A stretch of 64,000 nt of DNA from Pocillopora damicornis (Eukaryota): positions 620,001 to 684,000 of the forward strand of contig NW_020846761.1 in NCBI RefSeq assembly GCF_003704095.1. Direction: 5' to 3'. The translations under genes were made by a program, and so were the position numbers. A model generated the notes under the pieces. That model did not search any database and was not told where the DNA came from. It saw only the letters and a list, made by a program, of their open reading frames with translations. Positions 1 through 64,000 of the stretch are shown here, piece by piece; positions within the stretch are counted from its first letter, which is position 1, and each line of letters opens with the position of its first letter.

Positions 1-3000
1 GCTGCATCAGCTGATTTTCTGGAGGTTGAAACACTTCCAGTTCATATTGGTATGGATGGGCTGTACTGAAATCCACACAAAAGACAACAATAATGATTAA
101 ACATTTGCATGCTAATGTAGTTTTGTTAACAAATTTAGGGCTTATAGCAGATGGGTCCAAGAAGAAGTCACAGAGAACCAAAACAGAGTGCAACGAAGAA
201 AAAAAGGTGGAAAACTTGGCACTGACATTCTATAATGATCACCTGTTTGCAGAAGAGCTGCTTATTCCTTTTACTCTCTCCTGATGCACAAAATCAGAAA
301 TAGCTGATGGTACTTGTGCATCTCCAGGTAGATGCCTACTGCTGCTTGTCTCATCTAAAAAGCACCATACACAAATCAGTCTCATTCCCCAGAGTTGACA
401 TATTTAAATCAATTTTCATCTCTCCTAGTTCTTGGTTTACTAGTTTACCATATACAATTAAATTTATTCTGCATTGAATACAAGACTAGTGTTCCTTCCA
501 TTTCTGACAAGAATGGGGCCAAATCTGTAATATGTGGTTTGTATTTATTACACTGACTCTACATAAAAGGCACTGATATTTTCCTGCATGTGATGAAATG
601 ATTTTAGTATTTCATTCAACATACCAACTTCAAGGGGCCTTAAAGCATTAGGTTTTCTCTTGATGATTGGAATGAAAGGAGTGTTGCTGTTGTCAATCTT
701 GTCTTTAAATTTCAGTTGTGGTCTCTGAATGTGTTTAGCCATGAGAAAACGGAAGTTGGTATCTTTCTTCCCAGGGATGTCTTTCTGTAAGTTGATAACA
801 CACACAAAAAAAACATCTTTGATATAATAATGCAGTTAGTTAATTTTACATGAGATGTACTTATTTTTAAAACATGTATAAGGTTGTATTGATTTTAAGT
901 ATCATATACACCAGCATATAAGCTGCACATACAAATAAGCCGCACCTCAAGTTTGGCACCTACTGTAATATTTTGGAAAAAAGTTTTTGAAAAGAAATCA
1001 AAAGAAAACACATTTGGAGTCTTGAGAAAGTTGCCATATTTTGGTTGCTTTATTGGTCCTAATCTATTATTTTAGAAGCTGTAGTATGGAAATCATATGT
1101 AGACTCTGACTTAGACATATGTTTGATCTCACTCTGGTTTATTTGTTCACTCAGTATTTTTTTCAATCCTATCAGATTTTCAAAAATGTTTTAAATAAAC
1201 AACAGGAAATATTCTGTTCATTCATTGGTAATTCTAGCTTAGTAACCAGCCAATTGATACAGACTTAAAAATAAATTTGCGATGAATAGAGTTAATTGAT
1301 AAAAATTTTCCATAAGTTTTCCAGATGTTCTTGAAGATATGTCACACCCCTATTTGTTACAACACATTCTGGAAAAATGGTGCCACTTTTAGTTTACCGT
1401 TATTAAATTATACATATGTCATAGACGTTTAGTGAATCTATACTTTTCCCATTCATTTGAAAGTTATTGTGTGTTTACACTGTACCTTAGCTCTGTTCCA
1501 ACTTGACACAATTGGTGTTCCTTGTTGCCCAGGAGCTCCAGCAACTGTCTGGTTTGTTTTGTCTGATTTCAGGCCTGCAGCCTCATCGAGGTTTGTGTCC
1601 TTATGAGACAAATATTTTTATTAATAAAGATGAGTCTCCAACCAAGAAGCAGTGATAATAATCTTCAGAAACTCACCACTCTTTCCAGAAGAACGTCATT
1701 GGCTTCTACAAGACTGTCAATCAGCTCATCGCTATCTGGATCAATAGCATGAGTATCTGAGGGCCACTGACAATGAACCTTCCAATGATGCAACAGATTT
1801 CCAATGCTGTGAAAACAGTCAGACATTAATGCCTCTTTGGTTCTATCAAATGTCATAAGCTTAACACAATAAAAATCATTAATCATTATTGAGATACAGG
1901 GAATAAGAAAATAATGACTCTTAACAGAAGAAAACTCACTAATCATATAAATGACCTAAACAGAACAAATGAAAAGCATCCATTCCAACAGAAGGTAACT
2001 ACAAGTACCTCTGCTACTGTAACTTAATGGTGGTAAATGTTACATGAATTCTATAATTCACCAGTTGCATTAAACAGTAGAAGTCACTTACTTGCTAAGC
2101 AGCCTTGCTCCTTGAGCTGATCTAAATTCCCTGAAATCTGGAAAACTGTAGTAAAAGTCATGATCTTCTCCTGCCCCAGGCAAGTTGCCAGATTCCCTTA
2201 CAGCTTGGACAATAGCAGCTAAGGATTCCTAAGGAGGACAGCAAGCAGATTATTATTGGTCTATCCTTTATCCTTTTACAATCAGTCAATCCCTCAAAAA
2301 AATGTAACAATCTACAAGCAAGACAAGCAAGTAACATTTCATGACTTGCTCCTTACTAGTGGCAAAAGTACTCGGACCCTGATTTGCTTAATAACTGATC
2401 TAGGTTGCAAATTGCCCTCCCCCCTAGAACAAAGTCAAACTCCAGCGCTTGAATTCGATAAACAAACATCAACATTGTCCTAGGGGTCTACTCTGATCCA
2501 AGTGTACACCATGTAATCATCAAGCCAGCAAAGTGAGTTTGAAATTCTAGCTCTTAAAAATAGGTTGGCTGTGAGATAGCCATCTAATCCGAAGTTGCTT
2601 ACTTAAGCTTGCGGAAGGGCCTGTTAGGGAGATATCACGGTCGATCTTGACCAAAGAACTGTTTATCAAGACAATTTTTTAGACCTAGCCAGAATTCCTT
2701 GTCGTATTCCAAGCTTTTATAGATGCAATGAGGAATGTAACATACCCTCAGCGTTTTTTGAGGATCAAAATAGATATGTGATAGAATTATTATCGACAAG
2801 CATGTGATGATAAACTCTCGAAATTGAAGGCTGCACAAATCAGAATTTCCTTGTCGCATTCATGCAAAGCTGGCTCCCTTTCGTCTAAGAAGAATTAAAT
2901 TATATAAAAATTAAGCAGTAACATCTATAAATACCTGAGAAAACGATTTCAGATCTCCTATTCCGGGCAAAACACTCTCTGCATCGTCTTCTTCCATGTG

Positions 3001-3009
3001 GTCAGCCAT
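1..3009 (-). CDS. EXOSC10: Exosome component 10 (RRP6/PM-Scl100), 5' part; gene runs off the left edge
   Basis: Exons 3009-2935, 2228-2092, 1806-1677, 1599-1486, 784-625, 354-243 and 65-1 splice in frame via GT-AG introns. Translation includes LPGAGEDHDFYYSFPDF (PMC2NT domain), LVEANDVLLERV, RFLMAKHIQRPQLKFKDKIDNSNTPFIP and HPYQYEL, all characteristic of EXOSC10. Confidence 0.95.
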
Positions 3010-3117
3010 CTTGTAATCCCAAAAACTGAGAAGGTCTGGGTGACGGAAGTGGAAATCCCATGACTCTTAGTGATCGATTCCTAGTGCCAGTACTTCCGGG
3101 TGGGTATGAAAACAAAC
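3010..3117. promoter_or_regulatory. Bidirectional promoter shared by EXOSC10 and EXOC8
   Basis: Only 108 bp separate the divergent ATGs. Two ETS/GABPA-type motifs lie in opposite orientation (CGGAAGTG 3044-3051, ACTTCCGG 3092-3099). YY1-like contexts overlap both start codons (AAGATGGC on -, AACATGGCG on +). Confidence 0.7.
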
Positions 3118-6100
3118 ATGGCGGTCAAATTGGATGATGTTTCTTCTCCTCAACTCGCGCTTAAATTTTCAAGTTCTTCCTTCGATCCTGATAAATGTAA
3201 GTATTGCATGAAAGCTAATTAGGCGATAACCACCCTTTGTTTCTTCCAAATTATCATTTTTCGTTTTGATGTACCTGTAGTTGACTATCTTATCATGATA
3301 CAGAGCTCTAGGTGGACTGCACCTTCCATCCTAATTTTTTTTGCTTCAGATGTCAGGGATCTGTCTGCGAAGTGTGACACTGATGCTGAACTTCAGGATC
3401 ATCGAAAGCGTATTCAGACTTTAAGCGAAGAAACTGCGGTTAGCTTGAAGAAAAATGTTTATAAGAACTACATGCAGTTCATCGAAACATCAAAGGAAAT
3501 ATCATGTATCCTTTAGCTTTTAATCAGGCGAGGGTGTGTGTGCTCAGTGATGGGGGATGCCGAAAGAGTACAATCGAGATTGTAAGATTAAAGATGCAAA
3601 CAGAAAACTAACTTCGTGTGCTTGTTTATCGGTATCCTTAATATACCACTCTTTCGAAGGATTTTTCAAGACCAATGCGAACAGAACGTCCTGCAGGATG
3701 TTGTACATGTGGATTTGGATTAGTTACGATTCGTAATAAATGTCAATGATGCAGATTCCATAACATAATCTATTAGATCTAGAAGCAGAAATGTATCAGT
3801 TGGGACATTTTTTGGCGGAGCAAAAAGCGATACTCAGCAGTCAGGAAGACATGTCTTTATTTGGAACACAAGGTAATATGTATATACCAAAGAAATTGGA
3901 AATACTCACAACGTAAGAACTACGTTGAGTAGCCAAATCTCTGTATAGCTCTCTGTCTATTTTGTCATTAAAGCTCTTGAGCTTGGATCTAATAATTCAG
4001 TTAATATTACGAATCACAACAGGTTAAAATATCTTTTAAAATAGGAAAGTGGTGATATTCACTAATTCATGTACAAGGCATGTTTGAGAACAACCAAACA
4101 TAAAAAGTTTTATGTTTGATCCACATGTTGATCCACAGGCATGTTTTAATTGTTTAAGTATCTACTTCCTTATCTGAAAGAAGATGGAACTAACTGATGG
4201 GTGTATTTGCCCCCTGTTACCTTATCCCATCCTTCACTCCCCTTAGCATTTTGTAAAGTCTTATTTTAGTCAATACTCTTCAGAAAGAGTACATATTTCT
4301 GGCCAAAAAAACACTCTTAGTGGTCTGTGAAATTTTGTTTTACAGTGTAAATAATTATTTATAAGTACCATTATAAGTTTTATAATATATTACCCAATTA
4401 ACAATTTTAATAATTGCACAATTTTTTTTTTGTAAAAACTATTGCTGTTCTTTAATTTAGATCCTAATTCTTCAATGAAACCCTCAAAGAAAGATGAAAA
4501 AGGCAGCAGCTCAATAGAATCAGTAGAGGGTCTGGCTGTAAGTTATATTTATATGTTTGAAATGAATATTGTTAAAAATGAAATTAACTAGGAATGAAAT
4601 AGATGGTCAATTAATTTTACGATTTAAATTTACAGAGTGTCCTAGATATCACTGATGTGAACTGTGTTTTTGAGGGAGACCTGGTTGAGGTGGATCCAGA
4701 AACATTTCTTCCAAAATCTAAAATTCATGCCTTCCTGTTACATGACATTATGGTGGTCGCAAACATCATTCAAAACAGGTACTGTCAACAGCAGTTGTAT
4801 TGATCCATGGTTCACTGGTGATGATGTTAAGTTTACAATTGAACTAAAGAGACATAAAGAAAAGTTATGAAAGTGATCTGATCTTTTCCTAGGTCAGTTT
4901 TCTGTGAAATCTGAGAATTCATATACAGTTTTTATCCTTAAACTGATCTCAAATGAAACTTAACCTGTCTCAACTTGTTTGTTAGTTAGTCTGAGTCTAT
5001 ATTTGGAATTAATCTTAATACCATGGTATTGATACAGACTTGCCCAGGGTTATTAGTAACTATTGATTGTCTCCAATATTTTCGCTTTTCTAAGGCGTGG
5101 TCCAGTTCGTTTTAAGTTCCAAAGCCTGTTTGAACTAGAAAATGTTGCAGTGGTGAATATGACAAGTGCTGATGGTATGTATATTGTTGGGCAATCACCT
5201 TGACCTCACCCTCTTCAGTTTCTTTATTTTGTGACTCATTTTTAACCAATAACAGGCTAGAAAAGAAGGTAAATAGCTAATACATTATGAGGTTACTTGT
5301 ATATAATTTTTTAGTGAGCTCTAATCTAACTGAAGTTGGTGGTAAGGTCTTGAATAGCACACAGTACCGTGGTGAGAACTGTGCCTGTGTTCTGGATCAA
5401 TTTATATATCCTAGTGAGATTGTTAGCCATAATACAGGGACTAATTACAACTAACAGCATTATGCTTAGTATTTGATTGTATAATCAGTGCAAGGTCTCA
5501 GACTATTCATCTCTAATAATAAGAGCATCTGACAATAAGCTGGACAATAAACAGATTTTTAGGTTTACATCTAATGCATGTTGGTGGTTATGTTACAAAT
5601 TTATAATGAGTCATTGGTTTTGATGCACATCTCAGGTTTGAAGGATGCTTTCAAGGTTTTTCTGTTCCCAGAAACTCATGTGTATCAAGCTGAAAATAAA
5701 ACAACCAAGGTGAGGAGAAGAAAAATGAACTATCAGTAATATACATGTATACAGTAATAATATCATTATTATCTCCTGACCCACAAGGCCCTGCTTACAT
5801 AATCCCATCAACAAAACATGGGAATAAAAAATTGATATGAGCAGAGTGGGATGAGTTGACCTGAGCCAGTCCAGAAAAAAACCATTCAGCCCTGCACTTG
5901 TATGTCTCTTTTAAAGAAATTAATAATGGAGTACAATGTAAAGAAAACAATTCAGTTATACTTTTGATGTAATGCATGTTTATTGTGCAAGTTTTTGGCT
6001 TACAATTGAGGTATTTCCTTTTAATGTACCTGTCTGACATAGCATCTAATTGTTACCTTTTTGTACTTATTCTCTAGAAAGAGTGGTTGGATAGGATTGA

Positions 6101-9100
6101 AGAATGTAAAAAGAACTTTAAACTGAAGCTGGAACAAGAGGTTAATGAAGGTGGCAGTGAAGTTGCATCCAATACAGAGATTACCAGCAGTTCAGAGAAT
6201 TCCAATCCTTTTGTTGAAGATAGTGGAAAAAATCCATTCGTAGAGGATGACAACAGCAATCCTTTCTCAAATAATTATGATGATGACAAGAATCCATTTA
6301 ATGAAAGCAAATCCACCAATCCTTTTGATGAAGAGGAGGATGAAGGTTGCTATAATGATCTTTATCAAAACAGTACACAGGCAGAAAATAATCTGCTTGA
6401 CCTTTATGGAAGATGCTACTTGAATCAACAGTTTAGCAGAGAGGTTGCCGTAGGGACCCATAAGAAACTGAAAAACTCAAAACAATTACTCATTTGTCTA
6501 ACAATTGAAACTAAGGTGCAATGAATGACTAAGGCATCAGACAAAATAATGGCAAAAATCATTAATTGAAATCAACACCTTAAAAATGAGACTCTGAAAA
6601 AATTGAAATTAAAAATATTTATCTGATAAACTAGAAAACGGAAAAGTCTTGTTACCAGCCCCTTGTCTGGGGCAAGGTCAACATGGTAGGGAGGCATCAC
6701 CACTGGCTAACCACTTTATAAAAAACCATTTCCAGCAGATGCACCAAGATCTCCCCACAATGGTCATGAGGACCCATCTAGTATTATGTAGTTATCTGCC
6801 TCAATGTGCAAGCACTGGAGAGGGCTTGGGGTGCGAAGGAGGGAGTAGATTAATGCAACAGAAGTCCCTGCTTAACTTTCCCATTAAATACCTGGAGTGC
6901 TTTAACTTTCTCAAGGGAAGATACTTATCAATTGAAAGTGACGGTGTCTTAAAATATAGAACAGATTAAAACTTAGGGGGCATGTCTTTTATATACATGT
7001 CTGTGTTTTTGTTACAGGGCCTGTTTCTTCTTCCTCACCTAATTCTGGAAACTCCAATGTTGTCAAGGTAACAAAAAATTGAATCAGAGAGCAACCACTA
7101 GTACATGTATGAGTTTAAATGATGTATGTGAACCAAAATGTAGGCCTGATTTCCTCTGTTGTCTTGAGTTTTGTCTTTATTCCTCTCTAGACCTCCTTGT
7201 TGTTTCCCTGTTCTTGATCCAGTCAGCAGTGTGGCTTAATTAATTCTTTACATAAAATTATATTTAGCTTTTTTGTATATTTTTTTCAGGCTGGAAAAGG
7301 TTGGCTTAGAGATATGCCAGAAGATTTAGACATGTTCATAGCTCAAAGGGATTTTGAGAGGGCCATGGAGTTAATAGATAGAAGTGAGTAGTGTTTCCTC
7401 GGCAAATAGTGAACCTAGATTAAGCTAACACGGTCATCCTCCCTCCTTCCTTCCCACGTAAAAGCTCTCTGTGCTGGCCTTGGTAGAATTATTTAAGCTC
7501 AGCATATCTTATAATTATTCTTTCAGCGAAAAAATATTTGAAAGAAAACAGCAGCTCTCAAGCAGCAAAAGAAATCAAGTAAGTCTTACCAAATTTATTG
7601 TCAAGTTGATAAAATGTAGTGTCCTATCAGTTGTTCAGTTAAAAGAACCCCTGGACATGTAAAAGGTGTTCAAAATTAGCCACTGAAATACGCGTACCAT
7701 AAGGGTGTACAGCGCTAGCAAGGAAGAAATAGATTTCTACTAACTCTTTCAATACTTTCATTGTGTTTTTGTGGGCGACATTATTTCATTTTTATTTGGT
7801 TAGAGTTCGCCTTGATCGTCGAGTAAAGCAGTTGGTAGATGCTCTTATTGATGAGTTGGACTCTAGTCGGAGCTTTCTACTTCATGTAGGACCACGAGCA
7901 ACCAGAAGAACTGTGTCACTGTTGGTTAGACTGGGGAGAGCTTCTGAGGTGTGGCATATTAATGTTCTATAATCTTGCATACTTGTCAAAAGAGGAGATT
8001 TTTGATCGGATTTTTTTACTTAAAAAATGATGCAGTGATAAGGTTATCAGTCGATCGTGCGCTACATTGTTCGGTTGAGGGTAGTGCAGAACAAGACTGT
8101 AGGTGACAGTGACCTTGCTACAACCTGAGTAGATGGTTGACAGCAATTGATAACTTATGAGCCTGATCTCGACTGTTATGATGGCTTTGCTCGGTTTGTC
8201 AAAACGTCAGTGACTGTCACGTACACGGTCATGCCACACGATTGACTTGTTATCAATAAAAGATAAGCTTACCCCGAATCCCGTTTGAATTTGTTTCTTC
8301 ACTTTTATAGTGCGCTTATGTATTACTGGCGACTTTTTCAAGGTGTGCATGTGTCAGGGTGGGTGGGAATGGGGAAGGATACTTGAACAACCCTGATTGA
8401 CCTCTCTTATCTTTACTTTTGACGAGGCAGGCATGTCAGCTTTTCTTGAGGAACAGAAGTGAAGCCATCAAACATGCTATAAGGTAACCTATCACAATTT
8501 GTTCCAATTACTTTGCACAACTAAAATGATTGAACCCAGCATACCAGCTGCATGCAGACCTAATTTGATACAAAGCTAGCCTTAGTACAGATCTAATGAA
8601 GTGCTGAGTAGAAGCTCACTACAAGTACCGTTATGTGATATGGATGACTGCTTTATTTTTTAAGGCAACTCAAGATTGAAGGGGCTACATCTCTATACAT
8701 CTCTAAGTTGTCCACCGCGTTCTTTAGTAGCATCATAGAGACTGGTAAAGAGTTTGAACAAGTTTTCTCTGCTAACAGAGGGTTTAGTTCAGGTCAGTAG
8801 AAAAATCTTCTTTCCTAACTTTCTTCCTCCATGCTGTAGCTGTAAATGCTTTCTAGTATTGAACTTCGTTTACTTGAAATGAATATTTACAGCTCTAGTA
8901 ATAGCTTTAGTAGTCTTTTACTAATTCTTGTTTTTCTCTCTCCGACCAGCCTTTGTCGTGTGGGCCAAAAGTGAACTGAAGCACTTTGTGTCACGCTTTT
9001 CTAATCAAGTATTCAGAAGGGAGATGGGTTTAGCAGCTACTGGTGTTTGTGTTAGCATGGCAAGGCATCAGTGTGAAAAGGTAAACCTTACTGTGTTCTC

Positions 9101-11642
9101 ACGTTTGACCTTGTTGCTGAAAGCCGCAAGATATATAGCCATCGTCAACGATGTCTGTCTCTCGTTCTCGTGGTATATTTTACTACTGTTTTCTCTGCGA
9201 TGTAGCGCCTCTTTCCCAGAATCCTTGTTGATATTTATCTCTTCGGACCCCTAAATGGCACCCATCGTGGGGCTGTTATACGGTTGTCCTTATTTTCTAT
9301 CCTGGTTCCAACCAAAAACAAAAAGTTTATACATTTTGACTGTGTAAAACTTAGCTTGTGACATGTTGATTGTACAGCTGCAGGAGATCGGCCTAGACTT
9401 AACATTTTCCATGCAAGAGATGCTTCTTAGAGACATTGTTGAAGCACTCCTTGACACAAGAGATCAGATGGTGAAGTTTTCAAGGCACAGGGCCATGGTA
9501 AGTGACATGAAATGTAAACGTGGAAATAACATCGTCACCGTTTTTTTCGGAGCCATTTTTTGTGGCGTGCATAACAACCTTCAACTCGAAAGGAGACTCC
9601 AAATAAAAGATCGAAAAGATAGGAAAAACACAAAAGTTGCGATGACAACCATGAAGGAACAAGAATGAATAAGAATGGAGAAAATTAACATGGATTGTAC
9701 ATGACTAAGTTGCTTATACAATGACGTAGCTCGGCGAACTCATAGTTTACTTCTAGTAAACGTGTAACAGGCAATAATACAAACTCTGAATCCCACTCGT
9801 GCCCTGGAGCGAATGAGGACAGACACCTCAGCGGCTTCTTGTGTTTTACTTTGAACTTCTCACAGGTGGTCATCTCTGCACTGAATAATCGAATAATTTC
9901 AAATCTACAGAGAGTTTCTCTCTATTATGAATTCACGATATGTTTTTTTCCTCATGAAGGAAACAAATTGGAAACCAATGGAGTTTGAAGGACATGCAGA
10001 TCAGCTTGGAAAATTATGTGAAGAAATGGAAAGCCTGGGTATTGAGAGTTTTCAACAACTTGTTGGTAAGAAGCTGTGTCCATTTATCGATTTTTTGTTT
10101 CCTTTGCAGTTTCCTTTACCCGGCATTTTTTGTTTAAGTTATCTAGAATTCGATGTTGCAATTATGGCAATTAATAGTTAGTTCTTCCCGTTTGCGCTTC
10201 AGTGATAATTTGCCTTCAGAACCAAGGTTCTCTTTATTCCATGTCGGCTTCTGCAATCAGAAATCTCGGTCTGGAGTTGAACATGCTGATCACTCGGACC
10301 GACCGACTGATCGCGTTCTCTTGCCCTTTAGCTAGCCTACGGTATTTGGTCGAAAGCTGGTCCCGACTTGTCGGTAATCTATCGGTAGCCTGTTGGCAGC
10401 CTGTTCCAGCCTGTCGGCTATCTGCCGACAGTCTATCTAGCAACTAATCACCTACAGGGTCTTGGAACAACAGTCGGTAGAGAGAAGCTTCACTTGAAAT
10501 TTACTGAGATTATAGCCATGACCCTCCTTCGCTTTGTTGTTTTGTTGAACACAGATGGCAATAAAGTGAACCTGAGCAGTGCCACTGTGGCTTTTATTAA
10601 AGGAGTGTTGGGCTTCGTAGGAGACGGATTAACAGTCAATACACCACAGGCAAGAAGGCTACTAATAATATGCGTGATATAAATGGTTATTTTTTTCCTT
10701 AATCTTTGTCTTTTATTTTGCGTAGTAAAATAAAAGTATCCCTTTCAACTTTCAGCTTCAGCCATGGTTTGTCGATTGCATTGGGGATTTGTTTGAAAAC
10801 CAAGTGGTTCTGTTCGAGGCCATTCTTAAGTCTGGTCGGTATGCAAGCCAAGTAAGCATCTACCTGTATTCAGCGTTCATTTCCTTTAGCGAGGACGTCC
10901 GCTTACCAGCGGGCTTTGGCGTTAGTGCTGGCGGCAGTCGATGTCCTAGGCCTCGCTGCGCGCTGATCAAAAATAAGTGCGTTACCGAGGGCTTTGTTAT
11001 TCCGCCTTTTACGTTTGTTTTGTTTAGTTCGGATTTGCTACTTTCGGTTCGGTTTTGTCTAAATTATTAGTATTGTAAAAAGCCGAGAAGCAGGATCCCT
11101 GGCAAGTGGCTTATAGCTCTGATAAGTTCAACACCCACTAAAGGCTTCTGAGTTACAACCGTCTTGTCATGTTGTCTTTCATAACCTGTTGTGCGTACTT
11201 TTTTTTCCAGCGTGAGTTCATCCTTATGAATGCTTCATTTGTCTTTGAAATTACCCTTCCTCTGATTAAAAAGCGATTGAAGGTAGGTATGCGGTTTAAA
11301 TATGGTTTGCGAGTTTCGTTTTCTTTTCGATTGTTTGTCTGTGTTTTATTTGCTTGCGTAGAATTTCCTTGTTCGCTTTTTTCCGCGCTTGAGTTTTGGT
11401 GGGTTCCTTTACCGTTATTCTGAAAGGCTGTTGTGATTACTTTGGTTTTGTGTGGACGGCAGTTAAGGGAAAACCGATCCACCTCCTGGAATGAGCTCTT
11501 TTTTGTTTCTTTTCTTATTTTTGCCATTTTTCTTTAGGTTGGGACCAATCCTGGTCGTTTCATGGAAATAAAGAGCGAGTTAAAGAGACTTCAGTCCATT
11601 ACTCCTTCAAGTGATGCGACGGAAGGAAAAACTGGCAAATGA
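3118..11642 (+). CDS. EXOC8: Exocyst complex component 8 (Exo84), 21 exons
   Basis: Exons 3118-3196, 3350-3505, 3777-3872, 4461-4537, 4636-4778, 5095-5174, 5636-5709, 6078-6345, 7018-7067, 7290-7383, 7527-7578, 7804-7948, 8431-8483, 8665-8792, 8950-9080, 9378-9497, 9960-10065, 10555-10649, 10756-10851, 11211-11282, 11538-11642. Motifs: LKKNVYKNYMQFIETSKEISYLEAEMYQL, a PH-like region, WLRDMPEDLDMFIAQRDFE, LFLRNRS, RQLKIEGATSLYI, AFVVWA, LQEIGLDLTF. An in-frame upstream ATG exists at 3106. Confidence 0.95.
3506..3776 (+). other. U12-type (minor spliceosome) GT-AG intron, EXOC8 intron 2
   Basis: 5' splice site GTATCCTTT. Branch point TTCCATAAC (3756-3764) ends 12 nt before the intron end, with no polypyrimidine tract. 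Splicing restores the conserved EIS-YLE frame. Confidence 0.85.
8050..8240. mobile_element. Degenerate Penelope-like terminal relic (inverted pair) in an EXOC8 intron
   Basis: GACTGTTATGATGGCTTTGCTCGGTTTGTCAAAACGTCAGTGACT resembles the terminus at 33486-33530. The left part is a decayed reverse complement of the same unit. The ribozyme core is destroyed. Confidence 0.4.
10368..10440. repeat. Degenerate ~11-bp periodic repeat (CTGTCGGYARC-like), probably inside a non-autonomous transposon relic
   Basis: Units ttgtcggtaat/ctatcggtagc/ctgttggcagc/ctgttccagc/ctgtcggctat/ctgccgacagt lie in EXOC8 intron 17. Confidence 0.45.
10650..10755 (+). other. GC-AG intron, EXOC8 intron 18
   Basis: The CAG|GCAAGA donor keeps frame between ...VNTPQ and LQPWFVDC...; the acceptor is ctttcag. 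Confidence 0.7.
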
Positions 11643-12984
11643 AAATGTGATAACATCTCACCACTAATGATAAATTGTTTTCAAGAAGACACTTCATTAT
11701 AGTCTGTTCAAAACAGAACTGAAAACAAAATAACAGAAGTAACCAAATGAGAACTTCAATTTTCTTGTATCTTACAGAAACAAATCTTTATTTCTAGTGA
11801 ATTCAGTCTGATAATGATGTACAATTATTGTTTCGATACCGAGAAAAGTTCAGTTATCGTTGGATGAGAAGTAACAGCTGTCCTACGCTCCATGCGCATG
11901 GGCGAGGCTGCAGTCGAGCCTTTCGTCCGCCTATGATCGTTTTTGAGTGGTGGGGGAATCTTTTATCTGTTTCCCTTGGAGGGAAAATTCTTGTGACGTT
12001 TTCAATTTAATTTAGTGCAGAGAGAGCAGTAAAATTACCCTGACTGGTCTTAATAACGCGCTCATTGGAATGAAAGAGTTAAATTGTGATATTATCCTTG
12101 TCACCCTTGCAAAAAGGGCTCTACATTCTTTGTTTCTTTTTTATCTGCGAAAGAGGAAAATTCACCACATTCGTTTTGCATAGTAATGCAATGACGGTTA
12201 CGCTGCCAATATTCGAGTTTTGTGCAAAAAAACACTTTGAGTCCTCAAGTCGTGGCTATAAGGGTTAAATAGACTCAGAGAATGAATTTGGAAACCAAAT
12301 TACCTTTCCTTATTAGTAGATTTTTAACCACGAAAACCAATTTGGTTTTTTTTTTTTTTATAAAATCTTCAACTGTAGTGGAGTCGACCCACTCTTTAAT
12401 TAGTACTGAACATTACAGCGAAAAAATAAATGAATTACACGAGAGAGAGAAGCTTTATGGTTGTTTCGGCGTTAATTAACATTAAATGAAGACTTCGTTA
12501 GGCTGGATCACGAAAATACTTGTGTGTTTCACCGGAAGCCCCGAAAAAAAACTGCAGGTAATTGTTTCTTTGTGAGTCTAAGCAATCACGCGCCTTTGTA
12601 TCCGTAAACAATAACGCTAGCATTAGCACGTTACACAAACAATGCCAAACAAATGTACGGGCGGATGTGATATTAACTCCATTCTTATACAAACAGAACA
12701 CTGGAACAGACTTGTATTACTTCGAATACTTAGTTCAGTATTTCTTGTCACGTTTATCACGAAATGTAACATGAACCTCGCTTTTTTACAGCTCTGAGCT
12801 ACTTGGAATTGCTTGTTTTTGGTTTCACTTTGTGGTCAGTCTTGTCTTTTAACGGTGAGATTACAGGTACTCGGTCAAAAAAGAGTGGGAATGGATCCTA
12901 AGGGATTTAAGAAGAATAAACCTTTCTTTTTCAAGGTTTAGCAAGTTGTTGTGACAATTATTCAAAAATGCTAAATAAATTATA

Positions 12985-13302
12985 AGGGCGCTAATTATAT
13001 GAATAAGTGGACAAACATGTCAACCGGAATAAGCTCTAGAAGTCTGCAATGCTTGTGAATTTCATTTGAATTGAAAACCCATACATTTAATTAAAGAGAT
13101 TTTCTTCCACTCAGCTTGAAATTAGTTTTGAACATTGTTTGTCCATGTATACAAATTGGCACCAAATGTAGTTGAATGAAAGCCTTTTTTTGCTGGAAAA
13201 CCAATATCAAAGAGTTTGATTGTTTATGTCAGTAAAAGCGTCATTAATCAATTACGTAAACCATAGTGTTTTACAGTCCAATATCACAGTTTGTTCACTC
13301 GT
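12985..13302 (+). promoter_or_regulatory. Conserved upstream elements of foxQ2 copy 1
   Basis: GGCGCTAATTA (TAATTA 12992-12997), TTACGTAA 13252-13259, CCAAT 13278-13282 and TTTGTTCAC 13290-13298. Order and spacing match copy 3. Confidence 0.6.
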
Positions 13303-13373
13303 GCCACGCTCATTTTCAATCGAGTGTGGATCCTGTGAAAGTCTCGAAACTTTGATCCGTGATATAAATTCTG

Positions 13374-25600: not shown

Positions 25601-28600
25601 ATCATGGGACAAAAGCTCACCAACCAAATGCAGTCAGAACCTTTCTTACCTGTGGTTGAATGCCACTTCACTCAAAAATCAAAAAGCTAGTGTATGTAAC
25701 CACACCTGCTGTAGCTCAAGTTGGTTAGCTTTTATTTATTCATATAAGTGGACTGCTGGTAGCTATAGAATGGATGTTGAGGTATTACATTTTTTGGTTG
25801 TCAGAAATCACTGGAAAGACTCGAAAAAGCTCAGCAGAGAAGTCAAAAAACTGTTGGTCAGAACAAACTTGAAAAAGATAAAACATCAGATGCTAGACAG
25901 CAAGGTAATGTGATAGATATCTCTATCACAATCATAATCAGTCAGTAATAAGCCCTCTCCTGTTTTGAAAATTTTCAAAGCCCCCCTTTCATACTGATTA
26001 ATGTGCCTCCCTCTCCTCTCCAATATTGGCACCATTCCTTTCCCCCCCAAAAAAGAAAGGCTGGCAGAAAAACTTACTTTGAAGGCTTCAGAGACAGATC
26101 ATTGGAGTTTTTACTGTTACACTGACAGGAATAAGTAACATGATAAAAGAAAGCTGTCTGTAAGAAAAGCTCAACAATCTTGAGAACCATAGAATTACTA
26201 TTAATGGGATTAGTGAAGAAAGGATGGTGATGCTGAAGGTTATTTTTTGATATTTTATAGGTAGTGATCTACATAACTCTTTTAAATCTGAAGTATTAAC
26301 ACAGGGAGACAAAGAAAAAACAGAGGTGGAAAAAGCAAAGTATGTAGTGTAATTTACTGTTGTAGAATCCCATGAATAACAATTGCTGATGATGAATCTT
26401 TAAATGTTCCAGTGGAAAATTAATCGTTGTATTTCCAACAACAATAATGTAGCAGTATATAAAGACATTTTTCATCTTCTTACACCAGTTTCCATTGTTT
26501 AAGTCAAACAGGTTCACTTGGAATGGAGAGCAGACATGCTGATGAACACAAAGTCCCGGACCGCCATCGTCGAGAGACTTCCCTACCAGCCACACATTCC
26601 AGTAATGACAGTAATAACAAAATGAATGACTCTTCTGAAAGATGGATTGTATTATTTAGAATAAGTTTTGTTCTCTAACTCAGAGTGTGTGAATTCATAA
26701 TAATCATCTTTTCTTCTTTTTGAGCTTGCCCTGTTTACTGCTTCCATTTGAGGTTACATCTGTATGCTGAATTGTATTTGTCTTTTAACAAAGAGACTAG
26801 AACTTCTTTAAACCTGAAGATGTTTTCTGGGATCTTAAAACTCTGCTTGAAAGTTTCTCCTTCTAATTATCAAAATCTCATAATTTGTTTGCCTGAAGTG
26901 ACAGAGGAAAACAGCCCCTTGTACTCTTACAGCTTCTGTTGAACAGAGGAATGTCAAATATGTAACTTTGCAATTAGGAAGATGGTGTCGGTTAACTGCC
27001 TAAAATATATTATTGTTAAAAAATATTAACCTTAAACCCCTAAGAGCAATTGGTGTCAATTAAATTCTTCTTACAGTATCAACCCTGGATCCCACATTAA
27101 GCACGCAAAAATTAAGGATTTGACCACCAATTGAAGAACCTCTTGTCAGCACCTTACGAATTGTGTAGAGAGGAGTATGGAAAATATTGATACTGACGTT
27201 TGGGTGTAAAGGTTTTTCTTCATCTTTTTCTTTTTCGTAAAGATGCTGATGAGGGGAAAGGACTCACAAGTAAGAATCAGGAACAGGACAATATTCAGTT
27301 AGGAAGAAGGGAAGACAGCAGAAGAACTGAAGACTCATTCAGTGAGAGTGAGCAGGTCCGCCATGATGTTCCTTTGAGGGACAGTGAGGAAGACACCGGG
27401 AACACAAATAGAAAACATGGAGTCCATGTTGTCTCTGCTACAGATAAATCTGTGAATGGATGGGAAAGTATCATCAAGGTAAACCAGTTTTCTACAAATA
27501 TACTAATAATGCATTATGAGTGGCAACTCTGTTATGATAACGTCCTGTATTTTTGTAACATTGAATTTCCGTGTAACTTTTGAATCTTTTGACAGGCCGA
27601 GCGAGATAGTCGAAGAGCCAATCAGGAAGGAAGAGAAGGCAATGAAGAAGGCATAGAGGAAGAAGGCGAGGAGGAAAATGTGAGAGAGAGAAATAGAAGA
27701 TCAGTTGATGATGCAGACACCTCCCGACTACAGAACAAGAATGAGCAGAATTATGTTCAGAAACAACCTGGCGAGGGAGAGGTGGCAAATGAACGCAGAG
27801 GCGTGGCTCAGCTGGGAGACAAAGATGGTGAGCAAAACGAACAGGGATACCAAGATGACGATACAAGGAGACGGCGTGCCCAGTATGGCGAGAAACAGAG
27901 CAACAAACGGGGTGAAGAAGAGGCACGGGAAGGAGATGGTCAGGACAATGAATTATCGCGAAAGAAAATAAATGAACAAGTGGCTGGAATGCAGGAAGAC
28001 TTTCACGAGGAACAAATTCAGCAACAAAATGAGGACTGGGAAGATCAACGACAACTAAAACAACAAATTCAACCACAGTTTGAAGGACTCTCTCTTGAAC
28101 GAAACAAGCATTATGAAGCAAGGGAGTTGCCAACACATATTGAGTTGACCGCCATCCCAGCCACCTCACACGACACAGCTCAGGACCATAGAGATCGGTC
28201 TGATGGTATGTACACTGTTATTTTTGCTTTCTTTTTTAGTGGTGCTTGAAACACTACATGATAAGGAGTCCCCGCATTTTTAGTGTTTCATTAGATACAA
28301 AATGTGTCTTTGAATTTGAGTTGATGTTACTTTGGAATACAGGAAGACCCGAATGTAAGACTGACTTTTTTTCAAATCAGCCCAAAATATTCCTACATTG
28401 TGCATGATTGATATTTTATATGGAGTTGTTAAGCTATTTAGTTCAATAAACAGGTTCCTCATTTTCCGAGAAAAAATGTTTGATTTTAGAAGAGTGTTAC
28501 TGCTGTCTCTTCTTTTCATCAAATATGATTATGTCGAAATATCGATGCTCATTCCAGGAGTGGCTGGACTAATTACCAGTCCTTTGCTGACATACCCCTA

Positions 28601-29205
28601 TAATTTGGTCAGTTTTCCTCAACAGTTTCCTGGTTCCTATATATATATAGATAGATACTCCTGGCATGGGTGGAGAGAGGTAGTACCTATTTATACTCCT
28701 GGCATAGATGGAGAGAGGCGATGTGAAAATTGTATCTTTTGTCTAAAACACATCACAATGGCACAGGCAGGACTCGTGCTTGGACCTGTTGCACTGTTCA
28801 TCGAGCGCTTCAATTGTGGTTTGTGGAGATGTATATTAGACGAGGAATTCTGAAGTAGCTTAAATTGCGGGTTATTTGTAAGCACAGTAAAGGAATGTTA
28901 CAGTTGTTAGTCAGTCTGAAAAGTATCTTGTTTCTATAGCTGAAAATGATGACGAAGATGCCAATACTGAACAAGACACAGAGGAAGATCCTGATGATGT
29001 TGAAGAAGTTCAAGAGAACGACAACATAGAATCATTCAAGCAACAACAACAACAACAACAACACCAACAACCACTGAAACAGGACACACAGCGGATTAAA
29101 CCAATCCAGGGTCAGCAAGGGTTACACCACAAGGAGAGGACCTTTAACAGAGCGTTAAAACATGCTGACGATAACAATAATAATGAACAAAGCCAACAGG
29201 CGTAG
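22660..29205 (+). CDS. GOLIM4: Golgi integral membrane protein 4 (GPP130) homolog, 13 exons
   Basis: Exons 22660-22834, 23378-23452, 23617-23666, 23769-23822, 24309-24459, 24901-24983, 25337-25420, 25805-25904, 26261-26339, 26489-26601, 27243-27478, 27596-28205, 28940-29205. The N-terminus MCYRRNKSIFQ + TM + QESFSSQLQVVYEHRARLERSLQKEK matches GOLIM4, followed by a coiled coil and an E/Q/D-rich lumenal tail. Middle low-complexity exons are less certain. Confidence 0.9.
27027..27215 (+). mobile_element. ~190-bp MITE relic (TTAACCCTT...AAGGGTTAA-type ends), copy A
   Basis: Aligns by eye along its length with the reverse complement of 56561-56768 (cccctaagagcaa, ttcttacagtatca, accaccaatt.aagaa, gggtgta.agg). 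Confidence 0.6.
28640..28815 (-). mobile_element. Degenerate SINE relic (CORE-like block) with internal duplication
   Basis: gtacctatttatactcctgg...ggagagaggc...tgtga resembles the antisense CORE-type SINE block. ATACTCCTGGCAT.G.TGGAGAGAGG occurs twice (about 28656 and 28693). Family assignment is from memory only. Confidence 0.4.
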
Positions 29206-31682
29206 TTAGATATTAATTTTTCCTGCCTGTGACCACACCTCTTAATAGGAATGTGGCAAATACTTTAGTAATGAGAGAAGGAAAAGGGGATGCGGTATCC
29301 TCTTCTCTCGTTCCCTTCTTTTTTGCTACCATCTTATGTGTCCTCGGTGTTCACTGATTGATTCTCCCAACCCCTTCTCTACAGTTTCTCTATCAAATGT
29401 ATTCTTGAATTTGGAATTCGAACATCAAAGTGAACGCGCGCTGTTCCTCATGGAGGAACATATCGCATGTCGTTTAAGTTTGGTGTTGTATATGACCGTT
29501 CGTCAAGTCACGCTCGTGTAGTGACGTTAATTCAGAAGCTCACCGAGCTTTTGCGAATATTTTGCTGAAAGTTGCTTAAAGTGTGTACAGCAGCCCAGAA
29601 ATTTGAAGAAGAGAATACTTTGCCTTATTTTATTGGTCGATTCGGTTCGCTTAGTTATGATCTGGGACAAATTAATTTATTTAGTAAATGGAGCATTAAG
29701 TTAAGATAACGAAGGGGGGTGAAGGTCAAAATATCGTTATGTGCGACTCTCTTCTCCGTAGAAAAGTAAAGAAAGTGTTGTATAAGTACTGCTGTATTGG
29801 CATCCGTTTAAAATTCATGCCACTGCAAAGCTTATTTATTGCTTTTTCCAATGTAGTTCGGCGGTTGATTCATATGTTTACAGATTTCACTGCTTACATA
29901 AAGTTCTAAGACCGCATTTAAGGGAGCTACTGAATGACATTCTAGTGTTTTTAGCTATCAAGTTCAGTACTATTGAGGAACCACAAGATGTTTTTCCGTC
30001 ATGACACCACCTCTACCTTATGTTATCAGTTGGGCTCCGTGCTTCTATTGCCATGAACTATCTCTTCAAGACGTTCTTGACATATCAGTTAGGTAAAGTG
30101 AAATAGGCCAAAAAAAGAAAAAGGATTAAAAAGAGAAGAATGGCAAAGAATGGAGAATATTAACGCAAAACTTTAGGATAAATTTTTCAAAAACGTTACG
30201 TGGCTCCTTTGTTTCTAATATGCTTTTAGATAGGAAAAAAAAAAGCCAACATATCTTTCACGCTCTGATCTAACAAAAAACTAACGCTTATTGTATTGGT
30301 AAACTCCAAGCTGTCTTGCAAGAGCATTAAGCCGCCCATTCTATCGGTTTACCGCCGTTTTAATTGAGAGTTTGGAAGATCGCTTAAGGGTTTGTAATTT
30401 AAGTAATGTAGGTTCATTCCCAGTATTTAAGTAGACGCGGTGAGGGTTACTGCACTGGTAAACCGATAGAACTGGGGTCTGTTGGATATCAATTCTCAAG
30501 GGGTTTCCATATTTTGTGCATTTTGTACGTGTAAATGAACAAGACTTCACAGTACACAACGTAGACGGTTAAAGAGGGAACAGTTTTCGATTCATATCAA
30601 AATTAATCATATGCTTTGTAGGTTTAAACCTCAGGAAAATCTGCAATACCGTGAATAATAAAGAGGGTTACCATTTTAATTGAAGGATTACCTAATTTAA
30701 AATTTTTCAATACACTCGAGAAAGGTAAAGCTTCACATGATATCTTCCTGTCTTCTCGGTTGCGATGTCTTTATTAACGTGCACATTGCAATTTCGAAAT
30801 CCGCATATTAGTAGCGTTATTATCGTTCAAGATTTATTGTATGCCTGTGCGTTACAAATCATTTTAACGTTAAAATCTCGTGATTTGAAATTTTGAATTT
30901 CCTCTACCTTGATATACCAGTCTAATTGTTTATTTTCACTACTTCGGCATGAGCCATTAGAAAAGTGATGGGGAGGGGTGGGGCGAGAGCAAACACATAC
31001 GAAACACATTTCCTACTACATGTAAGCTGTTAAAAGGAAAAGTATGCTCACGACTGCCACACAGAAAAACTGCCCAGCTGATCCCTCTGGATCCTAATGC
31101 ACAAATTTCTCCAATCATCAGCAGCACAATTTGAGCAGCAATGGTATTAAAGATTCAGAACTCGTATCGTACAAAATATGTTACAGAAACAAACACCAGG
31201 GACGTGCATAGTCGATTTACGGAGGGGTTTTACACAACAAATTAAGACACACGGACGGTTCTAAATATTGGACTTTTCTATAGCTGGTGCATTTATTGTT
31301 ATTATTATTATTATCGTAATTGTTATTATTTCCAATAACACTACTACTTTGGAAGGTACACCTCAGTGTTAGCTTTACTTTACCTCTTATCGTTTCGTTG
31401 GTTTTCCTGTTTGGTCGAAATTATTGGCCTTATGTCACCCTTGTACTTCGAGGTTCTTATTCCAGGGCCAATCTTTTTGCCTAAAACTCGCGTGATGCGC
31501 CTGCGATTTCGTATATTTAACATTTTAGAATTTGGGCTTAAGCGTTGAGCGTGTGGTAAGGTGAAGCTAAGCCAGATTAATAATCACCAGAGCACTGTTA
31601 TTAATATTACTTAGTAGTTATTTAGCAGAATATGGATAGTGTCTTTCTTAATTGTTGATCATTTTCATTCCTAATCATTTGG

Positions 31683-34600
31683 TCATAAATCTCGAATTTG
31701 ATCTTCAAGAAGTTTTCTGTACTGATCGAATCCACCATCTTGTCTGATGATAGAGCCATTGGAGCATAACCAGACTTCTTTACATACATTTCTAACAAGT
31801 CTCTCGTCATGGGTAACCATTATTACCCCGCCCTGCAAAGAGGTGAAAATGTGTTTATAAATTTGGCAACAACAAGCGCAAAAACTTGTTAGAGTAGTAC
31901 TGAGGCTTTCAAAAAGGAATGTTTATGACTTTCACTAATAAAGAAATCCCAACATGAAAGAGTTTGAAAGGTTACAAGCTTAACGACAACGATTACATGA
32001 ACAGACAACTGTGAGAAAAAAAAAGAGAAAGGTACCTTATAATTGTTCAGAGCAACTCCAAGAGCCTCTATAGTCTCCACATCTAAGTGATTTGTGGGTT
32101 CGTCCAGAATGAGAAAGTGTGGTCTGTAAATCAAAAGAACAACACTAAAATGAAGACTCGGGAGAGGATCATTTAACAGGTTTCAAGAAACAGTATTATG
32201 CAGCGTAGCCTTCATTCGGTCATCGTAACACAATCCCCTGAGCTTTGCGTGGAGAACAAACAACATGAAAAGCTGTACCTTTCAATGGTGAACGATAACC
32301 TATATGTATATACTTCGGTTTCAAAAGTTATCTAAACAGTTCTTTGAAATACTACAACAACTGATAAGTTAATTTGGTATCATCACCTGAGTTGATAATG
32401 TAAATTGGAAACTGTTAAGTTCCAAAACTGACGTTTCGAGATTTAACCCTTCGTTTCGCTCCTTGTTATACTCTCCCGCCGACGCAGCACCACAGTTTGT
32501 TTAGAAACTTACCCCCTTTACATAGAAAATGATATACCTCGATCCAAATATATCATATTCTACTATCTTGACCCCCAAAGGGGTTACCACAGAACTAAGG
32601 TCTTTGTCTAGATTATTCAGTAGTATTGGAATCGTTTACTCATTTCGTGATCATTTAGGAAGCACAACTGTACTCATTTGCCTATCCCTCGACATCAGTT
32701 GGGTAAACAACTAGCTTTATTCTAACCTTGTAATATTTTCCTATCCCTCAACATTAGTTGGGTAAACAACTAGCTTTAATCTAACCTTGTTATATTTGCC
32801 TACACCTCGACATCAGTCGGGTAAACAACTAGCTTTAATCTAACCTTGTAATATTTATTTTATTTTCCTATCTCTCAACATCAGTCGGGTAAACAACTAG
32901 CTTAAATCTAGCCTTGTAATATTTGCCTATCCCTAAACATCAGTTGGGTAAGCAACTAGCTTTAATTTAACCTTGTAATATTTGCCTATACCTCGACATC
33001 AGTTGGGTAAACAACGAGCTTTAGTATACCGTTGTAATGCTCATTATGGACGTACGCACACGCCTACTCTGTGCACAGTTTACAGAAACAAAGGTCACAC
33101 ATTATGCTTCACCACATATCTGCCCTGACGATATCTTAAGGACATGCGTACCTTATCATACTCATAAGAGCCATGACTACCCTGCTCTTCTGACCACCTG
33201 ATAAACTCCTCACAGGTCTGATAGCCAAGTCACCAATGACTCCATATCGACCCAGCTGACGGCGGTACTCTTCCTCATGCTGACCTGTGTGATGTAATCC
33301 AGTACATTCGACTTATTCGTGACCTTTTCACAACGAACAAACCCAACAGAACGACCCAACAATTAAGACGGATCAACACTGACTTATCATGACCGACTTA
33401 AGCCAATAACATAACGGGAAACCCTGACAAATAAGTTTACACGAACTGGACTAAGTACACTCGACTGACCACTACTCGTCGCTCAACTCTGATGACGACT
33501 TCCACTATAGTTGAGGAAAAGTCAGTCACTACTACCGACAACAGTCCTTGTCAGGGCTTCTCTCACACGGATGATCGGACAACACGATGAAATGAAAAAA
33601 TGAAAGTACAGGTTAACTCCTATTTTCTTCTGTACCTGGAAATTTAGAGGCAAGCAAAGCCAGTGGAGTAAGTTCTGAACCAAGTTGATCAACGTGATGT
33701 TGACTGAAATAACCAATCTTTAAATTCCTATGAAACAAAAATACCCAACAGTCAGGATCCGTTCCAAAACATAAATGTTTTTATGTTCCAGTGAAACTTA
33801 AATCACGGGGGACGAAGTTTTGAACTAAGAACTTTCCGGAGATATTTCTAGCAACTCTTTTACAAAATACCTTGACAGTCCTCCGAAATAACATGCCATT
33901 CTTACCCTTAAAAAATTTCTTTGTTCTCAAATAAAATAAGTGTTATTTTACCGAGTGGCACGCTAGTTATGACTTCAAACAACACGTTCGTTAATTTTAA
34001 AAAAATTAGTCTTCACTAAATATTTTAGACTGTCATTAGCAGTTCTCCATCCTCCCTCCTTTGTTTTATTCTTTTCCATTCATTGTTAATCTAACGAATT
34101 AAATCAATTATTTTGACGTCCCCCTTAAATCGAAGTTTTTTCCACCCCAGAAAACTATGAAAAGAAAAACGCGACGTTAGATCACATCTTCACCTGTGAG
34201 CAAATTTGAGTCCAGACACTGGCTCCAGGTCTCCTCGTAGTAATTTCAAAAACGTCGTTTTCCCTTGGCCATTTTCACCGACCTGCATGATAATGGAAGA
34301 AGCAGTGGAATTGAAAAAAAAAGAGTCAGTCTACATAGCGCAGTTTTTATCTCAAGGAAACTAGATGATAAGTTGGTCAGAATATTGGTTCTCTTCTAGT
34401 TAACGAGAAGCAAGCGGCGTAGGATACTCTTAGAAATTCTAGTAGAAAATAGCTTGTTAAATGCTCCAGCAAAGTGTCTATGTGATTCAGGAAGGGTCAA
34501 CTTACCAAAGCTATTCTCGACTCTTGATTTGCAGAAAGGCTCACTTTATTGAGAACCACTTTTCCTTTTTCGTAATAGAAAGTCACCTGAAGGAAACGAA

Positions 34601-37600
34601 ACAGTGAAATTTCTCGTTACGCTTCAAGCTGATTACATAATGAGACGGTAACAAGAAAAAGATTAAATGATCACTGGGGCCGGAGAATGTTTTTTTTTTT
34701 TGCCACGCTTTTTTTTTTTCTAATAAGACTTGATTTTGTAGAGAGCGGTCAAAAAAAATATAGCGAAATCAAGGAGAAAGTCTAACTCTACAGAAGGTCT
34801 GAATTTTGATGTGGACAATTCAAGACTTTTGGCACTCTTATAATGATTTCCAGTGCAAGATGCGAGTTTCTCCCTAGTAGCACTAAGGGTTCCCTCTCTC
34901 CTACAGCAACCACATCGCAACACAGCACGCAATATAAGGTATGAACAACATAAAAATACACCTTATTTGTAGTGTAGACAACATATCGAAATCAACAATT
35001 ATATTGTATTGATGGAAAACAGACAGCTTAACGATACCTCATCCAGTTGCAGTAGCGGAGGGGAGAGTTTTTCACACTCGGGAAATCTGAAGCAAAAACG
35101 TAATGCATCAAAACAACTGGAAAACCTAATATCAAAAAGAGCCTATCAGTATGTTCCTTAACGTTGGTCTCAAAAAAATTGTTTTGATTTCCCAAACAGG
35201 AATGAGTGAAGGAATGGATGCCGATCAAGTAGAAGCCATGAATCAGAGACCACAAGGCATTCGCTGGGAAAAAGAAAAAAAATAAGCTTACTGTAAGCTA
35301 ACAGTAATTTTTGGACTTACTTGAGTACCACGGGTGGGTCGACTACAACTGGTTGCAGATCAGGTCTAAAAGGACATAAATAAATAGCAACAGTTACTAT
35401 AATATGACCTCTTAAACAAAAGTACCAGTCGAATTAGACACTCGACGTGTTTTCGAGCATCATCTAACCTGTGCCTTACTGGAAGCTCGTTGTACCTAAT
35501 AGAAACGTAATCAGACTTTGCAGTCCCAACTCAAAAAAAACTTATAAAAGAGCTTGATCACTGGACTTACAGCTTCTCCAGAGCCTTCAGTCTGCTCTGT
35601 GCGAGAGATGCTCTTTTAGCGTTATATCTCCATCTGTCAACAAAGGCCTGGAAAAAAAATCCAGAAAAGATCAAGCATCAGTTGCTGGCGGAGACGACAA
35701 AGGGTCCTAACTTACTGCCCGCCCTACTTTGCACCTCATCTCTACTGACTGGACGCCTAAAACAGCCCTATAATGGCCTGATTCTTGAGGTAAAGTAAAC
35801 AGTGTTCCAATCGTATTAGCTTTAGAAGGTCTCCAAACACGTTTTACCAGCCACATAAGGTCCTTTTTCAAAGATTCTATGTGCCCTCCTGGTATATCAA
35901 GCCAAAACGACGTAAAAGCTGTTCTTTAACTAACCTGAAGATGTTGTCTGTGCATTTGCTGTGCTTCGTACTCTCGCTGCTGATTGGTTAGTTTTTCAGT
36001 CATGGTTTTGACAAAATTCTGAGAAATTTAACAAAGAAAAAATGATGAGCTCGCATGTACGACAAATATGATTTATTTTTTGTATAATTTTTTTTTCTTA
36101 TCGAAACACTGAGTGAGTGCTGCTAAGTGATAATGGTGGAGAAAGTATAACCATTAAATTTAATATTGCACCGTCTACATAGTTACACCGTGGCAAACAA
36201 ACAAACAAACGAAAACAAGGCATAAACTCGCTGATAGAGAAAAATGTTGTATACCTCATAGTTTCCTCTATACGACTCCAGTCTCTGGGAGTGCATGTGA
36301 ATTATGTCGGTAACGACAGCGTCAAGGAAAGTACGGTCATGGGATACCACGAGGAGAGTGCATGGCCAGTTCTACCGACAAAATACAGTCACGTGTTATA
36401 TTGGTCTTGGGATTCGTGTATTAGTAAGAGTATCATACCGCAGACCATCCACTGCAAGGGAACTTATTAGACTTCGAAAAGAGTACCCTGGTGTCTCATA
36501 AATAGAGAAGCACCCTGAGTGAAACTTTGGAACCAAATATAAGTATAAAGCAATTTAAAGAAAAGAGTTCCACTTCTAATCATTCAGGGCCAAAGTCTAT
36601 GTCCCTTGAATGTAGCTTCTAATTAATTACACTGTCTTACACCCTGTAAAGTTATGAATGAAGGGTTTTCTTCTCACCAGAAGGTATTTTTCCAGCCATA
36701 GAACGGCCTTTAAATCCAACATATTCGTAGGTTCTACACAAAGTTAAAAAAAAAAACAGTAGCCATAGCAGATAATATGAATAGTTATTAACTACTTCTT
36801 CTCAACAAGGCAGTTGTTCATCCATAACAAGTAGCAACACTGAAAAACAAAACCACATCTGTCAAAGCAGCCCTAAAAAGAGCTGTTTTTGGCGACATCA
36901 GCGGCCGTTTAGAAAAGGTTAAGAGAAGTCCTTATCAGACTGGAGTCGATTGAGAAGTTGCTTGTTCGTTTTTATGGACCATACTTAACGTATAGGTCAA
37001 ATAATAGAACACTTATGCAAACACCAAACAAAAGCAGTATTTTTCATTAAACACGTGCTGAAAAATGCATACCGTCACACGCATTTACGCACATTTTTGG
37101 TTTTGGTTTTTGTTGCTCTCCTGACTTAGCCTTTCCCAAAGTGTTTCGCAAAACAAATAACACTCTACAAATTTAAACTAAAACGCTCCTTAAAGGACGT
37201 TGAAGGGAATTATGAGGATTGCAACATTGCATTTTGTGAGAGCAAAACATGGATTCTTTGACATTAGCAAAAATTAAACTCTTTACCCATGTAACAATGA
37301 AATTCTTACCGTCAAGGAGTAACAGATCTGGCCTGCAAACAAATGGCACATATATCAAATGAAGCCATGACAACAAACGTAAACATATGCTTACTGCCCA
37401 GGGACTCACAACTGTTTTCATCTGAGAAAAACACATCATATTGGACTGGACTCGTTTACAATTCTAAAATATGATTTTCTGGTAAGTTAAGTCAAGAGTT
37501 GGTTTGACTGAAGAGCTGCATAGTTGAATGAAACTAACCTAAGTTAAACCTTTGAGAAATCTTCGGCTTTATGACAAATTTTAATTCTAAACAGTTTCTC

Positions 37601-40600
37601 CTTATTTTATTGTAACGAGTTTTTGCTGAAAAAGTTTCATTCTTGAGCTGTCACTAATATCTTGAGCACAGAACTATAATACATTGAGCTATAGAGTCAT
37701 TGTCATAAAATTAAGTTGGAGAGAGAGTTTAATATAAAAATTGAGTAATTTTCTTACCTACTAAATAGTGTTCTCGCAAGAGCAAGCCTCATTCTCCAAC
37801 CACCTGACAGTTCTCTAAAACAAATGAAAACTTTTCATTATGTAAACACAAAACTAATTGAGTGAGCATTCACTCTTCATCAGCTGTGCTGTTCAGTTGA
37901 TTATTATTCAAAAATCTCTGATTTCTCTGTTGGCTTCTTGTAGTCCTAAAATACTGTACACAGAACTAATTCTGAGCATTAATTACTCAGCCATGAATTC
38001 AGTCTAATGCTAAAGCAAATGCATAATCATTTTATTAAAAGTAGAGTAGAATGATGTTGTGTATACTGTACTTCGTTTGCTGATTCTGCATTTTTGTTGA
38101 AAAACCCAGTCCGGCCAGTATTGATGAAGCTCTGTAAGTGCAATCAATTAGTATTAAAGTTGAGTTACCAAGATGTGCATAGTATCACAGACCAAAGGGT
38201 CACCAACAAAGTGGAAATGTTCAGAACCAAGGAGCTATGAGAAAATTTTCTTTGGTCACAACAAGAAAGGAAAAGGGAAGACTTTTCCTAAAGCTTTACA
38301 CTGCATATTAAAAAAATTTAAATACTGACCTTGCAGGAGCCTTGTCTGCCTCTATTTCCTGCATCCTTGCATAAACCTACAGAAAAAAAAATAAAGTGAT
38401 ATACTGGTATTATAAATAGATATATGATATGCTCTTCATGATATGAAACTTTGTGTAATCAAACTCAATGAGGGAATTTATTGCACTTGATAATTACTTT
38501 CAACCTCTTGGTTCTCTATTGGTCCATGGTAAATTTGAATGCAACAACTTGGCAACAATTCTCCCAATTTCCACTCAATTTCAGGGTAGAAAATCAAATA
38601 AACTTTTAATTTGTAACTTTGTAACTGATCATTAGCTACACACCAGAAAAAAGAAAATTATACAAGATAGCTGCTGTATATTATACACCATACGAAAATG
38701 AAAACATCAAAATGTGAGTACCTGTGCTAATCTGCTACTAGTGCTGTCAGATGTGTCAGACTTAGGACTGCAAAGAAATGCAACAATAAATGTGTTGGTC
38801 AAAAGCGTTTTGAAATCAATCAAAACACTTTGTGCCTTCCATACCCTGACAGTGCAAGAAGTTTCCTCTCTTCCTGTAACAGGTTTTCTCTTTCTGTATC
38901 ACACTCCAAAACACTCTGTAGAACTTGTGTTTCATCACCTTTTACCTGTAGTTAAATAGTTACAAACTTCAAATCCTTTAGAAAAAAACTAATTTTCATA
39001 ATGCAGTTGGTTCATTTGAATAACTGAACTCTTTCAAAAGTCTTACTAACCTCTTGTTGTACACACAAAATAGAAATGTGAGAGGGAACAAACAACTCAC
39101 GCCTGTGCGCAAAAAGACATCAACAATGTTAGTTGTAATCATTTAGTTTTGATACCAACATACAGTCTCTGCAGAAACCCAAAAAACTCTTGCTATTGTC
39201 CATTTAAAATCATGAAATAAAGGTTCAGTTTGTAAAGAGCACAATAGTTTACTTTTAACTTCCAAATCGAAAAGAACATGTGACTAATCAACAACCATAC
39301 AAATCTGTTATAATTGTAAATTGATTGGAAAGAAACTTAATCACAGAATGAGAATTTCTTGGCAATTAAAGTTAATAATGGAAATTAATGTAATCTAAAA
39401 AGTTAAGTAATGAAGAAGTAAACTTCTAATTTCTTATTAACTAATTAAAAATGGGTTTCCTATGGCAAAGGCCTTGATTGAGGTGTAGGCTTAATACAGG
39501 TTAATTGAGAGGAAAACTGTGACATGACCCTGTGATCTTTTAGTGCAAGGTATCTTCTTAATATGGGTTGTGCTATCTATAAGTTTAAGTGCATCTCTAA
39601 ACAATCAAAGTCTGCCTAATGTAAGAAAAACCATTCCTAATGGATCATATCAACAAACTTCTCATAAGCATATAAATAATTATAAAATGTACCTAGAGAG
39701 CATTGTAATCAGTGTTGTTTTTCCAATTCCATTCCTACCCACCAAACCATATCTCCTGCCAAAAATTAGGGACAAATCTGCCTCTTTCAGTAACACCCTA
39801 AGGATTTTCAAAGAATGAGCTAAGAATGAGCTATATATCTAGTAGGTATTAAATAAACCAACCTTGCACATGAGAAAGGTTTTGCTAATAGTTAAAGGGG
39901 GTCTTTGTTACAGCAATAGCATCCCAACAATGACAAATTTCATTTCAGGCTTTCTTTTTACAGCTGCACACTCTAGTATTTTTACATAACATAAATGCAA
40001 TGATCTCTCTCAGTGAGATTTTTTTGATTGGCAGTTCAAATATCCGAAAATATCTAGAACACATTATTTAATAATGCAAATAAACAAACACTGAGAGAAT
40101 AGTTACAAAAATTAATTCTGAAGCTACCAGTAACATGATTGTCAATGTCAGCAGCAACTATTACACAAAACTAAGCAACATTTTAAGATCTAGTAAGTGG
40201 TGTTCCCTACCCTGTGCCCTCACTCCTACCAACCAAACCCTTGCCCCAACATGAAAGGATATTAGTACAGACAAAAAAGAGTAACTGTGTACTAAAATAA
40301 ATTGCTTAGTAATTAGCAATTATTTACCACTTACCTTTCAGCATAGGAAAGATCAAAGTTCTCTATTCTGATATCACAACTTTTATTACTACCACTGGCT
40401 TCTAATTTGTTTTCCCTTTTGTTTGAACTCTGGCTAGCTGATGCATTGTCTATTTGTCTACAGACAAAAAAAAGTATTTAGCTTCAATTGATCTTTCTCT
40501 TTCTATTAGCATTTAAATTCTTGTAACCATGCTGTAAATCAAAATCAGTTTCCATATCTCATCCTGTTAATCATTTTTTGCTTGCATTAAATACATTTAC

Positions 40601-52300: not shown

Positions 52301-55007
52301 CAATGAATGTGTGATCATAATTACCTTCCCCTGTACACAATAAGGAATCATCTGTGCTTCCATTGGTAACCTCTTGTCTGCTTACAGGCTTGGTCAGTTT
52401 GATTGGCAGCCAATATCCTGTGTTGTTTTGGTAAAACTACACGACATAATAAACAATTATTATGATACATCTGGTACATCAACCCTTTATAAACACATTC
52501 AATAAGAACTGCTTCACATGTTTCTTCCACCTACTTTAATTAAGAAATTGCTTAGAGTTGAAAATTTTTTATAAAATTAAAGGAAACATTTAGTCACAAA
52601 ATCTGAGCCCTCAATCAACCAAATTTTAATCATGCTAAAGAAAATAAAGTGATTTCAGACATGATTTGCTTTGCATTTAGAGTAAAAAGTCTTTTTCCCC
52701 ACTGCAGGATATGCTTTCACTGAGGGATGGCAAGTTCATTTACATGTAAATTTCAACTTACCAAGCAACTTCCCTGTTTCTTAACATGCATGGAAAGTCT
52801 CTATTTTTCTCAAAATTATCTTGGTCAAAGATGCACCCTCTCCTTCCCACTCCCACCCTTCACTTCTCGGGAGTTGTGCCTTAGCTGCTAAAGATTAAAG
52901 TTGTCTTTTCATTTCACCTTGCCATCTCCTTTCAACAGTACTGAGTTTAGTATATAGAGTGTTAATTAGAAGATGTAAGTATGTACTGTAAAGTAAAGAG
53001 GTACTGAGTATAGTTTATAGTATGTTAATTAAAAGATGTAAGTAAGTAGTGTAATGTGGAGATTTATAATTATGATAATTTCAATTTAACTTTAATGAGG
53101 TTGTCTGAAAGTGAAGGAAAATTGTTATGTAAACTTCATCTATTTAACTAAGACATTTTGTAAGTTATTAGTAGTTAGTTGTGGGTGGGGTTAGTATGTG
53201 GGTGAAAGTAGTTTTTAACTTAAATTTAAGTCTTTAACACTTAATTTGTCATAGCTTCAACTGAAACTTGGTAATCTTCAATGTTGATACTCACTGCCAC
53301 CATGTCAGAGATGCTGTCAAAATACTCTCGATCATTAACTGTGAATTGCATCTTCCTGCTCCACGACACCTTCCAGTGGCTGGTTTTGCCATCAATACTA
53401 TGACATCAAAGAGCAGAACAACCCTTTCAATGTTGAAATATTACCTCAAAATCTATGAAGAGCTATGAGGTTCAAAAGTAATAAATTAATGGGGGGAGGA
53501 GAGGTAGCTAAGTATGTATTATCATGAATAAATGTTCATTAACATTATGCAGTAACTGGACGTAGACTGTAGTACAGCCAAACTTACCATACAAAAATGA
53601 TGTAATCTCCAGGATAACTTAAACTCTCTTTGACAAGGAATTGTCCACTGCTTGCAGAGGACATGATCTGTTCTGCTTGGTCACAAGATATTTTCCCATG
53701 GAACCAGCTGTGTTGAAAGCCGCAAAGAAAACAAATTTATAATAAATTACTACAGGGGGCATGTGCATGTACTGTAACTTATATAAAACTGCTTTTACCC
53801 TTTTTTCTTTTCATAATCCAAACTCTATACTAATAATTGCTGTAGACTTTTTGTTAAGGTCTGTGTTGCAACTACAAAGAATCTAACTTTCTTTTGGTTC
53901 AGTCTTGAATCTAGCCCAGTATTTTTTCTTTTTCCTTTTTTTTATAAACTTGGATTGGATGAATTATATAAATTGGATGAAAATTAATTGGCCTGCATCA
54001 TATGAAGGAAAACGTTTAAATAAAACGTTTAAAACATTGAGCAAACAAACGAATGATACTCAGCAAAGTAAGGTGTCACCAATGTGAAAAAAGATGGATG
54101 GACAATTGAATGAATTAGTGAGCAGATGAACAAAGGAAAATAATGCGGAGAATGAATTAAACATTATACAGACATAAGAATGAAACTCAGCAATGAAAAC
54201 ATCTATCACCATGTAAATAAATGGAATAAGAGATGAATGATCGATTGAATGTCAATGAGCGAAGAAATGAATAAAAAAATTTTAACACGCAAGCTCATAT
54301 CTGGTTATTTTAGCGCGAAATAATGCGAGTAATCATTATACCTATAGTTGCTCATGTCAATATTCAAATAATACATTACTACCTTTCTAATTATTGGAAA
54401 ATGTACCAAATATGACGGCGTCTTGATTTCTCGGAAATTTACTTATTAAAGAAGATCACGTACTTGTGCTGTTCGCGCACTCATATAACATCAAAACTTA
54501 CTTTTTCTCCCATGGATGGATTTGCACGTACACAACTGAACCATGATTGACTCCAGATTCGTCCAAACTGTTAAAGGATTTCCCTAAGCATTTGTTCTGG
54601 TAAGGCGAGTCTATTTGGCGCAGAAACAGACTGTGTTCTGGAACACCAAGCATCGCCCGACTCGACAACTTCTTCCTCAGATCGTTGATGGTGGAAGATT
54701 GCCCTTCTTCGAGAGTTACCTTCAGAACTCTTCCTGTTTCGGTCACAGCATTGATAAAAAATGAATTTACTGAGTTCAGCTGTTTGTAGGCCACATGAAT
54801 GAGCGAGCCTGGTTTTATCAAATACCCCACACCAATGCTATGACAATCGATCTCTTCGCCATTTCTTTTCTGCGAAAGACGCTGAGAGGTAGGAGGAAGC
54901 CCAGTAGCTTGAGATATCACTTCTTTTAGCTTGTCAACAGCGTCTGAAGATTGCACCTCCACAGCAATTGTCTTTGCGTCCAATAAGTTGACATGAACAC
55001 GCATCAT
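43308..55007 (-). CDS. ROCO-family GTPase with architecture UBL-UBL-SH2-UBL-SH2-Roc-COR-(Cys/His-rich)-Death, 13 exons, 1349 aa
   Basis: Exons 55007-54502, 53707-53588, 53397-53295, 52436-52325, 51173-50897, 50363-50235, 49391-49292, 48908-48836, 48231-47686, 46956-45483, 44900-44639, 43966-43939, 43627-43308 total 4050 nt, all GT-AG and phase-compatible. SH2 motifs WFHGKIS..FLVKES and WYVGKMS..FLIRDS. Roc motifs GQDHAGKTS, STAGV, WDFAGQ, VGTHAD. COR motifs IPLQW, LHFLCDCGAVLYF, VILDPQWL, YLVPSML. Death domain LAHDVGNKWEQLCRIL...W..AQGSGATYDAL. Confidence 0.85.
44464..44489. repeat. Poly-C tract (26 nt), intronic
   Basis: Read directly from the sequence; homopolymer length is uncertain. Confidence 0.85.
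47279..47520. mobile_element. ~240-bp MITE in a ROCO gene intron
   Basis: Terminal inverted repeats ctggccctggttgtttaaag / ctttgaacaactcggccctg (15/20), plus subterminal TAACCC(A/T)GGGTTA palindromes at both ends. Confidence 0.7.
51425..51860. mobile_element. ~436-bp MITE with 25-bp terminal inverted repeats in a ROCO gene intron
   Basis: tttattttatagatactgatgaaat matches the reverse complement of atttcatcagtacctatataataaa at 23/25. No coding capacity. Confidence 0.75.
52938..53063. repeat. 63-bp tandem duplication, intronic
   Basis: gtactgagt.tagt.tatag..tgttaatta.aagatgtaagta begins at both 52938 and 53001. Confidence 0.8.
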
Positions 55008-55164
55008 GAAACCTGCTAAAATTCGACAAAACCCGAAACAAATCCCAGATGAATCCGTCAAATCACTTTAAAATTATATCTGGGATTTTCAATTGTCTCT
55101 TTATCTTCTTAGAAAGCGCCTGTGTGATTTTAAGCGACGCAAATCAATGAACACATGACGAAGA

Positions 55165-55219
55165 GGAACTGAAAGTGACGTCACGTTTCCGTTTCTGGGA
55201 AACGAACCAATTCTTCCGG
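55165..55219. promoter_or_regulatory. Dense TF-site cluster upstream of the ROCO gene (EICE, CRE, ISRE, GAS and ETS-like)
   Basis: GGAACTGAAA 55165-55174; TGACGTCA 55176-55183; GTTTCCGTTTC (=GAAACGGAAAC) 55185-55195; TTCTGGGAA 55193-55201; CTTCCGG 55213-55219. Confidence 0.55.
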
Positions 55220-55658
55220 TGGTAATACTGCTGATTCACATGGTTTCTTGGTTTCCTTGCCTTTTTTCTCTCTGATCTCTCTTCAACAATCAGTATTAAA
55301 ATCGACAGGAAAAAGTTAGGATTACAAGTAAACAGTGCATTCGTTTTAAAGGATGGGGGCTCGGTGGGAGGGAAGGGAGGGTAAGTTAGTGAGTGCCACA
55401 AATAATTCTGCATTCTTGACTGGTAAACCAAGAATCTGTTGCAAATCCAGTCTCTCTTTATCAGTAAAGTATGTCTGAGTTTATAAATCAATGCCCGACT
55501 AATGATTTGATAATAATTATGCTCTAACTCTTTCGTTTAGGAGGACCGAGCCTTCACCACATAACCTCGGAAGACTGGTAATGAGAGAGTCTCAAACTTC
55601 TTGAGCCCGCGATTTTCACGACCGGAGTAAATGCGAAGAGAAAAAAGGTGGTTGAAAT

Positions 55659-58569
55659 ATGGATTTGGATAGCAAAATTTCTGCCCTAAAAGATTTTACT
55701 TCCTTTGGATCGTCATCGAAAAATGACTCATCTTCCTCACGGGTCAATCAAAGTTCAAATTCTTCTTCCTCGAATGGATGGGGAAATTGGATTGCTAAAG
55801 GGGAGAAGGACCCATTTTTACCCTCTTTGGTGGGTTTTGACCGAAAATTTTTAATTTTTTCTCCTTTTGGTTTTTGAACATCTTATATATCAGTCACTAG
55901 TTCGATGATATAAATCATATCACTTTCAACTTAGCTTCAATGGCAGAGCAATCAAAGCTACATAAATATAAAACGATAATCTCGCTAAATATGACACGTC
56001 ATTAGTAGCTCTGGGCCTTCCAAGGGGTTTGAACGGCTAGCGACGTGACCCTGGAAACGTTATCATCAGCGAAAGAATACAAAATTACCTCGCTAACGCT
56101 CAGCGATGTACGTGATGAGCATTGTAAATCAAAAGGACAGGCTGGAACACTTTACCTGCAGCTGAATGTACATGTAGACATCTGTCATTAATACTATTTA
56201 TGTAAGACTTGTCAGAAAATTCATTTTATTTCATTTTTTATTTTATTTTCATTGAGTTGGAAATCTCGTCAGTTTCAGAGTACAAGAGACCCTTATAATT
56301 ATTGGAAGAAAATCCCATGACAGGATTATCTGTATCTATGGGCATGGTGACTTACTTATTTTCATTATTGTTTACAGTCTAAAACACAACGTATCACAGG
56401 TTTCTTTCTGTTGCTGCTGTTAGGGATCTTCTGCTTTGTAATGGTAAGTTAAAAGGATTAAGATTATGTACACCTCTCCACAGGTTGTTCTCTAACAAAT
56501 AACTGTTACTTATCTTTTCACTTATTACTGTTAAATTAATAATTGTACTTAGCAATACTCCTTACCCTCTACACCCTATCATTATTCATATTTACCAAGC
56601 ATTTCTCTTCACATTTACTGTCATGGTGAAGACAAGGAGAATTTGTGTGGCAGTCAGGAGCTTCTTAAATTGGTGATCATGTCCTTTATTCTCATGACCT
56701 TTACATATGATTTTAGGATGATACTGTAAGGAGAAATAAAAAGCCAGTTGCTCTAAGGGGTTAAAGGGATACAAGTATCTTACTGGAAAATTAAACATGG
56801 AGCAGTCACCCTTCACTTTTTTCTGAAAATTGTTATTTCTGTGTCATATAACTGTTCTGGTTTCTTAACTCATTAAAGGCTGGTCTTATTGCACCTGTTA
56901 TGCTGTTAAAGGCAAGAAAATTTGTCCTTCTCTACACAATGGGAAGTTTGTTTACCATAGGAAGGTAATGTTTTAAATGTATCTCAAGCCCTGAGCTCCT
57001 TGTTAATCAGTTGGGTACACCCTTAAAATTGATTTTTTCCACTATGAAAGGTTCAATTTAGAAGTTCACTTGAGTCATTGATCAAGTTATGTGTGACTTA
57101 TTTCCGATTGCAGGGGAATATATGATATTCACATGGCCAGAATTTTGTGTTCAATTGTTGTCATAGTATTGCTCGCAAGTCCATTTAAGCAAAAGAGTGA
57201 GATGTATCAGCAGCTTTAGAATATAAATTTAAAACCCCACATTGCAATTGGAAATGTAATTTTTTGTTTGTCACATATATGGTAAATTGATATTTGGATA
57301 AAGACAATTTTAAAACACATTTATGGGAAATAAATTCAAAGTCCAGCTGCTTGTTAACTCAGTGTGCAGAAATGGTACTTCAACTGTAAATTTAAAATAA
57401 CTATTAAAAGAATTCTTTCTACAGAAAACATTTAGTGTCTTTAAACAAAGATGAATTCTATGGCGTTGTGATATTTTGAAATTAAGATGCGCTATGTATA
57501 AAATAAAGCTGAAAATTTGATAAACTCAATGATGTAGAAAAATTTTTTTTTTCAAATGTGAAAATATAAATTGTTAATTCACTGAGCGAGAGGAAGGTAT
57601 CACGTTCTTTAAACAGGTGAAATTTTGATATTTCATTTAATGTTTATGTAATGAACATGTTTTGTACACAGATGTATTGTCAAAAAGCAGCTAAAGATTC
57701 GTGTGTGTCTGGTCGTATGTTTGTACAGTCATGTGACTATAAAAGGCCTCCTTATCTTTTCTACTGGCATTTTAATCAGTGTCCAAATTCATTTCAACCA
57801 AGATTTCTTTAGTAAGGTTTGCATCACATCCTTTTCTTTGGTTTCAGTTTTTCTTTACTCTGGGGTCCAGTCAATCATGTCAAACATCTGTGTTCACTTG
57901 AAAGGCTTCCTTTTACTGCTGCTTACTTTGGATCAATGTTTGCAACACTTTACATGGCCATGATTGTAAGTTGTGATGCCTGTTCAATAAAAAATTATTT
58001 CCCTGTTGAATATAGATAAATCAATTATTAACCGATTATCTAAAAGTATAATTCTTATGTGTCTTCATTGATCGTCTAACATAGATGAGATAAGGTTTCT
58101 CTCACATTCAAGCAAATTTGTATTCAAATACTTACAGACTGACATCATACCAATTCTTTTGTCAGGTAAAGAGTACATTGTTGACAGCAGTTTGTGCTTT
58201 GGTCCAAATTCTTGCCCTAGTATGGTAAGTTTGGTTCAGATATTATTCTGAGCCACGGGATTGCAATGTTCCCCAATGAAGCACATTGTGCAGAAGGCTA
58301 AACAAAGTTAAAACAAATGACGGCGTTTATTCAGAAACTTATGGGAAGTAAAGCTAAATAAAATGATGTCATGTTGAAATGTAACTGACTTGTTTATTCA
58401 CAAGGTAACATTACAATGTTAACATTAACCAGGCAATTTTTGCTTCTCTGTTTTTTTCCATAGGTACTTTGTCAGCTATATTCCTGGTGGGACAACAGGC
58501 ATGAAATTTTTTACCAAGCTTTTCTCATCTGCAGTAACAAAAACAGTTTCTAGCACCCTTCCTGTCTAG
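55659..58569 (+). CDS. SFT2D3: Vesicle transport protein SFT2 family (SFT2C/yeast Sft2-like), 6 exons
   Basis: Exons 55659-55829, 56378-56443, 56879-56964, 57848-57965, 58166-58224, 58464-58569. Motifs LSKTQRI, LLKARKFVLLYTMGSLF, SFSLLWGP..H, ERLPFTAAY, WYFVSYIPGG and C-terminal LPV; four TM segments. Confidence 0.88.
56561..56768 (-). mobile_element. MITE relic, copy B (same family as 27027-27215)
   Basis: Reverse complement aligns with 27027-27215; ends are ccctttaacccctt / gggtgtagagggtaag. Confidence 0.6.
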
Positions 58570-59174
58570 AAATGGATATTTTTTGGTCAGCTTGACACCC
58601 TGCCCCAGAGGTAGTAAACGGACTGCAGATTAGGAATTTAATTTGTCCGATGATATGCAATTTCACCAACGGAGCATGGTCAGGGGGTTGCTATGGCAAA
58701 TTTGGTACGTGAGATGTCGGTATTATGGATGGAAAGATGGCTGCTGACCGACAAGAAGGCATGTTTACCTAGCCTAACTTTCAAGTTGAGGGCTGTTGGT
58801 TACTAAGGTCAATAACTTCCCTGAGCGTGGAAGTCAGACGAATACCCTCGTGAAAACTGCGTCAAGATGACAAAGACTCAAGAAAAGTGTAATTTGAACG
58901 AGGCCTGGGGTTGAATTTCAGCAGATGATGTCTATCACGCATAAAGGTCATTCACCATACACGTGTCACGTCCGCCATTTAGCTCATCGCTAAGTTGCAA
59001 AGTATTTACAAACGATCTAGATCTGGCGGCGGCTGCAATACCGGTGACTTCGTACAAACTCATTCATAAAGTAAAAAATGAGGACTTAAATTATAAAGAA
59101 AACGCCGATTATTATCTTTTATGAGCCAAAGGTTTTTAAATCAGTTGAGGTACAGGGAGGGGTAAGGAAGATTT

Positions 59175-59420
59175 AGGTTTTAGGTTTTAGATTTAGGTTT
59201 TAGATTTAGGCTTACCCCTTAATTATGTTGGATTGAAGAAGTAATCCAACATAATTAAGGGGTAAGTTCCTAAACAAAATGTGGTGCTGCGTCGGTGGGA
59301 GGGTTAGCAGGTAATTTAGTGTTAACAACTGAGTTGAAAACGTAAATTGGCCACCGTAAAGGGTAAAAAAGCTGACGTTTCGAGCGTTAGCCCTTCGTCA
59401 GAGCGATTGTGCGTAAAGTG
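59175..59420 (-). mobile_element. Penelope-like element terminus with terminal inversion and candidate 10-bp TSD
   Basis: Flanked by the direct repeat AGGAAGATTT (59165-59174 and 59421-59430). Contains a (TTTAGG/TTTAGA)n run at 59171-59210, a perfect 24-bp inverted repeat (59211-59234/59243-59266) and a hammerhead motif. A homologous relic lies at 32370-32520. Confidence 0.7.
59371..59404 (-). ncRNA. Minimal type I hammerhead ribozyme motif (Penelope-associated)
   Basis: Minus strand reads GCU-CUGACGA-A-GGGC-UAAC-GCUC-GAAAC-GUC-AGC. It has an intact CUGANGA/GAAA core, a 4-bp stem II, a palindromic ACGU stem III and a 3-bp stem I. Predicted cleavage is after GUC, between 59374 and 59373. Confidence 0.75.
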
Positions 59421-59716
59421 AGGAAGATTTGCTGAGGTGTTAGTTAAAGTGCTCTAGCTATCTCTATTGGGACTTGAAGAAGTCTTTCAGCAGTGTCGTT
59501 TAAAAATGTTGGTTAGGAAAGGGACTTCATTTCTGTGAAAGGTCTTGGAAAGGCCTACCCATGGGATCAAACGTGAGGGGGTAAAAGATATGTTTAATGC
59601 CCTTCTTCTACCCTCAGGGTAGCTCCTTTATAGACTCTTCGCTGCTATGATTTTACTTATCAGCGAGGTTTTCATTAAAGATTTCTCAATTTATTGACAG
59701 CATGCATAGTTTGTGA

Positions 59717-62542
59717 TTAAGCTCTGAGTCTTGCCCTCAGCATTCTTTTGACATTTTTCCAATAATGGGACTGTGGTTTACTCCAGGACAAGGTAAACAT
59801 GGCGTCAAAATCAAACGGCTCGAAAAATTCCAGACGATGGCTGAAAAAGCAAAGAATAAAAATTACTCAACGAGAGTAGTGCCCATGTTCCAGTCTCAGA
59901 TTCTTTACATATCCGCCTCAAACCAAATGAGGATGATGAGAAATAGGCCCAAAACTGAGAAGGCCTGGGAACGTTTGGGGAGAAAGAGTATTAAAAGGGA
60001 GAGGTTAAGATTGAAGTCTAGCCTTGTTTGAAGTCGTGTTTCCCACCACACTAAATCAAAGGGAGCAAATGAGAACTCACTGTGAACGTGTATGCGGCTA
60101 AAGCGAGGAAGAACTCGGGCGACGAAATCATGATTAATTTTAGTTTTGAATTAGATTGGTTGAGAGGGTGTCACGAGTTTCTGCACTAATCATAGAGTGT
60201 GGAAAAGCAACATAAATACCCTCCTTCACCCCACAGAGTTGAAAGGTATTGCAACTAGCTGATCGAAATTATAGGACAGACAACTTACAAGTCAGGATTG
60301 GTGACATCAGCTGATGCAGGATACAGTGACTCGTATTTCCTTTGATTCCCTGAGCCATGAATAGCGTATGCATTGATTTTTCTCACTTCAGGAGGAAAGT
60401 AGTCGATTGGGATTTTAGCAGTTCCGTTCCATGTATTTTTTGCGTGGTCGATTGTGGCTGCGTACTCAATCGGAAGTTTGTCCTGTCAACGAAAAACGAG
60501 AGGAAAATTAAGGTTACCTTTAGGCTTCCGGCTGTGTTTATTGGAATGTTCGTGTTACTCTGAACAGTGTGCACAAGATACGAGCCAGCAATTGTTTAAA
60601 AAAAGAGAGAAAGAAACAAAGGAAACAAAAAAAAATTTACTATACGATGTAATGTAAAAATTTTCAGTTACCGGTACATGGAACTGCAGAGAAAAGAATG
60701 GAATAATTGATCTCTTCCTAGCAAACAAATCTTCTGCAAAGTTAAGTTATACTTACTAAGAATTTCTTTCGCACTCCATTTAAAAGGAGGAGCAAGTGCT
60801 GTCCGTGCCTAAAAACATAATCCAACCGGATATTTTAATTTTCAAAACAAAAACAAGGGGAAAGATGACATAGAACATCACCAACTCCTAAGCAAGGGAC
60901 CCCATGGGGGGGGGGGAGCAGGATTGCATGAGACTCCTTTTGTAGAGTTAAAGTGATAAGTTCAAACAGTGAATCAAACTGGCATGCCCCCCCCCAAATG
61001 ATGCTAATGAGACACTATCGTGGCAACTCCTCCCATCCAAGATACTCCTAGAAGAAAGCAAACGGAATTCTTCAATTCTTGAGGAGGTTGGATGCCGGCG
61101 GCAAATTCCTCAAATTCATTTTTTAATTTCTTTTTTCAAATTGTAAAAGTAAAGAATTTCGAAGGGTGAAAGGCAACACTCACGGACTAAGCTCAATTTC
61201 TAGGTATTTCTCTCGTTTTCCAAGGAAAAAGACTTCAGCGACTGAAATAAGAAAGACAAGGAATAAGGAATAATATAATCAATCAGACTGTTAACGGACA
61301 AGTGTATGTCATTTTCTCAATAAGGATGATAATAAATTCGTAGTTTTTTAAGCTCCTTAAATTGTATAAAAATAGTCGACTACTTTTATCTGTTTTTTTC
61401 ATACATCTACTATATATTCACTTGTTTCTTTATCTAAATAGCTGTTTTAAAAGAAAAATAGGTTTTTTTTATAGGACTGTTAAATTAAAATTTTCAAATT
61501 GGTAAAAATTTGCAAACACTAACCGAGTGGGTTCTCAATCACGCGTCAGCGAACCATGGAATACCTGATCATGCCCTCTTCTTTTTAGGCTTTAACTAGA
61601 TAAAGTACGCGATCTTGCTAAAAACTATAACAAGCCAGTTACTATTTGACTGAATTATAGGAATTGATTATACAAGTCTTGGCTAAAACGAAAAATAAAT
61701 AAACAATTAATTGCCTTGATTTCAAATCATAATTGAAAGGCCACCCGCCTAAATTCCTGAAATATTGCAGTTTACAAAACTCATGAATTTAGAGTCATAC
61801 CTTCATAATCCCACAATCCATCACAGGCACTTCCTGCTTTGCACGGTGGAGGGTCTGGGTCATTAAAGAACGGTCCACTAACAGAAATACGTACGGTTCG
61901 GGAGTCCTGGGCACTAATTTGGAAAGTGACAGGGGCGTGGTTGATTTTGGATCCATTCCACTCTGTATTGATGGCAAAATTGTATTCCTGATAAAGGAAA
62001 AAAAAACCTTGAGTGATGCATAGTAAACAGGATGCTCACGATAGGGTTAAACTATGATTAGATATATCACGTTCTTTCACCTACTAAAGCTAGACGTACT
62101 TCATTAGAAATAGAAGAAAAGGCCTAACACCAAAAGATTATAAAAATCTCTTGTTAACACGTTAAAATAGATTTGCAAAGGGTAACGTTGCATTTAATCC
62201 AATCACAACAAATTGCAACACCCGACTGATTAGATGAAGATCCTTAATTTACGTTTTTCCTTGAAATCTTTAAAAGGCTCGAGGCAAAGCGCTTTTGTGG
62301 ACTGAGGCGACTGTCTCTGATCACTAATAATCAGGTACCGGCCATGGTCTGCAATGCAAGTAGTGATGAAATAACCTGCTGGTACCTGTAACTTTTGTAG
62401 GATAAGTAAATTTCTGAATCAATTGAAACGCCGAAAAATCGCTTACTTAATGATAAAAATTTCGTACCTTTGGACAAGACTGGCAAAAATTCACGTAGAA
62501 AACGAACACGAGCAAAACGCAACTATAAATTTTGAGGAACAT
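59717..62542 (-). CDS. C4orf33: UPF0462/C4orf33 homolog with N-terminal signal peptide, 6 exons
   Basis: Exons 62542-62468, 61987-61801, 61241-61184, 60808-60757, 60482-60289, 59840-59717. Motifs GPFFNDP, LWDYEVAEVFFL, YLEIELSPHGQHLLLLLNG, YFPP, NAYAIHGS, YESLYP and PDFHRLEFF match C4orf33. The ORF track misses this gene. Confidence 0.9.
60055..60215. mobile_element. Degenerate interspersed repeat fragment in a C4orf33 intron
   Basis: aatgagaactca...gattaattttagttttg..t.gattggttgagagggtg resembles a common coral repeat from memory. No termini were identified. Confidence 0.3.
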
Positions 62543-63065
62543 TTCTTGGGCAGGCCAGAGTCTTTCTTTGAGTAACTCTCACGAATCAATCTGCAGCATC
62601 TATGAGAGGCGAAGCAATTTCAACAAAGCTAAATTGAAATGATTCTTGTCCAGATGAAATTATTTTGACAACTTAAGAAAACATATCTCTGTCTATCGAG
62701 AGACGTGTTATGGCATGTTGTAGTTACAGCTTTGTTGACTGTTGGTTGAGGATGACGTCATGTTTGGACGATACAATTTTCCTGTAACAGTTTGTCGTTT
62801 CAAATCTGTCAGGCACTGCTCTTAGTTTAAACAGCTAGGTTTAATTTTCTGAGATTTTTTCTTAGCGTTGTTTCCTTTTTCAACTGAAATATTGCGAAAT
62901 GAAATTAATACGAACGAAACAGTGAAAAAAGTCAGAGTTCTTTCGGTTGTAAAATTCAAGAGTCTTTTGATAACCGTTCCACTTCCAACTTCTCACCTGA
63001 GTGGGTGGGTGGGAATGGGTTAAACGGGTAAAGAATTTTATAGTGTGATGTGAAAACAAATTTTT

Positions 63066-63075
63066 NNNNNNNNNN
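63066..63075. other. Assembly gap (10 N)
   Basis: Run of n characters. Confidence 1.
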
Positions 63076-63244
63076 TTGAACCGCTGAACGTTCCTTAGGC
63101 TCAATTTCGTTAAAATTGCAATTTCCTCAAAAGTATCTTTGAAATACTCATTGACGAATATTTCTGTCAGGATACTTGGCCATTATGTGCGTTTTTTTAA
63201 AATGCAGATATTTCCCCGCCGTTCTCAGATTTGTCCCTTCTTAC

Positions 63245-63609
63245 CTTCTGGCAAAACTGACATGATTTTGGACAATTTTCCCTCATAAATACAGCTTGAT
63301 AAGAACAGTAGTTCTTGACTCTAGCAAACGTGGCGCATTGTTTCCTTTTATCAACACAATCTATGAATCAACCGACAGAGAAAGTTAGCGAGAAAAAAGT
63401 TTAACAACTGAGCAGAATCACTAATAACTACATAACTAGTAGAAAAAATGATAGGACTGGAGTTACAGTTATGTTAAATATTATATTGCCCTCCAAGATG
63501 AATTGTGATTAAGGACACCAGCTAACAATAATGAAACTTTTAAAACGACGATTCTTCAGTCTTTGTTTCTTACCATCTGGGCTTGGCGACCTGACATTAC
63601 CATTATTGT
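63245..63609 (-). CDS. 3' exons of a gene with an ShKT (ShK toxin-like) domain; upstream part probably outside the window
   Basis: Exons 63609-63574 (DNNGNVRSPSPD linker) and 63360-63245 give DCVDKRKQCATFARVKNYCSYQAVFMRENCPKSCQFCQK, a six-Cys ShKT pattern. The last exon is uncertain (possibly 62791-62768, ENCIVQT*). Confidence 0.8.
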
Positions 63610-64000
63610 CTGGAAAAGGAGAAAATTAGAGTCAGTTTTGTTACACTTGTCATTTGGCCTTGTTACATTAGGATTAACTTTTGGCAACCTGTGACAAAAT
63701 TTGCGAAGCATTATATAATAATTGTGTATTAACACCCTTGGGAAAGTAAAAATGATGCAACAAAAAATTTATTAATGTCGGACAAATTCAAATCCTAGAA
63801 GGTTTAGAAATGTGTAGAGAAACATAATGAAAATTTTAGCTGTGGCCCTCGGGTGAGATGGCATTAAGCTGAGGCAACTTCTTTGTAGATGACGAAATAG
63901 GGCTTGCAAGGGGACCACCCATTTATACCCTGCAACCTGCTTCGGAACACCATAATGGTACAAAGTAATTCCTCAATTTAAAGACAAGTATAACTTTAAA

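What the first reader, a model, noticed from the sequence alone, without database searches (positions are those of the whole stretch)
55165..55219. Interferon-style promoter: EICE, CRE, ISRE, GAS and ETS motifs packed into 55 bp upstream of the ROCO gene
Seen: exact matches to GGAANNGAAA (55165), TGACGTCA (55176), GAAANNGAAA on the minus strand (55186-55195), TTCN3GAA (55193) and CCGGAAG on the minus strand (55213), abutting or overlapping, 160-210 bp upstream of the ATG. Known: these are IRF/ETS, CREB/ATF, IRF and STAT sites in vertebrates. Cnidarians have IRF and STAT but no interferon. Inference: an enhanceosome-like inducible promoter, supporting an immune role for the ROCO gene. The interval is shared with the divergent SFT2 gene, so the ETS and CRE sites may be housekeeping.
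Basis: partly seen in the sequence, partly recalled or inferred. Interest (0 to 1): 0.7.

Follow-up and report, generated by a model that had tools for sequence, protein, structure and literature searches.

The report
Shared coral promoter with STAT site
The motif cluster is real and sits where two back-to-back coral genes likely start; its ETS and CRE sites recur in distant corals and likely give everyday expression, while its STAT- and IRF-like sites are missing there and are at most a likely recent immune add-on, not an ancient interferon-style switch.

Summary
All five motifs are at the stated coordinates. The cluster exceeds chance: 0 of 450 simulated windows match it. It lies between a single-copy UBL/SH2-ROC-COR-death Roco gene and SFT2D3. 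An RNA contig shows an SFT2-strand splice donor 2 bp from the ETS site, so the cluster is probably their shared start region.

Conservation splits the motifs. Four of four orthologous promoters with enough sequence (three lineages) keep ETS then CRE. None has an IRF site or a strict GAS.

In this genome strict IRF, GAS and kB motifs are enriched upstream of IRF and CARD genes. The GAS here has that form. Both IRF sites fail the strict pattern and score low.

Best reading: a constitutive ETS-CRE bidirectional core with a lineage-restricted STAT(/IRF) add-on that has about even odds of being functional. Induction and binding are untested. The general pattern is already published for Nematostella (PMC8476169). 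The enhanceosome reading and the immune role for Roco are only partly supported.

The parts
55213..55219 (-). ETS core CCGGAAG; part of the conserved promoter core
   Evidence: CCGGAAG present upstream of a CRE in L002, L003, L005, L006; removed by a 9-bp deletion in one low-depth contig of X19
55176..55183 (.). Full CRE palindrome TGACGTCA; part of the conserved promoter core
   Evidence: present at -271 to -303 in 4 of 4 orthologous promoters; 11 of 766 background 500-bp windows carry one
55193..55201 (.). GAS palindrome (TTCCCAGAA on the Roco strand); the best of the immune-type motifs, lineage-restricted
   Evidence: same 9-mer upstream of IRF gene L049 and CARD loci L071, L074; no strict GAS in 4 of 4 orthologous promoters
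55186..55195 (-). ISRE-like GAAACGGAAA; weak, contains an ETS-type CGGAA core
   Evidence: fails strict IRF pattern; scores below all 14 IRF-like sites from IRF/CARD upstream regions, and 66% of background matches score as high; same 10-mer upstream of a control Ras-family gene L157
55165..55174 (+). EICE-like GGAACTGAAA; moderate match
   Evidence: top quarter of background matches but below 79% of the immune-promoter sites; flanking base 55175 reads T instead of G in runs X18 and X20 from two studies
55106..55114 (.).
55222..55540 (+). GT-AG intron in the 5' UTR of SFT2D3; its donor lies 2 bp from the ETS site, so the upstream exon runs into the motif cluster
   Evidence: joint 55220>55540 (cut +1) in one RNA contig of X15, depth 65; ends checked; seen in 1 of 6 RNA runs laid
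54889..55540 (+). Possible alternative SFT2D3 5' intron with a donor inside Roco exon 1 (antisense); weak
   Evidence: one contig of X16, only 27 letters on the short side
55659..58569 (+). SFT2D3/SFT2C-type vesicle transport gene, coding span
   Evidence: Pfam Got1/Sft2, homologues, splice joints in 3-4 of 4 RNA runs, exon 1 76% identical to L006
43308..55007 (-). Roco gene: two clear ubiquitin-like domains (plus a weak third), two SH2 domains, ROC, COR-A and a C-terminal death-like domain; about 12 exons; exon 1 single-copy
   Evidence: Pfam on exons, exon map by tblastn with P0001/P0004, orthologues in Stylophora, Oculina, Montipora, Acropora, one strong match in the genome

Best explanation
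The 55 bp are the likely shared start region of a head-to-head Roco/SFT2D3 gene pair, where a conserved ETS + CRE core likely drives everyday transcription both ways and a lineage-restricted GAS with two weak IRF-like sites likely adds a modest STAT(/IRF) input. Shown: the motifs, their non-random clustering, the SFT2-strand splice donor at 55221, conservation of ETS and CRE, absence of IRF and strict GAS sites in four orthologous promoters, and enrichment of strict GAS/IRF/kB motifs upstream of IRF and CARD genes in this genome. Inferred: that ETS-family and CREB/ATF-family proteins bind the core, that the added sites arose by point changes in an ETS-rich promoter (each of the four non-CRE motifs contains a GGAA core), and that STAT binds the GAS and raises Roco and/or SFT2D3 output on immune stimulation.
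For: Core: ETS upstream of CRE in L002, L003, L005, L006, with spacing 28, 32, 28 and 84 bp against 36 here. The local alignment of the cluster to L003/L005 pairs ETS with ETS and CRE with CRE (score 31; 2 and 1 of 300 shuffles reach it). The oriented ETS-CRE pair occurs 17 times in the genome against 6 for the reversed control; among the other 16 are places just before the N-terminal exons of a PITP and a Rab gene. Head-to-head order is kept in L006. Spliced or exon-matching contigs for both genes occur in all 6 RNA runs laid.

Add-on: strict GAS in 6 of 15 IRF/CARD upstream regions against 2 of 44 Ras-family controls and 50 of 766 background windows; strict IRF 6 of 15 against 4 of 44 and 16 of 766; 5 of 12 each after merging paralogue pairs, p=0.003 and 0.016. 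None of the 16 other ETS-CRE pairs has both an IRF site and a GAS within 100 bp. Chance addition is 44 of 600,000. Nematostella poly(I:C)-induced promoters are enriched for STAT, IRF, NF-kB and ETS motifs (PMC8476169, passages).
Against: No induction, binding or TSS data; contigs cannot show starts. Positional homology is uncertain: the global alignment puts the cluster against a different stretch, and local scores for L002, L004 and L006 are not above shuffles (27, 86 and 192 of 300). The four orthologous promoters look like one clade (85-99% identical to each other, about 80% to Oculina); no Stylophora promoter was obtained, and L004 (276 bp only) shows no exact ETS or CRE. The add-on could be neutral: both IRF sites are weak, natural variants touch the EICE flank and the ETS site, and a Rab control promoter (L158) also has ETS + IRF + CRE. 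The strict patterns were fixed after I had seen the immune loci. A STAT gene was not detected in this genome by two Pfam searches (exon-split search, not proof of absence). Single IRF or STAT knockdowns did not reduce cGAMP-induced genes in Nematostella (PMC8713801, passages).
Confidence: 0.47

Rival explanations
1. Purely housekeeping bidirectional ETS-CRE promoter; the EICE, ISRE and GAS are neutral look-alikes produced by drift in a GGAA-rich promoter.
For: IRF and strict GAS absent in 4 of 4 orthologous promoters; IRF sites weak; all four non-CRE motifs contain a GGAA core, and the orthologues carry several ETS cores; GAS/ISRE overlap not enriched genome-wide, 22 vs 22; loose IRF matches in 10 of 44 control promoters; variants at 55175 and 55207; partner gene is a vesicle-transport gene.
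Against: Chance of two IRF-like sites plus a GAS around a fixed ETS-CRE pair is 44 of 600,000; 0 of 16 other ETS-CRE pairs have both; two strict GAS within 200 bp here against 2 of 44 control promoters with any.
Confidence: 0.38
2. One reading: an enhanceosome-like, strongly inducible promoter in which IRF, STAT, CREB/ATF and ETS bind cooperatively and switch on the Roco gene as an immune effector.
For: Five sites abut in 55 bp; such motifs mark immune genes here and in Nematostella (PMC8476169); ETS, STAT and IRF homologues are induced in Nematostella immune cells (PMC13319465, passages); the protein has SH2 and death-like domains.
Against: The arrangement is not conserved, whereas fixed spacing and conservation are hallmarks of the IFN-beta enhanceosome (recalled); no kB site within 500 bp; GAS and ISRE overlap by 3 bp, so co-binding is doubtful (inference); transcripts are assembled in all 6 RNA runs laid, whose treatment is not known; gene is single-copy and syntenic, unlike the variable Roco paralogues.
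Confidence: 0.12
3. Chance aggregation of short motifs with no regulatory role.
For: The motif set was chosen after seeing the sequence.
Against: ETS and CRE kept in 4 of 4 orthologous promoters against 4.7% and 1.4% of background windows; 0 of 450 simulations; splice donor adjacent.
Confidence: 0.03

Closest known systems
Promoters of poly(I:C)-induced genes in Nematostella vectensis (Lewandowska et al. 2021, PMC8476169; passages read)
   Same: STAT, IRF and ETS motifs near the start of a cnidarian gene, in an animal without interferon.
   Different: That result is statistical enrichment over genes known to be induced. Here it is one promoter with no induction data, no kB site, and IRF/GAS sites that are not conserved.
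Vertebrate ETS + CRE proximal promoters bound by GABPalpha and CREB (PMC3464117; search listing and start of abstract only) and bidirectional housekeeping promoters (PMC10887517; listing only)
   Same: ETS core and full CRE close together between divergent genes; the pair is enriched in this genome and conserved.
   Different: The published motif has ETS and CRE overlapping; here they are 28-84 bp apart. Binding by coral factors is untested.
IFN-beta enhanceosome and ISRE+GAS composite ISG promoters (recalled; PMC10287828 seen as listing only)
   Same: Dense, abutting bZIP, IRF-like and GAS sites.
   Different: No NF-kB site, degenerate IRF sites, arrangement not conserved, induction not shown.
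Roco proteins (LRRK1/2, DAPK1, MFHAS1 recalled; brown-algal ROCOs as candidate immune receptors, PMC11378527, listing only)
   Same: ROC-COR tandem, with a death-like domain at the C-terminus as in DAPK1 (recalled).
   Different: No kinase or LRR domain found; the N-terminus has ubiquitin-like domains and two CSK/SHP2-like SH2 domains.

Membership tests
Enhanceosome-type inducible promoter (IFN-beta kind) | Dense, abutting sites for several factor families | tested here: met
   5 sites of 4 classes in 55 bp; 0 of 450 simulations
Enhanceosome-type inducible promoter (IFN-beta kind) | Order, spacing and sequence of all sites conserved | tested here: not met
   IRF and strict GAS absent in 4 of 4 orthologous promoters; ETS-CRE spacing 28-84 bp. 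The orthologues are distant (51-54% exon 1 identity).
Enhanceosome-type inducible promoter (IFN-beta kind) | NF-kB site in the cluster | tested here: not met
   no kB match within 500 bp upstream of the Roco ATG
Enhanceosome-type inducible promoter (IFN-beta kind) | Cooperative binding and switch-like induction | not testable with these tools
   no binding or treatment data reachable
ISRE/IRF-driven ISG-like promoter | Consensus IRF site GAAAN(C/T)GAAA(C/G) (consensus recalled) | tested here: not met
   0 exact strict matches; both sites are one mismatch away, background 0.36 such sites per 500 bp
ISRE/IRF-driven ISG-like promoter | IRF factors encoded by the host | tested here: met
   4 IRF DNA-binding domains in G000
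GAS/STAT-responsive promoter | Consensus GAS TTC(C/T)N(A/G)GAA near the start | tested here: met
   two strict matches, 55193 and 55106; same form upstream of IRF/CARD genes
GAS/STAT-responsive promoter | STAT encoded by the host | tested here: inconclusive
   no match for PF02865 or PF02864 in an exon-by-exon search; a single STAT is reported in Nematostella (PMC8713801)
GAS/STAT-responsive promoter | STAT binding and stimulus-dependent induction | not testable with these tools
   Stylophora cGAMP table and cell atlas could not be read
Bidirectional ETS-CRE housekeeping promoter | Divergent genes starting within 1 kb | tested here: met
   ATGs about 650 bp apart here, about 960 bp in L006; SFT2-strand donor at 55221
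Bidirectional ETS-CRE housekeeping promoter | Conserved ETS and CRE sites | tested here: met
   4 of 4 orthologous promoters with more than 450 bp upstream; none in L004, which has only 276 bp
Bidirectional ETS-CRE housekeeping promoter | Constitutive expression of both genes | tested here: inconclusive
   exon contigs of both genes in 6 of 6 RNA runs laid, but these runs were found with this stretch and contigs give no level

The most novel reading that the evidence does not exclude
One coral family rewired an old housekeeping bidirectional promoter into its interferon-free STAT/IRF defence network by turning ETS-type sites into GAS and IRF sites. This put an undescribed ubiquitin-like/SH2/Roco/death-domain GTPase under STAT control, where its two SH2 domains could read phosphotyrosine signals and feed back on the same pathway.
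Probability: 0.2. Interest if true: 0.62.

Novelty: new member of a known kind. Interest (0 to 1): 0.3.

Why it matters
The general idea, interferon-style promoter motifs in cnidarians, is in print (PMC8476169), but whether cnidarian IRF and STAT actually use these sites is open, since single knockdowns showed no effect (PMC8713801). This promoter offers a compact natural contrast: one coral lineage has the GAS and IRF-like sites and its relatives have only the ETS-CRE core. Comparing the two reporters would test directly whether the extra sites confer inducibility. As evidence for an immune role of the Roco gene it is weak.

Tried and rejected
1. Expression evidence for the Stylophora orthologue (LOC111332016 / XP_022793007): 0 hits in the 6 supplements of the preprint PMC9980059, whose text has no RNA-seq. 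The journal version is not held. The data archive of PMC13319465 was too large to read. The paper reader closed, so the Stylophora cell atlas (PMC8162421) and later papers were not read. These unseen supplements may bear directly on induction.
2. More orthologous promoters: none in viral contigs or prokaryote genomes. L007 has no upstream sequence.
3. Close-relative conservation from sequencing runs: too little divergence to test. X12 shows 0 differences; a roughly 90%-identical contig set in X16 stops at 55137, short of the cluster.
4. TSS mapping: only contigs were served. Contigs over Roco exon 1 reach about 55153-55364 in different runs, which cannot fix a start.
5. Cluster as a repeat or paralogue copy: rejected, one DNA match and one strong protein match.
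6. GAS/ISRE overlap as a genome-wide grammar: 22 vs 22; the reversed control partly resembles an IRF site, and the 21 other loci were not gene-annotated.
7. GBP loci: 11 of 19 were scanned and left out of the enrichment test, because most matches are internal exons. The single OAS locus (a C-terminal domain match) was not used. Controls were 24 of 30 Ras loci starting at profile position 1-4 plus 20 chosen first exons.
8. STAT gene search was negative and uninformative.
9. Global alignment of promoters gave a different homology from local alignment; left unresolved.

Full report
Observation. In 395,512 bases taken from 40 other stretches of the genome there are two clusters of three or more hits, both IRF-only. 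The motif set was chosen after seeing the sequence, so these numbers overstate the surprise. A second GAS-type palindrome lies at 55106.

The two genes. The minus-strand gene spans 43308-55007 in about 12 exons. It encodes two clear ubiquitin-like domains and a weak third, two SH2 domains, ROC, COR-A and a death-like domain below the Pfam cut-off. The SH2 domains are closest to CSK and SHP2 among solved structures. The same architecture occurs in Stylophora, Oculina, Montipora and Acropora, and exon 1 has one strong match in the genome. The plus-strand gene is an SFT2D3/SFT2C-type vesicle transport gene with its ATG near 55659. The head-to-head order is kept in locus L006. Named SFT2 and Roco proteins share a contig length in Stylophora, Acropora digitifera and Montipora (with 19), which hints at linkage there too. 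The host is a pocilloporid coral by these hits.

Where the cluster sits. Six RNA runs were laid, all as contigs. In X15 a contig splices from 55221 to 55541 with GT-AG on the SFT2 strand, so an SFT2D3 5' exon ends 2 bp from the ETS site; this joint was seen in 1 of 6 runs. X16 shows a weaker alternative donor at 54888. Contigs over Roco exon 1 reach about 55153 to 55364. Contigs cannot show starts, but the picture fits two overlapping 5' ends at the cluster (inference).

Conservation. One metagenome scan gave six related loci, five with upstream DNA. L002, L003, L005 and L006 all carry CCGGAAG followed by TGACGTCA, 28, 32, 28 and 84 bp apart against 36 bp here. None has a loose IRF match, a strict IRF match or a strict GAS in 500 bp; three carry a loose TTCN3GAA at -63 to -85 that L002 lacks. 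L003 and L005 are 98.8% identical, so these are three lineages, probably of one clade about 80% identical to Oculina and 51-54% identical to the window in exon 1. L004 has only 276 bp and no exact motif, though an 8-of-9 match to the GAS lies at -183. Local alignment pairs the cluster with the ETS-CRE stretch of L003/L005 (2 and 1 of 300 shuffles), but not significantly with L002, L004 or L006, and the global alignment chooses another stretch. Under either alignment the IRF and GAS sites have no exact counterpart. Among near relatives, base 55175, just 3' of the EICE, reads T in two studies (X18, X20), and one low-depth contig (X19) has a 9-bp deletion that removes the ETS site.

Do such motifs mean anything in this genome? 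The genome has four IRF genes. In the 500 bp before the N-terminal domain of 4 IRF and 11 CARD_2 loci, strict IRF sites occur in 6 of 15, strict GAS in 6 of 15 and kB in 4 of 15. The figures are 4, 2 and 1 of 44 for Ras-family controls, and 16, 50 and 14 of 766 for background windows. After merging three paralogue or same-gene pairs it is 5 of 12 for both IRF and GAS (p=0.016 and 0.003). Caveats: the strict patterns follow recalled vertebrate consensus but were fixed after I saw these loci; domain starts stand in for TSSs; the CARD loci were not all confirmed as RIG-I-like receptors; 11 GBP loci were scanned and dropped. Against this yardstick the GAS in the finding is typical, and the same 11-mer lies upstream of IRF gene L049. 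The ISRE-like site scores below all 14 immune-promoter sites and the EICE below 79% of them, on a small matrix. The ETS-CRE pair is enriched genome-wide (17 vs 6); none of the other 16 has both IRF and GAS within 100 bp, one has IRF and three have a loose GAS. The GAS/ISRE overlap is not enriched (22 vs 22). With ETS and CRE fixed, two IRF sites plus a GAS arise in 44 of 600,000 promoter-like simulations.

Mechanism. The most likely reading is two layers. The old layer is an ETS + CRE core serving both genes, like vertebrate GABP/CREB promoters (PMC3464117, listing only). The newer layer is a good GAS and two weak IRF-like sites. All four non-CRE motifs contain a GGAA core, and the orthologues carry several ETS cores, so few point changes could create them (inference). 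Low chance odds and genome-wide enrichment argue that they were selected. Non-conservation, weak IRF matches and natural variants argue for drift. I put function of the add-on at about even odds: 0.47 modest input, 0.12 full enhanceosome, 0.38 neutral, 0.03 all chance.

What is known. Lewandowska et al. (PMC8476169; passages) report STAT, IRF, NF-kB and ETS motif enrichment in poly(I:C)-induced Nematostella promoters. Margolis et al. (PMC8713801; passages) found no effect of single IRF or STAT knockdown on cGAMP-induced genes and describe NF-kB-dependent ones. Kozlovski et al. (PMC13319465; passages) list IRF, ETS and STAT homologues induced in immune cells and do not mention Roco. Three searches for this Roco architecture or gene pair listed no paper on it (listings only, open-access library only). 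Earlier notes of this scan on the same genome describe GAS clusters that are said to be kept in distant corals (unchecked); if right, that makes the lack of conservation here more telling. The paper reader closed, and the Stylophora expression tables that could settle induction were not seen.

Verdict. The feature is real, the promoter reading is well supported, and the kind is known. It is not a member of the enhanceosome class by the tests run. The immune role of the Roco gene stays open. Interest 0.3.

Noticed in passing
window 43308-55007 (-): Roco protein with ubiquitin-like domains, two SH2 domains, ROC-COR and a death-like domain, no kinase; conserved across stony corals and labelled 'uncharacterized' or 'CSK' by sources. 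No paper on it was listed in three searches.
   Followed up: partly
L048 (G000:C580, about 195-220 bp before the IRF domain match at 80421): IRF gene promoter with abutting CRE, GAS and kB sites, much like the vertebrate IRF1 promoter's GAS + kB pair (recalled). A better enhanceosome candidate than this finding.
   Followed up: partly
L070-L075, L079 (CARD_2 loci): Consensus IRF sites (for example two in L075 at -197 and -182) and GAS overlapping kB (L071, L072, L079) upstream of CARD genes.
   Followed up: partly
window 55137/55138: 50-letter insertion relative to the window in 5 of 8 runs laid (X14, X17, X18, X19, X20), between the cluster and the Roco ATG; it changes motif-to-ATG distance.
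   Followed up: no
window 54888-55221: SFT2D3 5' exons appear to overlap the Roco 5' end in antisense.
   Followed up: partly
run X16, window 54605-55137: A second contig set about 90% identical to Roco exon 1; not matched by a second copy in G000, so possibly another species in the sample.
   Followed up: no
L003 and L005, about -600 to -500: A degenerate tandem copy of the ETS-CRE block, in which the ETS pair has drifted toward an IRF-like sequence.
   Followed up: no
L002, L003, L005, L006, about -190 to -145: A 14-bp block AGCTTAGATAGCTT identical in all four orthologous promoters and absent from the window.
   Followed up: no
window 13368-20581: Three closely related single-ORF Forkhead genes in a row (Pfam checked for the first).
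   Followed up: no
L158 / L018 (G000:C2969, upstream of 438683): Rab-family gene promoter with ETS, IRF-like and CRE sites in about 80 bp.
   Followed up: partly
window 56586-56762: High-copy repeat inside an SFT2D3 intron; summed contig depth 3,400-7,100 in RNA runs.
   Followed up: no
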